A stretch of DNA of 63,924 nucleotides, the filler included, from Eremomyces bilateralis CBS 781.70 (Eukaryota): the NCBI GenBank assembly GCA_010015585.1. It is 7 parts of 7 records of this genome, joined end to end, with 100 filler letters (N's around TTAATTAATTAA, not from the genome) between each part and the next. Parts side by side here need not be neighbours in the genome. Positions count along the whole stretch, not along the records: positions 54,389 to 61,105 come from ML975191.1; 6 more parts are not named here. One strand, 5' to 3'. Under the pieces are notes generated by a model. That model saw only the letters and a program-made list of their open reading frames with translations. It did no database searches and was not told the origin of the DNA. Below are positions 1 through 63,924 of this stretch, one piece after another; position 1 is the first letter of the stretch; every line of letters starts with the position of its first letter. The position numbers and the translations under genes are program-made.

Positions 1-206
1 AGTTATAAAGATATAGAGATTTGGTCTCTAAATCTTGCCAAGAAGTAGGTATCTCTATACCTGTAAAAGCTAGGGCTTTAATATTTCAATAGTAGGCTAG
101 AAATGGCTAGGAAAACCTAACTCTAAGTTTTCAGACTATATTATCCAGTGGTTGTTGAGATATTGATATCGAATTTTGTCGAATTTACTATTTTAAACAA
201 AACGAC

Positions 207-264
207 GGCAGATTGACCTCCGTTTTTGGAGGTTTGTGACGCCGTTTTTGGAGGTAAATCTGCC
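207..264. repeat. Imperfect inverted repeat enclosing a 14-bp direct repeat, upstream of the captain gene
   Basis: GGCAGATTGACCTCC (207-221) vs GGAGGTAAATCTGCC (250-264), 1 mismatch as an inverted pair; CCGTTTTTGGAGGT at 220-233 and 242-255. Confidence 0.75.
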
Positions 265-705
265 ATGCTCCAGCGCCAATGAGAACTCCCCTTACTCTCC
301 GACATGGATCTCGCTGACATGGATCTGAGCCATGCCCCACCAACTTGAGTCCCTGTCGGCCTGTCCTTTTTTAGCTCCGCTCTGACCTAGAGCATGCGGC
401 GTCCAGTTTTCAGTATTTCGTTTTCCAACTCTGCTTTCTTTTGCTCATCCTCTGGCGTCTAAAGGGCCAGAAGAAGGGCCAGAAATGGCCCTCCAACAGA
501 GTCCGCGACGTTTACTTAAAATGGCGTCGCCCTCTTTCTCTTCGCGTTCTTCGAATCGTTGTCTTCTATTCTCCCTACTGTGTTTACTACACAACCTCAG
601 ACTATTGTTTGCTCTAAAGATCTTGCATCTCTTCCCTTTCGTTCTCGCATACGCCTTCGCCTCTCCGGCACTTTCACCGGCGTTGGAGCCTGCGAATAGG
701 ACTCC

Positions 706-3136
706 ATGCGTCGCCGTACCGTGGACGATTCCTGGTCTGATGGAGACAGTACCAGCTCGCAATCGGACGACTCGTCGACATACCGAACGAATCTGAACGA
801 TACGCCGGATACATCAGGCTGTGACTCGGACGCAGACCTTAACAGGGAGTCAGCATGGCTACTCGAAGGCAATGAGCATCCACCAGAGTACTACAACCAG
901 CTGCTGGATAACTTTGACGACTCGGAGTATACCAAGGAGGATTATAGCGATGGCACTACCGTCCTCCTCGACCGAAGCGAAGCGCAGTGGAACCAGTAAG
1001 TAGCATGACCTTCTCTTCTATATTGCTATTTCTCTGACGCTGGATAGATACTGTGCCTATACCGGAAAAGACCCCAAGAAGATGTACCAGGCCATATCAA
1101 TCAACGTATTGCACAACTTTTTCCACTGGCTGCTCAGCCAGCGCCGCGGGAAGGAGGGACGGCGACTTCGAGGGACCAAACTGGCCAGTTCTTTGGGCAC
1201 ATACTGGAAAATCTATCGGCTTACGTACGAGCGAGCCACTGGCGATAAGATCAACGGTCCGACGACGCGTGGGATGCATAAGGTATGAAAACTCGTGCCG
1301 TAGTATCAACGGTCCATTTTAACGCTGTCTTTCAGGTGCTGCGAAAGCTGGCGAAGAGACACGGATTGAAAAAGGGAGCCAGGGAAAAGCCGTGCATGTA
1401 TGTCGAGGATCTGAAAGAAGCGCTACGGACAAATTTGTGCGCAGTTGAAAAAAAATACTCACATGGGAGAATCCGGATTGGGGTGCAGCTTTTCATGCAA
1501 ATTGGGGGCTTTACGGCTAATCGTCCTGGGGCATTACTTAACCTCTGCTACCGACATATTAGAGTCACATTGCTGCGAGACCCCGAAGGTGGGCCGAATC
1601 GGATTCTCCTTGAATTTTCATTCGAGTTTACAAAGAGCTTCCTTGGTATCAAGGACATGTACGTTAAATTTCCTTACATTTCCTCCCTTACAGCTACTCT
1701 TCCTTTTATACATCCTACTTACTAGTACACAGAAACACATTTCCGATCCCAGAGATCATATATGATCCGTCTTTAATCTACAGCCCGCACGTGCTCCTGC
1801 TAGGTCTGATTTTCGACGATCAAGCTTTCGCAGCACCAAGCCTTACCTCTCCGGATCAGCTCAGCATGCTGGATATCGAGCCAGGCCAGAACCAACTACT
1901 ATTACCGCTACGATCTGACCTAGACGATGTTCCGATTTTCCGCAAAGCTATTAAAACGCCAGAAGGATGGGAGATATCAAAGGACGAGCCTCTAGAGTAC
2001 TCTACCATCCGGTATGCGATGAAGAGAGTCGGCGAGCTCACTGGGTTCAAGTTGCTTCTGCGCCCATACGCACTCCGATATGGTGCTGGAAAAGCTTTCA
2101 ACGAAAACGGTATGTGGCCTACCCTTATGCTCTATTTGGCTGATGCGAGTGGTGTTCTTCTGTAGGCAACGTCAGCGAGGCGCTCCAAAACCTGATGATG
2201 CAGCACGGTGATCCGCGGACGTTCTTAAAACACTACCTCCATCGACGAGTAACAGTAGATGCGGCTGCAATTGTGCGGCGAGTCCAGCCCCAAGACGCAG
2301 TCATGCAAGCTGCTTGTAACATGAGCCGATGGATTGACCCGAATCGACCCTGGGGCCTTACCGCAGAGCAGGCAGACTCGGTGAACCAAACCCCTCTTAT
2401 TCGTTCCCTTCTGCAGGATCGGGACAGACTGAAGCGCCGCTACAGTCCGAAGCATATTAAGTACATTGAACACAATAAGAGGATTATAAGTGAAAAGCAA
2501 CGCCTTCGGGCATCACTTCTTGCAGATATTCAAGAGAAGTATGAGAAGGAAGGCCCAGTACGAGCGATTGAGCAGCAGCTGTCGGGCGTGAAGATCAGTC
2601 AAAAGCCAATAGTTGCGTCCTATTTCACGACCAAGACTCTTCCCGAACAGAAGCGATTGATCGAGGCGCTCATACTTGCCCCACCAGGGAACACTCTCGA
2701 GGAGGAGTTCCGGCGGCGGAACGAGGCCATCATCGCCGTTACAGAGTACTGCAAAATCGAAGAAGGCGATACACCCAAAAGCCAAACGCGGCCTCGAGGC
2801 CAAATGAAGCGCCTGTCGATCAAAAATGAGGATGAAGACCGATCAGCAGCGCCCGTTAAGCTAATAGAGAAAGAAATAGAGGCCGCTATGCTATCGGTCT
2901 TTAAAGATAAGCGACCGACGATATGTTTTCTTTGTCTTGGTAACGTCGCTTTACCGCTTGCTATACGAGTCTATTCCTTTAGCACTTCCTCTGATCTTGG
3001 CAAGCACTTTCGGCGGAAACACCTGTCTAATATTACGGACGGCGAGAGGATTGACTGCAGGGTTTGCAAGATGTCACTCAGCTGCAAGATGCACTTGCAA
3101 AGCCACGCGAAGAAGATACATGGGACGGTGTCGTGA
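706..3136 (+). CDS. DUF3435 tyrosine recombinase (Starship captain-like) with C-terminal C2H2-type Zn motifs; 5 exons (706-995, 1048-1282, 1336-1658, 1733-2109, 2166-3136)
   Basis: Four GT..AG introns join the track ORFs in frame (Q|YCAYTGKDP, K|VLRKLAK, I|NTFPIPEIIYDP, G|NVSEALQNLMMQH). Family-typical motifs HPPEYY, FTANRPGALL, RPYALRYGAG, MMQH..RTFLKHY (R..R..H..Y catalytic set) and C-terminal CFLC...HFRRKH / CRVC...HAKKIH. Confidence 0.9.
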
Positions 3137-5303
3137 ACTTCGATACTGAGTTATCGAATCTTGGTACGCTGGTTGAAGCGGCCGCGTTACGATTGAGGAA
3201 CAGTCATTTCTTTGTCACTGTTGGGTCCGATTCGAAGTATATTCGCGACTTTGCAGCTAGTCTCTTATTTACGTTTCTAATGACAGTAAGGTTCATCTGG
3301 TGTACGAAATCCTTTGATCAAGGGAATCTACATGCGAGACGTGATTGGATTCGAAAGGTGTGATAGAGTCAGAGAGATGGTAGCTTCTGTAGCGACAAGG
3401 TTTGGGGAAAATCTACTTTAAAGTGAGCCGTTAAGGATGTCTACGAAGTCACATAACTTGATGAAGCCGGTAGCTCCATTAGAAACAATTCGGAGATAAT
3501 TCCCAGCTAACCAGAGATAACTCTCCATAATTTATAGAATAGGGTTGTACTACTGCGCTATTGTGCTAAGTTACTGTAAGGAAATAGTGGCGTAGATGAG
3601 AGATTATGGTGATATCATCCTCGTTCGTACTATTGATGGAAACTGTTCCAGACATCACTGCCACCCTACCCTGTAATTCCGACTCCTGCAGTGCTTCTCC
3701 TATGAGGATGTTTTTGACATATACCCAAGGTTGCCACTTAAACGACCAAACACAAGGGAACCGCATTCGCACCAAACATATCAAGATGTCTTTATCAACC
3801 ACCATGCCCATCACAAGCATGTCCTAACCGAAAATATATGCGCTGATACTATCGGGTGAGACCAGAAATGGATTCAGGGCGGCAGTTCACACGGACTCCG
3901 GGGTGTCTGAAAAGTGAAAACGGATACGTTTGATTCCGGGTGGGGCCAGAAATGGACTACTCAAGGGAATTGCAAGGGCCTATTGCCGAAACTTTTTAGA
4001 TCCCCTTCCGGCTCCCAGAACTAGGGAATCTTGTTTAATGATGTTTTGGGACAAAATCTGTACCCAACAGCAAGCAAGGAAACACAGTCTACATGACTGA
4101 TATTGGCCTGATCCGTGTTATTATGCGCCGCTACCCCGTCGGCACAAGCGCAGTACTGTTGCAACTCCAGGCAGGGCCAAGGTAATCCTCTGCCGCTCCC
4201 CGGCAACGCAAGAAATTCGCTAACCAGTCTCCCGCAAACACAGCTTCAACCTCGTCTACTTCGAGCGGAACGAGAAGCTCTGTGTTCTTCCCAGTTCTAG
4301 TACCCGAATTTAGCAGGCAGCTCATTCACCATCGCTACGTTTGCGAGCGATTTAAAAGAGACGGACACTTACTTCGTCATACGCCATGATAGTGCCTGCT
4401 ACCGCTATCAGCTCGACTATGAAGCAAGAAAAGACTATGGCCATAGAGTGCCTCGAGAGGAGCTCTCGAAGTTGAAACCCCCGACAACCTCATTAATCAC
4501 TCCAGTGCAGTAGAAAGGATTCAGTCTGTTAGCTTGGCGTCCTCTCGTCTAAAAGAGAAGAGCCGGGCGCTTTCGTATACCAAATCCATCACTCTCAAAA
4601 CCCCGCCGTTGCTCTGTTTGATTGCGTTGGTTGACAACTCTGCCCAGCCAGCCTCTGGCCGTTGGTCCTCTACAACACGGTCCGTCGCATAAGACGCCTT
4701 TACCTAATTACAAACCTGGCTGATCGGCATTTCTATCTAGAAAGAGCCTGGTACCCGTCATGCTTCTATAAAATGCTCATCAAATCTCTAAACTCCGACA
4801 ATTCCAGCGGTAAGTTGCCGGCCTCGCTTCAATGCCTTAGCGATAACGGATACGGCTACGGGAAGTGGCCACGGCAAAGGGCCTGCTTTCAATACAGTAA
4901 GATGGTTTTCTAATAAATTTATGCCAGTTCCCGCCGCTCGCCGAAAAATGCATTTCCTATTTCGGAGTTACCAGCCTCAGTGTATAAACGGATCACCTCA
5001 CCGCTACTGCGCCCTCCCTTTCGCTAGGCGACGGAATTGGTCATTCTAGAGATATGTGCCGATATTTCAAATTAATAGAACAAACGGAGCAACGCACAAT
5101 CCCGTTTTTCACTCTGCTTCCGTTCAACACTTTTGGAGGCTAGGCACGAATCTAGCTTGTAACCCCATGATATAAAGGTCACCTGCTGGAAGGAAGAAAA
5201 ATTGTCATGGCGTAAATAGGAGCTTTCATGATTCTTAGCCGTTGACCTAATCGGCCTCGTTTTTCCTGATCAGTTTCTACATTTGATTTTCAATCACCTC
5301 AAT

Positions 5304-7581
5304 ATGAGGGGCCCGGGGTCAAAAATCAGCGGTATGGCCAATCCGGCGCTCCTGAACAAAGTTGACAAACTGTTTGCGAGCGGAGTTGGAGAATACGTAT
5401 CTCTCCCGCAGATTGTGGCCGTCGGAGACCAGTCTAGCGGTAAAAGTTCTGTTCTTGAAGCATTAACCGGTCTGCCTTTCCCAAGGGACAGTGATCTCTG
5501 CACCCGGTTCGCGACGCAGATTAGGTTCTGCCGGGCACCAAAAGCGGAGATTTCGATATCCATCATTCCGGCCAGCGGCAGCAGCGGGGAGCATGCCGAA
5601 GCATGCACCGCCTGGTCAAAGCCCGGCCTCGAGGACCTGGACCCAGAGACATTTTCTAGCATCATGAGAGAGGTTCGCATATCCATCTGGGTTCCTTCTA
5701 TGGCTAACGGCTTTAGGCACATACAATTATGGGGATTGATGGCGGAGTCAGCTTTTCCGACGACGTGCTCTGTATTGAAATATACGGGCCGGATCAAGAG
5801 CACTTTTCGGTTGTTGATGTCCCCGGAATCTTCAGAAAGACCACCGAAGGGGTCACAACCAAAGCGGACAAGATTAAGGTCGAAGCGATGGTCCGGCGAT
5901 ATATGGAGAATCCCCGGTCTATCATTCTGGCGGTCGTTCCTGCCAACGTGGATATTGCAACACAAGAGATCCTGACGATGGCTGAGGAAGTGGATCCAGA
6001 TGGGCACAGGACTCTTGGGGTCCTGACCAAGCCGGATTTGGTTGACAGAGGCGCTGAATCGGCGGTGATTTCCCTTATTGAGGGCAAAAGGCACAAACTG
6101 ACCTTAGGATGGTGCGTTGTTCGCAATCCTGGGCAAAGTCAGCTAGAGAGTTCATCTGTTAACCGAGAAGCAATCGAGACGGCCTTCTTCCAGGATAACC
6201 CTCCTTGGAATACTCTTGAGAAGGACAGGGTTGGCATCGGTTCTTTGCGGCTTCGGCTGCAGGAGATTCTCGCCAGTAACATCCGTCGCGAGTTTCCAAA
6301 GGTGCGTAGAGCCCCCGGCATTCTTAAGCGATGCTAATCCTGCCGCAGGTCAAAAATGAGATCCATAAGAGGCTCAATGCCTGCAGGGAGCGTCTCGACA
6401 ACCTCGGCGCAAAAAGAGAAACGGCGGATGAGCAGCGTCAATACCTTTTGGGTATAAGTGAACGGTTCCAAAAATTCGTGATGTCCGCACTCTCTGCAGA
6501 TTACGTGGGCGATGATTGGTTTGATAAGTCCCCAAACCTTCGTTTCGCTACTGCGGTCGTGAACCGCAATGAGGCTCTCGCGAAAATGTTGGCACAATAC
6601 GGTCACTCGTATACTTTCGACGGAGAACAACGCGTTAGCTCAGAGGACGGAGATGAAGGCGACAGCTCAGAGGACAGAGATGACAATGACGAAGAAATCG
6701 AACGGAAACTTTCAGTCCGAGCCCAGAAGGACCCCGAAGGCTTGGAAGAGCTGCCGCCTGGAGAGAACATGATAGTTAGCCACACTCCTCGGGGTATTTT
6801 CAAGTGGCTATCAAAGGTCTACGGGACGTCGCGTGGTTTTGAGCTCGGTACCTTTGATGGTTCGCTTCTTGCTATGACGATGAAGACTCAGTCGTCTAAA
6901 TGGGAGCCAATCGCCGTCGGCTACATCAAGGATATAATCAGTATGGCGCATACGTTCGTCCGTGACTTATTGCATCTAGTCTGCCCGGATCTCCGCGTGT
7001 GGGAAGGTCTCATGTCGGTCCTTATGGATGAGCTCTTGGCGAAGTATAAAGCTGCGCTCGACTATGTCCATTTCCTCCTCCGTGTCGAGAGGGCCGGAAC
7101 GCCAGCGACTCTGAATCACTACTTCGCCGATAACCTGGAAAAGTGGTAAGTCTATTTATCCCGTTTTTGCATCAGCCGCTTATGATTTGCCAGCCGCCAA
7201 AAGCGCATTCGCGCTAAGCTGCAAAAGAAAGCCTTTAAAGATATCGACGGAAAACTTGTTGTCAGCCTTGAAGACATTGTACAGAACCATCACACGTCTA
7301 ATGTCGAGCATGTCGTCCAAGAGATCCATGACATCCTCCAATCCTACTATAAAGTCGCCCGCAAGCGCTTCGCGGACAATATATGCATGCAAGCAGCGGA
7401 CCATCATATCGTGACAGGGCCTTGCTCCCCGCTGAGACTCTTTGGCACGGCTTTCGTGAGCCACCTGTCCGATGAACAGTTGATGGATATCGCCGGGGAA
7501 GATGCAGCCTCACGAATGAAGCGTGCTACTCTGACTAAGGAGATTGCAGGTCTTGAAGCTGGAAAGAAAATTGTATCCTAA
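5304..7581 (+). CDS. Dynamin/Mx-like large GTPase (fungal accessory dynamin family); about 4 exons, start codon uncertain
   Basis: G1 LPQIVAVGDQSSGKSSVLE, G2 CTRFAT, G3 DVPG, G4 TKPD; C-terminal GED-like region (YYKVARKRFADNICMQAADH). Introns at about 5673-5716, 6302-6348 and 7146-7193. Confidence 0.9.
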
Positions 7582-7660
7582 TTCGGATTGTATGTACTGG
7601 AGCTAGGCAGTTCGGTGTTTGAGTAAGTTCGCATTACCATATAACTACCGTCTTTTGGTA

Positions 7661-8230
7661 CAGTAAGTGGACATAAGTCTGTGCACACCTCCCAAAATCT
7701 TGAAAATGGCCCACCAGCCACCTTATCTTGCGAAACGCTCAAAAACGTAGAGAAACTCATAGATATTAAAAAAGTTTTATTTCCAAATCGGGTAATACCT
7801 AATACTTCGTATGCCACCCTTTTGCTCTAATTACAGCCTGCAGACGTCGCGGAATTGAATCAATTAGTCGCTGGATCGTCTCCTGAGGGATCGCCCACCA
7901 CGCCTCCCTTAACGCCTTATTCATGGCCTCCCGTGCCTCCTGCGATGAACCCATCTGTTTTAATTCGGGGTGGAGCTTAAGGACTTTCGATTTCAGCAGG
8001 TGCCACATATGCTCGATGGGGTTAAGGTCTGGAGAATTAGCCGGCCAATCGATCACCCAGACACGCTTACCACCCGCCCCTTTCTCGTAAGAGCACTCGT
8101 CTGTGGAGTGGACCCGAGAGAAGTAGAATTGCTCGTTCTCTCGGGCGAATTTCAGCCGGTTTTTCGCGTGTTGGGCCGTTAGATAGGGCCACTGGCGTGC
8201 CACCCACTTCCTAATTCCCTCGCATACATT
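7661..8230 (-). mobile_element. Tc1/mariner transposon remnant with an internally deleted DDE transposase and one terminus
   Basis: ORF 7799-8203(-) has TDECSY and WPANSPDLNPIEHMW...IPRRLQAVIRAKGWHTKY, with the middle of the catalytic domain missing. TA|CAGTAAGTGGAC at 7659-7672 resembles a Tc1 terminus. Confidence 0.8.
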
Positions 8231-9113
8231 TGCGGTCAGGTCGCAAGCCTTTCCATCCTGGCTATGTTCTTCGGTCTGACAATCCTCTTCTGATGCTAGG
8301 TGCGATAGAGGCTACAGAGCAGGATTCACATGTATCGTGATCTCCTTTGGGCAGACAGGGCAAGGGAAAGTTAAGACTAGCTTCGAGGGCATCTTAAAGG
8401 GACAATGCAGCTTTGGCCAGTCATCTATTATGTATTTATCTACTACTCTAGGCTCTCCGTTTCAGGGTAACAGTATGTAAACGTCGGCTCCGAGATACAC
8501 TTTAAGAGCCATGCAGCGCAGGTTCACAATATATCCTTGTGGATATCACTGTCTCATCCACCCAGAGAAGGCTGGGTGAGTCATCCATGTGGTACTACTA
8601 TAATGTTTGCTTGTTGATCTGAAGACCGATCAAACATAGAATTGCAAAATAATACATGTAAAACAGTCTCCCTTCTTTCTTTGCTCTCTCCTCTTTATAT
8701 TTGGTTTGTCTAGGAAATGGCATTCAGCTTCTTTCCAGAATGTATCAAAGATAAAGTAAACTTACACACTTTTCTGTTTTGCTGTCTTATTCTTAATCCT
8801 GTCGCTTGCTTTTCCGCCATGCCTGTTTCAACAAGTTGGACGAGTTAGACAATAACTCACTCATTAACCTCATCAGAATATCCAACTTCGATAGGCTGCT
8901 GGATGGAGGATTGTTGTCTGTTGGAGTCACTTCTGGCGCAAGCAGGCTGCACTGTTTGACTCCGAAAGAGATTACATATGTCAAAGAAAATGAGACATGC
9001 ACGTCCGCGTTTAGGTCGCACGACAATCAAGTCTTGCCGCTTCCAGATGATTTATAACTGTTGCATCAACTACTCCAGATCTTAACTTGAAGGGCAGTTG
9101 GAGCTGACACATA

Positions 9114-9754
9114 ATGGAGGTTAATTGCGAGACCTGCGATCGATCTTTCGGTAGCAAGGAGGCCCTAGAGCAGCATCTACGCTACTCCTCGGCTCATCAA
9201 CAGGCCCCAGAAACTCCTTTAGATGCGTTCTTCCGGTCTTTCCCAACCTTTAGTTATGACCCTTCCCTACCACCAGCCACATCCTACGCCAATTTGCGAA
9301 AACACAAAGGTTGGCGGCCCGGCGATGCCTCGAACGATGCTTGGAGGAGATACCAAGATGCATTAGAAGGCGAATTGCGGATGTGGTATGGAGCAGAGGA
9401 CGACTTGACTGCGTGGCATGCTCTTTGTCGTGCCATTGGCATCGAACCGCTTCCACGAACATGTGGGCAATGTGAAAGGGTATAGATCCGTCATTCCACG
9501 AAACTTGGCGCCCTTCTGCTAACTCAGGGTATAATTAGGCTGTACGAAGGACACATGTCAATATTGTTGATTTGATTGAGTGGGGACGGAAACGTGGAGA
9601 CAAAGAGAAAAGAGTGCAGACATTTCAGACGGTGGCAGAGCTGCGAGAGTATTGCAGCAGAACGGGCAAGATATTCAGCAACACAACCGATCGGAAAGAC
9701 AGCAACGTTGTTCTGAGACATCTACTTCGGAAGCTCTTAGGAGAGAGTTCCTAG
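9114..9754 (+). CDS. Small protein with an N-terminal C2H2 zinc finger and an uncharacterised fungal domain; intron 9480-9538
   Basis: CETCDRSFGSKEALEQHLRYSSAH; WHALCRAIGIEPLPRTCGQCE spliced in frame to AVRRTHVNIVDLIEW. Confidence 0.75.
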
Positions 9755-10712
9755 AATAACAGAGAGAATAATGAGACGTCAGACAACGCGTCTTTGAGGC
9801 TGGTTAAGTCGTTTCGTCCGGGAACAGAGGAACAGGGCAACCATACCTATGTAATTTTTGTGTGGAACGGCTCTCAAATAGTAAGCAGTAGCTACAGAGC
9901 ACATTGAGCGTAGTACTCTAAATCTACCATGTGTGTATGTTTTCTGCTGCTCAGAAATCGGAGTACCATGGATTTGTTCCAGGCCGCAGGGCCCTGGCAT
10001 ATGGATATGGATATCCTGGTGGGCCTGGTACCTTAGGCGTCCTGGCACAGGTGTCTTGGTACCACCCCTTCAAGCTTTCACAGCCATCCTGCCGAAATCA
10101 GCGCACCGAGAACCTGTTCCACGTTGGCGATAATTACCACTTTTGAGCTGGAGCTGCGTAGCTATACCGTTAGACGTCCGCTCGCTAGTCCCCTAATACC
10201 GTCTGCACATGACCTTGCCAACCTCGCAACCTCGCAAACCGTCTCCGCAGTCATGCCACCGTTCTAAGTCGAACATGTTTTTCAAGCCTATACGGCTCGC
10301 AGTCTTCCCTAGAACTCGAAGTCGGCTTCGGCACAGACAATGAGACGCAGGTATTTGAACCCAACTCCGATAGGTACAGAGATCTACCAGGGTCCGACCT
10401 ACCTACCTGCTCTGACCAATGACAGATCTCTATCGGACGTGCCCAGATGAGTGTCGCGTGTGAGGTGGACATGCAAACTTCCAGCAATCCAGCTGTGAGG
10501 CTGCGAAGCCTGCCAAGCTAAGCTGTGACGGTGCCAAGCTGCACAGTGGTGATGATACTGCTGTTGTTGCTGTTGCAAATGCCTCTTGTCAGAACATCTT
10601 CCCGATCTTTCAATGTCACCTTTTCGAGCTGGAGCGAATGATCCTACGAAGACTATTACGCTCTACGAGTTTCTGCATGGATCTCGCAGGCCGTTTCGAT
10701 GTTGGATTAATC

Positions 10713-11800
10713 ATGGGCTCGGAGGCTCCAGTAAGGTCCCGACTTGTTTTGCATGAACGTCATGGCTAATAACCTTTCCCCAGGGTCAGACTAAAGCCGA
10801 GGCGGCCAGAATCGAGCTCGATCGCATAACCAGAATCAGAGATGCCTTGAACGATAAGAAATTGGTGGTTGTCATTGGGGCTGGAGTGACACTGAATGTA
10901 ACAGCGTCTCAGTCGGGTAAAACACTGGATCGGCTGTCTTGGCTAGGATTGATACGACATGGCTTGAACTACCTCGTTAAAGACGACTATATCGACAAGG
11001 ACGACTACAGACTCCGATATGCACAAGAGATACTCGATTTATATCCCGGAGATCTATTAGAGGCAGCACGAGTATTAAGAGCTCTCTTGGACGAAGCCCG
11101 TCAGTTCCCTACTTGGTTGAAAGCTGTTTTTGGAGGACTTTCCAAAGAAGTGAGGCATCGTGCCTTGCTGGATGTATTGAAGTCTCTCCACGAGAGAGGA
11201 GCGATGCTGCTAACAACAAACTACGATGATCTCTTCGAAGAAGGTTACTGCGAATTGCGCCGTATCAGCCGGTCGAATCATGACGATCTCCTAAAGTTCC
11301 AAAGTGGAGAATTGCGCGGTATCCTTCATGTGCACGGCAGCTATCATGATCCCGCAGACGTCATCATAGATGCAACGGACTACGAGAACGTTCAAAGCTC
11401 GGACATCAAGACTGTGCTGAGGACGCTCTGGAATACTTACACGATTCTGTTTGTTGGCTGTGGATCCGGATTAGAAGACCCAAACTTCGGCGCACTATTG
11501 CAATGGGCATGCGACGACCAGAAGAATATCTCAAATCGACATTGTGTGTTGCTCAAGACCGGAGATCCTTTCAACCCCAAACCTCTGGTGCGGTTAAAAT
11601 TTGGCCCGAACTATTCAGATCTAGTGCCTTACTTGCAGCGGCTACTTAGTGAACAGGAAACAGACGATCCAATAGACGCCACGGCCCCATCTGGAGCGGA
11701 GGCAAATTGGTGGATTGGGAATGGAAAAGCCCAAACATTCCTCCGAGCGCTAGGGAAGCTTTGGAATGCTACGAGCTGTGGAATGGCACGGGAAAGATGA
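10713..11800 (+). CDS. SIR2-like (SIR2_2) domain protein, probably C-terminally truncated; exon 10713-10730, intron 10731-10783
   Basis: VVVIGAGV, LLTTNYDDL, ILHVHGSY and ILFVGCGSGLEDPNF motifs. The ATG mini-exon splices in frame (GTAAG...GCTAAT...CAG). Confidence 0.85.
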
Positions 11801-11910
11801 ACTTTGGAATGCTACGAGCTGCGGAATGCTACGGAAGGATGAGCTTTGGGAACACTACGAGCTTTGGAGCGTTACGGGAGAGATGAGTTTGGAATGCTCC
11901 GAGCTTTGCT
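11757..11910 (+). repeat. Degenerate tandem repeat (core CTTTGGAATGCTACGAGCT) overlapping the SIR2 ORF end
   Basis: About 4 copies of roughly 40-43 bp units with sub-repeats GGAATGCTACG. Confidence 0.75.
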
Positions 11911-13023
11911 CTGAAGGCACACAGAGGATTGGAGGGCAAGAAAACTGGTAACCTCCCCCCCGGCGTGATGGAACACCCGCCGTGCTGGAACGAAATCGAG
12001 CTACTTTGACTTCAAACCAGCCCAAAGTGTACAGGCATACTGTAATTCTTATAATTTCATATTCGCTAGATTTTTCAGTCACTTTAAAATATGCGAGACT
12101 TTGTGAAACACAAAATTACAACTGCCTGGTTGCCGGTGAGCCGATCGTAACGCGGCACTCGGAATACAACTTCAACGGCGAGACCGTTCTCTCTATGCTA
12201 CAACGCTACCACCATCGTATTCTCTTTTCAAAATTTTGTAAAATGGACAAACTCACCTTATATTATCCTTTTATCGTGTACAAATCTTTTGTCTATATGT
12301 TCGTGTTGTGTTAGAAACGATTTCAAATCTTTCCATCACGCCGGCCAGTACCTGTGGCCGATCAAACTTCTGCTTCAAAGTTCAAACAGTCACGGGAAGA
12401 TGGCATAAGTTATTTTTCCGTAAACCGGCGCTGTCGAGTCACTCTCTAATTCTCTAGGCATCTAGCCTTGGCAGACCAACGCCTTTTAGTTGGGACAGAA
12501 CTCCCCTGTGTGGATGATCTCGCGTCCAAGCCCAGCAACAACACGAAGCCAGCAACATCACTTCCCACCACAGCTACTGAGGTGCAGTACAGTACGCATG
12601 ACGAATGCCCAAAGATTTGAATCGCCTTAGAATAATGTTTGGTTGCACCTCCTGTGCCTTCACGCTACAATCACCACCAAATTCTACTTCCATAACATCA
12701 GGGTTGCATTCGCAAGAATCTAAGATTGACGAACTTGCGAAACTCCAGCAGATTCCAGAAGACATTGCGATATGTAATCCGATACGAGATTTATTCGTCC
12801 GCTAAAGTCAATCAAAGTCGTCCTTCAGCCTTCAACCACACCAATGCTAGCCGCGGGCGACAGCATCCTGTCGCTATCTACTTTCCTCGATTTTGCGAGC
12901 TTTTCGTCGCTGTGCGAGCCCGTCGTTGTTCCGCGTTCCAATCCGCCAACATATTTGAGGAAGAACGGAAGAGATGATAACTGACTCCCAAAGCCTGTCT
13001 TTGGAGCTGTACACACTCCTTCA

Positions 13024-13257
13024 TTAGACTGATAACTCAGCATCCTGACCCTGCGCTCCGTACGTCGACGCCAGGTTGCCATGATGATCAGCGTGTGTGG
13101 ATGCTCCGCGCCAAGCACACTCTTTTCCCTCCATCACTCGCACGTCCAGCTTTTCAGCCTTGGTTCCGGATGTCGACGCCAGATTGGCCATGCTGGCTAC
13201 CGTGTGTGGATACTCCACACCAAGCACCCTCGTTCTCGTCTCTAGAAACCAATACAC
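13024..13257 (-). pseudogene. Degenerate TPR (kinesin-light-chain-like, NLR-type) repeat fragments
   Basis: RVLGVEYPHTVASMANLAST and LGAEHPHTLIIM lie in different frames. Confidence 0.65.
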
Positions 13258-13458
13258 CCTGGTTCAGGCCTGTTAGACAGAATTTGGTAGAGAGAAGCGA
13301 GTGCCCTCTCCGGTCTTAGTCGATTGGGATGGTCTTCTGCTGCAGTTTCACGTCGGCCTCGCATCGTACCTTTGGGTCGTAGATTGCTGAATTGAACTGC
13401 ATCCCGCCATGCCCTTGTTAATGCGGCAGGCCGACACCGCCGGAATTGGAACTGGACC

Positions 13459-13864
13459 TTAGCGACAAGCACGGACAAAATGCCGGAATGTGCATTTGGT
13501 GTTAGTACAGTTGGTATCATACCGACAAGCACGCACAGAATGCCGGAATGTGCATTTGGTGTTCGTGCAGTTGGTATCATACCGACAAGCACGCACAGAA
13601 TGCCGGAATGTGCATTCGATCTTGGTGCAGTTAATATTATACCAACAAGGTCGCTGAGACGAGAATGCCGATACAGAGGAGGCAGGTATCTTCTTAGCCT
13701 CCTCGTGCTTGCCTTGCTTGGTGTACATCGATGCGAGAGCTGCCATGCTCCGGATCGTATCTGGATGTTTATCCCCAACCACTTCTCGCTGTAGGCTAAT
13801 GACTTCGATATACCTCTTCTCGGCCTTATCGTGCTTGCCTTGCTTGGCGTATATCGATGCGAGA
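13459..13864 (-). CDS. 3' end of a TPR-repeat (NLR-like) gene terminating in three CCCH zinc fingers; 5' part lost in the gap
   Basis: VVGDKHPDTIRSMAALASMYTKQGKHEEA followed in frame by CWYNINCTKIECTFRH and 2x CRYDTNCTNTKCTFRH. Confidence 0.7.
13465..13645. repeat. 60-bp tandem repeat x3 encoding CCCH fingers
   Basis: Sequence lines starting at 13501 and 13561 are nearly identical. Confidence 0.9.
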
Positions 13865-13964
13865 NNNNNNNNNNNNNNNNNNNNNNNNNNNNNNNNNNNN
13901 NNNNNNNNTTAATTAATTAANNNNNNNNNNNNNNNNNNNNNNNNNNNNNNNNNNNNNNNNNNNN
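13865..13964. other. Artificial assembly spacer (N44-TTAATTAATTAA-N44); same spacer at 26773-26872, 39556-39655, 54289-54388, 61106-61205, 62780-62879
   Basis: Six identical 100-nt N blocks with a six-frame stop linker. Confidence 0.97.
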
Positions 13965-14272
13965 CATATTAGCGTTTTTCACCAGACAGAAGCATGGGCA
14001 TGTAAAAAAAAAATCAATTACGAGATAGAGCATACTTTAATACACAATTGATTGAATTTTGGAGTACACAGGTCGTGTTTTGATGTAGTTATTGATGGAT
14101 TGTGATTTTGCCAAACGGACAGACACACACACAAAACACTAGAAAGTAAGAGCAGAGCAGTGCGGCTGATGGACAGCGTCCTCAGGCTATCTATCAGAGG
14201 AGTAGTTTAAGTAACGTGACTGTCCAAAAAAGGCTAGACTCCTCTGAGAGATAGCCTGAGCTAGCTGAGGTA
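13965..14272. mobile_element. Right terminus of a DNA transposon related to the Academ-type element end at 49109, with a subterminal hairpin
   Basis: Hairpin CTCAGGCTATCT.TCAGAGGAGT / ACTCCTCTGAGAGATAGCCTGAG (14181-14260), then CTAGCTGAGGTA. Patchy similarity to the reverse complement of 49109-49340. Confidence 0.6.
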
Positions 14273-14741
14273 AGGTTGACACTTGACACTTCACACTTGA
14301 GTCCTTGAGTGACCTTGACAAAGTGAGTTCAGAGTTCAGACAGACGTTGACTAAGAGTCTAAGACCCCGCTGACAAAGAAAGACTCGGCTGACTGAGAGG
14401 ACCACTGACGCCATCTATCACCAACCGACGTCATTCACCTCCGGGCTTTCAACTTTGGTGAAGTTTGAAGGGTAACACCGAATTTCATTCCCCATCGATC
14501 CACATCTCACCCAGAATCTTCTTCTCGCACACATTTGATAGACCCCGTTTTCATCTTGTCTCATCTTCTTCTCTACTTTTCTCCATTTGATGCCTCTGTT
14601 GGATTCAACCCCTAGCTCATTTCTCCTCTCAGGTATGCCTGATCAGTTGATTCACCTTTCCTTTTTCTCCTCCTATAGTTGACACCGGAAACTACGAATC
14701 CTATTACCGTCTAGCGGCATCAGGACCTCTCTATCTCCCTC

Positions 14742-16478
14742 ATGAGTGAATCCCCGACGAGCGATCATGACCAGATGCAGCGCGAGGCTGACGTCGTTGC
14801 ACGGCATCTCCCCGAAGGCTATTCGGCCGGCATTGATGCCATCAATGACAATGACCATCCATCTTCCTCTGCTCCTCAACTTTTCCAGCCTAACGGGGAA
14901 TCCTCCCTTAAACTGCTAGGTGGTGATGTCCACCGTGCCCTATTCAAGATCAAGGACCGGCCCAAACTCCACCAGCGGTCGGCCACCTTTGCTCATCCCA
15001 GTCCTCGAACCCCCCAGACTTTCCCGGTCCCCGAAAACACCATCAGTGCAACCGAGCAATTGCAACCTGGTGGGTTTCGACGGGAGTTTGTTCTACAACG
15101 CCAAGATACCGGGCTGCAGGAATTCACCCAGATTACAAAGAGCTTCGTGTCCTTCCTAGAACTTTTTGGCAGTTTCGCCGGCGAAGACCTGGCTGAATCC
15201 GAAGAAGAATATGCTATCGAAGATGAAGAGGCGGTTGAGGAAGGAGAAACGAGGCCTTTACTCGGCCGGCGGAAGCTCTCGCGCCGGGTTTCCAGAGTGG
15301 GCGATGCCGGAATGGTGAAGTCGTTCTTCACGCTTTTGAAAGCCTTCATTGGCACTGGTATCCTATTTCTCCCCAAGGCGTTCAAAAATGGTGGGATACT
15401 GTTCTCATCGATCACTTTGGTCGCGGTATCGGTGGTCTCCTGTATCTGCTTCCGCTTGCTTCTCCATTGCCGGAAACAGGTCGGGGGAGGCTATGGGGAC
15501 ATCGGGGAAGCCATTGCCGGATCGAAGTTTCGCACCCTCATCCTAGGATCCATCTTCCTTTCACAGATTGGTTTCGTCTGCGCGGGCATCATATTCACGG
15601 CCGAAAATGTCGATTCATTCCTCCGAGCGGTCCTGAAGGGCAATAATCCGATGTCGACCAATGCTCTGATAGGGTACCAGCTCATTCTCCTGATCCCTCT
15701 TACTCTGATCCGGAATATCTCCAAGCTCGGACCTGCTGCACTTCTTGCGGACGTGTGCATCCTAATTGGACTGGTCTATATCTGGTGGTTTGACATCTCC
15801 ACTTTGTCAACCCAAGGATTCCATCCATCAGTGGAGCTGTTCAACCCGAGTAGCTTCACCCTCACGATTGGATCCGCGATTTTCACATTCGAAGGAATCG
15901 GCCTCATTTTGCCTATCCAGTCATCCATGGCTGAGCCGCAGAAGTTCGACCGGCTTCTATACCTAGTCATGGGGATCATCACAGTCATATTCACATCAGT
16001 GGGCTTCTTATGCTACGCCACCTTTGGCGAGAACACACGAGTGGAAGTCATCAGCAACTTTCCTCAGGACAACAAACTTGTGAACGCCGTCCAATTTCTT
16101 TATTCGCTTGCTGTCCTCGTAGGAACCCCCGTGCAACTCTTTCCCGCTGTCCGTATCATCGAGACCTCGCTCTTTGGGTCACGTTCCGGGAAACAAAACA
16201 TTTGGACCAAATGGAGAAAGAATGCATTTCGAACGGTCCTGACTATTGCTTGTGGCCTGATTTCCATCGTAGGCGCAAAGGATTTAGACAGATTTGTTGC
16301 CCTGATTGGCTCATTTGCGTGCGTACCTTTGGTCTACATATATCCCCCATTCTTACATCTTCGGGGCGTCGCGGACTCGAGGGCCTCGAAAGCATTTGAT
16401 CTTGCTCTCATGGCGGTCGGAATGGTAGCCATGGTGTACACCACCTGTATTACTATTTTCCAGTGGTTTAAGGCTTGA
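14742..16478 (+). CDS. Vacuolar amino acid transporter (Aa_trans family, AVT3/AVT4-like)
   Basis: SLKLLGGDVHR, PGGFRR, FLELFGSFAGEDL, FFTLLKAFIGTGILFLPKAF, IFTFEGIGLILPI; about 11 hydrophobic segments. Confidence 0.93.
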   Translation: MSESPTSDHDQMQREADVVARHLPEGYSAGIDAINDNDHPSSSAPQLFQPNGESSLKLLGGDVHRALFKIKDRPKLHQRSATFAHPSPRTPQTFPVPENTISATEQLQPGGFRREFVLQRQDTGLQEFTQITKSFVSFLELFGSFAGEDLAESEEEYAIEDEEAVEEGETRPLLGRRKLSRRVSRVGDAGMVKSFFTLLKAFIGTGILFLPKAFKNGGILFSSITLVAVSVVSCICFRLLLHCRKQVGGGYGDIGEAIAGSKFRTLILGSIFLSQIGFVCAGIIFTAENVDSFLRAVLKGNNPMSTNALIGYQLILLIPLTLIRNISKLGPAALLADVCILIGLVYIWWFDISTLSTQGFHPSVELFNPSSFTLTIGSAIFTFEGIGLILPIQSSMAEPQKFDRLLYLVMGIITVIFTSVGFLCYATFGENTRVEVISNFPQDNKLVNAVQFLYSLAVLVGTPVQLFPAVRIIETSLFGSRSGKQNIWTKWRKNAFRTVLTIACGLISIVGAKDLDRFVALIGSFACVPLVYIYPPFLHLRGVADSRASKAFDLALMAVGMVAMVYTTCITIFQWFKA

Positions 16479-17045
16479 AGATCCAATAAATTATCTATTA
16501 TTTTTCATTGTGTCACTGATCTCGCTGGATATTAAATCGAGTTTCCTTGTCTCGAATACTCAGTCAATCTGGTGGTGGCCAGGATGGCAGTACTTACAAT
16601 GGATCGGTCCGCATACTGCTTTTCGACGCCTACCACCAACCTTTGCCTGCAAAGCTGCTTTATGACGTCGTCGCCGCCGCCGCCGCCGGCGGATTCAGTC
16701 GGCTCCTTATCCAAGGAACCAGAGACGTCAATGACAGAATGTGGTACTGGCGCAGACCGCTGTGCGCTGGGGAACCCATCGCCTTCACAACTTGGCACGG
16801 AAGGGGCATAGAAACTTTCACTCAATTCCGTCGTGGGGTGATGAATTAGTGTGTGTAGCCATCACTCAAGTTGTGTGACGGAGCATGGATGCTCTTAATC
16901 TTTGACCTTAGAACGTCATTCCTCATGCTTTAGCGATGGATCCAAGGGACGTGGTCAGAATAGCATGTTACATTCCTCATAAACCGCGTCTCTCTCATCT
17001 AATACATGCGACTCGGGGTCATCGATTGGTAACAGCGTATGGGAA

Positions 17046-19334
17046 CTATAAAAGCTCCCCTTCTGCATTCAGCTCTTCGCCATCCTCATCATCCTCCCAC
17101 TCCACCATCGCGTCCGCCGCCTCCGCCTCCCTGTGGACTTGAGCCAAGCCGCATAGTTCCTCCACGAAACCTTTCTCATTCACTGCCCTTCGGACAAAAT
17201 CCCATCCCCCCTCGTTGTATGCGTCAATTACCTTGGACGAGCAGGCACTGCAGTAGGGATACGAAGGTCCGGAAAGAGTACGTGAGGAGAAGTCGGAGAG
17301 GAAGCCACGAAGCTGGTGGGGTAGCGCGCCGAGTGGATGCGGTTTTGAGTCGCCGGACGCTGATGGTGGGAGAGGGGACGGGGTGGATGAAGGAGGCGCA
17401 TGTGCGCCGAGCGGGTGCTGAAGAATGGAGACGAACAGTTCGACGAGAAGTGCAGACGCGATGGGAGCAATGCCAGGACGAGTGACGGTGCACTGCTGGT
17501 CGAGAGTAGCGTCTTTGAGGGACTGTCGATGGTGTTAGTAATTTATCAACAGGTTGAGAGCCTAAATACGTACGTCCGCCGCTGCGACAATGTCTGAACA
17601 GAAGTAACATCCCACTTCTGCTTCGCCATCTTTTCTCGGCGGTAAGCCTTGCCGCATCACGACATACGAATCAAACCCTAACGCAGCATTCATGACGATC
17701 TTGCCCGCCGCCTTGCCCATCAACGTCGGTAGCCATCGGCTCTCGCGCGTGTCCATGAGCAAGAAGATAGCATCGTGTTCCTCCACTAGACGTTGGAGCG
17801 TCTCAAAGTCTACCTTGGCTTTGTTATCCGCTTCGTTGGACAGGGTCGGATGGCCCAACATCGGCACGGTTATTGCGTGACCTTCGCTCTGTACGCCAGG
17901 ATAGATCCCCCCCAACGCCTCAGCGGCACGATGCGCCTTCATCGCACCGCCTTCTAAACAGTCCTTGAAATCGAAGAGAGGTTGACGAACAGGGTTCGAG
18001 AATGACACGCGTGCATTGTCGACAAAGGTGATTTTCCGCACCCCCCATCCTAGCAGATTCCTCGAGACGTACGATCCCAGAGTGCCAGCGCCAAGTAGTA
18101 AACACTTAGTGTTCTTGACAATGTCGAGGTCGATGCTCGGCGCGATCCTCCACTTGATAAGTTTCAGATTCAGATCAACGGCCTGGTCCGCAAGCCGCGT
18201 GGGGTCCATGTACTCGGACAGGTCGACAATCCGGCTGCTCAATGTATTTCGATCATTCCTCTCCCAACCCGTCACTTTGGGCATCGTGGAAGAGGTATGT
18301 TCCGAGACGGGTTCGGGGACGGTGGATTTCAAATGGAGGATCACGCTATTCGCCTGATCGCGTTTGATATGCGTATCGCGGTAACAGAGGATCTGCACCT
18401 CGTTCAAGTGCCAGCGTTGGCGGATGAGCACTAGGAGATTCCGAAGCATCCACGCCGGGTTCTTTGGGTATGTCGATGGGTCGGCGAAACACACGAATCG
18501 GTCCTGCGGCTCCACACCCTCGAAGAATCCTGCTTCGAAGGTCGACAATGACGCGACGCTCCAACTGAAACCGAGTTCGTCCGCCGGCTTCGGTGGTCGC
18601 GGATGCAAATTCCCGTCGTCTTCGGGCGGGTCGTTCGTGGCCTTGACCCGCTTCGCAAGGAAGAACCCATGTTGCCGAGCGTCGACGGAGTATCTCCAGG
18701 TCTGCACCTTGTCCACCAACGCGGTGGTCTCCTTCACTCCCAGATGTATGGCGGGGTCCTCGGGCGCGTGGTCGGACTTCCATGGCGGATCCGAATGCAA
18801 GGCGGGAAAGTTAAAGTGGTATTGAAACTTGTACTTCTTCAGGTCGGCAAAAGAAACGGCGGAGAATGAGGAGAGGAGCGAAGGGCAGGAGTAGATGGAG
18901 CCATCTTTGATAGCGTCCCATATCTAGCACCGTCAGTTCTGGAACCTAAAGCATGATGGCAAGGCAGACATACTGTTCGTCCGGCGCGTTCCACTACCGC
19001 GACGCGATCCGCGTTCTTATAGTCCTCGATGGTATTGAAGTTCTTGATGATCCCCTCCCCTCGATAGTAGCCAGCAGGAACCCTGAAACTCGAATCAGTC
19101 GCAAGCCACGCCACGATCTCATCATCCGTACTCATCTGCAGTTAGCGCATTCCCGTGGATCTGCATGCGACAGCTCCGCTCAGGCGCATCTCCGGATCGG
19201 ATTTCGTACAAGCCCAGCACCTTCCGGGCGGAGTCATCGAGCTTGTCATGGTTGATCTTGAGGTTGGCGAGGCCGGCGAAGAAGCCGAGCTCGAGATCGG
19301 AGGTCCATGGGGTATATTGGACGATGTGGGCCAT
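17046..19334 (-). CDS. ATG7: Autophagy E1-like activating enzyme Atg7 (4 exons)
   Basis: [17 protein letters not shown]-like segment, [41 protein letters not shown], and catalytic [12 protein letters not shown] in the last exon; stop at 17046-17048. Confidence 0.96.
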
Positions 19335-19796
19335 AGCTACATAGTCCGGGGTTCGGGACGTGTATAAGGGCGGAAATGTAGCGAAGTGCAGAGTACGGAG
19401 ATAGTGAGAGTATTTATATTGACTACGAGTCCGTCAATAATCGCGTGACCTCGACCGAGTCACTGGAGGTTGACGACGGAGAGGCACAGGACAAGTGATC
19501 AGCTTTGGAGTTAAGTTGGAGGTCACCAAGCCCCGCAGTCAGCAATGAGGACTGAGGCTGTGACGTCTCGGCCCGGGGAGTGCCACCTCGGCATACCGAA
19601 GATGAGTATCGGGCCGAAGATGAGTATCACTGTATCAGGGCCGCAGGGTCCATCCCAGACGCGTCCACAATGAAACTGTGCTCTGTACGGACAGGGCTTG
19701 TTCCTCATACTCTCTATAACTAGTACAGTTGAATGTAATCCACCGCTTCAAATCCTTTTTGGAAACACGCAGTGAGTTTGAACACCGCAAGTCAGA

Positions 19797-21096
19797 ATGC
19801 TGATTGGCATTTGTGGAAGTACGTCCAACATCGCGGCAACTTTTCATCCTCAAAGACTAACGCCTCCCAGCCATATGTTCGGGGAAGTCCTCCATCGCTT
19901 CATATCTGGAGACGCAGCACGCTTTCCAACGAGTCTATATCACTCGATCTGATCGAGTCCCGTCCGAGACCGCCGCTCTAGCGTCAGCAACCCCCAATTC
20001 CCGCCGTGCGCACTCCAGCAACCGGTCCGATGCCCCGTCGAACACCAAGAACGGACGACAGGACCTTTCTGGGTCAAGACTGGAGTTCTCCAATGCAACC
20101 CAGCTGCTAGAGTTCGTGACGAAGAATTGGAATGAGCATTGGGTGACGACCGATATCTGGGACATCAGCATCGCGGAGATCCTCTCGCAGCGACCCTTCT
20201 TCCTACTCGTCAACGTGGATGCTCCGATCCTGGCTCGCTGGGAGCGGTACAGAAGCCGGTATGTCCTCTCATGAGATGAATGCGAACAATCCGACTCAAC
20301 TCACCCTGTGCAGCTGTCTTGCGACATCCCCCTCCAATCCCGAACCCACCCTATCCACCTTCCTCCAACTCTCCGACTCCTCCTCCTTCCCTCCCTCCAC
20401 CCACCCCACCACCCTCTCCCACCTCACCCTCCACAACACCTCCCCTACCCTTCCCCTCCTCCACCANNNNNNNNNNCCCCGCCCCTCCCCTCCCCCTCCC
20501 GCATCCGCCCCCCCTGGGACGCCTACTTCATGACCCTCGCCTCCCTCGCCGCCTCCCGCAGCAACTGCATGAAGCGCCGCGTCGGCTGCGTCCTCGTCTC
20601 CTCGCACACCCGCCGCATCATCAGCACGGGGTACAACGGCACGCCACGCGGGTTGCGGAACTGCAACGAGGGGGGCTGCGGGCGGTGCAACGGCGGGGCG
20701 ACGGCGGGGACGGGGCTGGATTCGTGCTTGTGTTTGCATGCGGAGGAGAACGCGCTGCTGGAGGCGGGGCGGGAGCGGATTGGAAGGGGGGGGGGCGGGG
20801 AGGGGGCGACGTTGTATTGCGATACGTGTCCGTGCTTGACGTGCTGTGTGAAGATTGCGCAGGTGGGGGGCATTGAGGAGGTGGTGTTCGATCGGGCGTA
20901 TAGTGTGGATCGGGAGTCGGAGCGGGTGTTGCGGGAGGCGGGGGTGGGGTTGCGAAGGTTTGAGGGGAATCTGGTGGGGGGGAGAGGATCGGTGGTGGAT
21001 TTGGGAGCGTTGGTGACAGAGGACCAGCAGACGTTGGAGGGGGCATTAAACATGCTGGCGTTGGACAAGACGAAAGTAGGGAGGAATGGCGTTTAA
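19797..21096 (+). CDS. DCD1: dCMP deaminase with N-terminal P-loop kinase-like domain (introns; short N run near 20470)
   Basis: MLIGICG|ICSGKSS start; RPPWDAYFMTLASLAASRSNCMKRRVGC, STGYNGTPRG, CLHAEENALLEAG, PCLTC. Confidence 0.93.
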
Positions 21097-22054
21097 ATTC
21101 ACTACAGCATCCTCTTGGATGGCGGTAACACTCGGAGCCCCGGCTACCAGGGCGTTCCGTCTGATATTACGCCTTGAAGCGTCGAACAATCGATCTACAA
21201 GCAAAGCAAAGCCTAGAGAATCGAACCATGATGTTGAACAGCTTCATTACTATTGTACCTCCATTAAGACACCACTCCCACTCGTCCCAACCTCAGATGG
21301 TGATCCATCCGCAGACACCATCTCCTAAGTCCAACCGTGGCCGCGCTCCGAGCGTCAGACCGAAACCTTCCCTCCAATGGTAACCAGAACTCCATCGATG
21401 TGACCGCCAGGTCTAGCGAATGTGACCACAACTTCCTATGTTCCGGACCGATCCGCCCGTCTATGCCGTCTCATCATGCCAAGAAGTGATGAACGATGGT
21501 TCATGGAGCGAATGCAATGAGAATTGTGAAAACCGGGGTATCAGCGAATGGAAAACCCGCGCAACGCAGAGAACCCCGCCACTGGTGTTGCGCTGAAATA
21601 TGGCAATGTAGCCGTGGAGAAGCGAATGATAATGTATCGACTCCAGTAGGAGGATTCGGGAGAATGGGGAGGAATGGTCGGAAAGGTTGAGTGGAATGGA
21701 TCTGAGAGGGAAGAATACGGTGGGGGAATAAAGTATTAATGGAAAAATCGACGCCAACCGATGCAGATCGCGCTTGAATCGTTCGTGTCCGTTAGCTGGA
21801 GAAATTCGTTGTGGATCAACAAGAAATGAAACACGCCTGACGAAACACCAGGCTTCCGAACCGGATCCATCGGATCCGAATATGCTCTATTACCACCGCG
21901 GAAAAGAGGGAGAAAACAGCGGTTCGGACATGATCCGTCTGCCGGGTTGCAGCCGGAGTCCTTTGCTAGAGAGATTTCAGCGAGTTGTCATAGACATGGC
22001 GATGGATATAAATGGTGCAATGGGTGTTGCAGTCGGGAGGAAGTGCAGGTAATT

Positions 22055-23509
22055 CTACCTCACCACCTCTCCATCGCTCCCACTCCCCAATGTATCACCA
22101 TCCCACACGCCATGACCGTCTGACGAACTTCGGGATAGGCTTCCTTTCGGACTGCTCGGTGACCGTGCGCGGGAGCTGCCCGCGATGGACGAGGAGGAGC
22201 CGAGCGTCCACTCGTCGGAGTCGGCCGAGTGTATGCGATCGGAGAGCAGGGCGGAGTAATCCGAGGTATTAAAGAGATTGGAGGCCGACGGCTGGCCGAA
22301 CTCGACGTAGTCGTAGTCCCATCGGAGCGACTTGTCCAGTTGAACTCGCGGGAGGAAGTAAGTGTAGGTGATGAAGAAGGCGATCCCAGCAACTGTTGGA
22401 TACGGAATTAGTACTCGTGTCCTTGGATCGCAGCAAGGGGGAAAGAAACATACGTAAACCTCCTGCGACTAGATCCACAGCATAATGATGGCTTAGATAC
22501 ATCGTCGCCCAGCACATCCAGAGAGGATAGCACACGATGAGTGGCCGTAGTTTGGGGAAAAGCTGGCTCATGAAGAGTGCCTCCAACACCGAATTTCCCG
22601 CGTGCAAACTCGGAAAGGCGCCGAAAACTAGCGGACTAGCCGTGAACCCACTGGTGTATAAATCGATATGGAAGAGCTTATCGATGGCCGCCAACCCGGC
22701 GGGGCTCCCATGGATGCTGTAATTCGCCGGAGCGAGGCCGTACAAGTTCTCATACCACGGTGCAGAGCATGGGAACAGGATCTGGATGACCACTCCGACG
22801 ATGTTCATGTATCCGAAGGTGATGGCGAAGAGGTTGATAAACCCCGGCGGACCGAAGATGAACATGATGATGGAGAAGATGGCAGGGCCGCCGTAATGGA
22901 GGATGCCGTACGGAAACCACCCTAAGAGGTCCAGGACCACATGTTTCTGCGCGGAGAGGATGTTGGAGAGGTTGGCGCCGTAGAAGATAGTCTCAAGGGA
23001 GGGAAGAACGCGAACCCATATCGGGGGCCGGTATTCGGCGGGTATGTATCTGTTGGCCGCTTGATTAGCACGATTTCACGGGACACGGTGTAGACTCCAG
23101 AGAACCCGCTCCAGGGTACGTACTTGCATGCGTAAAACAACACCAACCACCCTATTATGGGCAAGAAAGGTAGGAAAAACTGCCTCGTCACCGGCAACAC
23201 TAACGATCCCAACAGCACCGTCGCGATGGCTAGCTTGATCAGCGGACCTGGTTCTTGGACCGCAGACAAGGCGAAAATGCCGATGAACGCCAACAGCAGG
23301 TACTGTGCATCATATTTGCTCCACCGATGTTTCCGCAACGCTCGGATGGTGTCCGCTGGGTGGTATGAAGTTTCGATGGACGTCAGCGCCGCGGAGGTCG
23401 GGCTCTGGCGCGAATGGATGCGAGACTTCGCGCTCCGCCAGCGCCGGCGGATGCGGTTCGGCAAGAGCAGACGGGGGGAAGGGAGCCCGATGCGAAGGGA
23501 GGATAACAT
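22055..23509 (-). CDS. AUR1: Inositol phosphorylceramide synthase (aureobasidin resistance protein); 2 introns, start uncertain
   Basis: QFFLPFLPI, RPPIWVRVLP.LETIFYGANLS, LDLLGWFPYGILHYG, PCSAPWYE, FGAFPSLHAG, ATMYLSHHYAVDLVAG. Confidence 0.93.
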
Positions 23510-26381
23510 GTTGGCGAGGTGGTTTCGTGAGGGCGACGATGAGGCGGCGGGAGGATCGGGATGAGGGATTGAGCGGCGCCCGAGATGTTGGGGAGGGGGA
23601 GGAGACGATCAGGGAAGGACTGCCGTCGTCGTCGTGGTCACCTCATGGAGCGGACCTGGAGGATGGAAGGGGGGTTCGATGACTAGGAAGTAGGAAGGCG
23701 GCGGTTGAGATTGGACTCGAGGACTTCCGATGGTCGATATCCGGGGTATAGATATGGGAGCCGTCCGGTCGAGGTGGCTGGCGTTCTACAGGTAAATCTG
23801 CAGTTCAGGTCCTTGAGCCTTGAGGATGAGTATCGTCCGTGGTACTCGCTCGCTCAGCCACAGCGATGCAGGATGAGGCGGAGTGATGAAGTCGCGTTCC
23901 GTGAGCAGGGGGCGGGATTGCGATGGTCGGGTTGCTGGAGCGAGTTCGGGCGACCACGAAGAGAGGTAGAGGATGCGGTGACCACGAGGCTTCTAGGGAA
24001 ATCAGATGAGAGTATAGGAATAATCAGAGGAAAATAATCCGCAGTTTGGTGAAGAGGAAGAAGAACGATGGTAATTCGATCCGTACAGAATTGCAGGCAA
24101 GCGGCGGATGGTGACGGAGATTTCGCATCTCCGTTGGCCGTTTTCCTCTGCAGCGAAGTTTACAGTGCATAATTGTACGTTAACTTAATCGGGACGTTTG
24201 AGGGTCCTCTTGTTCGGAATCATTTTCGATTTTTCACCAATAGCATACCGAAGTTCAGCGGGAAATCACAGGAAACAGCGGAATACCAGGCTTTTCCCTG
24301 TTCGTCTGCTCCACCATCACCCGCCGTTCAACGCTTGTCGTACTCCAACCGCCCAAAGCTTGTTAGCCTCTTCGGTAGTACGTACCTCGCCTTATGGTAC
24401 GGAGTTTACAGATTTTACAGTCTACAATGGGTCAATGGCTGGCCCCAACGCCCCTTTGCTCCCTGGACCTTGGTCCTTCATCCCATCATCTGCCTGGTTG
24501 GCTTCCATTCTTAGCTTTTACCCAAGACCCCCAGTTGACCAATTCAAATCCTCATCCGTCTACCGAAATTGCGATGGGGAAAATTCTAAATATCGAGGAT
24601 TAGTTTCTCGCCTGTCCCCAACTCGCCATCGTATGTCTGACTCGCGAGCTAGCGATGAATGCGGTTAGGCTTACGAGTGACAGAGGTGTTGGCATTGAAC
24701 ATCCCAATTCACACCTCCTTTAATTCGTCCTTTTCTCCCCAAGTCATCTTGCTTACAGAACCGTCCATGCTGTCTTCTGTACTTAAGCTTCTTTGCAAAT
24801 TGCGGGTGACGGAGAGCATGGAGCGACGGCTGTTAATTAATGCTGACTGATAGAAGGTATCAATTCTGCCCCTCATCCAGTCATCCTGCATACATCCATC
24901 ATACACTAAGCTTGAGGATGCCATGATGGTGGTATGCCGGCATCGATATGTCCCGCCATTCCATCGTCATGTGCTCCTATTCTAGCCCTACTATGTAGAC
25001 GATCGTGTATGATCGGAGGCATCTAGATTTCCGACCGACAAAGAGTAAGATTCTCTACTCCATGTCCATCGTGGAACGAGACCCTGAGGTCTTCATCGTC
25101 CATGGTACAATTCGGGCCAAATGACCTCACCATGACTAGGAACGGGAATGGATGCGGGAACACAGTCCGGAATTTTAATTAAAATATGACTTCATCCAAC
25201 ATTCTAACCGCTCAAGTATTCCCGCAAGTCTCCAGCTCCCAACTTGGATTAATTAACTGATGCTTCCTGAATCCTGACCGTCGGAATCGCCCCCATCGCC
25301 CATGGTGTCGCTCATCGCTGCTCGGTCGTTGGTCGGTGATCGTCCCGTCGTTCCCGATGCGCGGACCACTCGGGTCCCGAGTCTGCAATCTCCATGCCCC
25401 GATGTCCGCCCCCATCGAACATCCCTTGCGCCAGAAATTCAGAGGGGAGAGGAATTAGAATAAAGGAAACATATCCGTAAATCCTGCATTATTACGGATG
25501 ATCAGCGTCCCAGTGTTGACTCTCCGACGTCTCATAAAGGACGGAGAGGGCGTAGGGTAATATCGGACATGGTCGAAGAAGGGATTTTGGAAGTGAGAGG
25601 ACTCTCGCTGGTGCGACTTGGATGACTTTCGTGCCCCCCGAAAGCCGTGTTTAATTAATACGCCTTCCGCTGCATGGGATTCCTCATTCATTTTGCCAAA
25701 AATATCGTCAAGCGGCGCGGTGACGCCAGTATCGGGTGAGTGAGAGGTGAGACTCGAGTGGTTAAGAGAAAGGTCCTGCTCACAATAGGACCATCCAAGG
25801 ACCATCCAATCAGTTGTCGCTGTTTACGGCTCAGCGGTTCAGCGGCTCAGCAACCAACATCTCGAATCCAAATTCCAACCCCCAGCGAAAGGTGAATTCC
25901 CAAGATTCCGGAATCGTTGGAAAATTGAAACGAGGATCAATGAGCTGATGAGCTGATCGGCCTTCTGCAATCTGCAAGGGATACACAGTCAATGGTCATA
26001 GCCCAACACGTGGACTCGGAGACTCACAGTAGAATCAACCTGTTCAAGCAGTATTTTATTATTAGGAGTAATATATTGTTAAGTGCCGCCACAATTGCAC
26101 GTCCGTTACACGGGCGCCACTGCAGCTGTCGAGTGGCTTCAGTTGGATACAGTACAGACTACAGAGTAATTAGGTACCAAGCTTCTCAGGCACCTTTGAT
26201 GCTAACGCCAAACATAGCTCCGATTCCATTCTTCCATACCGCCTTGCGGCACAATCTGATTTCAAAGTATCTGTATTAATAATCAAGTATTACTTATTAG
26301 CTGTCGCCACTTGTGCTATCCACCAGTATATAAAGACACTATCTGTATCGGCGGTGGGTGGGGAGGAGGCTAGGAAAGGGT

Positions 26382-26772
26382 TCAGAAAGCGAATATCATA
26401 ATTGTAACTCTTCCAGATCTGCAGCCGAGAGCAATAACGCTTCCATAGACCGCAACTTCGGCTAATCGATATTCAGGAGGAAGCCAAAGCATACGCTCGG
26501 TATTGTGACAAACCCATTCGTCGTTGACAGAGATAAGAGGTGGGCATTGTGGTTGGAGGAGAGGTACATCGTTAGAAAGAGATAATGAAATAGGAAGTGA
26601 TCCCCTGTTCGTTCGGAGAGAAGTGTTGTCGTCGGAGAAAGAGAGAGTCTTGACGATACTGCCGACATCCAGAGCCTGCCGCACCGCCCCCGACGCCGCG
26701 TCCCACAGCTTGACCGTCCTGTCGCGCGAGCCCGACGCCAGCGTCTTGCCGTCCGGCGAGAAGGCCACGGCC
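26382..26772 (-). CDS. 3' end of a WD40-repeat NLR (HET-E/NACHT-WD type); remainder in the gap
   Basis: AVAFSPDGKTLASGSRDRTVKLWDAASG plus the typical tail LSFS...LRTNRG...WV...LWLPPEYR...ALGCRSGRV. Confidence 0.82.
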
Positions 26773-26872
26773 NNNNNNNNNNNNNNNNNNNNNNNNNNNN
26801 NNNNNNNNNNNNNNNNTTAATTAATTAANNNNNNNNNNNNNNNNNNNNNNNNNNNNNNNNNNNNNNNNNNNN

Positions 26873-29800
26873 AATACAAGAAAGTATGCTGATCTTTTTG
26901 TAACAGTGTGCTGGCGGTATCTACAAGCAAGGAGAGCTGCATCGAGATATTCATCCCAAGAGCTAACCTTCTTGCCCATGCACATCTTTGTCAAAATCGA
27001 ACCAAGTGTTCCATTGAGGCGCTCCACCTTGCCATTGGTTCGTGGATGGTAAGGCGTTGCAAGCTTATGACGCGTCTTCAAGATTCGGAGGAGATGTTCA
27101 ACCACATTCGAGATGAATTGGCTGCCATTGTCTGACGTAAGGGCTGAAGGGGCGCCAAACGTAAGCAGGATTTCCTTGTACAAAAACTCTGCGATCTCAG
27201 GAGCCGTTGCATCAGGAACTGCTTTGGCGATTGGCCATCCAGTCGCATAGTCAATGGCAGTAATGATCCATCGGTTTCCGCGATTCGTCTCCGGAAGGAT
27301 ACCGATAAGATCAATTCCCCATTCTTCAAATGGCTGTCTAGGTTGAACACGATGAAATCGGGCTTCATTTTCCTTACTTTGGCGCTTGGACTGCGCTAGT
27401 TGACATTCAGGGCAATCTGAAGCCACGTTTTCAATGTCCTTCTGCATACTCGGCCACCACCCTTTTGTTTCGACCACGCCGTACAAGGCCGGCCAAGCAA
27501 AGTGGCCATAGTCGCGGTGGACCTTGCGCAATGAGTCTCGGCGAGTCGGTGGGGGCCAGTATGGCACCCAAGGGGCGTCCTTGTGGTCGTCAATTCGGCG
27601 TTCAAGGAGGTCATCCTTTGGCGCGATGCGGAATCTTGAAAGCTCTCTCAGCTTGAGTAGCTTGTTGCGCCGGACACGCTTGTCATCGGGAAGTATTCCG
27701 GTAAGCAACCATGTTCTGATGGCTTGAATACACTTCTCTTCAAAGCTCATTTCTTCAATAACGTTCAGCGCATACGGGTTACGGAAATTCTGCGCTTGAT
27801 TGGCGGGAACGTCTTCCATAAAGTCTGGGCGTCGAGAGAGTGCATCTGGCACAGTTGCTTCGGTACCTTTCCGATATTGTAGGTCGAGGTTATACTGCTG
27901 ATATTCTCCAATCCAGCGGGCCAACCTCTTCGTTAGGTGAGACATAGTCTGCAAGTACTTCAGGCTCTCATGATCCGTGAGGATCGTCGTCTTGTCTTTG
28001 TCAAGGATGTACTTGTTCCATGTCTTCAAGGCGTGGGTAATCGCCAGCAGTTCTTTTTCATGGACAGGGTAGTTGAGTTCAGCGGCGCCCAACTTTCGTC
28101 CTTCAAAAGCAACTGGGTGAAATACGCCATTGTCATCATCTTGGTATAAGGCTCCACCAATGGCCCACTCTGAAGCGTCAGTTTCGATGGTGAAGGGCTT
28201 GTGGAAGTTTGGCTGAATAAGGACGGGGTTCGAAGTCAGGCAGTCCTTGAGTTCGTTAAACGCCGCTTGGCAGGACAATGTCCAGCGGATTTGTCGGAAC
28301 TTGTCCTTCCTGCGGGCCTGATCTTTTTCCTTCAGCAACTCATGTAGCGGGGCTGCAATCTTAGCGAATCCCTTCACGAAACGACGGTAATATGCGGCAA
28401 GACCAAGGAATTGGCGCACATCGTGTACGGTTCTAGGTGTTGGCCACTCTCGAATGACGTCAACCTTCTTCTGCTGGGGGCGAACGATGCCTTTTTCGAT
28501 GACATGGCCACAAAAGTCGATGCTTTCGGCTGCGATTGAGCATTTCGAGGGCTGTGCATACAGCTCCTGGTCAGCCAAAGCTTTGAGTACGGCTTCTATG
28601 TGTTGTTCATGTTCTTCCAGTGTCTTGGAGTAGATGATGATGTCGTCTAGGTAAACCAACGCGAAACGGTTCAAGAACGGTCGCAGTGTATCATTCATCA
28701 GATGCTGGAACGTCGACGGGGCGTTGGTGAGGCCGAACGGCATCACAATGAACTCGTACTTGCCATGCAGAGTATTGAAAGCAGTCTTCGCTTGATCAGC
28801 AGGATCAATCAGGAGTTGCCAGAATCCTGAAGTCAGATCGATTTTCGTAAAGACGGTTGCTTCGTTCATGGCTTCCAGACACTCATCGATACGCGGCAGC
28901 GGATAAGTGTTGCGAGTAGTGAACGCATTTAGAGCCCGGTAGTCGACACACATTCGCCATTTCCCACCCGGTTTAGGCACGAACAATACGGGGCTTCCCC
29001 ATTCGCTGATAGATTCTCGGATCAGTCCACGCTCAATTAGGGCTCGAACTTGTTTCAGCTGTTCCTCGATGTGTACGGGAGGAAGGGAGTAGTGTGGCTT
29101 GTTGACAGGTTTAGCATCTCCTGTAGGAATCTTGTGGTCAAACTTCCTCTGTGGGGGAAGGTGATCAGGGAGACTGTCGCGAAAGACATGTCGATATCGC
29201 TCAAGTATCTCTTGGATGCGAGCATTCGTAGTCTTCGGTAGGAGGTCGGTATCGGTAGCGTCTCCTTTGATTTCCGCTTGAGTCTCGTTCTTTAAGATAT
29301 ACAAGCGACCTTGTTCGTCTGGGCACTCTCTTTCCCAACATTTTCGGAACGATCGATATGGCATCAGGTTGATTTTACAAGGAGTTTCATCATCGCTAAG
29401 GTCGACGACTGATGAATCGCCTTGTAGAACATGAGTCCAAGCCTTGGAATGAGTGCTGCTCACTCGTTGTTTAATGACCAACTTGGATAGGGGCCAATCG
29501 ATTGCTGGATTGTGTTGTCGAAGCCATTCGATTCCGAGGATTACGTCGTAGTCGTCCATATCAAGAACTCTGAAGGTACGTGTCTCTCGGAAAGAACCAA
29601 TCTTATAGGGGACTCGAATGCCTTTCGTGCTTGTCATCTCTTGACCATTAGGTAGGCGTACTCGTCGAGAGGGTAGGTTAGAGACAAGGTATTGAGGAGA
29701 CTTCTTGTAAAATCTATGCCAGAGCTTCTGGGATATATAGCATCGACCAGCACCACAGTCTAACATGAATTGAACTTTGGTAGAGTGGTTGGTTTCTGGT

Positions 29801-30033
29801 GCAAGTTTTCCTGTAAACTCTATCAGGTTTGAACCGATGGCGTTCAGTCGGTCGATCCCATCGTTCCTATGCCAAATTTCCTCAACCTCTAGATCTTCAG
29901 TGCTGTCAGACGAGAGATCATCGTCTTTAGCACGCGACCACAGAGAGTCGGACGTATTGTCGGGGTCAGAGGAAGCATCAGGTTCACCTATGCTCGGAAG
30001 GGCTTCCTTCTCTACGAGCGAGTGGCTTTTGGG
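26873..30033 (-). CDS. pol: Ty3 Pol (protease, reverse transcriptase, RNase H, integrase), expressed by -1 frameshift
   Basis: LDCGA protease; MCVDYRALN, MPFGL, VYLDD RT; ETDAS/EKELLA RNase H; H..H..CPEC and GIDL..SDNG..VER integrase. The frame is open up to about 30045. Confidence 0.93.
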
Positions 30034-31448
30034 ATCTCCTCTGAATCATCCTTGTCGTCTTCTGCTTCTTGCGAAGGGCAGTCTCGAGCAAAGTGGCCGT
30101 GTCCACCACAATGGTAACACGTCCTGGCTGTTTTCCACTTCTTGTTTCCCGGATCGAGTCTGGGCGCGCGATTGGTTTCGCTTCCGCCACGTCCGCGTCC
30201 ACGGCTAGTTCTGCTTCTGTCTCCACGGCGGAAAGATCCGCGAGAAGAAGATCCACGAATCATATTCATATCGTCATAGTTCGTCGTCGTAGTGTCAGAC
30301 TCATACTCATCTAGGTCTTCAATATCATCGCCGTAATTTTCCATTGCATTGAGGCGATTTCGAGAAGAGTATGGACGGCGATACACTTCGAGGGCTTCGA
30401 TCTCGCGTAGCTTGAAGATGCGGGCAGACCATTCTGATTTGTCTTGACTTGGATCCGTGATACCGAGTTGTAGATAGTACCTCTGCGTGAGGTGCCTGCG
30501 GACGCCTGCCATAAACCGTTCGCATTGCTCGCGTTCAGAAGGGCGGTCGGTTAGGGAGTAGGCATAATCAAGGAACCTGTCCGAGAAAGCTTCTACGGTC
30601 TCCCTCTCTTGCTGGCGAGCGTTATGGTATTGACGATTTACTTCGATTTGGTGTCCTGGGGGAATCTTCATATTGCGGAGCCAAGTGAAGTAATCTTCTG
30701 CCGTTACCATCACGTTTGGTTTGATGGCCGGGGGGCCGACGCGGTCTCGGTCTATCATCGTCACTTCCCTGGAACGGTAGTACTCCATCGTCTTGGTATA
30801 GTCCTCCATCCATTGTCGTTGCAAGCGGCCTTTCGTAAATCCCATGAGACGGGTGATCTTTTCCGGTTCAGGAAGTTCCTGACCGCCGTGCTCGGTAATA
30901 GCCAAGGCGTTAAAGTGGACCTTCATTCGGGTAATGAAGTCGTTCACTTCGCGCACCTTGTTTTCCGCGTCATTATTGAAAGGATCAGGCTCAGTTGGCT
31001 TGTTGTACCGAGGTCGGACCACACTGGGGGGCAAACCATTGCCATATCCCTGGTTATGAGAGGAATAGGGGCTATCGCCACGATTGTGGGGAATGTTGTA
31101 ACCTTTAATGATTTGTGGTGCCACAGTGGAGGCGTCCTCCATGGTCACTGAATGTGAGGCACCTGGAGGAGTAGTGTAGCGAGCTCCTCCGTTGACGATG
31201 TTGCGAGTCTGTTGCGTCCTCATATGCTCCTGTCGAACGTGGAGATTGTTGACATGTTCGGTAAGAGCATTGATTTGTTGCTGTGGAGAAAGGTTCACCC
31301 AAGCAACAGCACTCAAGTGAGGGACTGGAGATGACTCGAGAGCTCCATGCATCTCGCTAGGAGGCGGTCCATTTGCCAGAGGTGCTTCAGGCGCAGTTTG
31401 AGAGTGTTCAGAAGCATCCTCAACGGTAGGTTGGTGCTGTTCAGACAT
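30012..31448 (-). CDS. gag: Ty3 Gag with CCHC zinc knuckle
   Basis: 478-aa ORF with Q..ETVEAFSDRF and CYHCGGHGHFARDC. Confidence 0.9.
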   Translation of the reverse strand: MSEQHQPTVEDASEHSQTAPEAPLANGPPPSEMHGALESSPVPHLSAVAWVNLSPQQQINALTEHVNNLHVRQEHMRTQQTRNIVNGGARYTTPPGASHSVTMEDASTVAPQIIKGYNIPHNRGDSPYSSHNQGYGNGLPPSVVRPRYNKPTEPDPFNNDAENKVREVNDFITRMKVHFNALAITEHGGQELPEPEKITRLMGFTKGRLQRQWMEDYTKTMEYYRSREVTMIDRDRVGPPAIKPNVMVTAEDYFTWLRNMKIPPGHQIEVNRQYHNARQQERETVEAFSDRFLDYAYSLTDRPSEREQCERFMAGVRRHLTQRYYLQLGITDPSQDKSEWSARIFKLREIEALEVYRRPYSSRNRLNAMENYGDDIEDLDEYESDTTTTNYDDMNMIRGSSSRGSFRRGDRSRTSRGRGRGGSETNRAPRLDPGNKKWKTARTCYHCGGHGHFARDCPSQEAEDDKDDSEEIPKATRS

Positions 31449-31744
31449 CGTGGATATTGATAAGAGGTCGTTGTACAGAGAGAAGAGTCTTTTGCTTGCA
31501 AAGAAGATTCTGAGGTTTGTAAAAAAAGAAAGAGGAAACGATCAAAAGGAAGTATTCATCTTTCGGGACACAGATCCATATTTGCAAAAAAAGGGGTCGG
31601 GACTCTTCCTATCCACGCTCACGACGTCGCAGCTCTTTTACCAAGGTATAGAATCAGCGAGTCCTTCTTCTTTGACATTGTGGACTCGTCGATAGCTCGT
31701 CTTAAGGGCAAGGAAACCCTTAAGGACGTTCCTGAGCTACCAGA

Positions 31745-31855
31745 TGTTGGATCGAAACGTGTCTTATTAAGAAACTTAACAAATGAGAGTATTATATACA
31801 GAGTATCAATCACGTGCCTCATAACCTCCGATGTTCTCCCGGCTTTGGTCTAACA
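31745..31855 (-). repeat. Short (111-bp) 5' LTR followed by a primer-binding site (31731-31742)
   Basis: Minus strand TGTTAGACC...GATCCAACA, then TC, then TGGTAGCTCAGG (TGGTAGC matches initiator tRNA-Met 3' ends). Confidence 0.78.
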
Positions 31856-31935
31856 CAGAGGAGTAGTTAAAGTAACGTGACCTTTTACAAAAAAGGTTAG
31901 ACTCCCCTGAGAAATAGCCTGAGCTTGCTGAGGTA
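31856..31935. mobile_element. Second copy of the Academ-like terminal sequence, cut by the Ty3 insertion
   Basis: CAGAGGAGTAGTTAAAGTAACGTGAC...AGACTCCCCTGAGAAATAGCCTGAGCTTGCTGAGGTA closely matches 14195-14272. Confidence 0.7.
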
Positions 31936-32562
31936 AGTCAACTCCAGCCTCTCAACTCCAGCGCCTGAAATCGAAGTCCTAATTAACTATCTAAAATGCA
32001 ACTTTCTCGATTTTGACCACCTACACAGAGCTCGGTTCTAACCGTCCGGCAGCATATCCATCGGCCTCTACTTTCGATGATGTGAACCGGAAGGAGTGTG
32101 AATGGTTTAGTACGATGAATACCTAGACGATGTCCAGATTCCGGTCCAATGCGAATTCGCTTGACTCGGTGCTGAAGCCGATAGGTTCTGCCCAGACTCT
32201 CGGCCCCCAAACAAAACTTTGAGGATGATGCCTAACGATCTTATGTAAGTAGGAATTCCTGCAGGGGCTGCAGCTAGTGCATTTTCGCCTGGACAATACG
32301 TATGCTCTCAGCCTCTCACCAGCTTCTTTGTGTTTGTGGACGTGCATCCGCCTTGCAACCAGTCACTGTGGATCGACTACTTACCGCCCAAGCCCCAATC
32401 TCACCATGTTCGAAGCATCGCCAAGATAAGGACTTCCGCCATAAGTGCTTGCCTGCTATCGCCCTTTTCTCCACGTCCCATCCCATCATTTCAATCCAAT
32501 TTGTATGACATTAGCCGACTTCGGAATTTCAAACAACCTCGCGGCACCCAGACAATTTCAAC

Positions 32563-33993
32563 ATGGCAGCTGCTGCTGCCATCACCGCGTTTGGTGCAAT
32601 CATCGGCTACATGGGTGCAGAGGTGGCTGAAGATGCCATGTTCGAGCGAGTACTCTGGCCACAACGATTCCACAACTATCTCGACATTTCCTCCTTTGCC
32701 AAGCTCTCCCTGCTGAGCAGCATGAGCGGGCCCTTGCATCGGGCTGCTTTAGAGACCCTCGATAGCTTCCGTGATCACGGGCTCTACAAAGGCTTCCTAC
32801 GTGGAGACATACTTGGGACGCCCTTCTTCGCCGAAAATAGTGGGATCGAATACTTCTATCGAACCGCTTTGTCGCAAAAGCGTCGAGAAACACCTAGCAG
32901 CGTCCGCAACGGGCTCTGGCTCGAGGTCTTGAGACAGGTGGAGTGTCGTCGCATCACCTCCAATCAGAAGATCACTGGCAGCGATGACCACGAGGCGGCG
33001 GTCGTCTCGTCCCGTGCAATGAAACCCATTTTTCGACTTTCACTCGAGATATTGCCACGGGATGGTTTGCGAAAAACGCCGGGTGTGGATGTCTCCGAGT
33101 CTCATGTCACGGTATGGACATTTCTGGGCATTCTAGCGAGCGAGCTTCCCACTCTCTTCATTGCTATCGCGACCGGGTTGTGGTATCGATTCGGCAACAG
33201 CACAAGTGAATTGCCGGACGTCTGGCTCGCGCCATTTCTCTGCATCCCCCTTTTTCTAAAGATTGTGGCTGCTCTGTTCACGGTCCGTCGCGAGGACATT
33301 GTCGGACCTGCTACGATGGTGAACATGGCCACTGCTGAAGACAATCGTGTTATGAGTGAGAAGGCACCACCATTGGACGCTCCGAGAAATCCGGATCATC
33401 GAGGGAACCCTCTGAAACCAATCTCGAATCCACCAAGTGGCCACCAACAACGCGAAGAAAAATCCGGTGCGACTGCCTTGTCGGTTCAAGAACCATCCGG
33501 TACGCCAGGTCGCCAAGAAATCATCGAAGTAATGTGTCCATCGCTCGGCTACGTGCTTATTTGTACGAACAGTAAGCCGCCTAATTCCTCCGGGCTGTTT
33601 CAGTTTTTCCGTCACTACGGACATCCGATTCGATCTGCATATATGGATAGAGTCAGAGAAACCGTGAACATCATCATTGTTTACATGTTCGTTCTTTATT
33701 TCCCCGCTGGGCTCTTCGCACTCTCTTGGATGAATGGGCCGGCTCAGTTTATCTGGCTAGGCCAGCAACTTTACTGTGTTGCGGCCATGCACATCGTGCG
33801 GCTTGCAGGGTGGCAAGGTTGCTCTAGGACCGAAGAGCGAGTTGCCAAACTGCTACTGCAAAACAAAATCGTTTATCTCGTCGGCAAGGGAGGAAGTGTT
33901 CAGGTTAGCTTGAATATTGAGGATGTGCCTTCCGTTAGGGAGGGGAAAGCAAGAGTACAGGCCATCCTACAGCAGAATGATGAAGCAGAATAG
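32563..33993 (+). CDS. Uncharacterised membrane protein, 476 aa, intronless
   Basis: Long ORF with a good ATG context and about 4-5 hydrophobic segments; family not recognised. Confidence 0.75.
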   Translation: MAAAAAITAFGAIIGYMGAEVAEDAMFERVLWPQRFHNYLDISSFAKLSLLSSMSGPLHRAALETLDSFRDHGLYKGFLRGDILGTPFFAENSGIEYFYRTALSQKRRETPSSVRNGLWLEVLRQVECRRITSNQKITGSDDHEAAVVSSRAMKPIFRLSLEILPRDGLRKTPGVDVSESHVTVWTFLGILASELPTLFIAIATGLWYRFGNSTSELPDVWLAPFLCIPLFLKIVAALFTVRREDIVGPATMVNMATAEDNRVMSEKAPPLDAPRNPDHRGNPLKPISNPPSGHQQREEKSGATALSVQEPSGTPGRQEIIEVMCPSLGYVLICTNSKPPNSSGLFQFFRHYGHPIRSAYMDRVRETVNIIIVYMFVLYFPAGLFALSWMNGPAQFIWLGQQLYCVAAMHIVRLAGWQGCSRTEERVAKLLLQNKIVYLVGKGGSVQVSLNIEDVPSVREGKARVQAILQQNDEAE

Positions 33994-34909
33994 CGCACGC
34001 GTAGCCAGGCTACAGTCGTGCTAAGTCTTGGAAATTCTGCCAGAAACCACCACGCTCTGCACAAAAGATATAACACCACTGGTCTGGCATTATTATATTC
34101 ATCGTTTCAGCGCGGTTCTTAGGGAACATATTCGTGATAGAGTTAGACTTCGCAAGACTGTATCCTGCATTTGACGAACTGACGGGGGGACTTGCCAAAG
34201 TCATCAAGTCCATTAGGGGAGGACGAGCAGAATTATATGTTTGGGATAGTCGTCTGGCAGTTGAAGAGCTACATAAGAGTCGTGTAACACGGATGCGATC
34301 TTCAGTCAACCGCCCTCGATGTCAGCTCGGCAACACGCTCAATCACCGAAGTCTGCCTTGAGGGCCACTACTTACTAGACCCTCATCGTTAACTACTCTT
34401 ATCACTAGTTAGCGGAACCGTACCATGTCTCAAAGCCATATCTGATGGTCCAGCAGCTCCTAAACGTCGACTCATTATCCTCAACCTCAGCCCTTGTCGC
34501 TCGTCCATTAAGTGCCACAGTATCAAGTGAATTGATGATAAATATCGGGGACAAAGGGGCTTCTTGGCGAACCTCGATAATTTTGGTAACCATTTTTTTT
34601 CAATATTCCATTATCTCAGGTTCTGCTATCCCCTTGGCCGTCGCAGTGCACAAACGACCGGGGTGTGACAGGGATTTAACAAATTTTGCAGGGATTTGCG
34701 CCTCGACCAACCAATTCCGTCCTGCCACCTAATTTAGGTAGAGAACGCATCCTGAGATAGTTAATCAATTAACTGATAGTTATACGGTATGATTCGAATA
34801 TACGGTGATAACGCATATTCTGGGCGACTTGATATAGACCTCGTCTTCCTAAGCGAAGAGGCTCAAGAAGAGGCGAACGAGGAGATGAATAACGCAGATT
34901 ATTCCTTTC

Positions 34910-35845
34910 GTGAAGGGGAGGATCTTTGATGCCATATCAGCGTCTCAATCTACCGTACAGGAGATGATCTTACAAGAGGAGGTCTTACAGGAGGAGGATT
35001 TCGATGCTATACTCGCGTCCCTACTCACTGTACATGAGTCCATACAGGAGGAGCCTACTGTACAGGCCACAAAACAACAGTCGAAACCAGTGCGAAAACC
35101 TCTCCTACCGCTAAGTAAGAGGCCTCTTCCTCCGCCGCCGTGGGATCCTGTTGAATTTCAGCCCTTGATATTACCAGAATCAGGATCCCACCAACGTGGT
35201 GGGCATGCGAAAATATCGCAAGATATCAGGGACGATGATCCTGCAGCTCTGATTAACTTATTCTTTCCTGACGAGTTTTTTGATATGTTGAGGATGTATA
35301 CCAACCTCCACGCGAAGGCATGGGCTCCAGACCCTACCAAGAAACGGTTCCCCATCAAGGACAGCCCGCGTCCTTGGAGAGATGTTACCAATGGGGAGTT
35401 TTACGCCTATATCGCAGTGGTGATATATATGGGCTTACATCGGTCTCCTAGCGCGGAGTACTATTGGAATGAGAGTGATCAAGATCGCCCTTTCCACCCG
35501 TCGGTCCGTAAGCATATATCGCTTACTCGTTGGGAACAGATTAATCGTTTCATCGCTTGTCATCCTCCTCATACCTCAGGAAGGGCGCCGTCACCGCTAG
35601 CCAAGACGTATCCGTTAGTGGAGTTCTTCACCACTCGATTTCAGCAATTTTGGCATCCAGGGACGTACTGTGCAACTGATGAAGCGATGGTCCGGTTCCT
35701 GGGGCGAGCAAAGGAGACCGTGACCATCCCGAATAAGCCTACGCCCAGAGGATATAAAGTATGGGTGCTTGCATTCCGTGGATACGTGTGGGATCTGCGA
35801 TTACACGCCAATAAGGATGGGCCTTACCGGATAGACAAAAAGTAG
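34910..35845 (+). pseudogene. Truncated piggyBac-like transposase (DDE_Tnp_1_7)
   Basis: LFFPDEFF...YTN, YIAVVIYMGL, YYW, ISLTRWEQI, TDEAMVRFLGR....IPNKPTPRGYKVWVLA; ends before the remaining catalytic aspartates. Confidence 0.82.
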
Positions 35846-37094
35846 TCGGCAATGGTCCCCCCTGGCTAATATGGTATTCCGCTATACTCAATGAAGCCTA
35901 GCTTCTTCTTTAGCATGCGCCACTAAATATTGGCCAATCATATGCCATAAAGGCAGTTGGCATAACTGCCTTTGGCATATGTTACCCAAGACAGTTGCAC
36001 TCACGTGACTAGTTTTTACGCTAAACATGGGTTTAATCTGGTTACGGTTTAGCTTAACCAGGGTCATGGCATGGGTAACGTCTGAGCCCAAGCTGAGATA
36101 AGATTGCTGCAGTAATTAATAGTTACGGCTATTGCAGGGGTAACCGCCCTCCCAGCGTGCTGGGCACCTCTGCGTGCCGAGCCAAATCATGGGTGCTTTG
36201 ACTTCAGAGCAAGCCAGACACTGCACAAACATTGATATTTTCTAAAGTTTTGTTTAATTCGTGCGCTGTAGCCATTCCTTAACTTCAAGACCACTTCGAC
36301 TTAAAAAATTAAGTTGGGATCGCCGCCTTCTCGCCTGATTCCCGGAGAGTCTTCTTTCATACCCTAACAGAATTCTTCCGCCAAAGCACCACCATCGTAC
36401 CCTTACTACGTTTAAAACTCATTAAAGGCCCTTGTCCGAGACTTAGAGTCCTACAACGATGCTAGACATCATCATCACCCTTGAGGCTGGTGTCGGGTGC
36501 AAATTTGCACAAGTTCGCCATGCAGATCGCTACCTCAAATCCAAACGATAATGATTCTGGCTAGCATGGAACAATATCCACGTAACATATACACAATCAC
36601 GATGTAATTTAACCCATCCCTCTATCCAGATTCCAGTAACACGAACTCCAGTTAGGCAGGGACAGTAGGGTTGGTCAACATGCAGAACTGGAAGTCCTCT
36701 GGTTGACACCTGAGCAAAGTGTCGCAAGCGGCCTGATTTCCCCTAGGCCAGCAACTATGCTTATATGATGCTTCATATGCTTTCTAATAATCAGCTGCAG
36801 GAGAGATGAGCGACAGTGGGAAACACGCGTCGACACTTGCCATTGGACGCCATGCGACAGTAGCAGCCTTGTTCATTTGGGACCAGTCAGCCGACTTGTG
36901 CATTCGCGCCCGGCCAAGGCGCGAACGGCGAGGCTGAAGTCGTCGAGAGCCAGTGGCAGTATCCATATGCCGGCACCGCCTCGTTCTCAAGCCTTATAAT
37001 GGCCTTTCTCCGCCTCCTATGCTCGTCGTCCTCCTTCAAGTGAAGCAGAAAGCCCAGAACCGGTTCCGGACGTTTTGATTGACATTTGGAGACA

Positions 37095-39555
37095 ATGACG
37101 CGGCTCCGACGCGACGACTACACGGTGGGGTGGGTCTGCGCCTTGCCGGACGAGCTCACAGCAGCGCAGGAGATGCTTGACGAAGAGCATCAAGACCTCC
37201 CTCTGCACGACAACGATACGAATATATACTGTCTAGGCCGCATTAGCGAGCACAATGTCGTTCTTGCCTGCCTGCCTGCGGGTTTCATGGGCGTCGCCTC
37301 CGCCACGGCAGTTGCCATGCAAATGAAGTCAACCTTCCCAGCCATTCGGTTTGGAATGATGGTAGGGATCGGAGGCGGCGTTCCGGACAAACAAGCAGAC
37401 ATCCGGCTCGGAGACGTTGTTGTTAGCCAACCGGGGAATGGCCATGGCGGGGTGATCCAGTACGATTTTGGAAAGTCGACGCCCAGCGGATTCGAGCGGA
37501 CGGGATTTCTTAACTCCCCACCCCTGATTCTCCTCGGTGCGGTCACGAAGCTGCGATCCAACCAACGCCGAGGGAGAAGTAATCTATCGCCACATCTGTT
37601 GAAGCTTAGCAACCTCCCGGACTTTGCCCGCGACAAAGCAGGAAGCGATGTGCTATTCGAAGCGGAGTATAATCACGTCGGAGAGGACAGTTGCGCATCA
37701 TGCGCAGCGGCACGACGAATACAGAGGGAGGAGCGGGCAAACAGCACGCCTCTGGTTCACTACGGCACGATCGCATCAGGAAGCCAGGTAATGAGGGATG
37801 GGGCTATAAGAGACCAGATCAGCTCGGAATTTAGAGGGGTGCTGTGCTTCGAGATGGAGGCGGCAGGCTTGATGAACAACTTCCCTTGCCTAGTGATCCG
37901 CGGCATCTGCGACTACGCCGACTCGCATAAGAACAAGAAATGGCAACCATACGCGGCTGGAACCGCGGCGGCGTACGCGAAGGAGCTGCTGTCGGTCATA
38001 CCTGTAGCAGACGTAGCGAAGATGGCGACGGTCGATGAAGCAACGAGAGGTTAGTATAGCTATCGCAGTTCTATATAGGCAAATTGAACTTATTTGCAAT
38101 AGAGCATCTTCCTTTCCCGCGAAATCGACAGTTCGTTGGTCGAGACACCGAGCTCGATGTGTTAAAGAAAAAGCTCTTTATAGACAAGGAATGCCAGAAA
38201 ATGGCTCTTGTCGGCCTCGGTGGCGTCGGCAAGACGCAGACCGCGCTCGAGTTCGCGTACTGGGTTAGAGGAAGCTATCCAGACTTCTCTATCTTCTGGT
38301 TACCAGCGCTGAGTATGGAGACGTTTGAGCAGGCGTGCACGGAGATAGCAAGAAAATTAAAGATGCATCAGTCGGAAGACGGTAAAGAGGATGTCCGGAA
38401 GCTTGTACAGCAAGGGCTGAGTGAGAAGACCAAAAACAAGTGGTTACTGATTATCGACAATGCCGACGATATGGACCTTCTTCGCGGCGTCGAGCAAGGG
38501 GAAGGTTTATTAGACTTTTTACCAGAGAGCGACAACGGCCTAACTTTGTTCACGACCCGGCATAATGAAGTTGCCCAGTTTGTTGTGGGGGGCGATGTGA
38601 TTGAAGTCGAAAAGATGAAGACACAAGAGGCGATAAACTTACTGAAGAAGTCGTTAATCCTAAAGCACCTACCTAGCGACGATACGCTTATAACGAACCT
38701 CCTCGTTGAACTGGACTATCTTCCCTTAGCCATCACTCAAGCGGCGGCATACATCAACACGAACAAAAGCTCTATCTCTGAGTATCTTCAGTTGCTCAAG
38801 AATTCAGAGCAGGACGCCCTCGCGATCATGAGCATTGAATTTGCCGACAATACACGATACAAAGAGTCGGTGAACGCGGTGGCAAAGACTTGGATAGTCA
38901 GTTTCAACCAGATTCTTAAGCACGACACGATAGCAGCAGACCTTCTCGACTTTATCTCTTGCATTGAGTGGAAGGCGATTCCATATACAATCCTACCTAC
39001 TATTCAGCCCAAAGTACGGATGGCGACTGCTATCGGCACGCTTTGTTCGTACTCGCTTCTGGAGAGAAGGGACGACGGCAAGATGCTTGACATGCACAGG
39101 CTTGTCCATTTGTCAACGAGAATATGGATTCGTCAGAACGGGCGTGAAATAGAGACGAGTAGGGCGGCACTACAACACCTCTCGGAAGTGTTTCCGTCTG
39201 ACGATTACGCGAATCGTGAGATCTGGCGACAATATCTGCCGCATGTGGCACGTATAGACCAAAACCAGCAATGCCAAGATACCGAGGCGAAGAGCGAGCT
39301 CTGTCTAAAAGTGGGACAGTGCTTATACGTTGATGGGAGGATGAAAGAAGCTGTTATCTGGCTGCGGGAATCTCGCGAGTGGAGGGATAGAAATCTGGCT
39401 GCAGATGACGCAGATCGGCTGTCATCACAACACGTACTCGCCACGGCGTATCAAGCAAATGGACAGGTCAAGGAGGCGGTCAAGCTGCTGGAGCGTGTTG
39501 TCGCGATACGTACGGAAGTGCTCGCAGAAGACCATCCCTCACGACTGGCGTCGCA
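37095..39555 (+). CDS. Fungal NLR: PNP_UDP phosphorylase effector + NB-ARC + TPR repeats (intron about 38050-38102; 3' end in the gap)
   Basis: DYTVGWVCAL, MVGIGGG, CFEMEAAGLMN, IRGICDYADSHKNK; Walker A GLGGVGKT, WLLIIDNAD, LPLAITQAAAYI, MHRLVH; TPR LAEDHPSRLAS. Confidence 0.93.
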
Positions 39556-39809
39556 NNNNNNNNNNNNNNNNNNNNNNNNNNNNNNNNNNNNNNNNNNNNT
39601 TAATTAATTAANNNNNNNNNNNNNNNNNNNNNNNNNNNNNNNNNNNNNNNNNNNNGAGCGAAGACGGCGCTTCCCAAGAGACATGGATAAGTCATCCATA
39701 TTAAGAAAGAAGTTGCAACATATTGATATGCTTTGTATCTCTTAGAGCTCAAATCCTCTAGTTGGAGCATGTTGGGTAAACAAAAGTCGCGACTGCTGGG
39801 CATTCATTC

Positions 39810-39965
39810 ATTGGCTCGGCTTTTGCCGAATAAGTCTTGGCATTATTTACGAATATTCGCGAATAATACGAATAAAACGTCTCGAAATTTAGTCGAATAC
39901 GAATAATCGTTCCCAGGGAAAAGTCGAATACGAATAGCCAAAATCCTTATTCGTGTCCAGCCCTA
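39810..39965. mobile_element. Terminus of a probable hAT-family transposon with subterminal CGAATA repeats
   Basis: About 8 CGAATA/TATTCG motifs ending in GTGTCCAGCCCTA (reverse complement TAGGGCTGGACAC, a typical hAT TIR start). Confidence 0.62.
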
Positions 39966-40312
39966 TTCCCAGGTCACATTGCTGACCGTCCACGTTTCTG
40001 GGCGTCTTTTTGCTTTGGTTGGTCTCGCGGTCCTTGCCATACAATCCTGTACCGGTACCTTATCACCAATACACCGTCGATCCCTCCACGTCAGGACACC
40101 CCCCTCGATCGAAAACACGCGGTGCATCTCGATCGGAGGGCCCGGAAATCGGCTCCGGATTGGTGGACCCATGCCGTGGTAGGCTGCCAGTCACGGTATT
40201 GTCCACATCCCGATTTCATCTTGGCTGCTATCACGATCGAAACAGGCGTGCCCAGCCCCAATTTAGATCGAGGGCTATTGGCTCTACGGGTCCATGACGT
40301 GACACCCTCAGA

Positions 40313-43300
40313 ATGAATGCGAGTGGCTACTTCCGTCAAAACTACAGCACCGGCGGCCTTCGCCACTTGCATGAGCAATCCGGCGGAGATGATTCAGGCG
40401 TTACCGGAAGTTTGCTGGGAGGCGTTGCTGCCGGTGCTGTCCCACTCTCCACAGACATGCCCGCTGGGCAGTCGCTGGATGAAATCGTCAGTCAGAATGC
40501 GAAGGAGATGCGCAGGAAGAGCGTGCCCATGCACTACGGCGCCACCCGCGGTGGGTTAGATGCAGACATACGACGCGTTTCGATGATGGAGTTCAGTGGG
40601 CAGTTGAATGGTGGCTCCTTGGACCACTTCCAGTTTGATCCGGCTTCGGTACCGAACATAGACTCCATCACTACTTCTGGAGAGCCGGTCACGACGGGCC
40701 CCGATTCCGGGACTGGGGTTGAGCCATCCGATGCAACGAATATGTCAGTTAACACTCAATTCCGTGGCCTCGAGTCAGACTTTGCACCCCTGGTGACGAC
40801 TGGTTCGGCCTACGAATCCTCAGTCGATCCCGATGGAAACCTCGATGTCGATATGAACAGCCCTTTCGATCCTTCGATGAGCATGGATTTCGGAGACCCG
40901 TCCCTTATGTCCATGGTCGGTACAGATGTGAACATGTTTGGCAGCAACCAGTTTGAATCTTCCATGATGGGTTCGCAGATGGAACAAAGCTTCGGTGGGG
41001 GCTTCCAGACAACTTCCCAGAATCCATTGTTGCTGCCAGGGCAAGAGGCTCCGATGTCTCAATCTCAGGAGGCGCATGGCTCAAGTCTGGCCCCACCACA
41101 ACATATAGTTAACTCACAGATGCTCACTATAAATGAGCAGCGGGAGACGGGACAGACGTCTCTTCCAAACTCTACAGCTACTGTTCATCCCACAGAGAGC
41201 CCTGAGCGTGCCTCCACCGACACCACCAATGCTGCGGAGTCGAACCGCTTCCTTTGGCCAGTGCCACCAGGAGGATTCCCCTCTACGATGCACGGAAGAC
41301 CGCATATGGAATCGCAGTTCAAAAACATATATTCCCCGTCTGGTTTTGACATGGTCGGCGTCCTGACGCGAGTCGCCACTCGCCTGAATCCGGAGATCAA
41401 TATTGGCTCCGTAGACTTATCCTGTGCATTTGTAGTCTGCGATGCCACCGCGGACGATCATCCCATCGTTTATTGCTCCGAAAACTTCGAACGGTTGACC
41501 GGATACACGAAGCACATGATCCTCGGGAGGAATTGTCGGTTTCTGCAGTCCCCCGAGGGGAGAGTTGAGGCCGGAGTCAAGCGGAAATATGTAGACGACG
41601 ACGCAGTGTTGTATCTAAAGAACATGCTCAGCATGCGGCGCGAGGCGCAAATCAGTCTCATCAACTATCGCCGAGGCGGTCAACCATTCATGAACCTTCT
41701 TACCATGATCCCTATTAGCTGGGAGACTCCAGAAATTAAGTTTTTCGTAGGATTCCAAGTGGATCTCGTCGAAACCCCCAATTCCCTCACTAGCAAAAAT
41801 CCAGGTATGTACAAACCAAATCGCGAGTTCCGCTTGACTAACACGGCCAGATGGGTCGTATACGATCAACTATCAGCGAGGGGTAACTCTTCCTCGCTAT
41901 ACTTTGCAATCACCCGCGCAACCTCAGCCGCCGGAATTAGGCCAGACCGTTACTCGAGATGATGTTTCAACGGTGCTCACTACAATCGGGACCGGGGAAT
42001 CGGAGCTCTCGAGGAGGATTTGGGATAAAGTTCTGTTGGAGAATACGGACGACGTTGTCCACGTGCTGTCTCTTAAGGGCTTGTTTCTCTATCTCTCCCC
42101 TGCTTGCCAACGGGTCCTCGAATATGAACCAAGGGAACTCGTTGGTACTGCTTTGTCCTCCGTTTGTCACCCAAGCGACATTGTCCCGGTAACGCGGGAT
42201 CTTAAAGACACGGCTGGCGGGGCCGCAGTTAATGTCGTCTTCCGCATTCGCCGGAAACATAAGGGGTATATGTGGTTCGAGTCGCATGGGGCGCTCCATA
42301 CGGAGCAAGGCAAAGGCCGCAAGTGCATTATTTTAGTAGGGCGAGAACGGCAGGTGTATACCGTCAGCAAGAATGAAATCTTGGCCTCGGGCGGGATCGG
42401 TGATAACGAGTTGTGGAGCAAGATGTCGACTGCAGGAATGTTCCTCTTCGTTTCCTCGAATGTTCGTCAGTTACTGGATCGACAACCGGACGATTTGATC
42501 GGATCGAGTATCCAAGCGTTAATGAGACCAGATTCCAAGGCTGAGTTTGGCCGAATCCTCGAGAACGCCAGAACTGGAAAACGAGGATCCGTAAAGCATG
42601 AGATGATGAACAAGAGGGGGCAAGTTCTACAAGCCTACACGACAATCTATCCAGGTGACGCCATGGAAGGACAGAAATCTACGTTCATCATTGCCCAAAC
42701 ACGGTTCATCAAGTTCAGTCGTGGAAACCAAAGTCTGCAAGCGGGCCTGACGAAAGACTCCTCCGTCTCTAATCCGAGTACTGTGCACTCCAACGTCTCC
42801 GATTCTACTACCGTCAAAGGGACCCAAACTTCACTATCTTCGATACCTGGTGGAGCATTCGCCACGAGCTCGGATGCGCTCATTACGTTTGCAGGACAAC
42901 ATGCATTGGCAATCGGACGGCAAGACGCCAAACTGGCGTCAGCGGAGAATTTGTTCGACGAACTCAAAACGACACGCTCATCGAGCTGGCAATACGAATT
43001 ACGACAAATGGAAAAGCAGAATCGAGTTCTCGCGGAGGAAGTGCAAGGGTTGCAGGCGGCCAAGAAGAAGCGGAAAAGAAGAAAAGGTGCCGGCGAAATG
43101 CAGAAGGATTGTGCAAACTGTCATACGAAGGTGACGCCGGAGTGGAGACGAGGCCCGAGTGGCAATCGTGATCTTTGCAACAGCTGCGGATTGCGATGGG
43201 CGAAGCAGGTTCGTCCATCCTACCATCCACTCTCGAATCATGGCGACATGTAAGCTGACTCTCAGCCTCGGACAGAACGGACGCGTCTCGCCACGAGACA

Positions 43301-43599
43301 CATCCCAACATTCTCCCACCGTCTCCGATGGCAAAGTCAGCAAATCACCGCAGTCACCCCGAGCCACGATCCATTCCCATTCTGTTCGACAGCCCATCGA
43401 TGCGGTACCTGCACGACCGAAGGACCCCGCCTCCGCCACAGTCAGCGCAGTCAGTGCGGGGGAGAAGCGCACCACGCCTCAAGACGCTGCGGGCAGTCAT
43501 GCTGCTAAAGTGAGCCGAATGGAGGTGAAGGCCAATCCCGGGGAAGGACTTGCTGGAGGAGTACCTGAGAAGATTGACGAAGGCGTCGAGCCCGACTGA
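40313..43599 (+). CDS. wc-1: White collar-1 blue-light photoreceptor (LOV, PAS, PAS, GATA zinc finger); introns about 41805-41850 and 43209-43276
   Basis: IYSPSGFDM, LOV GRNCRFLQ, PAS CHPSDIVPV, NLS KKKRKRRK, CANCHTKVTPEWRRGPSGNRDLCNSCGLRWAKQ. Confidence 0.96.
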
Positions 43600-44701
43600 A
43601 ATTTCAGGCTAGGAGGTGGACATCAACGATCATGACGCGGAGAATCCGGTCAGCGTGGTATATCAAGAATTTCTCTTTTGTTTGCCTCCCTTGTCCTTTT
43701 TGCTCACTGCGCCAAGTGGTGCATATGATGGATGCGAGCCCAGTTCCAACAAACGATATGACAAGCGGCTTACTATCAGATACCCTTTGTTACGATTGCA
43801 TCATAGACTCAGATAAGGCGAGGTGCAGAACATTGATGGCAGTTGCCTTCATCTTGTCACTTATGAAGCATATGGGAGCATATGGATGGTTTCTACTTTC
43901 TACCCTGGTTTGGAAAGGGGATAGATAGCGTGAGACATACACGAATGACGATGCCAACATGCGCCTATGAGGGCTGAGGCATACGGAATACATGAACACT
44001 ACTGCATGCATCGACGAATACGAGCAGGAAGGTCCCCTAGCTTGAGTAGCCAGCTAGTGCTAATCTTGATACGCTGGACGAAAGTGGCCATCTTGCAACT
44101 GGATTTGAGATGAGAGGGCTGTAGCGGCTGGTGGCGCGAGCCCGTAGAACTGCAGTGAAACGCAAGGCGCTGCATGGAACACACAATTCTGTATAATCAT
44201 TTATCAATAATCATAACTACAGAGGAATGTGGTAATACTGTCATACCGAAACGCTTGAGTGAGAGCAAGGGACGACTTGGAGAGTTACAACGCATGGAAT
44301 TCGTACTATTTAGTATTTCATACATGATACTTGACCAGGTATGCATTAAAAGGATGCATTAAAAGGTCTCTTGTTTTCGACCTGGACACTAAGTAGGCAA
44401 CGATACAAACACTCCCCTCCCTGTCTGCAACTCGACATAATCATGAATTGCAGTGGCACAGGGGACGGCAATTTCGGAAATACGAACCATCCTTCCGCCG
44501 CACGGGCACCTTGCGCTTGCGATAATGCGATTGCGCATTCGGACGTCTCAGTATCTGACAGGTGACAACCGCGACCCATTCTAGCATCTTCATCTGGACG
44601 CGTTGTTTTTCGCGGCGGGGGACACTGTCAATCGGTACCGAAGCTACTTACTGATATATGCTGTAAGCCTTGCGGACCTCGCCTGCTATACCTCAAGCGA
44701 T

Positions 44702-45725
44702 ATGGATGATTCCAATCGAATATCCATCACCGTATGCGGAGACGGTGGCACGGGTACGGAATGGAAATCCAAACTAGAGCCGGTATCGAGCAAATGCGCT
44801 GACATGAATTGGGTTCTCAGGAAAATCATCCATCACATTGAGATTGGTGCGGAGTCAATGGACCCATGAGTAAGTGGCGTCTACATTTGGTACACCGTTG
44901 GGTTGCACAATGACCGCAAAGACTGACCTGCTTTCTTGCTGCTCAGGTACGATCCTACGATAGGTACGCAAGATTTCCGTATAAAAACGATCGAGTCCTC
45001 TCGTCAGAAGCGCCGTGTACAGCATGCTCTCTGTCAGGGTCCAATACTGCAAGATCACTGACCAGGAACGTTTGTACCAGAGGATTCATATTCTGTCACT
45101 CGGACCATCGATGGCCAGACCTATCTCCTCATGCTCACCGACACCGCTGGCCAGGAGGAATATCGAGGGTTGTGGGCCGCTTCGAACCTCCGCTCCGATG
45201 CCTTCCTCCTCGTCTACGACATCACCAATGCCGCCTCCCTCGATGCCCTGGACTATTTTACCGAGATGATCGAGATGGAAACCGAACAGCGGATCGATAC
45301 AGGCGGTATCCCTCCCGTCACGATCGTAGCAGGGAACAAATGCGATTTGCAAAGTCAGCGGCAGGTCCGGAGCCAACAAGGCCTAGAGTGGGCGCGAAAG
45401 AGAAGATGCGGGTTCATGGAGACAAGTGCAAGGGAGATGGTGAATATCGAGGAGACGTTTGCGCGTACGTGGTGGTTGCGTTTTCGCACTGTCCAGCGCC
45501 ATCGGAGAATGATACTGACCGGAAGTAGTCCTTGTCCGCCGAGTTGTTGAAGCCCGGAAATTGCAACATTTTGGTGGTTATGACTCCGCTGCAGTCGCGC
45601 CAACGAACCGGTTAGGTCTGATGCCGTTGTCAGAAAAGCCTCGTGCGACGGTTGAGACGAAAGCCGTGGACAAGAACGAGGCTTCAGGCTTCTGGGGGCG
45701 GCTGAAATGCTGGGAACGAGACTGA
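44702..45725 (+). CDS. Ras-family small GTPase (5 exons including a 17-nt micro-exon)
   Basis: GDGGTGKS, YDPTIEDSY across splice junctions, DTAGQEEY, GNKCD, ETSA; ends LKCWERD. Confidence 0.88.
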
Positions 45726-45949
45726 TCTGCTTTGTCGTGGAGCCAGGCGTATGAGTTTGAAGGATACCTTACCAGGCATTACCTATATGTGATTTATTTC
45801 CTTTCGCATATCGCAGCCTGTATCTTGTTATTTAGCAGCGCAGTCCGGATGAATAGGGAAGTTCAAGGATAACGGCACCGGCGTTCTCCTCGTTTGACTT
45901 GAACTTTATCTCGAGGCGTGGTTCTCCTACGGCGGAATAGACCTTCATG

Positions 45950-45980
45950 TACGGAATACGGAATACGGAATACGGAATAC
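45950..45980. repeat. (ACGGAAT)4 microsatellite
   Basis: TACGGAATACGGAATACGGAATACGGAATAC. Confidence 0.9.
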
Positions 45981-46404
45981 TCCAATCGAGAAAGACCATT
46001 CTACTTGCATGTGTCTTTGATGAATGCGACCCCGAAGCATTTAAGTTTGAGATAGGACTGTTCGTACGATACAGTACGCAACGGTAAGAGAATAGTAATA
46101 GGTCCCTGGAGGTGCCTTTACAGGCGCCTACCGCCCGTCCTGGGGAACGGCTTCCACAGTACGGGGGACCACCCCGCCTGTATGGCACGCTAACGGGCGG
46201 TCCCTGTTGAGCATCATGGGAGGCGGACCGATCATCTCCCATTCTGTGCCCATCCCATGCAGGTGTAAAGTACAGGGGTGTCCTGACGTCGTCCAAGACT
46301 TTTTGTGGCTTTCTCGAAGTCACGAATTTTTATTTACACGCACTTTGGAACTTCGACCTATGACAACTCATTAATCTCCAGTCGCTGTTCCACCTCGTTG
46401 CACG

Positions 46405-47746
46405 ATGTCTAAAAATGCATATGACAGCGACTCGTCTGGTGATGACGAAAGCGTGTATGAGGAAACAAATGTTCTGCTTGGATATGCCTCGACAGAACCA
46501 GTCGACGATCCCATCAGCCACTTTGGTGGCATTCCCGTAGGTTGATGCCTCGGTGGTTCACGGTGTATACTGACGGGTGGGATAGACATGGATCAGCGAA
46601 GATGAGTCCCCTTCGGCGACCTTGGTGAAATGCAAAGTCTGCAATGATCTTATGGTGCTCCTCCTGCAACTGCACAGCGACATTCCAGAAAAGTTTCCTG
46701 GCCACGAACGGCGTCTATATGTCTTCACCTGCAAACGGAAAGCTTGTAGAAGAAAGATTGGGAGTGTTCGGGGTATACGAGCTACCAGAGTTGCAAAGGG
46801 GACCGCAGTTCGAAATGCAAAGCCTGCGAAGGTGGAGGGCACTCAGGAATCCGCTGTGGCCGCACCACGATCCAATCTGGGTGACGAGATATTCGGGGTG
46901 ACCACGTCGCGAACAGCATCGCAGGCAGGAAACCCGTTCTCAACTACGAACAGCTCATCCGGACCGATTAATCCATTTTCATCGTCATCAACCTCTTCAC
47001 TCGCCGCGAAATCTCCCCAGCCGCCTACTCCAGATCCATCAAGTCTGAATACCTCATTCGCGGATGTGTTGAGAATATCCACTCCCGAATCCACGTCCAA
47101 TTCCACATCAGAACCGAAATCGAACATCGCATCGACTTACGAACCATGGCCACCACAATCGTCCTTTCTTGATCCATACCCCCAGTTCTACCTGGATGCA
47201 GACTACGAAACCCTTTCGCCTGAATCATCTCCAACTCTTCCTCCGAATATTTCCGCATCCATGGATATTGACACTACAGAATCTGCCGCTGGAGGTGCTG
47301 CAGACGACGCGGACTTGTTCGAGAGCTCGGTGGATAAGACTTTCCAAGCCTTTGCTCGGAGAATGGAACAGAACCCTGAGCAAGTTCTACGATATGAGTT
47401 CGGAGGTTCTCCCGTGCTATATCGGAAGAACGATGCAATAGGTCAAGTGTTTTCGTCCTCGCTATCTATCGGGGGTAAGGCCCAAGTCATTGGTCCTGAG
47501 GCGCCAGCAAGGGTCCCGAAATGCGAGAATTGCCAGAGCGCAAGGCTTTTCGAATGTCAGTTGACCCCGCATGCGATCACGGTGTTGGAGGAAAATGAAG
47601 AGGGCTTGGAAGGCATGGACTGGGGGAGTATCATAATGGTGGTGTGTAGTAAAGATTGCGTCCCACAGGGTATTGACGAGGGCAAGACCGGGTTTGTGGA
47701 GGAATGGATCGGAGTTCAGTGGGAGGAACTGCTTGAAAAGAGATGA
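46405..47746 (+). CDS. TSR4: PDCD2/Tsr4 family protein (20S rRNA accumulation; uS5 chaperone); one intron near 46537-46585
   Basis: YDSDSSG..ETNVLLGYA..SHFGG.P, CKVC..MVLLLQL, ERRLYVFTC, NPEQVLRYEFGG.P, CENC..R.FECQLTP, GMDWGSII. Confidence 0.88.
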
Positions 47747-47899
47747 TGAAGCTTTATAGGTTCCGAAAAAGAATGAAACATGTCATTGAAGAGGGGGCGC
47801 CTGGCCTCTTAACGGCCCCTCATTTGATGTACCTAACCCATAACGCCCGCAATGCCGTCATGAACAGATGCATGTATCCACCCTTTCGGTTCTCATCCT

Positions 47900-48892
47900 T
47901 TAGGCGGGTTGCTCATAAGCTCTCCGCACCAATCGCCCGAATTCTAATACTGTTAGCAGGCTATTCATGGAACCATAAGAGTAAACTTACGTTCGAACTT
48001 CACATTCTCTCGCACCACTACTCCCTTCGCTTCGTTCTCCTTGTTCAAAGGAACTCTGACCTTGGCATCCTTGCCCTCTCCTTCGATGCCCCAACCGCAT
48101 ACTTCCTTGACAAATTTGTCGAACGGAGCGGCGCGAAGATTCAACCAGGATTCCAGCACACTTCTCGAGATTTGGCGCACAGACTGGCTAACGGCAACGG
48201 CAATTCTGACCCTCATGAGCTCCTCAAAGCCAGCAACATCAGCCACCAAGTCCGCATACAGATCGTCGCCATCGAGCGTTGACCAGAATTCCGAGTACTG
48301 TGCGCCTGCGAGTAGGCGGTGTAGGACGGTAAGCTTCTGCACCGCCTCATTGAATGGGGCCTCTCCAGCAACGGGGTTATTCGAAGCCGCGGCCGAGGCT
48401 TTTGAAGGAGGGAGGAGGATATGTGGTGGTAGGAGGGCAAGGCATAGGGAGAAATCCGGGGAGGGGAAAACGGTTAGCGACTTGAGGAGGATATTGGTGA
48501 CGGCTTCATCTTTGAGTAGGTGGGGGTTGAATTGGTAGCTAGCGAAGAATGCAGGTCAGTCATGGAAATACCCATGTCTTTAGACGAAGGCGCAAAATAA
48601 ATGGTTTGTCAGATAGAGCTAATAGGTGATATTCATAGGATGTGGTCCTCATGTAATAGAACGTATTGTGGTATGTTCGGAATCATCATGAAACATTGCT
48701 AAAGGAGAACAGAGACACATACAGTTTCAAGAGCGCCAAGTTGGCGTAGCAGTCGTATGTCTGATTTTCGCATTGCTGCATGACATATTCCTGGAATATC
48801 GTCGTCGTTTCCGGGTTATATCGCTCAAGGCTGTTCAGGATCTGCTGGATGTTCTCCGGTCGATCGGGCGCATAGTCGAATGGGACTCCCAT
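47900..48892 (-). CDS. Eukaryotic translation initiation factor 3 subunit K (3 exons)
   Basis: [15 protein letters not shown]...RYNPETT...[47 protein letters not shown]. Confidence 0.92.
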
Positions 48893-49595
48893 CTTGGAAT
48901 CAGTCGCATTACCTGGGAACTTGATGATGGTGTGTAAAAGTGTGCGAAAGTGTGCGAAAGTGGTGCGATTGGATTGTAGAGTCAAGCGTTGCGATGGATA
49001 ATTTCTGGTCAGTTGGCTCGCGATATTCGCAGTTGGGAATTTTGTTTGGCGGTTTGGAGACCGCTTAAGTAATGGTCACGTGCGAGAGGCCACAAGGCCA
49101 CTAAACTTTACCTCAGCAAGCTCAGGCTATTTGTGTTCGTGCCTGAGGCAACAAACCACACTATACCTAATCGGTAAATGCAGTTCTCGAACAAATAGCC
49201 TGAGGATCCTGTCAATGACGCTCACTGATAGATCGATAATTTGTATGTGTTTTTCGGGATTTTGGAAAATCTCACTTTTGCATATTCTTCAATAACAACA
49301 CGATAACTCATTGGATTTGTCCTCAAATTCACTGGGCTCTGCAGCAGGGTTTACTTTATCTGGAAATTGAATCTTTTTCCACTCCCGATGCCTGAGTCTT
49401 GTGAAAAACTCTGATATGTAGGAAACGAGAGAGCATCAAAATCGTCAACCAACCACCTTTCCCACGCTTAAGACTAAAGGGGCATAAAGAGGGCCTAGAG
49501 AAATACTACCTAAGGTCAGTGGAATGTCTGCAGATACCATATAAAGCTTTCCTGTGTCGGGATTGACGCGTCCGTAGCATCATTGGGCACGTGTT

Positions 49596-52418
49596 ATGGC
49601 CACATCCCCTATGCGGAACAAGGCGAGCATTAGAAGACGGCGACGAGAGACTACAGGCGATACAAGTTGTCTTATCCAAGATGCCAATAACACTACGAGT
49701 ATGCTGGCCATACAGGATCTGGTTGAGAAGGCAAGACACTCACCTGAGGAAATTCAAAAAGGCATCATTCATGCAGGCTTGCAGCGCCATCTTTATCCAT
49801 TCCAGCCCCGCCCGAAGCAGATAGATGCAATATGGCATTTAGTCTTCCAGAAGGAGGACCTCCTCCTCGCAGCCAAGACATCTTTCGGCAAGAGTATCAT
49901 ATTCCAGGCAGCGCCGTTGTTTTGTCGAGGTGGCATTGCCCTTATTATCATCCCTCTCGATCGAATCGGACAAGAGCAGTGTATCAAGATCCAGAGACTT
50001 CCTGGAGCGAGATCCCTGTTCATTAATGGTAGGACGGATAAGACTGATGCGTTGGCCCAAGAGATTAAGACGGGTATATATACTCATCTCCTCATGGGCC
50101 CAGAGATCGCAGCCGGTTGGTTTCGATCAATAGCAAGCAACCCGTCCTTTAAAAAGCGCGTCTCAGTCGTGGCTGTGGATGAACTCCATTTAGTGGCCCT
50201 GTGGGGAAGTGGTATCCGTCCACAGTATGCACAACTCTCTCTTCTACGTCGAAGACTAGGAGCGTATATCCCTTGGTTTGGATGTTCTGCCACGTTAGAC
50301 CAAGCGACGTTGGATATAGCGAGGAAAATGACAGGCTTCCAAGCCAGCTGCGAGATTTTCCGAACCTCTATCGACAGGCCGGAGATTAAGCTGATCGTGG
50401 AGACTATCGAGCCGCGGACCACGAAAAGGTTCACTAGTCTCTTCTTCGTTCTACAGGACGCCATGACGAATGGGCTACCGACGCCTATGAAAATTCCGAA
50501 AACGATAATTTTCATAGATTCACGACGCGATATCCAAAAATGCGCAGAATGTTTGCGAGACTGGCTGTGCAGACTGTCGTCAGGGGCCATAAGACACCGC
50601 GACAGCAGAGAGATTATCCAGGTCTACCACTCACACACCACGCTGCATGATAAGGAGGCCCTGTACAGCGAGTTCTCCAAAGTGGATTCCAAGATTCGAA
50701 TTATGGTCGCAACTGAGTCACTGGGAACGGGAGTGGACCTCTCGGATGTCATACGTGTCGTCCAATATGGATTCCCCTTGGAGCGGCTTTTAAGCGTTCT
50801 CATCCAACGGTTTGGTCGTGCAGCTAGAATGGCCAGCATCAAGGGGGAGGCTGTCTTCCTGGTGGAAAGCTGGGCTGTAGGCGACAGGGTTTCATCAACA
50901 AGAGCGGCGTTCTCCAGAAGCCGGAAGCAGTCGTCTTTAAGACAGCTTTCTTATACGAGCCAGCTAGCTCAGTCATGCCCCGTCGAGCCAGAAGCGGAGA
51001 GTGATGTTCCAGACCACGAAGCGGATGTTGCTGTAGACGCCATTGACTATGGCGTCCCAGAAGACCAGCGCAAACGCAAAACACAGAGAGAGCGCCGGAC
51101 AGAGCTGTACAATGACTGCCCAGCACTATACAATTTTGTCAATCGATCCAATTGCCTACGCCGAATCCTGATGGATTGGCTGCAAGAGAGTTTGTCAGAT
51201 CCCGCATCTAAGTTGCCTCCTCCTAGACCGGACGAATGTTGTAACGCCTGCAACCCTGGCCTGACGCGGACGGTGCCTTTCCCGTGGGACATTGCTCCCA
51301 GTCTTCGGAAACCCCACGCTGGGACAGCACCAGGTGCATTTTATGACCGCCTAGCCCTCTGGGGAGACAATGTTGTTAACTCGGCGCATCAGACGGCGAA
51401 GCCCGAACTTTCCGTGAAGCTATTTACTCAGAAGAGTGAGTGGATATCATTATCGACAGAATATGCCTACATCCATACAGCCGCTGAGTTGGAGGAGTTT
51501 GTGAAATCGACCTGGTTGAAAGACCATTCCGATGAACTCTTTAAGGAGTTTAATAATATCAAGTCCTACGTCGTGAGGAACTGGCCTGGAGGTAGCAGGC
51601 TAGAAACGTCACGGACGTCAGGAGCTGCAGGCCCAGTGCAGATTTCCCTTGATTATCAAGAAGTCTACAAGGGTCCAGAAGGGAGAGAGACTCACAAGGG
51701 GCAATCTTCAGTCGCGATTGAGCATCCCACTCAGCCAGAGAAACCTGTGTCCTTCTTGCGTAAGAGCGATGATTATATTTCCTCATTGGAGAAACTCATT
51801 GCTCGCGCGAGAGAGAATACAGCATTATGCTCTCCATGTTCACCTGACCGAGCGTTGTCAGAAAGACAGCCTATGATTATTGCCGAGCAACAGTTTCGAC
51901 AAAGTTCGTTGCTCGAGAGACAAGGTCCCCCTGCCACGAAGCAGATGTCCCAACAAGGAGAGCCTCAGGAAAGAAGAGTATCGACCGAAGTAAAGACTCT
52001 AATAACTCCCGATCAAGGACGAAGAGCATCATTTTTGCGTGACCGAGAAGAGTACGCTTCCTCGCTAGAACGAATCACTGCCAACGCAAGAGAGATATCA
52101 GCCTCGTGCTCTCCTTATCTAGCTACCCAATCAGTGCCGATAGTGGTAGCAGATTCGTCATTAACATCCATTAGGTCGGTTACATCGACAAACGTAGATT
52201 GCTCCTCTGGCATATCTAGTGTTTTCGAAGACAGTGAGAATGGTTTGTCCAGCGTAAGTGGTGGCAATCAGTCGTCGAAACGTCCCGCACCGAGTGAAGG
52301 AGAAGGAGAAATGATAAAGCGGGTCGCTCTCAGCGTTTTAGACTCTAATATAAGGCGAAGTCCTCGCAGTGAAAAAGAGAAGAATAGGCGTTATTACCAC
52401 GGAGAGCGGATATTATAG
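49596..52418 (+). CDS. RecQ-like superfamily 2 helicase (transposon-encoded), 940 aa
   Basis: AKTSFGKS, VAVDELH, CSAT, VATESLGTGVD, QRFGRAAR, Zn motif CLRR...ECCNAC. Confidence 0.92.
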   Translation: MATSPMRNKASIRRRRRETTGDTSCLIQDANNTTSMLAIQDLVEKARHSPEEIQKGIIHAGLQRHLYPFQPRPKQIDAIWHLVFQKEDLLLAAKTSFGKSIIFQAAPLFCRGGIALIIIPLDRIGQEQCIKIQRLPGARSLFINGRTDKTDALAQEIKTGIYTHLLMGPEIAAGWFRSIASNPSFKKRVSVVAVDELHLVALWGSGIRPQYAQLSLLRRRLGAYIPWFGCSATLDQATLDIARKMTGFQASCEIFRTSIDRPEIKLIVETIEPRTTKRFTSLFFVLQDAMTNGLPTPMKIPKTIIFIDSRRDIQKCAECLRDWLCRLSSGAIRHRDSREIIQVYHSHTTLHDKEALYSEFSKVDSKIRIMVATESLGTGVDLSDVIRVVQYGFPLERLLSVLIQRFGRAARMASIKGEAVFLVESWAVGDRVSSTRAAFSRSRKQSSLRQLSYTSQLAQSCPVEPEAESDVPDHEADVAVDAIDYGVPEDQRKRKTQRERRTELYNDCPALYNFVNRSNCLRRILMDWLQESLSDPASKLPPPRPDECCNACNPGLTRTVPFPWDIAPSLRKPHAGTAPGAFYDRLALWGDNVVNSAHQTAKPELSVKLFTQKSEWISLSTEYAYIHTAAELEEFVKSTWLKDHSDELFKEFNNIKSYVVRNWPGGSRLETSRTSGAAGPVQISLDYQEVYKGPEGRETHKGQSSVAIEHPTQPEKPVSFLRKSDDYISSLEKLIARARENTALCSPCSPDRALSERQPMIIAEQQFRQSSLLERQGPPATKQMSQQGEPQERRVSTEVKTLITPDQGRRASFLRDREEYASSLERITANAREISASCSPYLATQSVPIVVADSSLTSIRSVTSTNVDCSSGISSVFEDSENGLSSVSGGNQSSKRPAPSEGEGEMIKRVALSVLDSNIRRSPRSEKEKNRRYYHGERIL

Positions 52419-52423
52419 ATGGA

Positions 52424-54288
52424 CTACTCCGACTCGATATCCGAAGGTAAGCCCCATTCGTGGGCTTCATCTCTATCTTCCAAGGGCTGGTGACGTAGGT
52501 TAGCACAAGACTGAATACTCTACTAGAACAAAACATACTAGTATCGCCATCATGTCGTTATCGGGATCCAGATCAGCCGTCGCTCCTCCTGTCTCGTAAG
52601 GTGGCACTATTATTTGATCTTCGTCTCTCATGACCTTGGCGTTAAATATTTCTAGCTTCTTTGTCGCCACCCTTTCGAGCCCGATCGTATGTATGTCCGG
52701 CGCTTGATGTCTGGCTTTCCTACCGCCTCTGTAAAATTTAATCGAATCGCACGCCAATTCAAATGCCAGTATATGAATATCATCCACTGGAGAGGGCACG
52801 GAATGCTTGGAGCTTTCCTTCCGCGCAAATGCTTTCTCTATCGTCTTGCGTAGGAAAACAGTGTATTCTGCTGTTAACGAGGTAGTCTTAAACAGTGCAT
52901 CTAATCCGAAAGTCGACGTTCGACGGGCCCAAAGCTCTCTTTTCAGCTCCAGGTTCAGATATTCAAGGCTACGATCGACTTCTTGCCAAGTGTCCCGACA
53001 GCCATGTGGATTAACGAGGCTATTCGAGAGTATTGCGCGCCGAAGCTCCTTATCACAAGCTTTGGTGCTGGTGAGCCGTTTTAGATAGAGCATTTCGAAT
53101 GCGTAGTTTGATTGTCCAGTCCCCTCGAAGTAAAAGCAACAGACACCAATGACTCGGTCGATGAGTCCTATATCTCCGTTTTTGATGCCGTACTTCAAGG
53201 TCTTGTACACAACCATTTGTTGAAGGTATCGAGCATGACTGAGGAACTCCTCATCGACTGTATTGTTGGCATGCTTCTCCTTTGATGGTCGCCAGGCTTC
53301 CGGCCCAAATGCGGATCTGCGAACATCCTCCACTAGGTCCATGAAGCCTCTAGTATTCATGTTCTGAATTGCCTTGTCAACCTCCTCTTGATCGGAGGTA
53401 TCGATGCCGTACTGCTCGAGGCGAGTATAAAGTAGTCCAATAACTCGAGCGTCGAAACTGTGAAGCACCAGCTCTTCTAGAACCTGAAAAGCTGCACGGT
53501 CCGCTGGAATATTCTTTCGTCCCCAGAAGTTGATGTTGTGATAGAGAGTTGAAGCGTCCTGTTGCTCCATGTTTCCGTAATGTGTCTTTTGCATGAGCCA
53601 TAGAAAATTCATGCGCAGGTGAAAGAGAGCAGCGACTCCTATCAGCCAGTCTTTTCTATCATACGATATAGACGCGTCGACTTGCTCAGCCTGCATAGAT
53701 CGGATGAGTGAAGAGGTTTTTTGATCGCCAAACGCCAAGAACAGACGGTTGTCGAATTCTTTACTATCTAGTTGGAATTGGCGCTTGTAGATGCTCTCTA
53801 TAACCTCGTAGGAGCCATCTAGAGTACCTTCGTTGAAGAGAATCGGACCGAGCGTCTTGCTATCTGTCTTTCGAAGCTCAAGTAACTCGACGGTTGGCAT
53901 AGCCGGGAATGGGATGTCGGAATTAGAGAAGATAGATTTGACCGATTTTGGATATGCTGTCCGAATCGCCTCCGCTATGAAGTAGCTGTCAATCTTGGAG
54001 GCAGTCTCGTCGTATATGGCGGCGCCGGAAGAGTAGAAAAGGTCCTCTATTGAAAGTGGAGTCTCACGGTGTAGCATCGATTTCCTTAATCCACCTGGAG
54101 GAATGTCGGCGCCTCTGAAAACTTTCCCCGTTGTTACCGAGCGCATTTCTGCATGGTTTGAAATGAGCTGGTGCTTAACACCTTCTCGATAGTCGAAATT
54201 ATCGTAGACAACACAGGCGTTCAGCAGCTGGCCGTATCGACGGACCGTCCCCTACGTACGGTTAGTTGAAATCCATTCCGAGGGACGG
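52424..54288 (-). CDS. Academ-type transposase (DUF6589-like); 5' part in the gap, last intron about 52487-52538
   Basis: YDNFDY, FGDQKT..LIRS, ALFHLRMN, IKNGDIG, F.GTGQSNYAFEML, VNPHG...EVDRSLEYLN. Confidence 0.78.
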
Positions 54289-54512
54289 NNNNNNNNNNNN
54301 NNNNNNNNNNNNNNNNNNNNNNNNNNNNNNNNTTAATTAATTAANNNNNNNNNNNNNNNNNNNNNNNNNNNNNNNNNNNNNNNNNNNNGATATTATCAAT
54401 ATATACCGCTTGACTCGTCCACTACTCGTCTATTACTCGTGACCATCTCGCTCTATGCCCACAACCATCTCGTGACCTTACATTCTGATCCTTCCTTAAG
54501 GGCTAGACCGTT

Positions 54513-55727
54513 ATGGCACAAACCGGCTCCCGCACGAATACCCCAGGGTCCCATTTAGATGGAGAACCCGCGGTACACGCAAATCCTCCCCTCCCGACAA
54601 TTGAAGATGTCGGCGAGGATGATAATGCGGAGCAGGAAGACGAAGCGACTCCTAGCGAGCGCATAAGTGAGTCACTGGGTGATCCTCAGCAGGACAACCC
54701 GATAGCACCACGAGTCAATAAGACTCCTATCACTGCCGAAGACCACGTTCTTTATCCCGCAGAAGCCTTAAACGGCGAACTATTTAAGCAGCTGATGGAG
54801 AGTAACAGACAGCTATCCGCCGCTATGCAGGCTCTGACCGCCCGAGGGTCCGGCGGTGATTCGCAGGGTACTCACCTGTCGAGCTTCAACGCCAGAATGC
54901 CGTCGGCCCAGGCGAAGGAATACCATGGGAAGTCCATCATAGAACACTTCTCATGGACCCTCGACTGCGAAAACTACTTCGCTATGAACCGAGCGTTCTT
55001 CGAGTCGTAGGAGAATTGTATCCGGTGGGCTGCACGAGGCCTGACTGGCAACCCAGAGTCCCTCTGGCAAATAAAACAAGGGACCGTGTCGTGGGACACG
55101 TATACCTGGGAGGCGTTCAAGGAGTTCCTCCTCGAATGCCTGGGTAATCAACAGTACCGTGAGTACGACGTTGCGAACCGTTGGTTCACCACCCAACAAC
55201 ACGCCCAGGAGTCAGCCGCGAAGTATGACGCGCGCCTGAGGCAATTGGAGGCACATCTCCCGAACGCGGCAAGAGATCCTGCAATAGGACTCCTCCGCCT
55301 GTTCTCCGGTTTGTCGCAGGGTACTCGTGACGAGATCATGCGACAACCGAACAATCTCCCAAGAGATCGAGCATCGCTCATTACAATGGCGACGGCCATA
55401 GAGTTGGCAGACAAGCATGCCAACCCGACTCGTCCTTCGAGAAGCTCCAAACGGCCTCAGGACAGCTCGTCGCAACGAGAGGAGCTCAGCAAGACGCGAC
55501 GCCCTCCGCATGAGCGCCATCAGCCTACCGAACGAGTAGCAGGCGAGTCCCGCAGTGGACCCTCATCTTCTTCTAGTAAGACTTGCAATTGGTGCAAGGT
55601 CTTCGGGCATATCGAGAGCGAATGCCGGAAGAAAGCAAGCGGTCAATCACGACCCATTGCGAGTATCTCGAGGGATACTCGCCGCTGGCCAGGCCAGCAC
55701 CCAAAAGGGAAAGCGGCGAGGGACTAG
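54513..55727 (+). pseudogene. gag: gag with one in-frame TAG (55008-55010) and a CCHC knuckle
   Basis: Two in-frame ORFs separated by TAG; TWEAFKEFL, CNWCKVFGHIESEC. Confidence 0.88.
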
Positions 55728-58700
55728 CGCCCCCTTCGTCGCGAAACCCCTTCATTGGGCGCCAGTTTGAAGTTAAGGCAGACCTGCAGAGTACTCGCAC
55801 CAAGGGAACTCCCTACACGGTGGTATTCGACACAGGGAGTCCAATCAACTCTGTTAGCGATCAGCTAGTCAAACGACTCGGCCTTGAAACCCGCGAGAGC
55901 ACCCCGATACCGGGGCTCGTATGGGGCAATGGCGAAGCAGTCAAGTCAACCCGTGCATGTCGCCTGAAGCTGCGAATGACGGATGCCTGGGGCACACGGA
56001 AGACAGTCGTAGATGACTTCTTCGTCACTGACCAGACGACCGCGGGTACTCCGGTACTCGTCGGTATGCCAATGATGGGCAAGTACGACATCGTACTCCA
56101 TCCGGCAACTGCGGAATGGCGCTGGTCGGTTAGATTCGATCGGTTCGACATCGCAGATGGACCTAGAGCCAAGTCAGCGTTCTCATCTCAGCCAACAATC
56201 TATGCACTAGTCATGAAAGAGATGCCCGCAGCGGGAGAGCCCCCGGGTAGTCTTGGTGACACAGATCGCTGGATGGCTCAGTTCCCCTCAGTGTTCAACG
56301 CTCCAGAGGTGCCAGAACCATGTATCGGCGTCGAGCATGCCATTGATACCGAGGGCTCCGTACCATACGGCCCTATCTACAACCTCTCGCCTCGCGAATT
56401 AGAGGCGCTGAGAGATTACATTGCAAAGGCAATCGCCAAAGGGTGGATTATCCCATCTCAGAGTCCTGCGGGAGCTCCAATTCTCTTTGTTCCAAAGAAA
56501 GACGGTGGTCTCCGACTCTGTGTCGACTACCGTGGGGTTAACAAGGTTACTCGCAAGAACCGTCACCCACTCCCTCTGATCGGTGAGATCATGGACCGCC
56601 TGTCGGGCGCTAAACGGTTCTCGAAGGTAGATCTCCAAGATGCTTATCATCGGATCAAGATCAAGGCATCAGACCGCTGGAAGACTGCGTTTCGCACGCG
56701 ATACGGCCACTATGAGTACACAGTGATGCCTTTCGGGCTCACTAATGCCCCGGCGACGTTCCAGGCGCATATCAACTCCGCCCTAGCCGGGCTTGTAGAT
56801 ATCTGTTGCATCGTCTACCTTGACGACATCTTGATCTACTCCAACACGGAGGAAGACCACGCGCGGGACATCACCGCAGTGCTCGAGAGACTCGAACAGC
56901 ACCAGCTCTATGTAAAGCCGTCTAAATGTGCCTTCGACGTCAATCAAGTCGAATTCCTAGGGTTCATCGTATCGCTAGGGGGCATTACCATGGATCCTAG
57001 TCGAGTAGAGGCAGTCACCCAGTGGGAGACGCCACAGACCTTCCGTGATGTCCAAGTATTCCTCGGCTTCGCTAACTTCTATCGCCGTTTTATCGAAGGG
57101 TACTCGCGGATTACTCAGCCGCTGACGCACCTCATGAAAGGGATGGAACGAGGTCGGAAGTCCGGTGACATGGAATGGGGCAAGGAACAGCAGCAAGCTT
57201 TCGAGCAGCTCAAAGCCGCCTTCGTGAGTGCCCTAATACTCGTACACTACGACCCTGGGAAGAGGCTACGCCTCGAGACCGACGCGTCTGCCTTTGCACT
57301 CGGCGCTGTGATTTCTTAATTAATGGAGGATGCCAAGTGGCACCCCATTGCCTTCTGGTCACGCAAAATGGACGCCGCAGAGACGCGGTATGAAGTCCAC
57401 GACTAGGAGCTACTCGCTGTCGTGAAGTCAATGACTCACTGGCGACACTACCTCGATGGAGCGCAAGACCCATTCGAAGTCATTACCGACCATCAGAACC
57501 TTCTGGGTTTCCTTAGTACGAAGCGTCTGAATAGTAGACAGGCCCGATGGGCCCTACTGCTGGCGGAGTTTGACTTCATTATGAGGCACCGCCCAGGCAA
57601 GGAGAACGTTGCCGACCCACTCTCGAGACGCCCGGCACTCGCCCGCGAATCGGAGATTGAAGTGTCGTAACATCTCAACTCCTTGCTACCTACGCTGCTT
57701 AATAAGCTAGCAATTATGGACGAGCCGCACATGCCTGCCGCCGTCCATGAAGAGGACAAGAGAGTCATCGCCGCGATCAGGAATACCCTTGTACTCCAAA
57801 GTGAGTCGGAGTTTGAGTGGCCAAGACCCACGCTCTCCCGCAGGCAAGTTCAGGTCGCAGCCATGGGCACGACCGCCTACACTGAAGCACCAGAGTCCCT
57901 GCTCACAGTGATCCGAGAGCGACAGTTCAAGGACAAACAGGCAAAAGAGCAGCGAGAACGCTGCGAGTCACAAGAGAACATCAACCTTAACGACTCCGAG
58001 CCTACGTGGAAGCTCGACGACAAGGGGACACTCCTCCATCGTGGTCGATTCTACATCCCCAACGATCCTGCCCTACGTGCAGAGGTCTTGCGGATTTGTC
58101 ATGACGACCCACTGGCAGGCCATTTCGGCAGTCGCCGTACGAGTAGCCTGGTATCATCCCAGTACTCTTGGCCAGGCATGTCCCGTGACATCGAGGAATA
58201 TGTCTCTACTTGTCGGGCTTGCCAATTGTCAAAGTCAAAACGACACAAGCCATATGGAGAACTTCAGTCGCTCCCTGAGCCTTAACGCCCATGGCAAGAA
58301 GTGTCGATGGATTTCATCACTGGCGTCCCGCCATGCACTCTTAGAGGCATCGTCTATGATGCGATCCTTGTCATCGTTGACCGGTTCACCAAAATGGCAC
58401 TGTACATTCCGACCCGTAAAGACGTTGATGCCAGTGGCCTGGCAGATCTCTTTATCCGGCACGTCGTCGTAAACTACGGTATTCCCGAGGGAATCGTCTC
58501 TGATCGAGGCACCCTTTTCACCAGCCTGTTCTGGAGCGAGTTATGTAGTATTCTTCGGATACAACGCAAGCTCTCAACGTCGTTTCACCCACAGACTGAC
58601 GGGCAGACGGAGCGACAGAACCAGGTACTAGAGACGTATCTGCGAATCTACTGTGCAGCCGATCAGTCCGATTGGGCAGAAGTACTACCGTTGGCGCAGT

Positions 58701-59416
58701 ATTGCTACAATCGCTCAATCCATGCCACTACCAATATGTCGCCTATGGAGGCACTTATGGGGTACACGCCGGGATTACTGCTAGAAGAAGACAGTACCGA
58801 CGCGGCACGCATCGTCACTCATCCAGACTTGCCGGCGCGGCTAACGCAGCTGCGAAGACTGCAAACTTCACTGCCAGAAGCGTTGCGAAGAGCCAACGAG
58901 TCGCAGGCGAAGTACTACAATCGCGTCCACAAGCCGCGCAAGTTCAAGAAAGGAGATGAGGTGATGATTTCCACCAAGACGCTGAAGCTCAAGACTCCTT
59001 CGAGGAAGCTATCTCCCAAGTTCCTAGGCCCTCTTGTAGTCCGAGAACCAATCGGCTCACAGGCATATCGTCTATGGCTACCTCAAGGGTATCGCATCCA
59101 TGATGTTTTCCACGTCTCAAAGTTAGAACCTTTCGAGAAGCGTGATGGCCAGGTCCTCCCAAGTCCACCGGTACTCATCGACGACTCTGAGGAGTTTGAA
59201 GTCGAAGAAGTCAAGGGAAAAATGGTGAAACAAGGACAGACGTACTACAACGTCAAATGGAAAGGCTACGAAGGTCTCTATGAAGACTGGTGGGAACCAG
59301 CAGAGAGCCTAGAGCACGCACAAGATGCGATCGCTGCTTATGAGCAAGCGCATCCCGAGTCCCAAGCGACTCGCCCGCGACGCGGAAGAGGCCGACCGCC
59401 TAAGGGCTCGGTCTAG
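55700..59416 (+). pseudogene. pol: pol (PR-RT-RH-IN-chromodomain) with four in-frame stops (57317, 57404, 57668, 58283)
   Basis: FDTGS, LCVDYRG, VYLDD, ETDAS, HDDPLAGHFG..CRAC, SMDF..SDRG..TERQN, chromodomain EEFEVEEV..YNVKWKGY..WEP. Confidence 0.92.
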
Positions 59417-59572
59417 GGTCGATTCTATTTCCCCTTACACATCTATTTCACTCAAAGAGCACAAAGAGTTCGATTCAATGAAACGGAGACTGCATTGAAT
59501 GCGACGAACACAGCTACTCATGACATGAGGATCCTGTCACTACTCCATGATGAGTATCTGACGAGTTGCAAT

Positions 59573-60497
59573 CTACTCCTCCGCAGAAGACTCCTCGGTC
59601 TCAGCAGCGGCCGTACCGTTGGCCCTTTTCTTGGCCGCAGCGGGGGATGGACTATCATCCTCTTCTTCCCCAGACTCAGATTCGGAGCCAGGGCTCTCTG
59701 AGCCAGCGGATCGAGCCACGTCCAGCTCAACGGACGAGGGGATAGCCGCGATAGACTACATTGCAATCAGCAGGATACTCGCAAACGGGCATCTCCAGGA
59801 TCACTCACCAATTCCCGATAAGCGGCAAACGCCACGGCCACACCAGCGATGGTGCGGAGTGATTTTGCGATGTCCTCGAGGATAGCTACACTAGCAGCTG
59901 AGGAAGCGCTAGAGACAGTAGAACTACTCGACCCCGACCCGCCAGCAGCTCGCGCGCCACTCTTCGGTGCCGCCTTGCGGAGCGCTCGCACGACCTGTTC
60001 CTGGAGATCCTCCAGCTCACTTTGTCGCGCGTGGAGCTCGAGGTCGTCGACAGGAAGACGCTCAAGGCTTGCGCGAGGGTTAGCTGAGTACCAGGATACT
60101 CGCACACGACACCTACGCGATAAACTTCCGAGCAATTTGGAGAACCGCGTTGTTCAGTTGCACAGGGACCTGAGCATCGGAATTAGCACTATGTCCGACT
60201 TAGACATGGGTTGACTCTTACGAGTTGGCAATGAGCCCGCTTCAAAGTCTTGCAAGCGCTGCAGCTGTGCGCCAAAGTCGTCGGAATGTCGCAAGCGACT
60301 CCACTGGGAACCGTCTCGTCGCCGTAGAGTTCCGAGTGCTTCGTGTATGTCCGACCATTGCTAATTTTGTCGCAACAACCTCGACAAATCAAGACCTAGC
60401 GATAGTGAGTACTAGACTACTCGCAAGTGATGAACCAACTCACCAGACCCGCGCTATTGATGCGCAATCCGGAATTGAGTTTCTTCCTGGGAGACAT
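59573..60497 (-). CDS. Intact 5-exon antisense gene inside the retrotransposon, 240 aa, Cys-cluster/coiled-coil/acidic protein (exons 60497-60444, 60395-60222, 60169-60117, 60067-59809, 59755-59573)
   Basis: Four 48-53-nt introns (GTGAGT..TAG, GTAAGA..CAG, GTAGGT..AAG, GTGAGT..TAG) with CTCAC/CTAAT/CTAAC/CTGAT branch sites give one 723-nt open frame. TATAAA on the minus strand at 60681-60676. Confidence 0.8.
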
Positions 60498-61205
60498 CAC
60501 GAAATCGACGTAGGAAAGTCACTCAGAAAGCAAGTCGCATGCGAGTATGTGGCTATCCATGCATCAGTGCAGAAGACCTCAGAAGGCTATCACCAAAAGG
60601 AAACACAGAGAGGTGGGCGATGGTGAAGGTGGAGTGAAGGAAAGAAGCAAGATCAAAACAGCGGGAGATCTCCTCTTTATATCAGAGGCGAGATTTCAGG
60701 CAGATATGATCTCGATAAAGGCACTCTCCACTGACACGAGGGCGATGCCTAGGAGTACTTTCACTTCCACTTCACTATCACTTCACTTCACTTCAGTGTC
60801 ACTTCCCAGGCAACAAGGCGATTTATATACCCGCCTCCGATGAACACTCTTTCCCAATGCTTTTCCCCACGAAGGGTTTTTCTTGGGTTTTAGCGAGCTC
60901 ACTCGGACGGCCATACGGCATCATTGCCACACCACTGCTCTTTGGCTATCGCCAAACGAGTACCTTGCTATCAACGGGCGAGGGACCGCCCTTTTCAAGA
61001 GGGGAGGTAATGTGAGGATGGATCACGTGACCATCAGTCACAGGAGACTTGGAACGAGTCTTGACAGACTCGAGGACTGCACATGACCCCGCTACTGCTA
61101 AGTCANNNNNNNNNNNNNNNNNNNNNNNNNNNNNNNNNNNNNNNNNNNNTTAATTAATTAANNNNNNNNNNNNNNNNNNNNNNNNNNNNNNNNNNNNNNN
61201 NNNNN

Positions 61206-61319
<114 letters not shown>

Positions 61320-62016
61320 TAGTAGTGGTGTTTCCTAGGATCGGTCTGCATACCGGAAAGCAGCGTTGCACCGTGCCTCAATTTGACGACGGGATTTACC
61401 AAATTCGAGAGACCCTATAGGTATCCGCCTGTTTCCAATGCAACGAGCAAAACCCACCTGATGCCTCCCATGGAGACTCATTAAACAGGCTGATTTCTCC
61501 TTTGTACTGATACATCGCACAGATGATTGACTCCACCCATTTCACATATAAATTGGCATATTCCTCATGTACATAGACAACTTCCTCCTCAGAGGATTCA
61601 ATACGCCCCCCATCTGAGACGTCTTTGCTCTTCGTAGGCATTTCATATCCCCCGTGTCCGCTGTGTAATCATGGATGAGTCATTAGATGACTAATCTCAC
61701 GTATATCACTAAGTTAACTTAGGTTAGTTAACTTAGTTTCCGACAGGATTTTTGAATGAATTCGACTAGGCCAATGATAGTCCTGGTAGTCACAGATGTA
61801 ATCATCTAAGCTAGCGCGAAAAACTGAGCTATGGGTATTCTGTTTCTATATGCTTAAAATACTCAAATACCGAGTAGAACTTTGCTACATGGGATCAGTC
61901 GGCACTTGTGATGTCTGTAGTTTTATCTTTCGTTGGTATCACGAGCGGACTGAATCGCGCGTTCGATTTTGCGGATTGTGTTGTTTGCCAATTCCAAGAC
62001 CTCTGGTCTAGAAGTC

Positions 62017-62779
62017 TCAGCTAAGCAGTATCTTGCTCTTAATGAATTCCATGGCTTGCGTGCCGTATTTTCCAACATATCCTTGGTGGGTTTGCTGATC
62101 ATTTCCCTTGCAACAATACGGGTCAGGAGAATCGCAGTAAGACTGGATCTTGTCACCACCAGGGCAGCTGAAACCCTTGGGACGAGCGGCAAACTGGTAA
62201 AATTTAGCCTGAGATGCGGTGCCCGTAGATATCGGGATAACTTACGCCACCAGTTTTGCAGGTGCCGACATTGTATGGAAGACCAGAAACATTGTGTGGA
62301 TCTCCCATCAAGATCGCTGCCTTGACAGCAGCCAAGGCCGGACCGGAGAGCGGCGTTCCAGCACCTCCACACAGAGCATTGTCCATAATTTGGCCCCCCT
62401 TGAACTAGTAAGTATTCTTTTGAATCTCAAATCCGTCACAATCATGTCCTCACCTGAGAGTATCCAACTAGAATGATCTGGGTATTGGGGCACTTCTTGT
62501 TGTAATTCGTAATAGCCTTCACCACCTCCGCCGTTCCTTGGGATGCCGAACTGTCATAGCTGATACCGCCGCAGCTTGCCTGGCCACCGCATGCCGGGTA
62601 AACAATGGCTTCTGCACCTGATCCGGGGAAAGCAGACTTGATCTGGTTGACGAGAGCTCCAGCAGATCCATAGCCTTGAGAGACAGTGGTTTCACGGGCG
62701 CCAAAGGTGTAAACTTTTGGGCAGCCTTGTCGTTTACTGAGTTCCGCTCCGTTCGCGAATGTAAGACCTCCGAAGAAAA
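62017..62779 (-). CDS. Secreted acetylxylan esterase of the cutinase/CE5 family (2 introns; N-terminus in the gap)
   Basis: KRQGCPKVYTFGARETT..GYGS, YPACGGQ, CPNTQIILVGYSQ|GGQIMD, MGDP, YCDSPDPYCC, THQGY (Ser-Asp-His triad). Confidence 0.9.
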
Positions 62780-62879
62780 NNNNNNNNNNNNNNNNNNNNN
62801 NNNNNNNNNNNNNNNNNNNNNNNTTAATTAATTAANNNNNNNNNNNNNNNNNNNNNNNNNNNNNNNNNNNNNNNNNNNN

Positions 62880-63631
62880 CATTCCTTACGGAAATGCCTC
62901 AGATCCGCCAAAACGCCTCCCAATCGCGTACGATTCGACACGCTTTTCAAGAGAGGGGTCTCTGGCCATGGGATCCTGAGCAGATCTTACCCATCCTTCG
63001 GCAACAGGTTGATGAAGACGTCGAGGAGCTTCAGATATTTAATGGCTCACCGCCACCGTCAAGTATTACGGCAACACCAAGCGTATCTCCACCAAATACT
63101 ATCCGTACAGTACGCCGGAGGCAACAGAAGATCATAAATACGCCTGAGGCCCTGCTTTCTAGCCGGAAATACCAACGTCGAGTTCGCCAAGCCACGGAGT
63201 CATTGATCAAGACAGTCGAGGAGATTGAGGCGTATAAGGAGTCGGTTTCAGCCATACAGCGCCAGCAGACTAAAAAGAGTCGCCGCCAGGTTCGAACAGG
63301 ACTTAGCCAGACTGGTGCCTTATACGTTGGTGAGGCGAAACGCTATATCGACGCGCGTGGTCAGAAGGAGCGTGAGGCGGTAATCAGGAAGGCACAGCGG
63401 GACTGGCAGCAGGAAAAATCGCAGGAAACGCATCAGGCACTATCTCCTATACTTAATCAACCTGCTAGTACGGAGGATCTCGGTTTTTTTATCGATTTGC
63501 GTTCTGAATCTGGATAGATACACGATGGTAGCAAATTTGAGCTTTTGGTGTGGGTTGAGCGTTTGGTGTGGGAGCACCAACAACCGGAGGTTGTGGGGCG
63601 GTCATGGGGCACGGATAGTTAATACTGCGTA
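62880..63631 (+). mobile_element. 3' part of a pogo/Fot1-like transposon (transposase C-terminus 62880-63517 and probable right end)
   Basis: TIRHAFQERGLWPWDPEQIL, SPPNTIR and a basic coiled-coil tail; GGTGTGGG repeats and ...CTGCG|TA at about 63630. Confidence 0.68.
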
Positions 63632-63924
63632 CGAGCTGCGGCTTACACTTCTCTCTTTTCTTCCTTAGCTTTACCTTCTCTCAGATAGCCAATTGATGCT
63701 TTCGCCATCAGGCCCCTCACACGAACCCGTATTAAGACTAAGGGTCTCTCTACGCCTTACTTCTTGGTCCCCCTTCTTATTATCCTCTTTATCCTCCCTC
63801 TTTACTTCCCGTTTATTGTTATCGTTGTTAAGGGCCCAAACCACAAAGGATTTGGTAAGCTGGTAACGCTGTTGAATTGCTAAAGAGAGAAGGAGAAGAT
63901 CTCTCTCACTGCGATCTGCTATTT

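What the first reader, a model, noticed from the sequence alone, without database searches (positions are those of the whole stretch)
185..13864. Probable Starship left end: intact captain followed by a cluster of immunity-type cargo
Seen: a complete 5-exon DUF3435 recombinase begins about 500 bp after a switch from AT-rich, RIP-like DNA (1-150). It is followed by a dynamin GTPase, a C2H2 protein, a SIR2-like protein and TPR-repeat genes, with no core genes until after the gap. Known: Starship giant transposons have the captain as first gene and often carry NLRs and dynamins. Inference: this is a Starship, or a derelict one, whose cargo mirrors bacterial defence effectors (SIR2 NADase, dynamin). 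The right end cannot be placed because of the gaps.
Basis: partly seen in the sequence, partly recalled or inferred. Interest (0 to 1): 0.72.

Follow-up and report, generated by a model that had tools for sequence, protein, structure and literature searches.

The report
Complete Starship splitting a miniature transposon
This is the left end of a complete, recently inserted 71.5-kb fungal "Starship" giant transposon that landed inside a small repeat, carries a working-looking recombinase gene and several immunity-type genes, and may supply the enzyme for many small enzyme-less relatives in the same genome.

Summary
A real Starship, and complete rather than derelict. Window 1-13,864 is scaffold G000:C23; the window beyond the gap comes from other scaffolds, so "core genes after the gap" is an artefact. 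Bases 1-189 are not a RIP relic of this locus but a young 424-bp MITE, cut at TTACT. Its missing tail is the genome's only unpaired MITE end (1 of 23 matches), at C23:71,728 on the same strand. This fixes a 71,538-bp element with a direct repeat, 17/20 asymmetric inverted repeats, and an empty site supplied by intact MITE copies. The 731-aa captain is intact, spliced in one run and Prometheus-family by its paralog. About 6 of 16 Pfam-named cargo genes are immunity-type, but their roots are eukaryotic: an Mx-like dynamin, an orphan SIR2 effector domain of a fungal NLR family, a patatin-NB-ARC-TPR NLR, HET. Of 21 related left ends, only this one has an intact captain, and seven captain-less 2.6-9-kb elements share both ends. 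The scan noted such minis earlier on other DNA of this genome. Movement itself is untested.

The parts
1..189 (.). Inner part and most of one terminal inverted repeat of a 424-bp TA-flanked MITE (Tc1/mariner type, inferred from the TA flanks); the target into which the Starship inserted. Its last 55 bases sit at G000:C23:71,728 onwards.
   Evidence: 10 of 11 intact copies are 424 bp, 1 is 372 bp; TA on both sides in 11 of 11; 1-2 mismatches in 190 to 7 copies; orphan tail
184..190 (+). Left direct repeat TTTACTA (family core TTACT, 185-189); the same 7 bases end at C23:71,728; intact MITEs hold one copy
190..13864 (+). Left 13.7 kb of a 71,538-bp Starship (G000:C23:190-71,727, counting a 1,947-N scaffold gap at C23:13,865-15,811)
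   Evidence: one left-end and one right-end motif in C23:1-90,000
202..221 (+). Left arm of an asymmetric terminal inverted repeat, 12 bases inside the direct repeat; 17 of 20 bases match the right arm at C23:71,698-71,717
   Evidence: conserved across family left ends
706..3136 (+). Captain: DUF3435 tyrosine recombinase, 5 exons, 731 aa; conserved R238, K275, Y395, R398, H422, Y432; C-terminal zinc-finger-like Cys/His motifs
   Evidence: all four introns joined out in run X3
4070..4930 (+). Spliced transcript with three GT..AG joints and no long open frame found; unexplained
5304..7581 (+). Dynamin-superfamily GTPase, 4 exons, 712 aa, G1/G3/G4 motifs present, GED domain; closest solved relatives Mx1/Mx2; 93% identical copy on C8
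7626..8311 (-). Tc1/mariner transposase remnant (DDE_3, HTH_Tnp_Tc3_2); 7626-8214 is absent from the C8 copy of this block
9114..9754 (+). 193-aa gene with one N-terminal C2H2 finger, one intron (9480-9538); an Ascomycota family of unknown role
10677..11800 (+). SIR2-like (SIRim-type) protein, 356 aa, one intron (10731-10783); GxG at 50-52, N164 and H202, no zinc-binding cysteine tetrad; no NACHT domain follows, unlike 5 of 7 paralogs
13462..13864 (-). 3' end of a patatin-NB-ARC-TPR NLR (starts near C23:18,490, spans the gap): last TPRs, then three tandem CCCH-type fingers in the same frame, then a stop
   Evidence: (TPR_12 E=8e-15, zf-CCCH_2 E=5e-13)
12830..13270 (-). Degenerate, frameshifted TPR remnants left downstream of the NLR stop
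   Evidence: read by eye; no Pfam hit for the three frames tried
13865..13964 (.). Artificial linker (N44-TTAATTAATTAA-N44); window DNA beyond it belongs to other scaffolds and is not part of the element

Best explanation
A complete, young Prometheus-family Starship of about 71.5 kb inserted into the terminal repeat of a MITE. Shown: both ends, the direct repeat, asymmetric inverted repeats, the empty site (intact MITE copies), and an intact, spliced captain. Inferred from the Hephaestus model: the captain binds the two inverted-repeat arms, recombines the short TTAC(T) cores, excises the element as a circle and reinserts it at AT-rich WWACT-like sites. The right-hand TTTTAC belongs to the element and the left-hand copy to the target. 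The cargo is a mixed accessory load that includes a recurring set of fungal non-self/cell-death and antiviral-type genes (patatin NLR, HET, two PigL_N genes, an orphan SIR2 NADase domain, an Mx-like dynamin); their most likely role is regulated cell death or virus restriction in fused hyphae, which is inferred from family membership only.
For: Only 1 of 23 MITE-tail matches is unpaired, and it lies on the same scaffold and strand and begins at the base where the left MITE part stops. Both halves belong to the same MITE subfamily (1-2 and 0 mismatches to seven copies; 5-6 and 5 to three others). The end sequences recur with unrelated flanks at 21 left and 18 right sites among the loci fetched, and similarity stops at the repeat. 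Captain. Family: paralog P0122, 634 of 753 aligned positions identical, is listed as fam05 = Prometheus, a family reported to insert into AT-rich DNA and other TEs; flanks here are 68% and 66% AT. The NLR spans the scaffold gap with an 85%-identical TPR unit on each side. No RIP signature in 190-13,864. Cargo.
Against: No second isolate, so presence/absence between strains is untested; the empty site is a paralogous MITE copy, not an allele. One 1,947-N gap lies inside the element, and the MITE's far end is cut off by the scaffold start. No family tree was built; the family rests on one paralog. The catalytic region (394-463) has pLDDT under 50 in the model, so catalytic roles are assigned by conservation and spacing only. 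No circle junction appeared among the loose ends shown (45 more were hidden). Immunity-type genes are about 6 of 16 named cargo genes, a HET gene also lies just outside the right end, and no enrichment test was run. The dynamin transcripts seen match the C8 copy at 14 of 14 sites checked, and the SIR2 gene may be a truncated NLR.
Confidence: 0.92

Rival explanations
1. The element is the one autonomous member of a family: its captain also moves, in trans, the short captain-less elements that share both ends (an addition to the best explanation, not an alternative to it).
For: Captain-like sequence follows only 4 of 21 left ends within the 2.6-4 kb read (C23, C5, C16, C10). C5 has a frameshift near residue 553, a second disrupted stretch near 170-190 and a 15-residue duplication at the catalytic Tyr; C16 and C10 are fragments. 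Seven left/right pairs enclose 2.6-9.1 kb, six with no captain trace, with different cargo (hybrid histidine kinase, fungal kinase, UstYa-like). C16, whose captain is internally deleted, is 99% identical over 2,524 bp to a C35 copy that shares the deletion and ends at the same base with an unrelated right flank. Excision of an engineered mini-Hephaestus was selected in a strain that also carried the full element; whether that mini lacked a captain I did not see.
Against: Each short element is single-copy apart from C16/C35, and the C35 copy lacks its left end. Pairing is by proximity and strand, with no empty sites. Ends are only 77-97% identical to this element's. Two of the 21 stretches read held 1.2-1.3 kb of N. 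Other DUF3435 genes in the genome (46 matches) were not all checked for integrity or ends.
Confidence: 0.4
2. The short elements are derelicts that shrank in place after insertion, and the C23 element is simply the youngest survivor of many insertions.
For: Captain-less 'Derelict' regions are described. C16 keeps captain remnants; three of the seven keep 1.3-3.2 kb of the right-end region at 79-88% identity. A captain-less, end-less copy of the dynamin block lies on C8.
Against: Both ends are kept intact in seven cases while everything between is lost; the C16/C35 pair points to a move after captain loss.
Confidence: 0.5
3. The cargo is a defence island of bacterial origin.
For: SIR2 model folds like ThsA and DSR2 and hits PADLOC Dsr1 (E=4e-13) and ThsA; the patatin hits PADLOC phospholipase effector profiles.
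Against: All named hits among the best 120 SIR2 relatives are fungal; 1 weak match in GTDB genomes; the gene has a spliced intron; paralogs are NLR N-termini, an architecture already reported for fungi. Dynamin is closest to Mx (E=3e-32) ahead of Vps1 (1e-24), and fungal MxF proteins are ancient; its only PADLOC hit covers the P-loop (E=3e-4).
Confidence: 0.05
4. The 71.5-kb span is a scaffolding accident or two unrelated events; only a captain-bearing left end is real.
For: A 1,947-N gap lies inside; the span holds an RNA-polymerase-subunit-like gene and a BCS1-like ATPase.
Against: Split MITE halves match in register and subfamily; the NLR spans the gap; the polymerase-subunit-like gene has a 73%-identical paralog on C16; housekeeping-like genes resume only outside, from about 75.7 kb.
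Confidence: 0.04

Closest known systems
Prometheus-family Starships (family 5 of Gluck-Thaler and Vogan 2024, PMC11162782)
   Same: Captain 84% identical to a protein listed as fam05; insertion into AT-rich DNA and into another transposable element, as reported for the family.
   Different: The family's published direct repeats could not be compared (supplement cut before that table; 'Prometheus' not found in the held part). The catalogue lists 15 recombinases and no delimited element for the species named on the identical database proteins.
Starship Hephaestus (family 2; PMC10104507; bioRxiv 10.64898/2026.09.21.753150)
   Same: Inward-facing 5' captain, TTAC-containing direct repeat, element-borne copy of the target core; this one empty site even reads TTAC(N7)A.
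   Different: Different captain family; the A after N7 is present in only 7 of 18 right flanks here. Hephaestus is shown to move through a circle; this element is not tested.
Starship auxiliary genes PLP and NLR (bioRxiv 10.1101/2021.12.13.472469)
   Same: Patatin-like and NLR/HET cargo.
   Different: No DUF3723 or ferric reductase hit among the 82 of 113 frames scanned; the NLR here ends in three CCCH fingers.
SIRim proteins: fungal clade A SIRim-NLRs, human FAM118B/SIRanc, bacterial ThsA and DSR2 (bioRxiv 10.1101/2024.09.18.613514)
   Same: SIR2_2 domain, GxG and xxNxD motifs, catalytic-type Asn and His, no zinc tetrad, same fold.
   Different: Stands alone here, without NACHT or repeats; 14-26% identity to the solved proteins listed; activity untested.
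Swordfish Starship of Zymoseptoria tritici (PMC11231334)
   Same: A roughly 68-kb Starship with a SIR2-family gene as cargo.
   Different: That gene is described as a Sir5-derived deacetylase-family sirtuin, not an immune-type SIR2, and the element has probably lost mobility.
MxF fungal Mx-like dynamins (PMC11789081)
   Same: Closest solved relatives are Mx1/Mx2; patchy multi-copy fungal family.
   Different: Membership not tested by phylogeny; antiviral role of MxF is itself uncharacterised.

Membership tests
Starship | DUF3435 tyrosine recombinase as first gene, pointing inward | tested here: met
   ATG 516 bp inside the left end; Pfam E=1.3e-136; best folds are Cre, E=1.2e-4
Starship | Catalytic R-K-(H/Y)-R-Y set | tested here: met
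   K275, Y395, R398, H422, Y432 invariant and R238 at 90% or more in 24 sequences; spacing like Sanctuary R260/K308/Y424/R427/Y458. By pattern only; region poorly modelled
Starship | Short direct repeats at both ends, one copy at the empty site | tested here: met
   TTTACTA at 184-190 and ending C23:71,728; single copy in intact MITEs
Starship | Terminal inverted repeats (occasional) | tested here: met
   17 of 20 bases, at unequal distances from the ends; 5 right ends were picked up by the left-end motif read backwards
Starship | Tens of kb of cargo | tested here: met
   71,538 bp; 16 Pfam-named non-TE genes plus a LINE and two Tc1 pieces
Starship | Presence/absence between strains | not testable with these tools
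   No relatives held for G000; run X4 (another organism code) gave no cover, which proves nothing
Starship | Active excision through a circle | tested here: inconclusive
   Contigs only; loose ends at 190 continue as MITE tail, as other MITE copies would give
Prometheus family (5) | Captain falls in family 5 | tested here: met
   Indirect: paralog P0122 (84% identical) is fam05; no tree built
Prometheus family (5) | Bias to AT-rich sites and other TEs | tested here: met
   Inserted in a MITE; 25-bp flanks 68% AT (21 left) and 66% AT (18 right)
Prometheus family (5) | Family direct-repeat motif | not testable with these tools
   Published table not in the held part of the supplement
Hephaestus family (2) | TTAC(N7)A target and family-2 captain | tested here: not met
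   A at that place in 7 of 18 right flanks; paralog is fam05
Derelict Starship | Captain lost or broken, RIP damage | tested here: not met
SIRim (immune SIR2) | GxG, xxNxD Asn, catalytic His; no zinc tetrad; SIRim fold | tested here: met
   against criteria read
SIRim (immune SIR2) | NADase activity on oligomerisation | not testable with these tools
   Needs an assay
SIRim-NLR (clade A architecture) | NACHT/NB-ARC and repeats after the SIR2 domain | tested here: not met
   No tblastn hit at E<=1e-3 of five paralog NACHT frames in C23:1-90,000
MxF dynamins | Groups with Mx in a GTPase-domain tree | not tested
   Only a similarity ranking against solved structures
Recent bacterial gene capture | Close prokaryotic relatives, no introns | tested here: not met

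The most novel reading that the evidence does not exclude
This element is the live 'mother ship' of a natural non-autonomous Starship system: its captain is the only intact one for a family of about twenty ends, and it moves captain-less 2.6-9-kb cassettes, each with one or two cargo genes, in trans, while itself shuttling a fungal immunity kit (patatin NLR with CCCH-finger tip, free SIR2 NADase domain, Mx-like dynamin, HET).
Probability: 0.35. Interest if true: 0.75.

Novelty: new member of a known kind. Interest (0 to 1): 0.5.

Why it matters
It gives a base-exact, young, transcribed Prometheus-family Starship with a defined target, so the family's target rule and crossover point can be tested directly with one circle-junction PCR. 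It shows that a split multicopy MITE can serve as the empty site, which lets boundaries be called from a single genome where comparative tools call none. If the captain also moves the short cassettes, Starships have natural MITE-like non-autonomous partners that carry single genes, a form I did not find described in four searches. The immunity cargo fits what is known of Starships (PLP, NLR, HET); an immune-type SIR2 and an Mx-like dynamin extend that list.

Tried and rejected
RIP relic at 1-150: the indices are RIP-like, but the stretch is 189 of 190 identical to four other copies, so any RIP predates the MITE's spread. Window DNA past the gap as right flank: rejected. Base 190 (A instead of the family's C) as a sign of target-derived heteroduplex: dropped, since the C5 paralog can be read with A there too. 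Dynamin expression: run X3's variants all match the C8 copy (14 of 14), so not counted. No run is on record as RNA; X3 is a guess, and contig depth was not used to rank genes. Bacterial origin of the SIR2 gene: 36 pattern matches, 1 weak relative. Relatives of the CCCH tip: none among 42 candidates of 236-2000 aa and no second copy in G000; weak evidence. The 'Omega-toxin' Pfam row on the Cys-rich repeat and a cytochrome P460 row below cut-off were taken as chance. My guess of an F-box gene in the C4 4.6-kb element got no Pfam support. A sequence search of the captain profile against solved structures found nothing below E=0.05. Published Prometheus repeats: not found in the held supplement. 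Scan look-ups near the finding, by captain sequence and by two word sets returned nothing.
Full report
1. What the window is. Window 1-13,908 is identical to the start of scaffold G000:C23 (365,953 bp). After that the window is a string of pieces joined by six N44-TTAATTAATTAA-N44 linkers. Window 13,965-16,500 is C25:1-2536, 62,880-63,924 is C95, and nothing past 13,864 matches C23:1-90,000. In the scaffold the gap is 1,947 N (13,865-15,811), the only gap in 90 kb. Database proteins identical to the captain and the SIR2 protein carry the source label Eremomyces bilateralis, a Dothideomycete; I cite the genome as G000.

2. Captain. Exons 706-995, 1048-1282, 1336-1658, 1733-2109 and 2166-3136 give 731 aa without an internal stop, letter for letter P0121. 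DUF3435 covers residues 198-603 (E=1.3e-136). In 24 aligned sequences K275, Y395, R398, H422 and Y432 are invariant and R238 nearly so, a pattern like the Sanctuary captain's R260, K308, Y424, R427, Y458 (PMC12506042, passages). The model's best structural matches are Cre recombinase, but residues 394-463 are poorly predicted. Contigs of run X3 (RNA by guess) join out all four introns at GT..AG; the two DNA runs show no such joints. This is one run, and contig depth says nothing on level. The paralog P0122 (634 of 753 identical) is listed as fam05 in the starfish supplement, which is Prometheus (PMC11162782, Table 1). I built no tree.

3. Left end. Window 150-700 found 40 scored matches in G000. 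One group begins at about 190 with unrelated DNA upstream. The other group covers 150-190 in inverted pairs: a MITE of 424 bp (10 of 11 copies; one is 372 bp) with TA on both sides in 11 of 11. Window 1-190 differs by 1-2 bases from seven copies and 5-6 from three. Intact copies read on GAATTTACT-AGTAAAATGAGC...; the window leaves the MITE at that point.

4. Right end. A pattern for the missing MITE tail gave 23 matches (control 0): 11 inverted pairs and one orphan at C23:71,729, plus strand. The junction reads ...GCCGTCGTCTCTTTTACT-AGTAAAATGAGC. The tail has 0 mismatches in 56 to the same seven copies and 5 to the same three. The shared stretch at both junctions is TTTACTA; the element is C23:190-71,727 (71,538 bp). 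Arms at 202-221 and 71,698-71,717 match in 17 of 20 bases. The sequence left of the orphan tail is itself a family end: 20 matches in the genome. Because the MITE copy is nearly identical to its sisters, the insertion is younger than a young MITE burst (inference). The element's first 13.7 kb shows no RIP signature (TpA/ApT 0.77; second index 1.20; thresholds recalled).

5. Mechanism. Among the loci fetched, motifs found 26 left-end hits, of which I dropped 5 as right ends read backwards, and 18 right ends. TTTAC minus its last base is fixed on the right: TTTAC precedes the final position in 18 of 18, and that last base is T 14, C 3, G 1; this is partly built into the search pattern. On the left the five bases before the end are degenerate (T15/A5/G1, T9/A8/C3/G1, A13/C4/T4, C18/T2/A1, T15/C5/A1 of 21). 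This fits the proposal that the element carries its own target-like core and that the repeats come from recombination, not duplication (PMC10104507, passages), and the circular intermediate shown for Hephaestus (10.64898/2026.09.21.753150, parts 1-2 of 4). Here the crossover seems to lie after TTAC rather than at TT//AC (inference). The A of TTAC(N7)A is in 7 of 18 right flanks, so it is not a family rule. Insertion into AT-rich DNA and other TEs is reported for Prometheus (section 23 and passages). That preprint also finds that 0.7-1.5 kb of 3' DNA raises captain expression in the circle; the last 1.3 kb is conserved between this element and several relatives, which would fit (inference).

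6. Cargo. I scanned 14 frames of the window, 82 of 113 frames of 105 aa or more in C23:15.8-79 kb and 19 more sequences. Named non-TE cargo, 16 genes: dynamin, C2H2, SIR2_2, patatin-NB-ARC-TPR NLR, P450 fragment, HET, DUF7587, TFIIS-type ribbon, DUF7924, kinase, BCS1-like AAA, APH, DUF7770, two PigL_N genes, Myb-like (C2H2, DUF7587 and Myb below Pfam cut-off). Nested TEs: a LINE with a 13-bp duplication (25,305 and 30,805) and two Tc1 pieces. Six of the 16 are immunity-type if PigL_N is counted as HeLo-like (recalled, no call). PLP, NLR and HET are known Starship cargo (10.1101/2021.12.13.472469, passages). A HET gene also lies just outside the right end; housekeeping-like genes resume from about 75.7 kb. 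The TFIIS-ribbon gene has a 73%-identical paralog on C16.

7. SIR2 gene. 356 aa, one spliced intron; GAG at 50-52, TTNYD with N164, HVHGS with H202, no CxxC pairs. Best folds: FAM118B (E=2.5e-12), ThsA, DSR2; PADLOC Dsr1 and ThsA profiles hit. These meet the SIRim criteria of 10.1101/2024.09.18.613514 (passages), which also reports fungal SIRim-NACHT-repeat NLRs. G000 has 8 copies; in 5 of the 7 paralogs a NACHT frame follows (58 of 97 frames scanned). None follows here. So it is an orphan NLR effector domain, either a truncation or a stand-alone partner of another NLR. Named relatives among the best 120 of 170 are all fungal, most hits being unnamed metagenome proteins; GTDB gave one weak match. 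Among the 15 of 111 papers listed for Starship/cargo/SIR2/NLR the only Starship SIR2 was Swordfish's, a Sir5-derived sirtuin (PMC11231334, passages).

8. Dynamin and NLR. The dynamin has intact G motifs and ranks Mx1/Mx2 first among 43 solved sequences, in line with fungal MxF proteins (PMC11789081, passages). A 93%-identical copy lies on C8 in a block with no captain or end motif; the transcripts seen belong to it. The NLR runs from about C23:18,490 through patatin and NB-ARC into the gap and out as TPRs, ending in three CCCH-type fingers; the frame across the gap is unknown.

9. The family. Captain-like sequence follows 4 of 21 left ends; only C23 is intact. Seven left/right pairs enclose 2.6-9.1 kb (C4 twice, C13, C16, C27, C31, C34), six without captain trace, with different cargo. 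C16 and a C35 copy share a captain deletion, 99% identity over 2,524 bp and the exact right end, but not the flank; C35 lacks the left end. This hints at movement in trans, but shrinkage in place explains most cases equally well. Earlier scan notes report captain-less minis on other DNA of this genome; I reached mine before reading them and did not check theirs. Searches for natural non-autonomous Starships (passages of PMC13004909 and 10.64898/2026.01.28.702382) found none, but the library is partial and only 20 of 3,246 papers were listed. Also read in passages without bearing: 10.1101/2025.02.28.640899, PMC12134995.

10. Verdict. New member of a known kind, unusually well delimited; confidence 0.92. 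The catalogue lists 15 recombinases and no delimited element for the labelled species; its supplement was cut when stored, and bioRxiv supplements were closed. Interest 0.5.

Noticed in passing
window 13462-13670 (-): The patatin NLR ends in three tandem C-x5-C-x4-C-x3-H fingers in frame with its last TPRs, with degenerate TPR remnants beyond the stop: a possible integrated RNA-binding domain. No relative found.
   Followed up: partly
G000 C4:47548-53855, C34:37524-44098, C4:1579754-1584341, C16:393778-397030, C27:121027-130129, C13:59891-66533, C31:59312-61933: Seven short elements with both family ends; six have no captain trace; cargo differs (hybrid histidine kinase, fungal kinase, UstYa-like, unknown).
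   Followed up: partly
G000 C16:394507-397030 and C35:46411-48934: 99%-identical copies of a captain-deleted element that end at the same base with unrelated right flanks.
   Followed up: yes
G000 C13:353034 (-), L065: A right end is followed directly by a left end (TTTTACT-CTTTTTAAAC...), the arrangement expected at a circle junction or a tandem insertion.
   Followed up: no
G000 C27:130129 and 121027: The one pair with C instead of T at the last repeat base has it on both sides, hinting that this base is copied or carried over; one case only.
   Followed up: no
G000 C15:74771: A family right end lies about 25 bases from an intact copy of the same MITE; several right flanks contain TTAACTAA-like runs also seen beside MITE ends.
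   Followed up: no
G000 C8:981538-988122: 85-98% identical copy of window 3394-9100 (dynamin block) without captain, ends or the Tc1 remnant; this copy is the transcribed one.
   Followed up: yes
window 4070-4930 and 10087-10137: A spliced plus-strand transcript with no long frame, and a minus-strand intron upstream of the SIR2 gene, in run X3.
   Followed up: partly
G000 C34:48k, C5:313k, C4:868k, C8:349k and 404k, C6:586k, C2:1015k: Family of seven more SIR2_2 genes; five head NACHT-WD40/ankyrin NLRs.
   Followed up: partly
L034:4101-7245 (C23:64.1-67.2 kb): Two convergent PigL_N genes near the right end.
   Followed up: no
L032:7722-8225 (C23:47.7-48.2 kb): RNA-polymerase-subunit-like TFIIS-ribbon gene inside the element, 73% identical to a copy on C16: likely a captured host gene.
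   Followed up: partly
G000 C5:504337 (-), L062: Sister element, 88% identical over the captain region, with a broken captain followed by a HET-NB-ARC-TPR NLR; right end not found in 29 kb.
   Followed up: partly
window 13965-14280: Start of scaffold C25 is another multicopy repeat of about 310 bp (18 matches, 80-100%).
   Followed up: no

Follow-up and report, generated by a model that had tools for sequence, protein, structure and literature searches.

In Eremomyces bilateralis, the internal region of a Ty3/gypsy chromovirus (Metaviridae) was found to contain, on the strand opposite to gag and pol, a gene of five exons and four short introns encoding a protein of 240 amino acids. The stretch of DNA analysed (the window; 63,924 nt) consists of small scaffolds chained by N/TTAATTAATTAA linkers, and the element forms a scaffold of its own at positions 54389-61105. 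The analysis establishes how the gene is built, that it is coding in character, and that it lies within the element. The gene is tentatively regarded, with somewhat less than an even chance, as a complete opposite-strand transcription unit for an orphan protein, and as an antisense additional ORF of the pol-to-3′-LTR type like brtn of Boty and gene23 of Grande. We read it as an intron-bearing variant of this known kind of antisense ORF, seen in one copy, whose expression, carriage by the element family and function in all its aspects we infer.

The element was classified by the order of its pol domains, which are protease, RT, RNase H, integrase and a C-terminal chromodomain. The Pfam matches were, in this order, Asp_protease_2, RVT_1 (3.7e-37), RT_RNaseH_2, Integrase_H2C2 (3.6e-22), rve, SH3_Tf2-1 (1.1e-17) and Chromo (4.6e-9). 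The parts of the element are as follows.

54389-54482, plus strand: 3′ end of the 5′ LTR, partial, ending in ...CCTTACA; the scaffold begins within the LTR
54513-55727, plus strand: gag, with Retrotrans_gag and a CCHC knuckle; premature TAG at 55008, natural stop TAG at 55725
55580-59416, plus strand: pol, in the -1 frame; RT at 56489-56971, chromodomain at 59195-59347, stop TAG at 59414-59416
59417-61010, no strand assigned: spacer of 1594 nt from the pol stop to the LTR start, containing the antisense transcription unit
60997-61007, plus strand: polypurine tract AAGAGGGGAGG, 3 nt upstream of the TG of the LTR
61011-61105, plus strand: start of the 3′ LTR, TGTGAGG...; the scaffold end cuts the LTR

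The spacer accounts for the approximately 1.6 kb of extra DNA between the pol stop and the polypurine tract and 3′ LTR that had been noticed in the preliminary description, and the five premature stops reported there were found again, one in gag (TAG 55008) and four in pol (TAA 57317, TAG 57404, TAA 57668 and TAA 58283). RIP indices were normal in the element as well as in the spacer. None of the six ORFs on the plus strand of the spacer matched a Pfam family, the Rfam search of the element scaffold gave no match, and no tRNA genes were found in the window when they were sought for a check of the primer binding site.

A second assembler yielded a single contig for positions 54603-61079, running from gag through the antisense gene into the start of the LTR with 0 differences, and the internal part of the element is one unbranched contig in that assembly. 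Run X1 is DNA-like, with approximately 30 Mb of contigs, and its contig across the antisense gene is unspliced. Together with the Pfam domains upstream, the continuity of the second assembly upholds the earlier view that a Ty3 chromovirus carries the gene in its internal region.

The gene occupies positions 60497-59573 of the minus strand, and its four GT..AG introns leave a spliced CDS of 723 nt for 240 amino acids and the stop. The features below are given in the direction of transcription.

60835-60498, minus strand: putative leader and promoter, read from the sequence, with uORFs, TATA motifs and a TTCAC array
60497-60444, minus strand: exon 1, 18 codons from the ATG at 60497; basic MSPRKKL...; in-frame TGA 8 codons upstream
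60443-60396, minus strand: intron 1, 48 nt, GTGAGT..CTCAC..TAG; contains TGCGAGTAGTCTA
60395-60222, minus strand: exon 2, 58 codons, with the Cys/His-rich module
60221-60170, minus strand: intron 2, 52 nt, GTAAGA..CTAAT..CAG
60169-60117, minus strand: exon 3, 53 nt
60116-60068, minus strand: intron 3, 49 nt, GTAGGT..CTAAC..AAG; contains TGCGAGTATCCTG
60067-59809, minus strand: exon 4, with a coiled-coil-like helix, a Ser/Gly/Ala linker and a hydrophobic helix
59808-59756, minus strand: intron 4, 53 nt, GTGAGT..CTGAT..TAG; contains TGCGAGTATCCTG
59755-59573, minus strand: exon 5, 60 codons and the TAG stop at 59575-59573; acidic Ser/Glu tail with KKR

The stop-free protein from five exons and four canonical introns of 48-53 nt that had been proposed from the sequence was thus reproduced, and it is identical letter for letter to the NCBI model P152DRAFT_477616 of Eremomyces bilateralis, which was obtained independently and is annotated as a hypothetical protein. 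Upstream of the start codon, the TATAAA at 60681-60676 and the pentamer repeats of the preliminary description were recovered, the tandem TTCAC array extending over 60760-60805 with a period of 5 and 8.6 copies; a better TATA motif, TATATAAA at 60829-60822, had gone unmentioned. The leader contains three short uORFs with ATG at 60564, 60560 and 60540, which could limit translation of the antisense gene. The CDS lies between the pol stop at 59416 and the polypurine tract at 60997 on the opposite strand, a position that fits the antisense additional-ORF class aORF-3R. Under the favoured reading, the unit would comprise the TATA elements, the leader, five exons, four short spliceosomal introns, the stop and an AT-richer 3′ flank. 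Since the sense genomic RNA does not present them as splice sites, the introns could survive rounds of retrotransposition, an argument already made in the preliminary description and sound by established knowledge.

For comparison with chance, the best spliced ORF was determined in 500 dinucleotide shuffles of the spacer under a fungal intron rule (donor, branch and acceptor, 42-70 nt). The longest reached 189 amino acids with strict and 210 amino acids with medium introns, against the observed 240, which was attained in 0/500 shuffles; the intron rules had been set after the introns had been seen. When any GT..AG was permitted, chance spliced ORFs extended to 280-380 amino acids, and therefore the quality of the introns carries the test. 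Exactly four strict intron candidates are present on the minus strand and none on the plus strand, whereas at least four occurred in 3 of 1000 shuffles. The codon log-odds score of the model frame was +0.109 bits/codon, compared with -0.05 to -0.41 for the other five frames and -0.44 for the introns (gag and pol, for scale, scored 0.117 and 0.150 bits/codon), and the model frame scored best in all five exons. The introns have a GC content of 50% and the exons of 58%; ab initio models with several introns, from other parts of the window, mostly have introns of 46-74 nt. The earlier argument that the gene is still intact while gag and pol carry five stops adds no weight. At the per-codon rate of gag and pol, a gene of 240 codons would be expected to hold 0.71 stops (P0 = 0.49), and 0.37 (P0 = 0.69) if only codons one transition away from a stop are counted; the gene has no Trp codon.

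Three of the introns resemble each other. Introns 3 and 4 have an exact 13-mer in common that does not recur in the window, intron 1 has a version with 3 letters different, and the core shared by the three introns measures 13-21 nt. A tandem unit of 321 nt was considered and rejected, as the identity at lag 321 lies only about 2-2.7 SD above the mean, is explained by the intron cores and is accompanied by no unit-length repeat. Introner-like elements have been described in genomes of Dothideomycetes (PMC4457414). There, introns of a single genome have sequence in common, as if gained by copying; introner-like elements are near-identical introns at many unrelated sites. Here introns 1, 3 and 4 share the short core, but all four introns are of ordinary length (48-53 nt), and no copies of the core were seen outside the gene within the window.

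All protein landmarks named in the preliminary description were found, namely the N-terminal SPRKKL, the Cys spacing, the ELHARQSELEDLQEQVVRAL helix, the Ser-rich linker and the acidic tail with KKR. The spacing is C22-x2-C25-x27-C53-x9-C63-x2-C66-x7-C74 with an extra C26, and the module of exon 2 comprises C22, C25, C26, H38, C53, H61, C63, C66, H73 and C74, which suggests that it may hold one or two zinc ions. The layout of the whole protein, with a basic N-terminus, the Cys/His-rich module, the coiled-coil-like helix, the linker and the acidic tail, would suit a predicted nuclear factor that binds zinc, associates with itself and acts on nucleic acid or chromatin. Large parts are of low complexity, with 37 Ala and 34 Ser among the 240 residues. 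A search of 1.84 billion cluster representatives returned only the protein itself and no paralogue at E<=0.001; at 90% it forms a cluster of one member, from one contig, and the protein was absent from the scans of viral contigs and metagenome contigs. The single-sequence AlphaFold2 model (pLDDT 43.7, pTM 0.28) was too poor for a fold search, and the structural neighbours of the Atlas model (pLDDT 0.52) all had a TM of about 0.5 or less and no family. The feature (language-model) neighbours in the Atlas, at 0.90-0.92, are Ascomycota clusters without a name, and a neighbour at 0.81, a cluster with DUF3716 in 28% of its members, serves as a lead only.

Several explanations compete with the favoured one. 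One of them, improbable, has the protein transactivate the LTR as a divergent fungal transcription factor of the Zn2Cys6 (Gal4) type. Zn2Cys6 clusters are spaced C-x2-C-x6-C-x5-12-C-x2-C-x6-8-C. Of the motif, the latter half (C53-x9-C63-x2-C66-x7-C74) agrees with C-x5-12-C-x2-C-x6-8-C, we take CSACKTLKRAHC to resemble the basic, K/R-rich C-x2-C stretch of such clusters, and the order of features, at least six N-terminal Cys, then a helix of coiled-coil type and an acidic tail, mimics Gal4. However, the first loop has 27 residues instead of the 6 of the family, extra His residues and a seventh Cys are present, and hmmscan of the full protein against Pfam at E<=10 gave four chance-level families that included neither Zn_clus (PF00172) nor DUF3716; exon 2 alone matched 0 families. 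The PDB sequence search gave only chance matches to low-complexity sequence, the best (E = 0.035) to a transit-peptide/TM stretch, and no zinc-cluster protein, and none of the language-model neighbours is listed with Zn_clus. The Zn2Cys6 reading put forward earlier thus did not hold, and the protein is better described as lineage-restricted (orphan) than as a demonstrable Zn2Cys6 protein. An artefact of assembly or boundary is very improbable; here the gene would be flanking host DNA beside a 3′-truncated element, and 61011-61105 would belong elsewhere. It would agree with a scaffold bounded by repeats, in which the LTR pieces (94 nt and 95 nt) do not overlap and no LTR direct repeat can be demonstrated. 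The 5′ LTR piece is supported by short X1 contigs of high word depth that cover positions 54389-54485, three of which continue into unlike sequence past 54482 or 54485. At the other end, the contig of high word depth matches the 3′ LTR piece only from 61050 on and differs upstream, so that the first 39 nt of this LTR are not shown to be repeated. Against an artefact, pol, the gene and the LTR start are joined without a break in both assemblies, the polypurine tract abuts the TG, and the LTR termini, CCTTACA and TGTGAGG at 61011, form an inverted match in 6/7 letters. Between the tract and TGTGAGG only TAA intervenes. Five purine runs of at least 10 nt exist on the plus strand of the 6.7-kb scaffold, and because three of them have a TG within 6 nt downstream, the adjacency of tract and TG alone is weak support. 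With only about 95 nt of each LTR present and repeat sharing detectable only from 61050, the 3′ boundary is placed by the tract together with the inverted match.

A possible, if doubtful, account is that the gene is a one-off passenger. An orphan gene of host or foreign origin, together with its promoter and introns, would have entered a single copy by recombination, nested insertion or read-through transduction, would play no role for the element and would now be an ordinary single-copy gene in a dead retrotransposon. One copy is seen, within an unbranched contig and with no second annotated protein, and the annotation is that of an ordinary hypothetical protein. The nearest integrase and RT relatives of the element are at most 52% identical (at most 64% over part of RT), and the antisense gene is absent from 87 loci (670 kb) with related, distant Ty3 elements. 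LTR pairs were found in 19 of the 23 related loci with enough flank, with pol-to-LTR distances, to be taken as upper bounds, of 0-2144 nt and two doubtful larger values. In ten long pol-LTR spacers of these relatives no comparable antisense multi-intron gene was found, and their best spliced ORFs resemble chance products or low-complexity sequence. The GC3 of the gene, 0.606, also lies within the range of 0.44-0.85 of 25 long ORFs on other scaffolds, but since host ORFs span this range GC3 does not discriminate the origin of the gene; gag and pol have values of 0.607 and 0.604. Against a passenger speak the lack of any donor or paralogue at E<=0.001, so that the match to a normal host locus considered in the preliminary description did not materialize, and a spacer in which no convincing terminal inverted or flanking direct repeats mark a nested insertion. 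Moreover, the interval from the pol stop to the polypurine tract accommodates the unit well, and it is the typical site of family-borne antisense ORFs in the account of PMC7264820. A more far-reaching view is considered unlikely. In it, a Dothideomycete chromovirus lineage would own the multi-intron antisense gene as an integral accessory gene, which would move together with the element because its introns go unseen on the sense RNA; the product would be a zinc-binding nuclear regulator of the element's transcription or silencing, and the introns would have multiplied inside the element by copying, as the core common to introns 1, 3 and 4 suggests. The retrotransposon-encoded regulator of the preliminary description requires recurrence of the gene in other copies or relatives, and none was found: the protein matched only itself, and the gene was absent from the related loci. 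The single copy seen has dead gag and pol, and carriage by an active family is therefore only presumed. Among the publications listed that name Eremomyces bilateralis, none does so, by title, in a transposon context. It is also quite unlikely that the unit is a fossil or non-coding. Its introns would be, or once have been, real, but the gene would be dead or its spliced antisense transcript would go untranslated, and the element would be affected, if at all, by antisense RNA (dsRNA or small RNA) and not by protein. The orphan status, the low complexity, the low-confidence fold, the uORFs ahead of the start codon and the death of the host element point this way, and antisense-RNA regulation is raised as an alternative for such ORFs in PMC7264820. 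Yet 240 open codons across four junctions would be improbable without recent coding constraint, with a probability of about 2e-4 for one frame as estimated from base composition, and the codon log-odds favour the model frame in every exon.

Among the nearest known counterparts, and overlooked in the novelty claim of the preliminary description, is the antisense gene brtn of Boty in Botrytis and Sclerotinia (Zhao et al. 2011, Virology 417:248, as cited in PMC8365987, PMC7264820 and PMC4227169). Boty is likewise a Ty3/gypsy element of Pezizomycotina with a chromodomain, and its opposite-strand extra gene is drawn between pol and the 3′ LTR (PMC7264820). The likeness is one of position and strand; brtn belongs to a multi-copy family and is found in two species, whereas the gene described here is seen once. 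As brtn is reported to be missing from the latest B05.10 annotation (PMC8365987), its absence from the protein searches says little. Among plants, maize Grande gene23, rice RIRE2, Silene Retand and Phaseolus PvRetro13 are examples of aORF-3R (PMC7264820). They share the position, the orientation and the lack of similarity to known proteins; an own promoter was shown for Grande, nuclear localization is given for some, and the proposed role is regulatory (PMC7264820). In contrast to the present case, they belong to non-chromovirus lineages with ORFs conserved in most copies per family, and four spliceosomal introns are not mentioned for them in the review, which does not contain the word 'intron' (PMC7264820). 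HBZ of HTLV-1 is comparable as an antisense-encoded nuclear factor with a dimerising helix and a spliced antisense transcript of a retroelement, but it comes from an animal retrovirus with the promoter in the 3′ LTR and is without sequence relation. HBZ is a bZIP protein with a spliced isoform. Its localization is nuclear (PMC11963269).

Antisense extra genes of LTR retrotransposons are described as widespread and of unknown function (PMC7264820). With one dead copy and an orphan protein, the value of the present gene is that of a lead and not of a demonstrated system. The core common to introns 1, 3 and 4 bears on the origin of new introns in Dothideomycetes, and if the gene were an integral accessory gene with introns multiplied by copying, a retrotransposon would both carry and breed spliceosomal introns. 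A fungal example with four introns may serve as a test case for intron survival through an RNA-mediated life cycle and for action by protein versus antisense RNA, in organisms that are easier to manipulate than the plants in which most cases of antisense ORFs are found.

The element, a decayed retrotransposon with gag and pol on the plus strand, and the five-exon gene on its minus strand (hereafter the antisense gene) occupy a scaffold of their own, 54389-61105, of 6717 nt. Six linkers, each with TTAATTAATTAA between two runs of 44 N, are placed in the window and carry stops in all six frames (13865-13964, 26773-26872, 39556-39655, 54289-54388, 61106-61205 and 62780-62879). The window is therefore a chain of separate small scaffolds, and adjacency over a linker carries no meaning. 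A 6477-nt contig produced by a different assembler from the single sequencing run containing the locus matches 54603-61079 with 0 differences; the window itself probably derives from this run, and the agreement is that of a second assembly rather than of an independent sample. Because this contig spans the region identically, the junctions from pol through the antisense gene and the polypurine tract into the LTR start are not an artefact of a single assembly. An assembly or boundary artefact is given small odds.

Features of the element
54513-55727, plus strand: gag, with Retrotrans_gag and a CCHC knuckle (Pfam)
55580-59416, plus strand: pol, in the -1 frame, with aspartic protease, RVT_1 (E = 3.7e-37), RNase H, Integrase_H2C2 (3.6e-22), rve, SH3_Tf2-1 (1.1e-17) and chromodomain (4.6e-9) (Pfam)
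55008, plus strand: premature TAG in gag
57317, 57404, 57668 and 58283, plus strand: premature TAA, TAG, TAA and TAA in pol
60997-61007, plus strand: polypurine tract AAGAGGGGAGG, followed by TAA and by TGTGAGG at 61011

From this set of gag and pol domains, including the chromodomain, the element is classified as a Ty3 chromovirus. No frameshift was found in gag/pol and the damage consists of the five premature stops, which fit C-to-T changes at Gln codons (CAA/CAG) on the plus strand; all are TAA or TAG and none is TGA. RIP indices were normal despite these C-to-T-like stops (TpA/ApT 0.77; (CpA+TpG)/(ApC+GpT) 1.06). The gag/pol overlap (55580-55727, 148 nt) contains a 26-nt near-perfect palindrome, TGCGAGTATCTCGAGGGATACTCGCC, at 55658-55683, which is possibly a frameshift-stimulating hairpin, pol being in the -1 frame; no obvious slippery heptamer lies just upstream of it. 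On another scaffold and the opposite strand, 60 nt at 28705-28764 with 81.7% identity to the RT region 56705-56764 are, judged by this similarity, a remnant of another retroelement.

The 5′ LTR is entered partway by the scaffold start, and short contigs of high word depth diverge at 54482 and 54485, where the sequence reads ..CCTTACA. TGTGAGG at 61011 matches this 5′ LTR end in inverted orientation at 6 of 7 letters. The scaffold contains only some 95 nt from each LTR, as two pieces without overlap. The 3′ LTR boundary at 61011 is plausible and not proven, since, in the read graph, the high-copy contig has sequence in common with the window only from 61050 on. The LTR-end pieces (54389-54485 and 61050-61079) were found in many short contigs with a word depth of 227-3694, compared with 55.6 in the one contig of 6477 nt that covers the internal region, and a 499-nt high-depth contig matches 61050-61079 and differs upstream of 61050; the LTR or a part of it belongs to a repeat much more abundant and variable than the internal region.

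Features of the antisense gene
60829-60822, minus strand: TATATAAA, upstream, a better TATA-type candidate than TATAAA
60760-60805: TTCAC array of 8.6 units, upstream
60681-60676, minus strand: TATAAA, upstream
60538-60564, minus strand: three short uORFs of 3, 13 and 5 codons (ATG at 60564, 60560 and 60540), all stopping ahead of the main ATG
60497, minus strand: start ATG, the first in frame, with TGA 8 codons upstream
60497-60444, 60395-60222, 60169-60117, 60067-59809 and 59755-59573, minus strand: exons 1-5, 723 nt, 240 codons and TAG
Introns 1-4, minus strand: 48, 52, 49 and 53 nt; donors GTGAGT, GTAAGA, GTAGGT and GTGAGT; branch-like motifs CTCAC, CTAAT, CTAAC and CTGAT; acceptors TAG, CAG, AAG and TAG

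The five exons, four introns and stop-free 240-aa protein proposed in the preliminary description were reproduced. Exon 2, used as a protein query, had a single match, the hypothetical protein P152DRAFT_477616 (240 aa, NCBI/UniRef; Eremomyces bilateralis CBS 781.70, Dothideomycetes, Eremomycetales), with 100% identity over exon 2, and this protein is identical to the spliced model over its full length. The TATA box and the upstream repeats of that description were also recovered, as TATAAA and the TTCAC array. The choice of TATA would decide whether the mRNA includes the uORFs.

The stop-free spliced frame by itself is unremarkable, because under a loose rule (any GT..AG, 42-70 nt) the spacer between pol and the 3′ LTR yields spliced ORFs of up to 280 aa (minus strand) and 380 aa (plus strand); the quality of the intron signals decides. 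Under a strict intron rule the plus strand of the spacer has no candidate and the minus strand has four, exactly those required. At least four strict introns occurred in 3 of 1000 dinucleotide shuffles of the spacer, and in 500 shuffles no spliced ORF exceeded 189 aa under the strict rule or 210 aa under the medium rule, with none attaining 240; these figures are somewhat inflated, as the rules were set after the introns had been seen. Among 130 natural 1.6-kb windows from the other scaffolds and gag/pol, none combined at least 200 aa with at least three introns. With codon log-odds derived from 16 long ORFs on the other scaffolds (unverified as genes), the model frame scored +0.109 bits per codon (other five frames -0.05 to -0.41; gag 0.117, pol 0.150) and was the best frame in all five exons, while the introns scored -0.44. 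GC content was 50% in introns and 58% in exons, and the introns are similar in size to those, mostly of 46-74 nt, that ab initio prediction places in multi-intron models in other parts of the window. On these grounds the antisense gene is concluded to be genuine, spliced and protein-coding, at present or until recently.

Its intactness beside a gag/pol with five stops, to which the preliminary description had given weight, is uninformative. At the gag/pol rate (5 stops in 1686 codons) 0.71 stops are expected in 240 codons and the probability of none is 0.49. If the count is restricted to codons that a single transition turns into a stop (148 sites in gag/pol, 11 in the antisense gene), 0.37 are expected and the probability is 0.69. 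Plus-strand-type C-to-T changes could, on the minus strand, hit TGG only, and the gene has no TGG.

An exact 13-mer, TGCGAGTATCCTG, is present on the minus strand in introns 4 (59771-59783) and 3 (60092-60104) and nowhere else in the window, with a variant, TGCGAGTAGTCTA, in intron 1 (60413-60425). The three cores are spaced by exactly 321 and 321 nt from start to start, and base identity at lag 321 gave no unit-length tandem repeat. As a common 13-mer between two 50-nt sequences has an estimated chance of about 2e-5, introns 1, 3 and 4 appear to be related or under common constraint, which suggests that introns were copied or that they have an intronic signal in common. The core recalls the introner-like elements of Dothideomycetes (PMC4457414). 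The 8-mer TGCGAGTA occurs nine times in the window (1.5 expected; largest shuffle 6), seven of them within the 6.7-kb element; one of these is an inverted copy in the leader of the antisense gene (60540-60547, plus strand) within the near-palindrome ACTCGCATGCGA.

The protein (24.9 kDa, pI 5.7, without Trp) bears all the features first noted in it: the SPRKKL motif, the Cys residues, the charged helix, the Ser-rich linker and the acidic tail with KKR.

Layout of the antisense-gene protein
1-21: basic, with SPRKKL
22-74: C22, C25, C26, H38, C53, H61, C63, C66, H73, C74
79-96 and 102-126: helices predicted at low confidence, the second being the charged stretch ELHARQSELEDLQEQVVRAL
127-147: Ser/Gly/Ala linker
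148-183: hydrophobic helix, borderline (Kyte-Doolittle 1.61)
184-240: acidic Ser/Glu tail with KKR

Pfam gave no meaningful family for the protein. The suggested resemblance to a Zn2Cys6 cluster holds for the Cys spacing of the second half and fails for the first, the Pfam Zn2Cys6 model is absent even at E<=10, and this identity retains small odds. A PDB sequence search returned low-complexity noise only, a single-sequence structure model was unusable (pLDDT 43.7), and the Atlas neighbours, unnamed Ascomycota only, serve as leads. Its layout makes it reasonable to guess, and no more, that the protein is a nuclear factor that binds zinc and self-associates.

In an exhaustive HMMER search of 1.84 billion cluster representatives (E<=0.001) the protein matched itself only; its 90% cluster has one member from one contig, and pattern scans of viral and metagenome contigs gave no relative. 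The element appears isolated among its Ty3 relatives, the best reaching at most 52% identity in the integrase and at most 64% over the RT core (about 45-52% where most of the query is aligned), and among the 120 matches listed in either search, none with a source name came from the same species. Against 87 loci (670 kb) of related Ty3 elements with 33-46% integrase identity, the best tblastn E-value of the protein was 1.5. An LTR pair could be placed in 19 of 23 such loci with enough flank; the distance from pol to LTR ranged from 0 to about 2.1 kb, with two doubtful larger values, so long spacers are not rare. The ten longest contained no comparable antisense multi-intron gene. In three metagenome loci with distantly related Ty3 elements (L020, L028 and L078; integrase identity 37-41%) the pol stop and the aligned 3′ LTR start lie about 1.9-2.1 kb apart, with low-complexity or chance-like ORFs only. 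There was no sign of conservation of the antisense gene in the cluster representatives, viral and metagenome contigs and 87 loci compared.

Antisense additional ORFs between pol and the 3′ LTR are described for plant Ty3/gypsy families and for Boty of Botrytis/Sclerotinia (PMC7264820, PMC8365987, PMC4227169), and the antisense gene agrees with them in position, orientation and autonomy. Given Boty, the earlier impression of no fungal case was too strong. The antisense gene is tentatively read as an element-borne accessory gene, a reading given a little less than even weight; it has against it that the one copy is dead and that no relative was found. A one-off passenger gene is rather unlikely: transduced genes come in one or few copies according to the review PMC7264820, but neither a donor locus nor a paralogue can be seen, nor are there insertion boundaries around the segment. 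That the segment is a fossil or an RNA-only unit is improbable. What sets the antisense gene apart is its four-intron structure. Antisense introns read CT..AC on the sense RNA and are thus not removed by splicing, so that the antisense orientation explains the presence of four introns within a retrotransposon.
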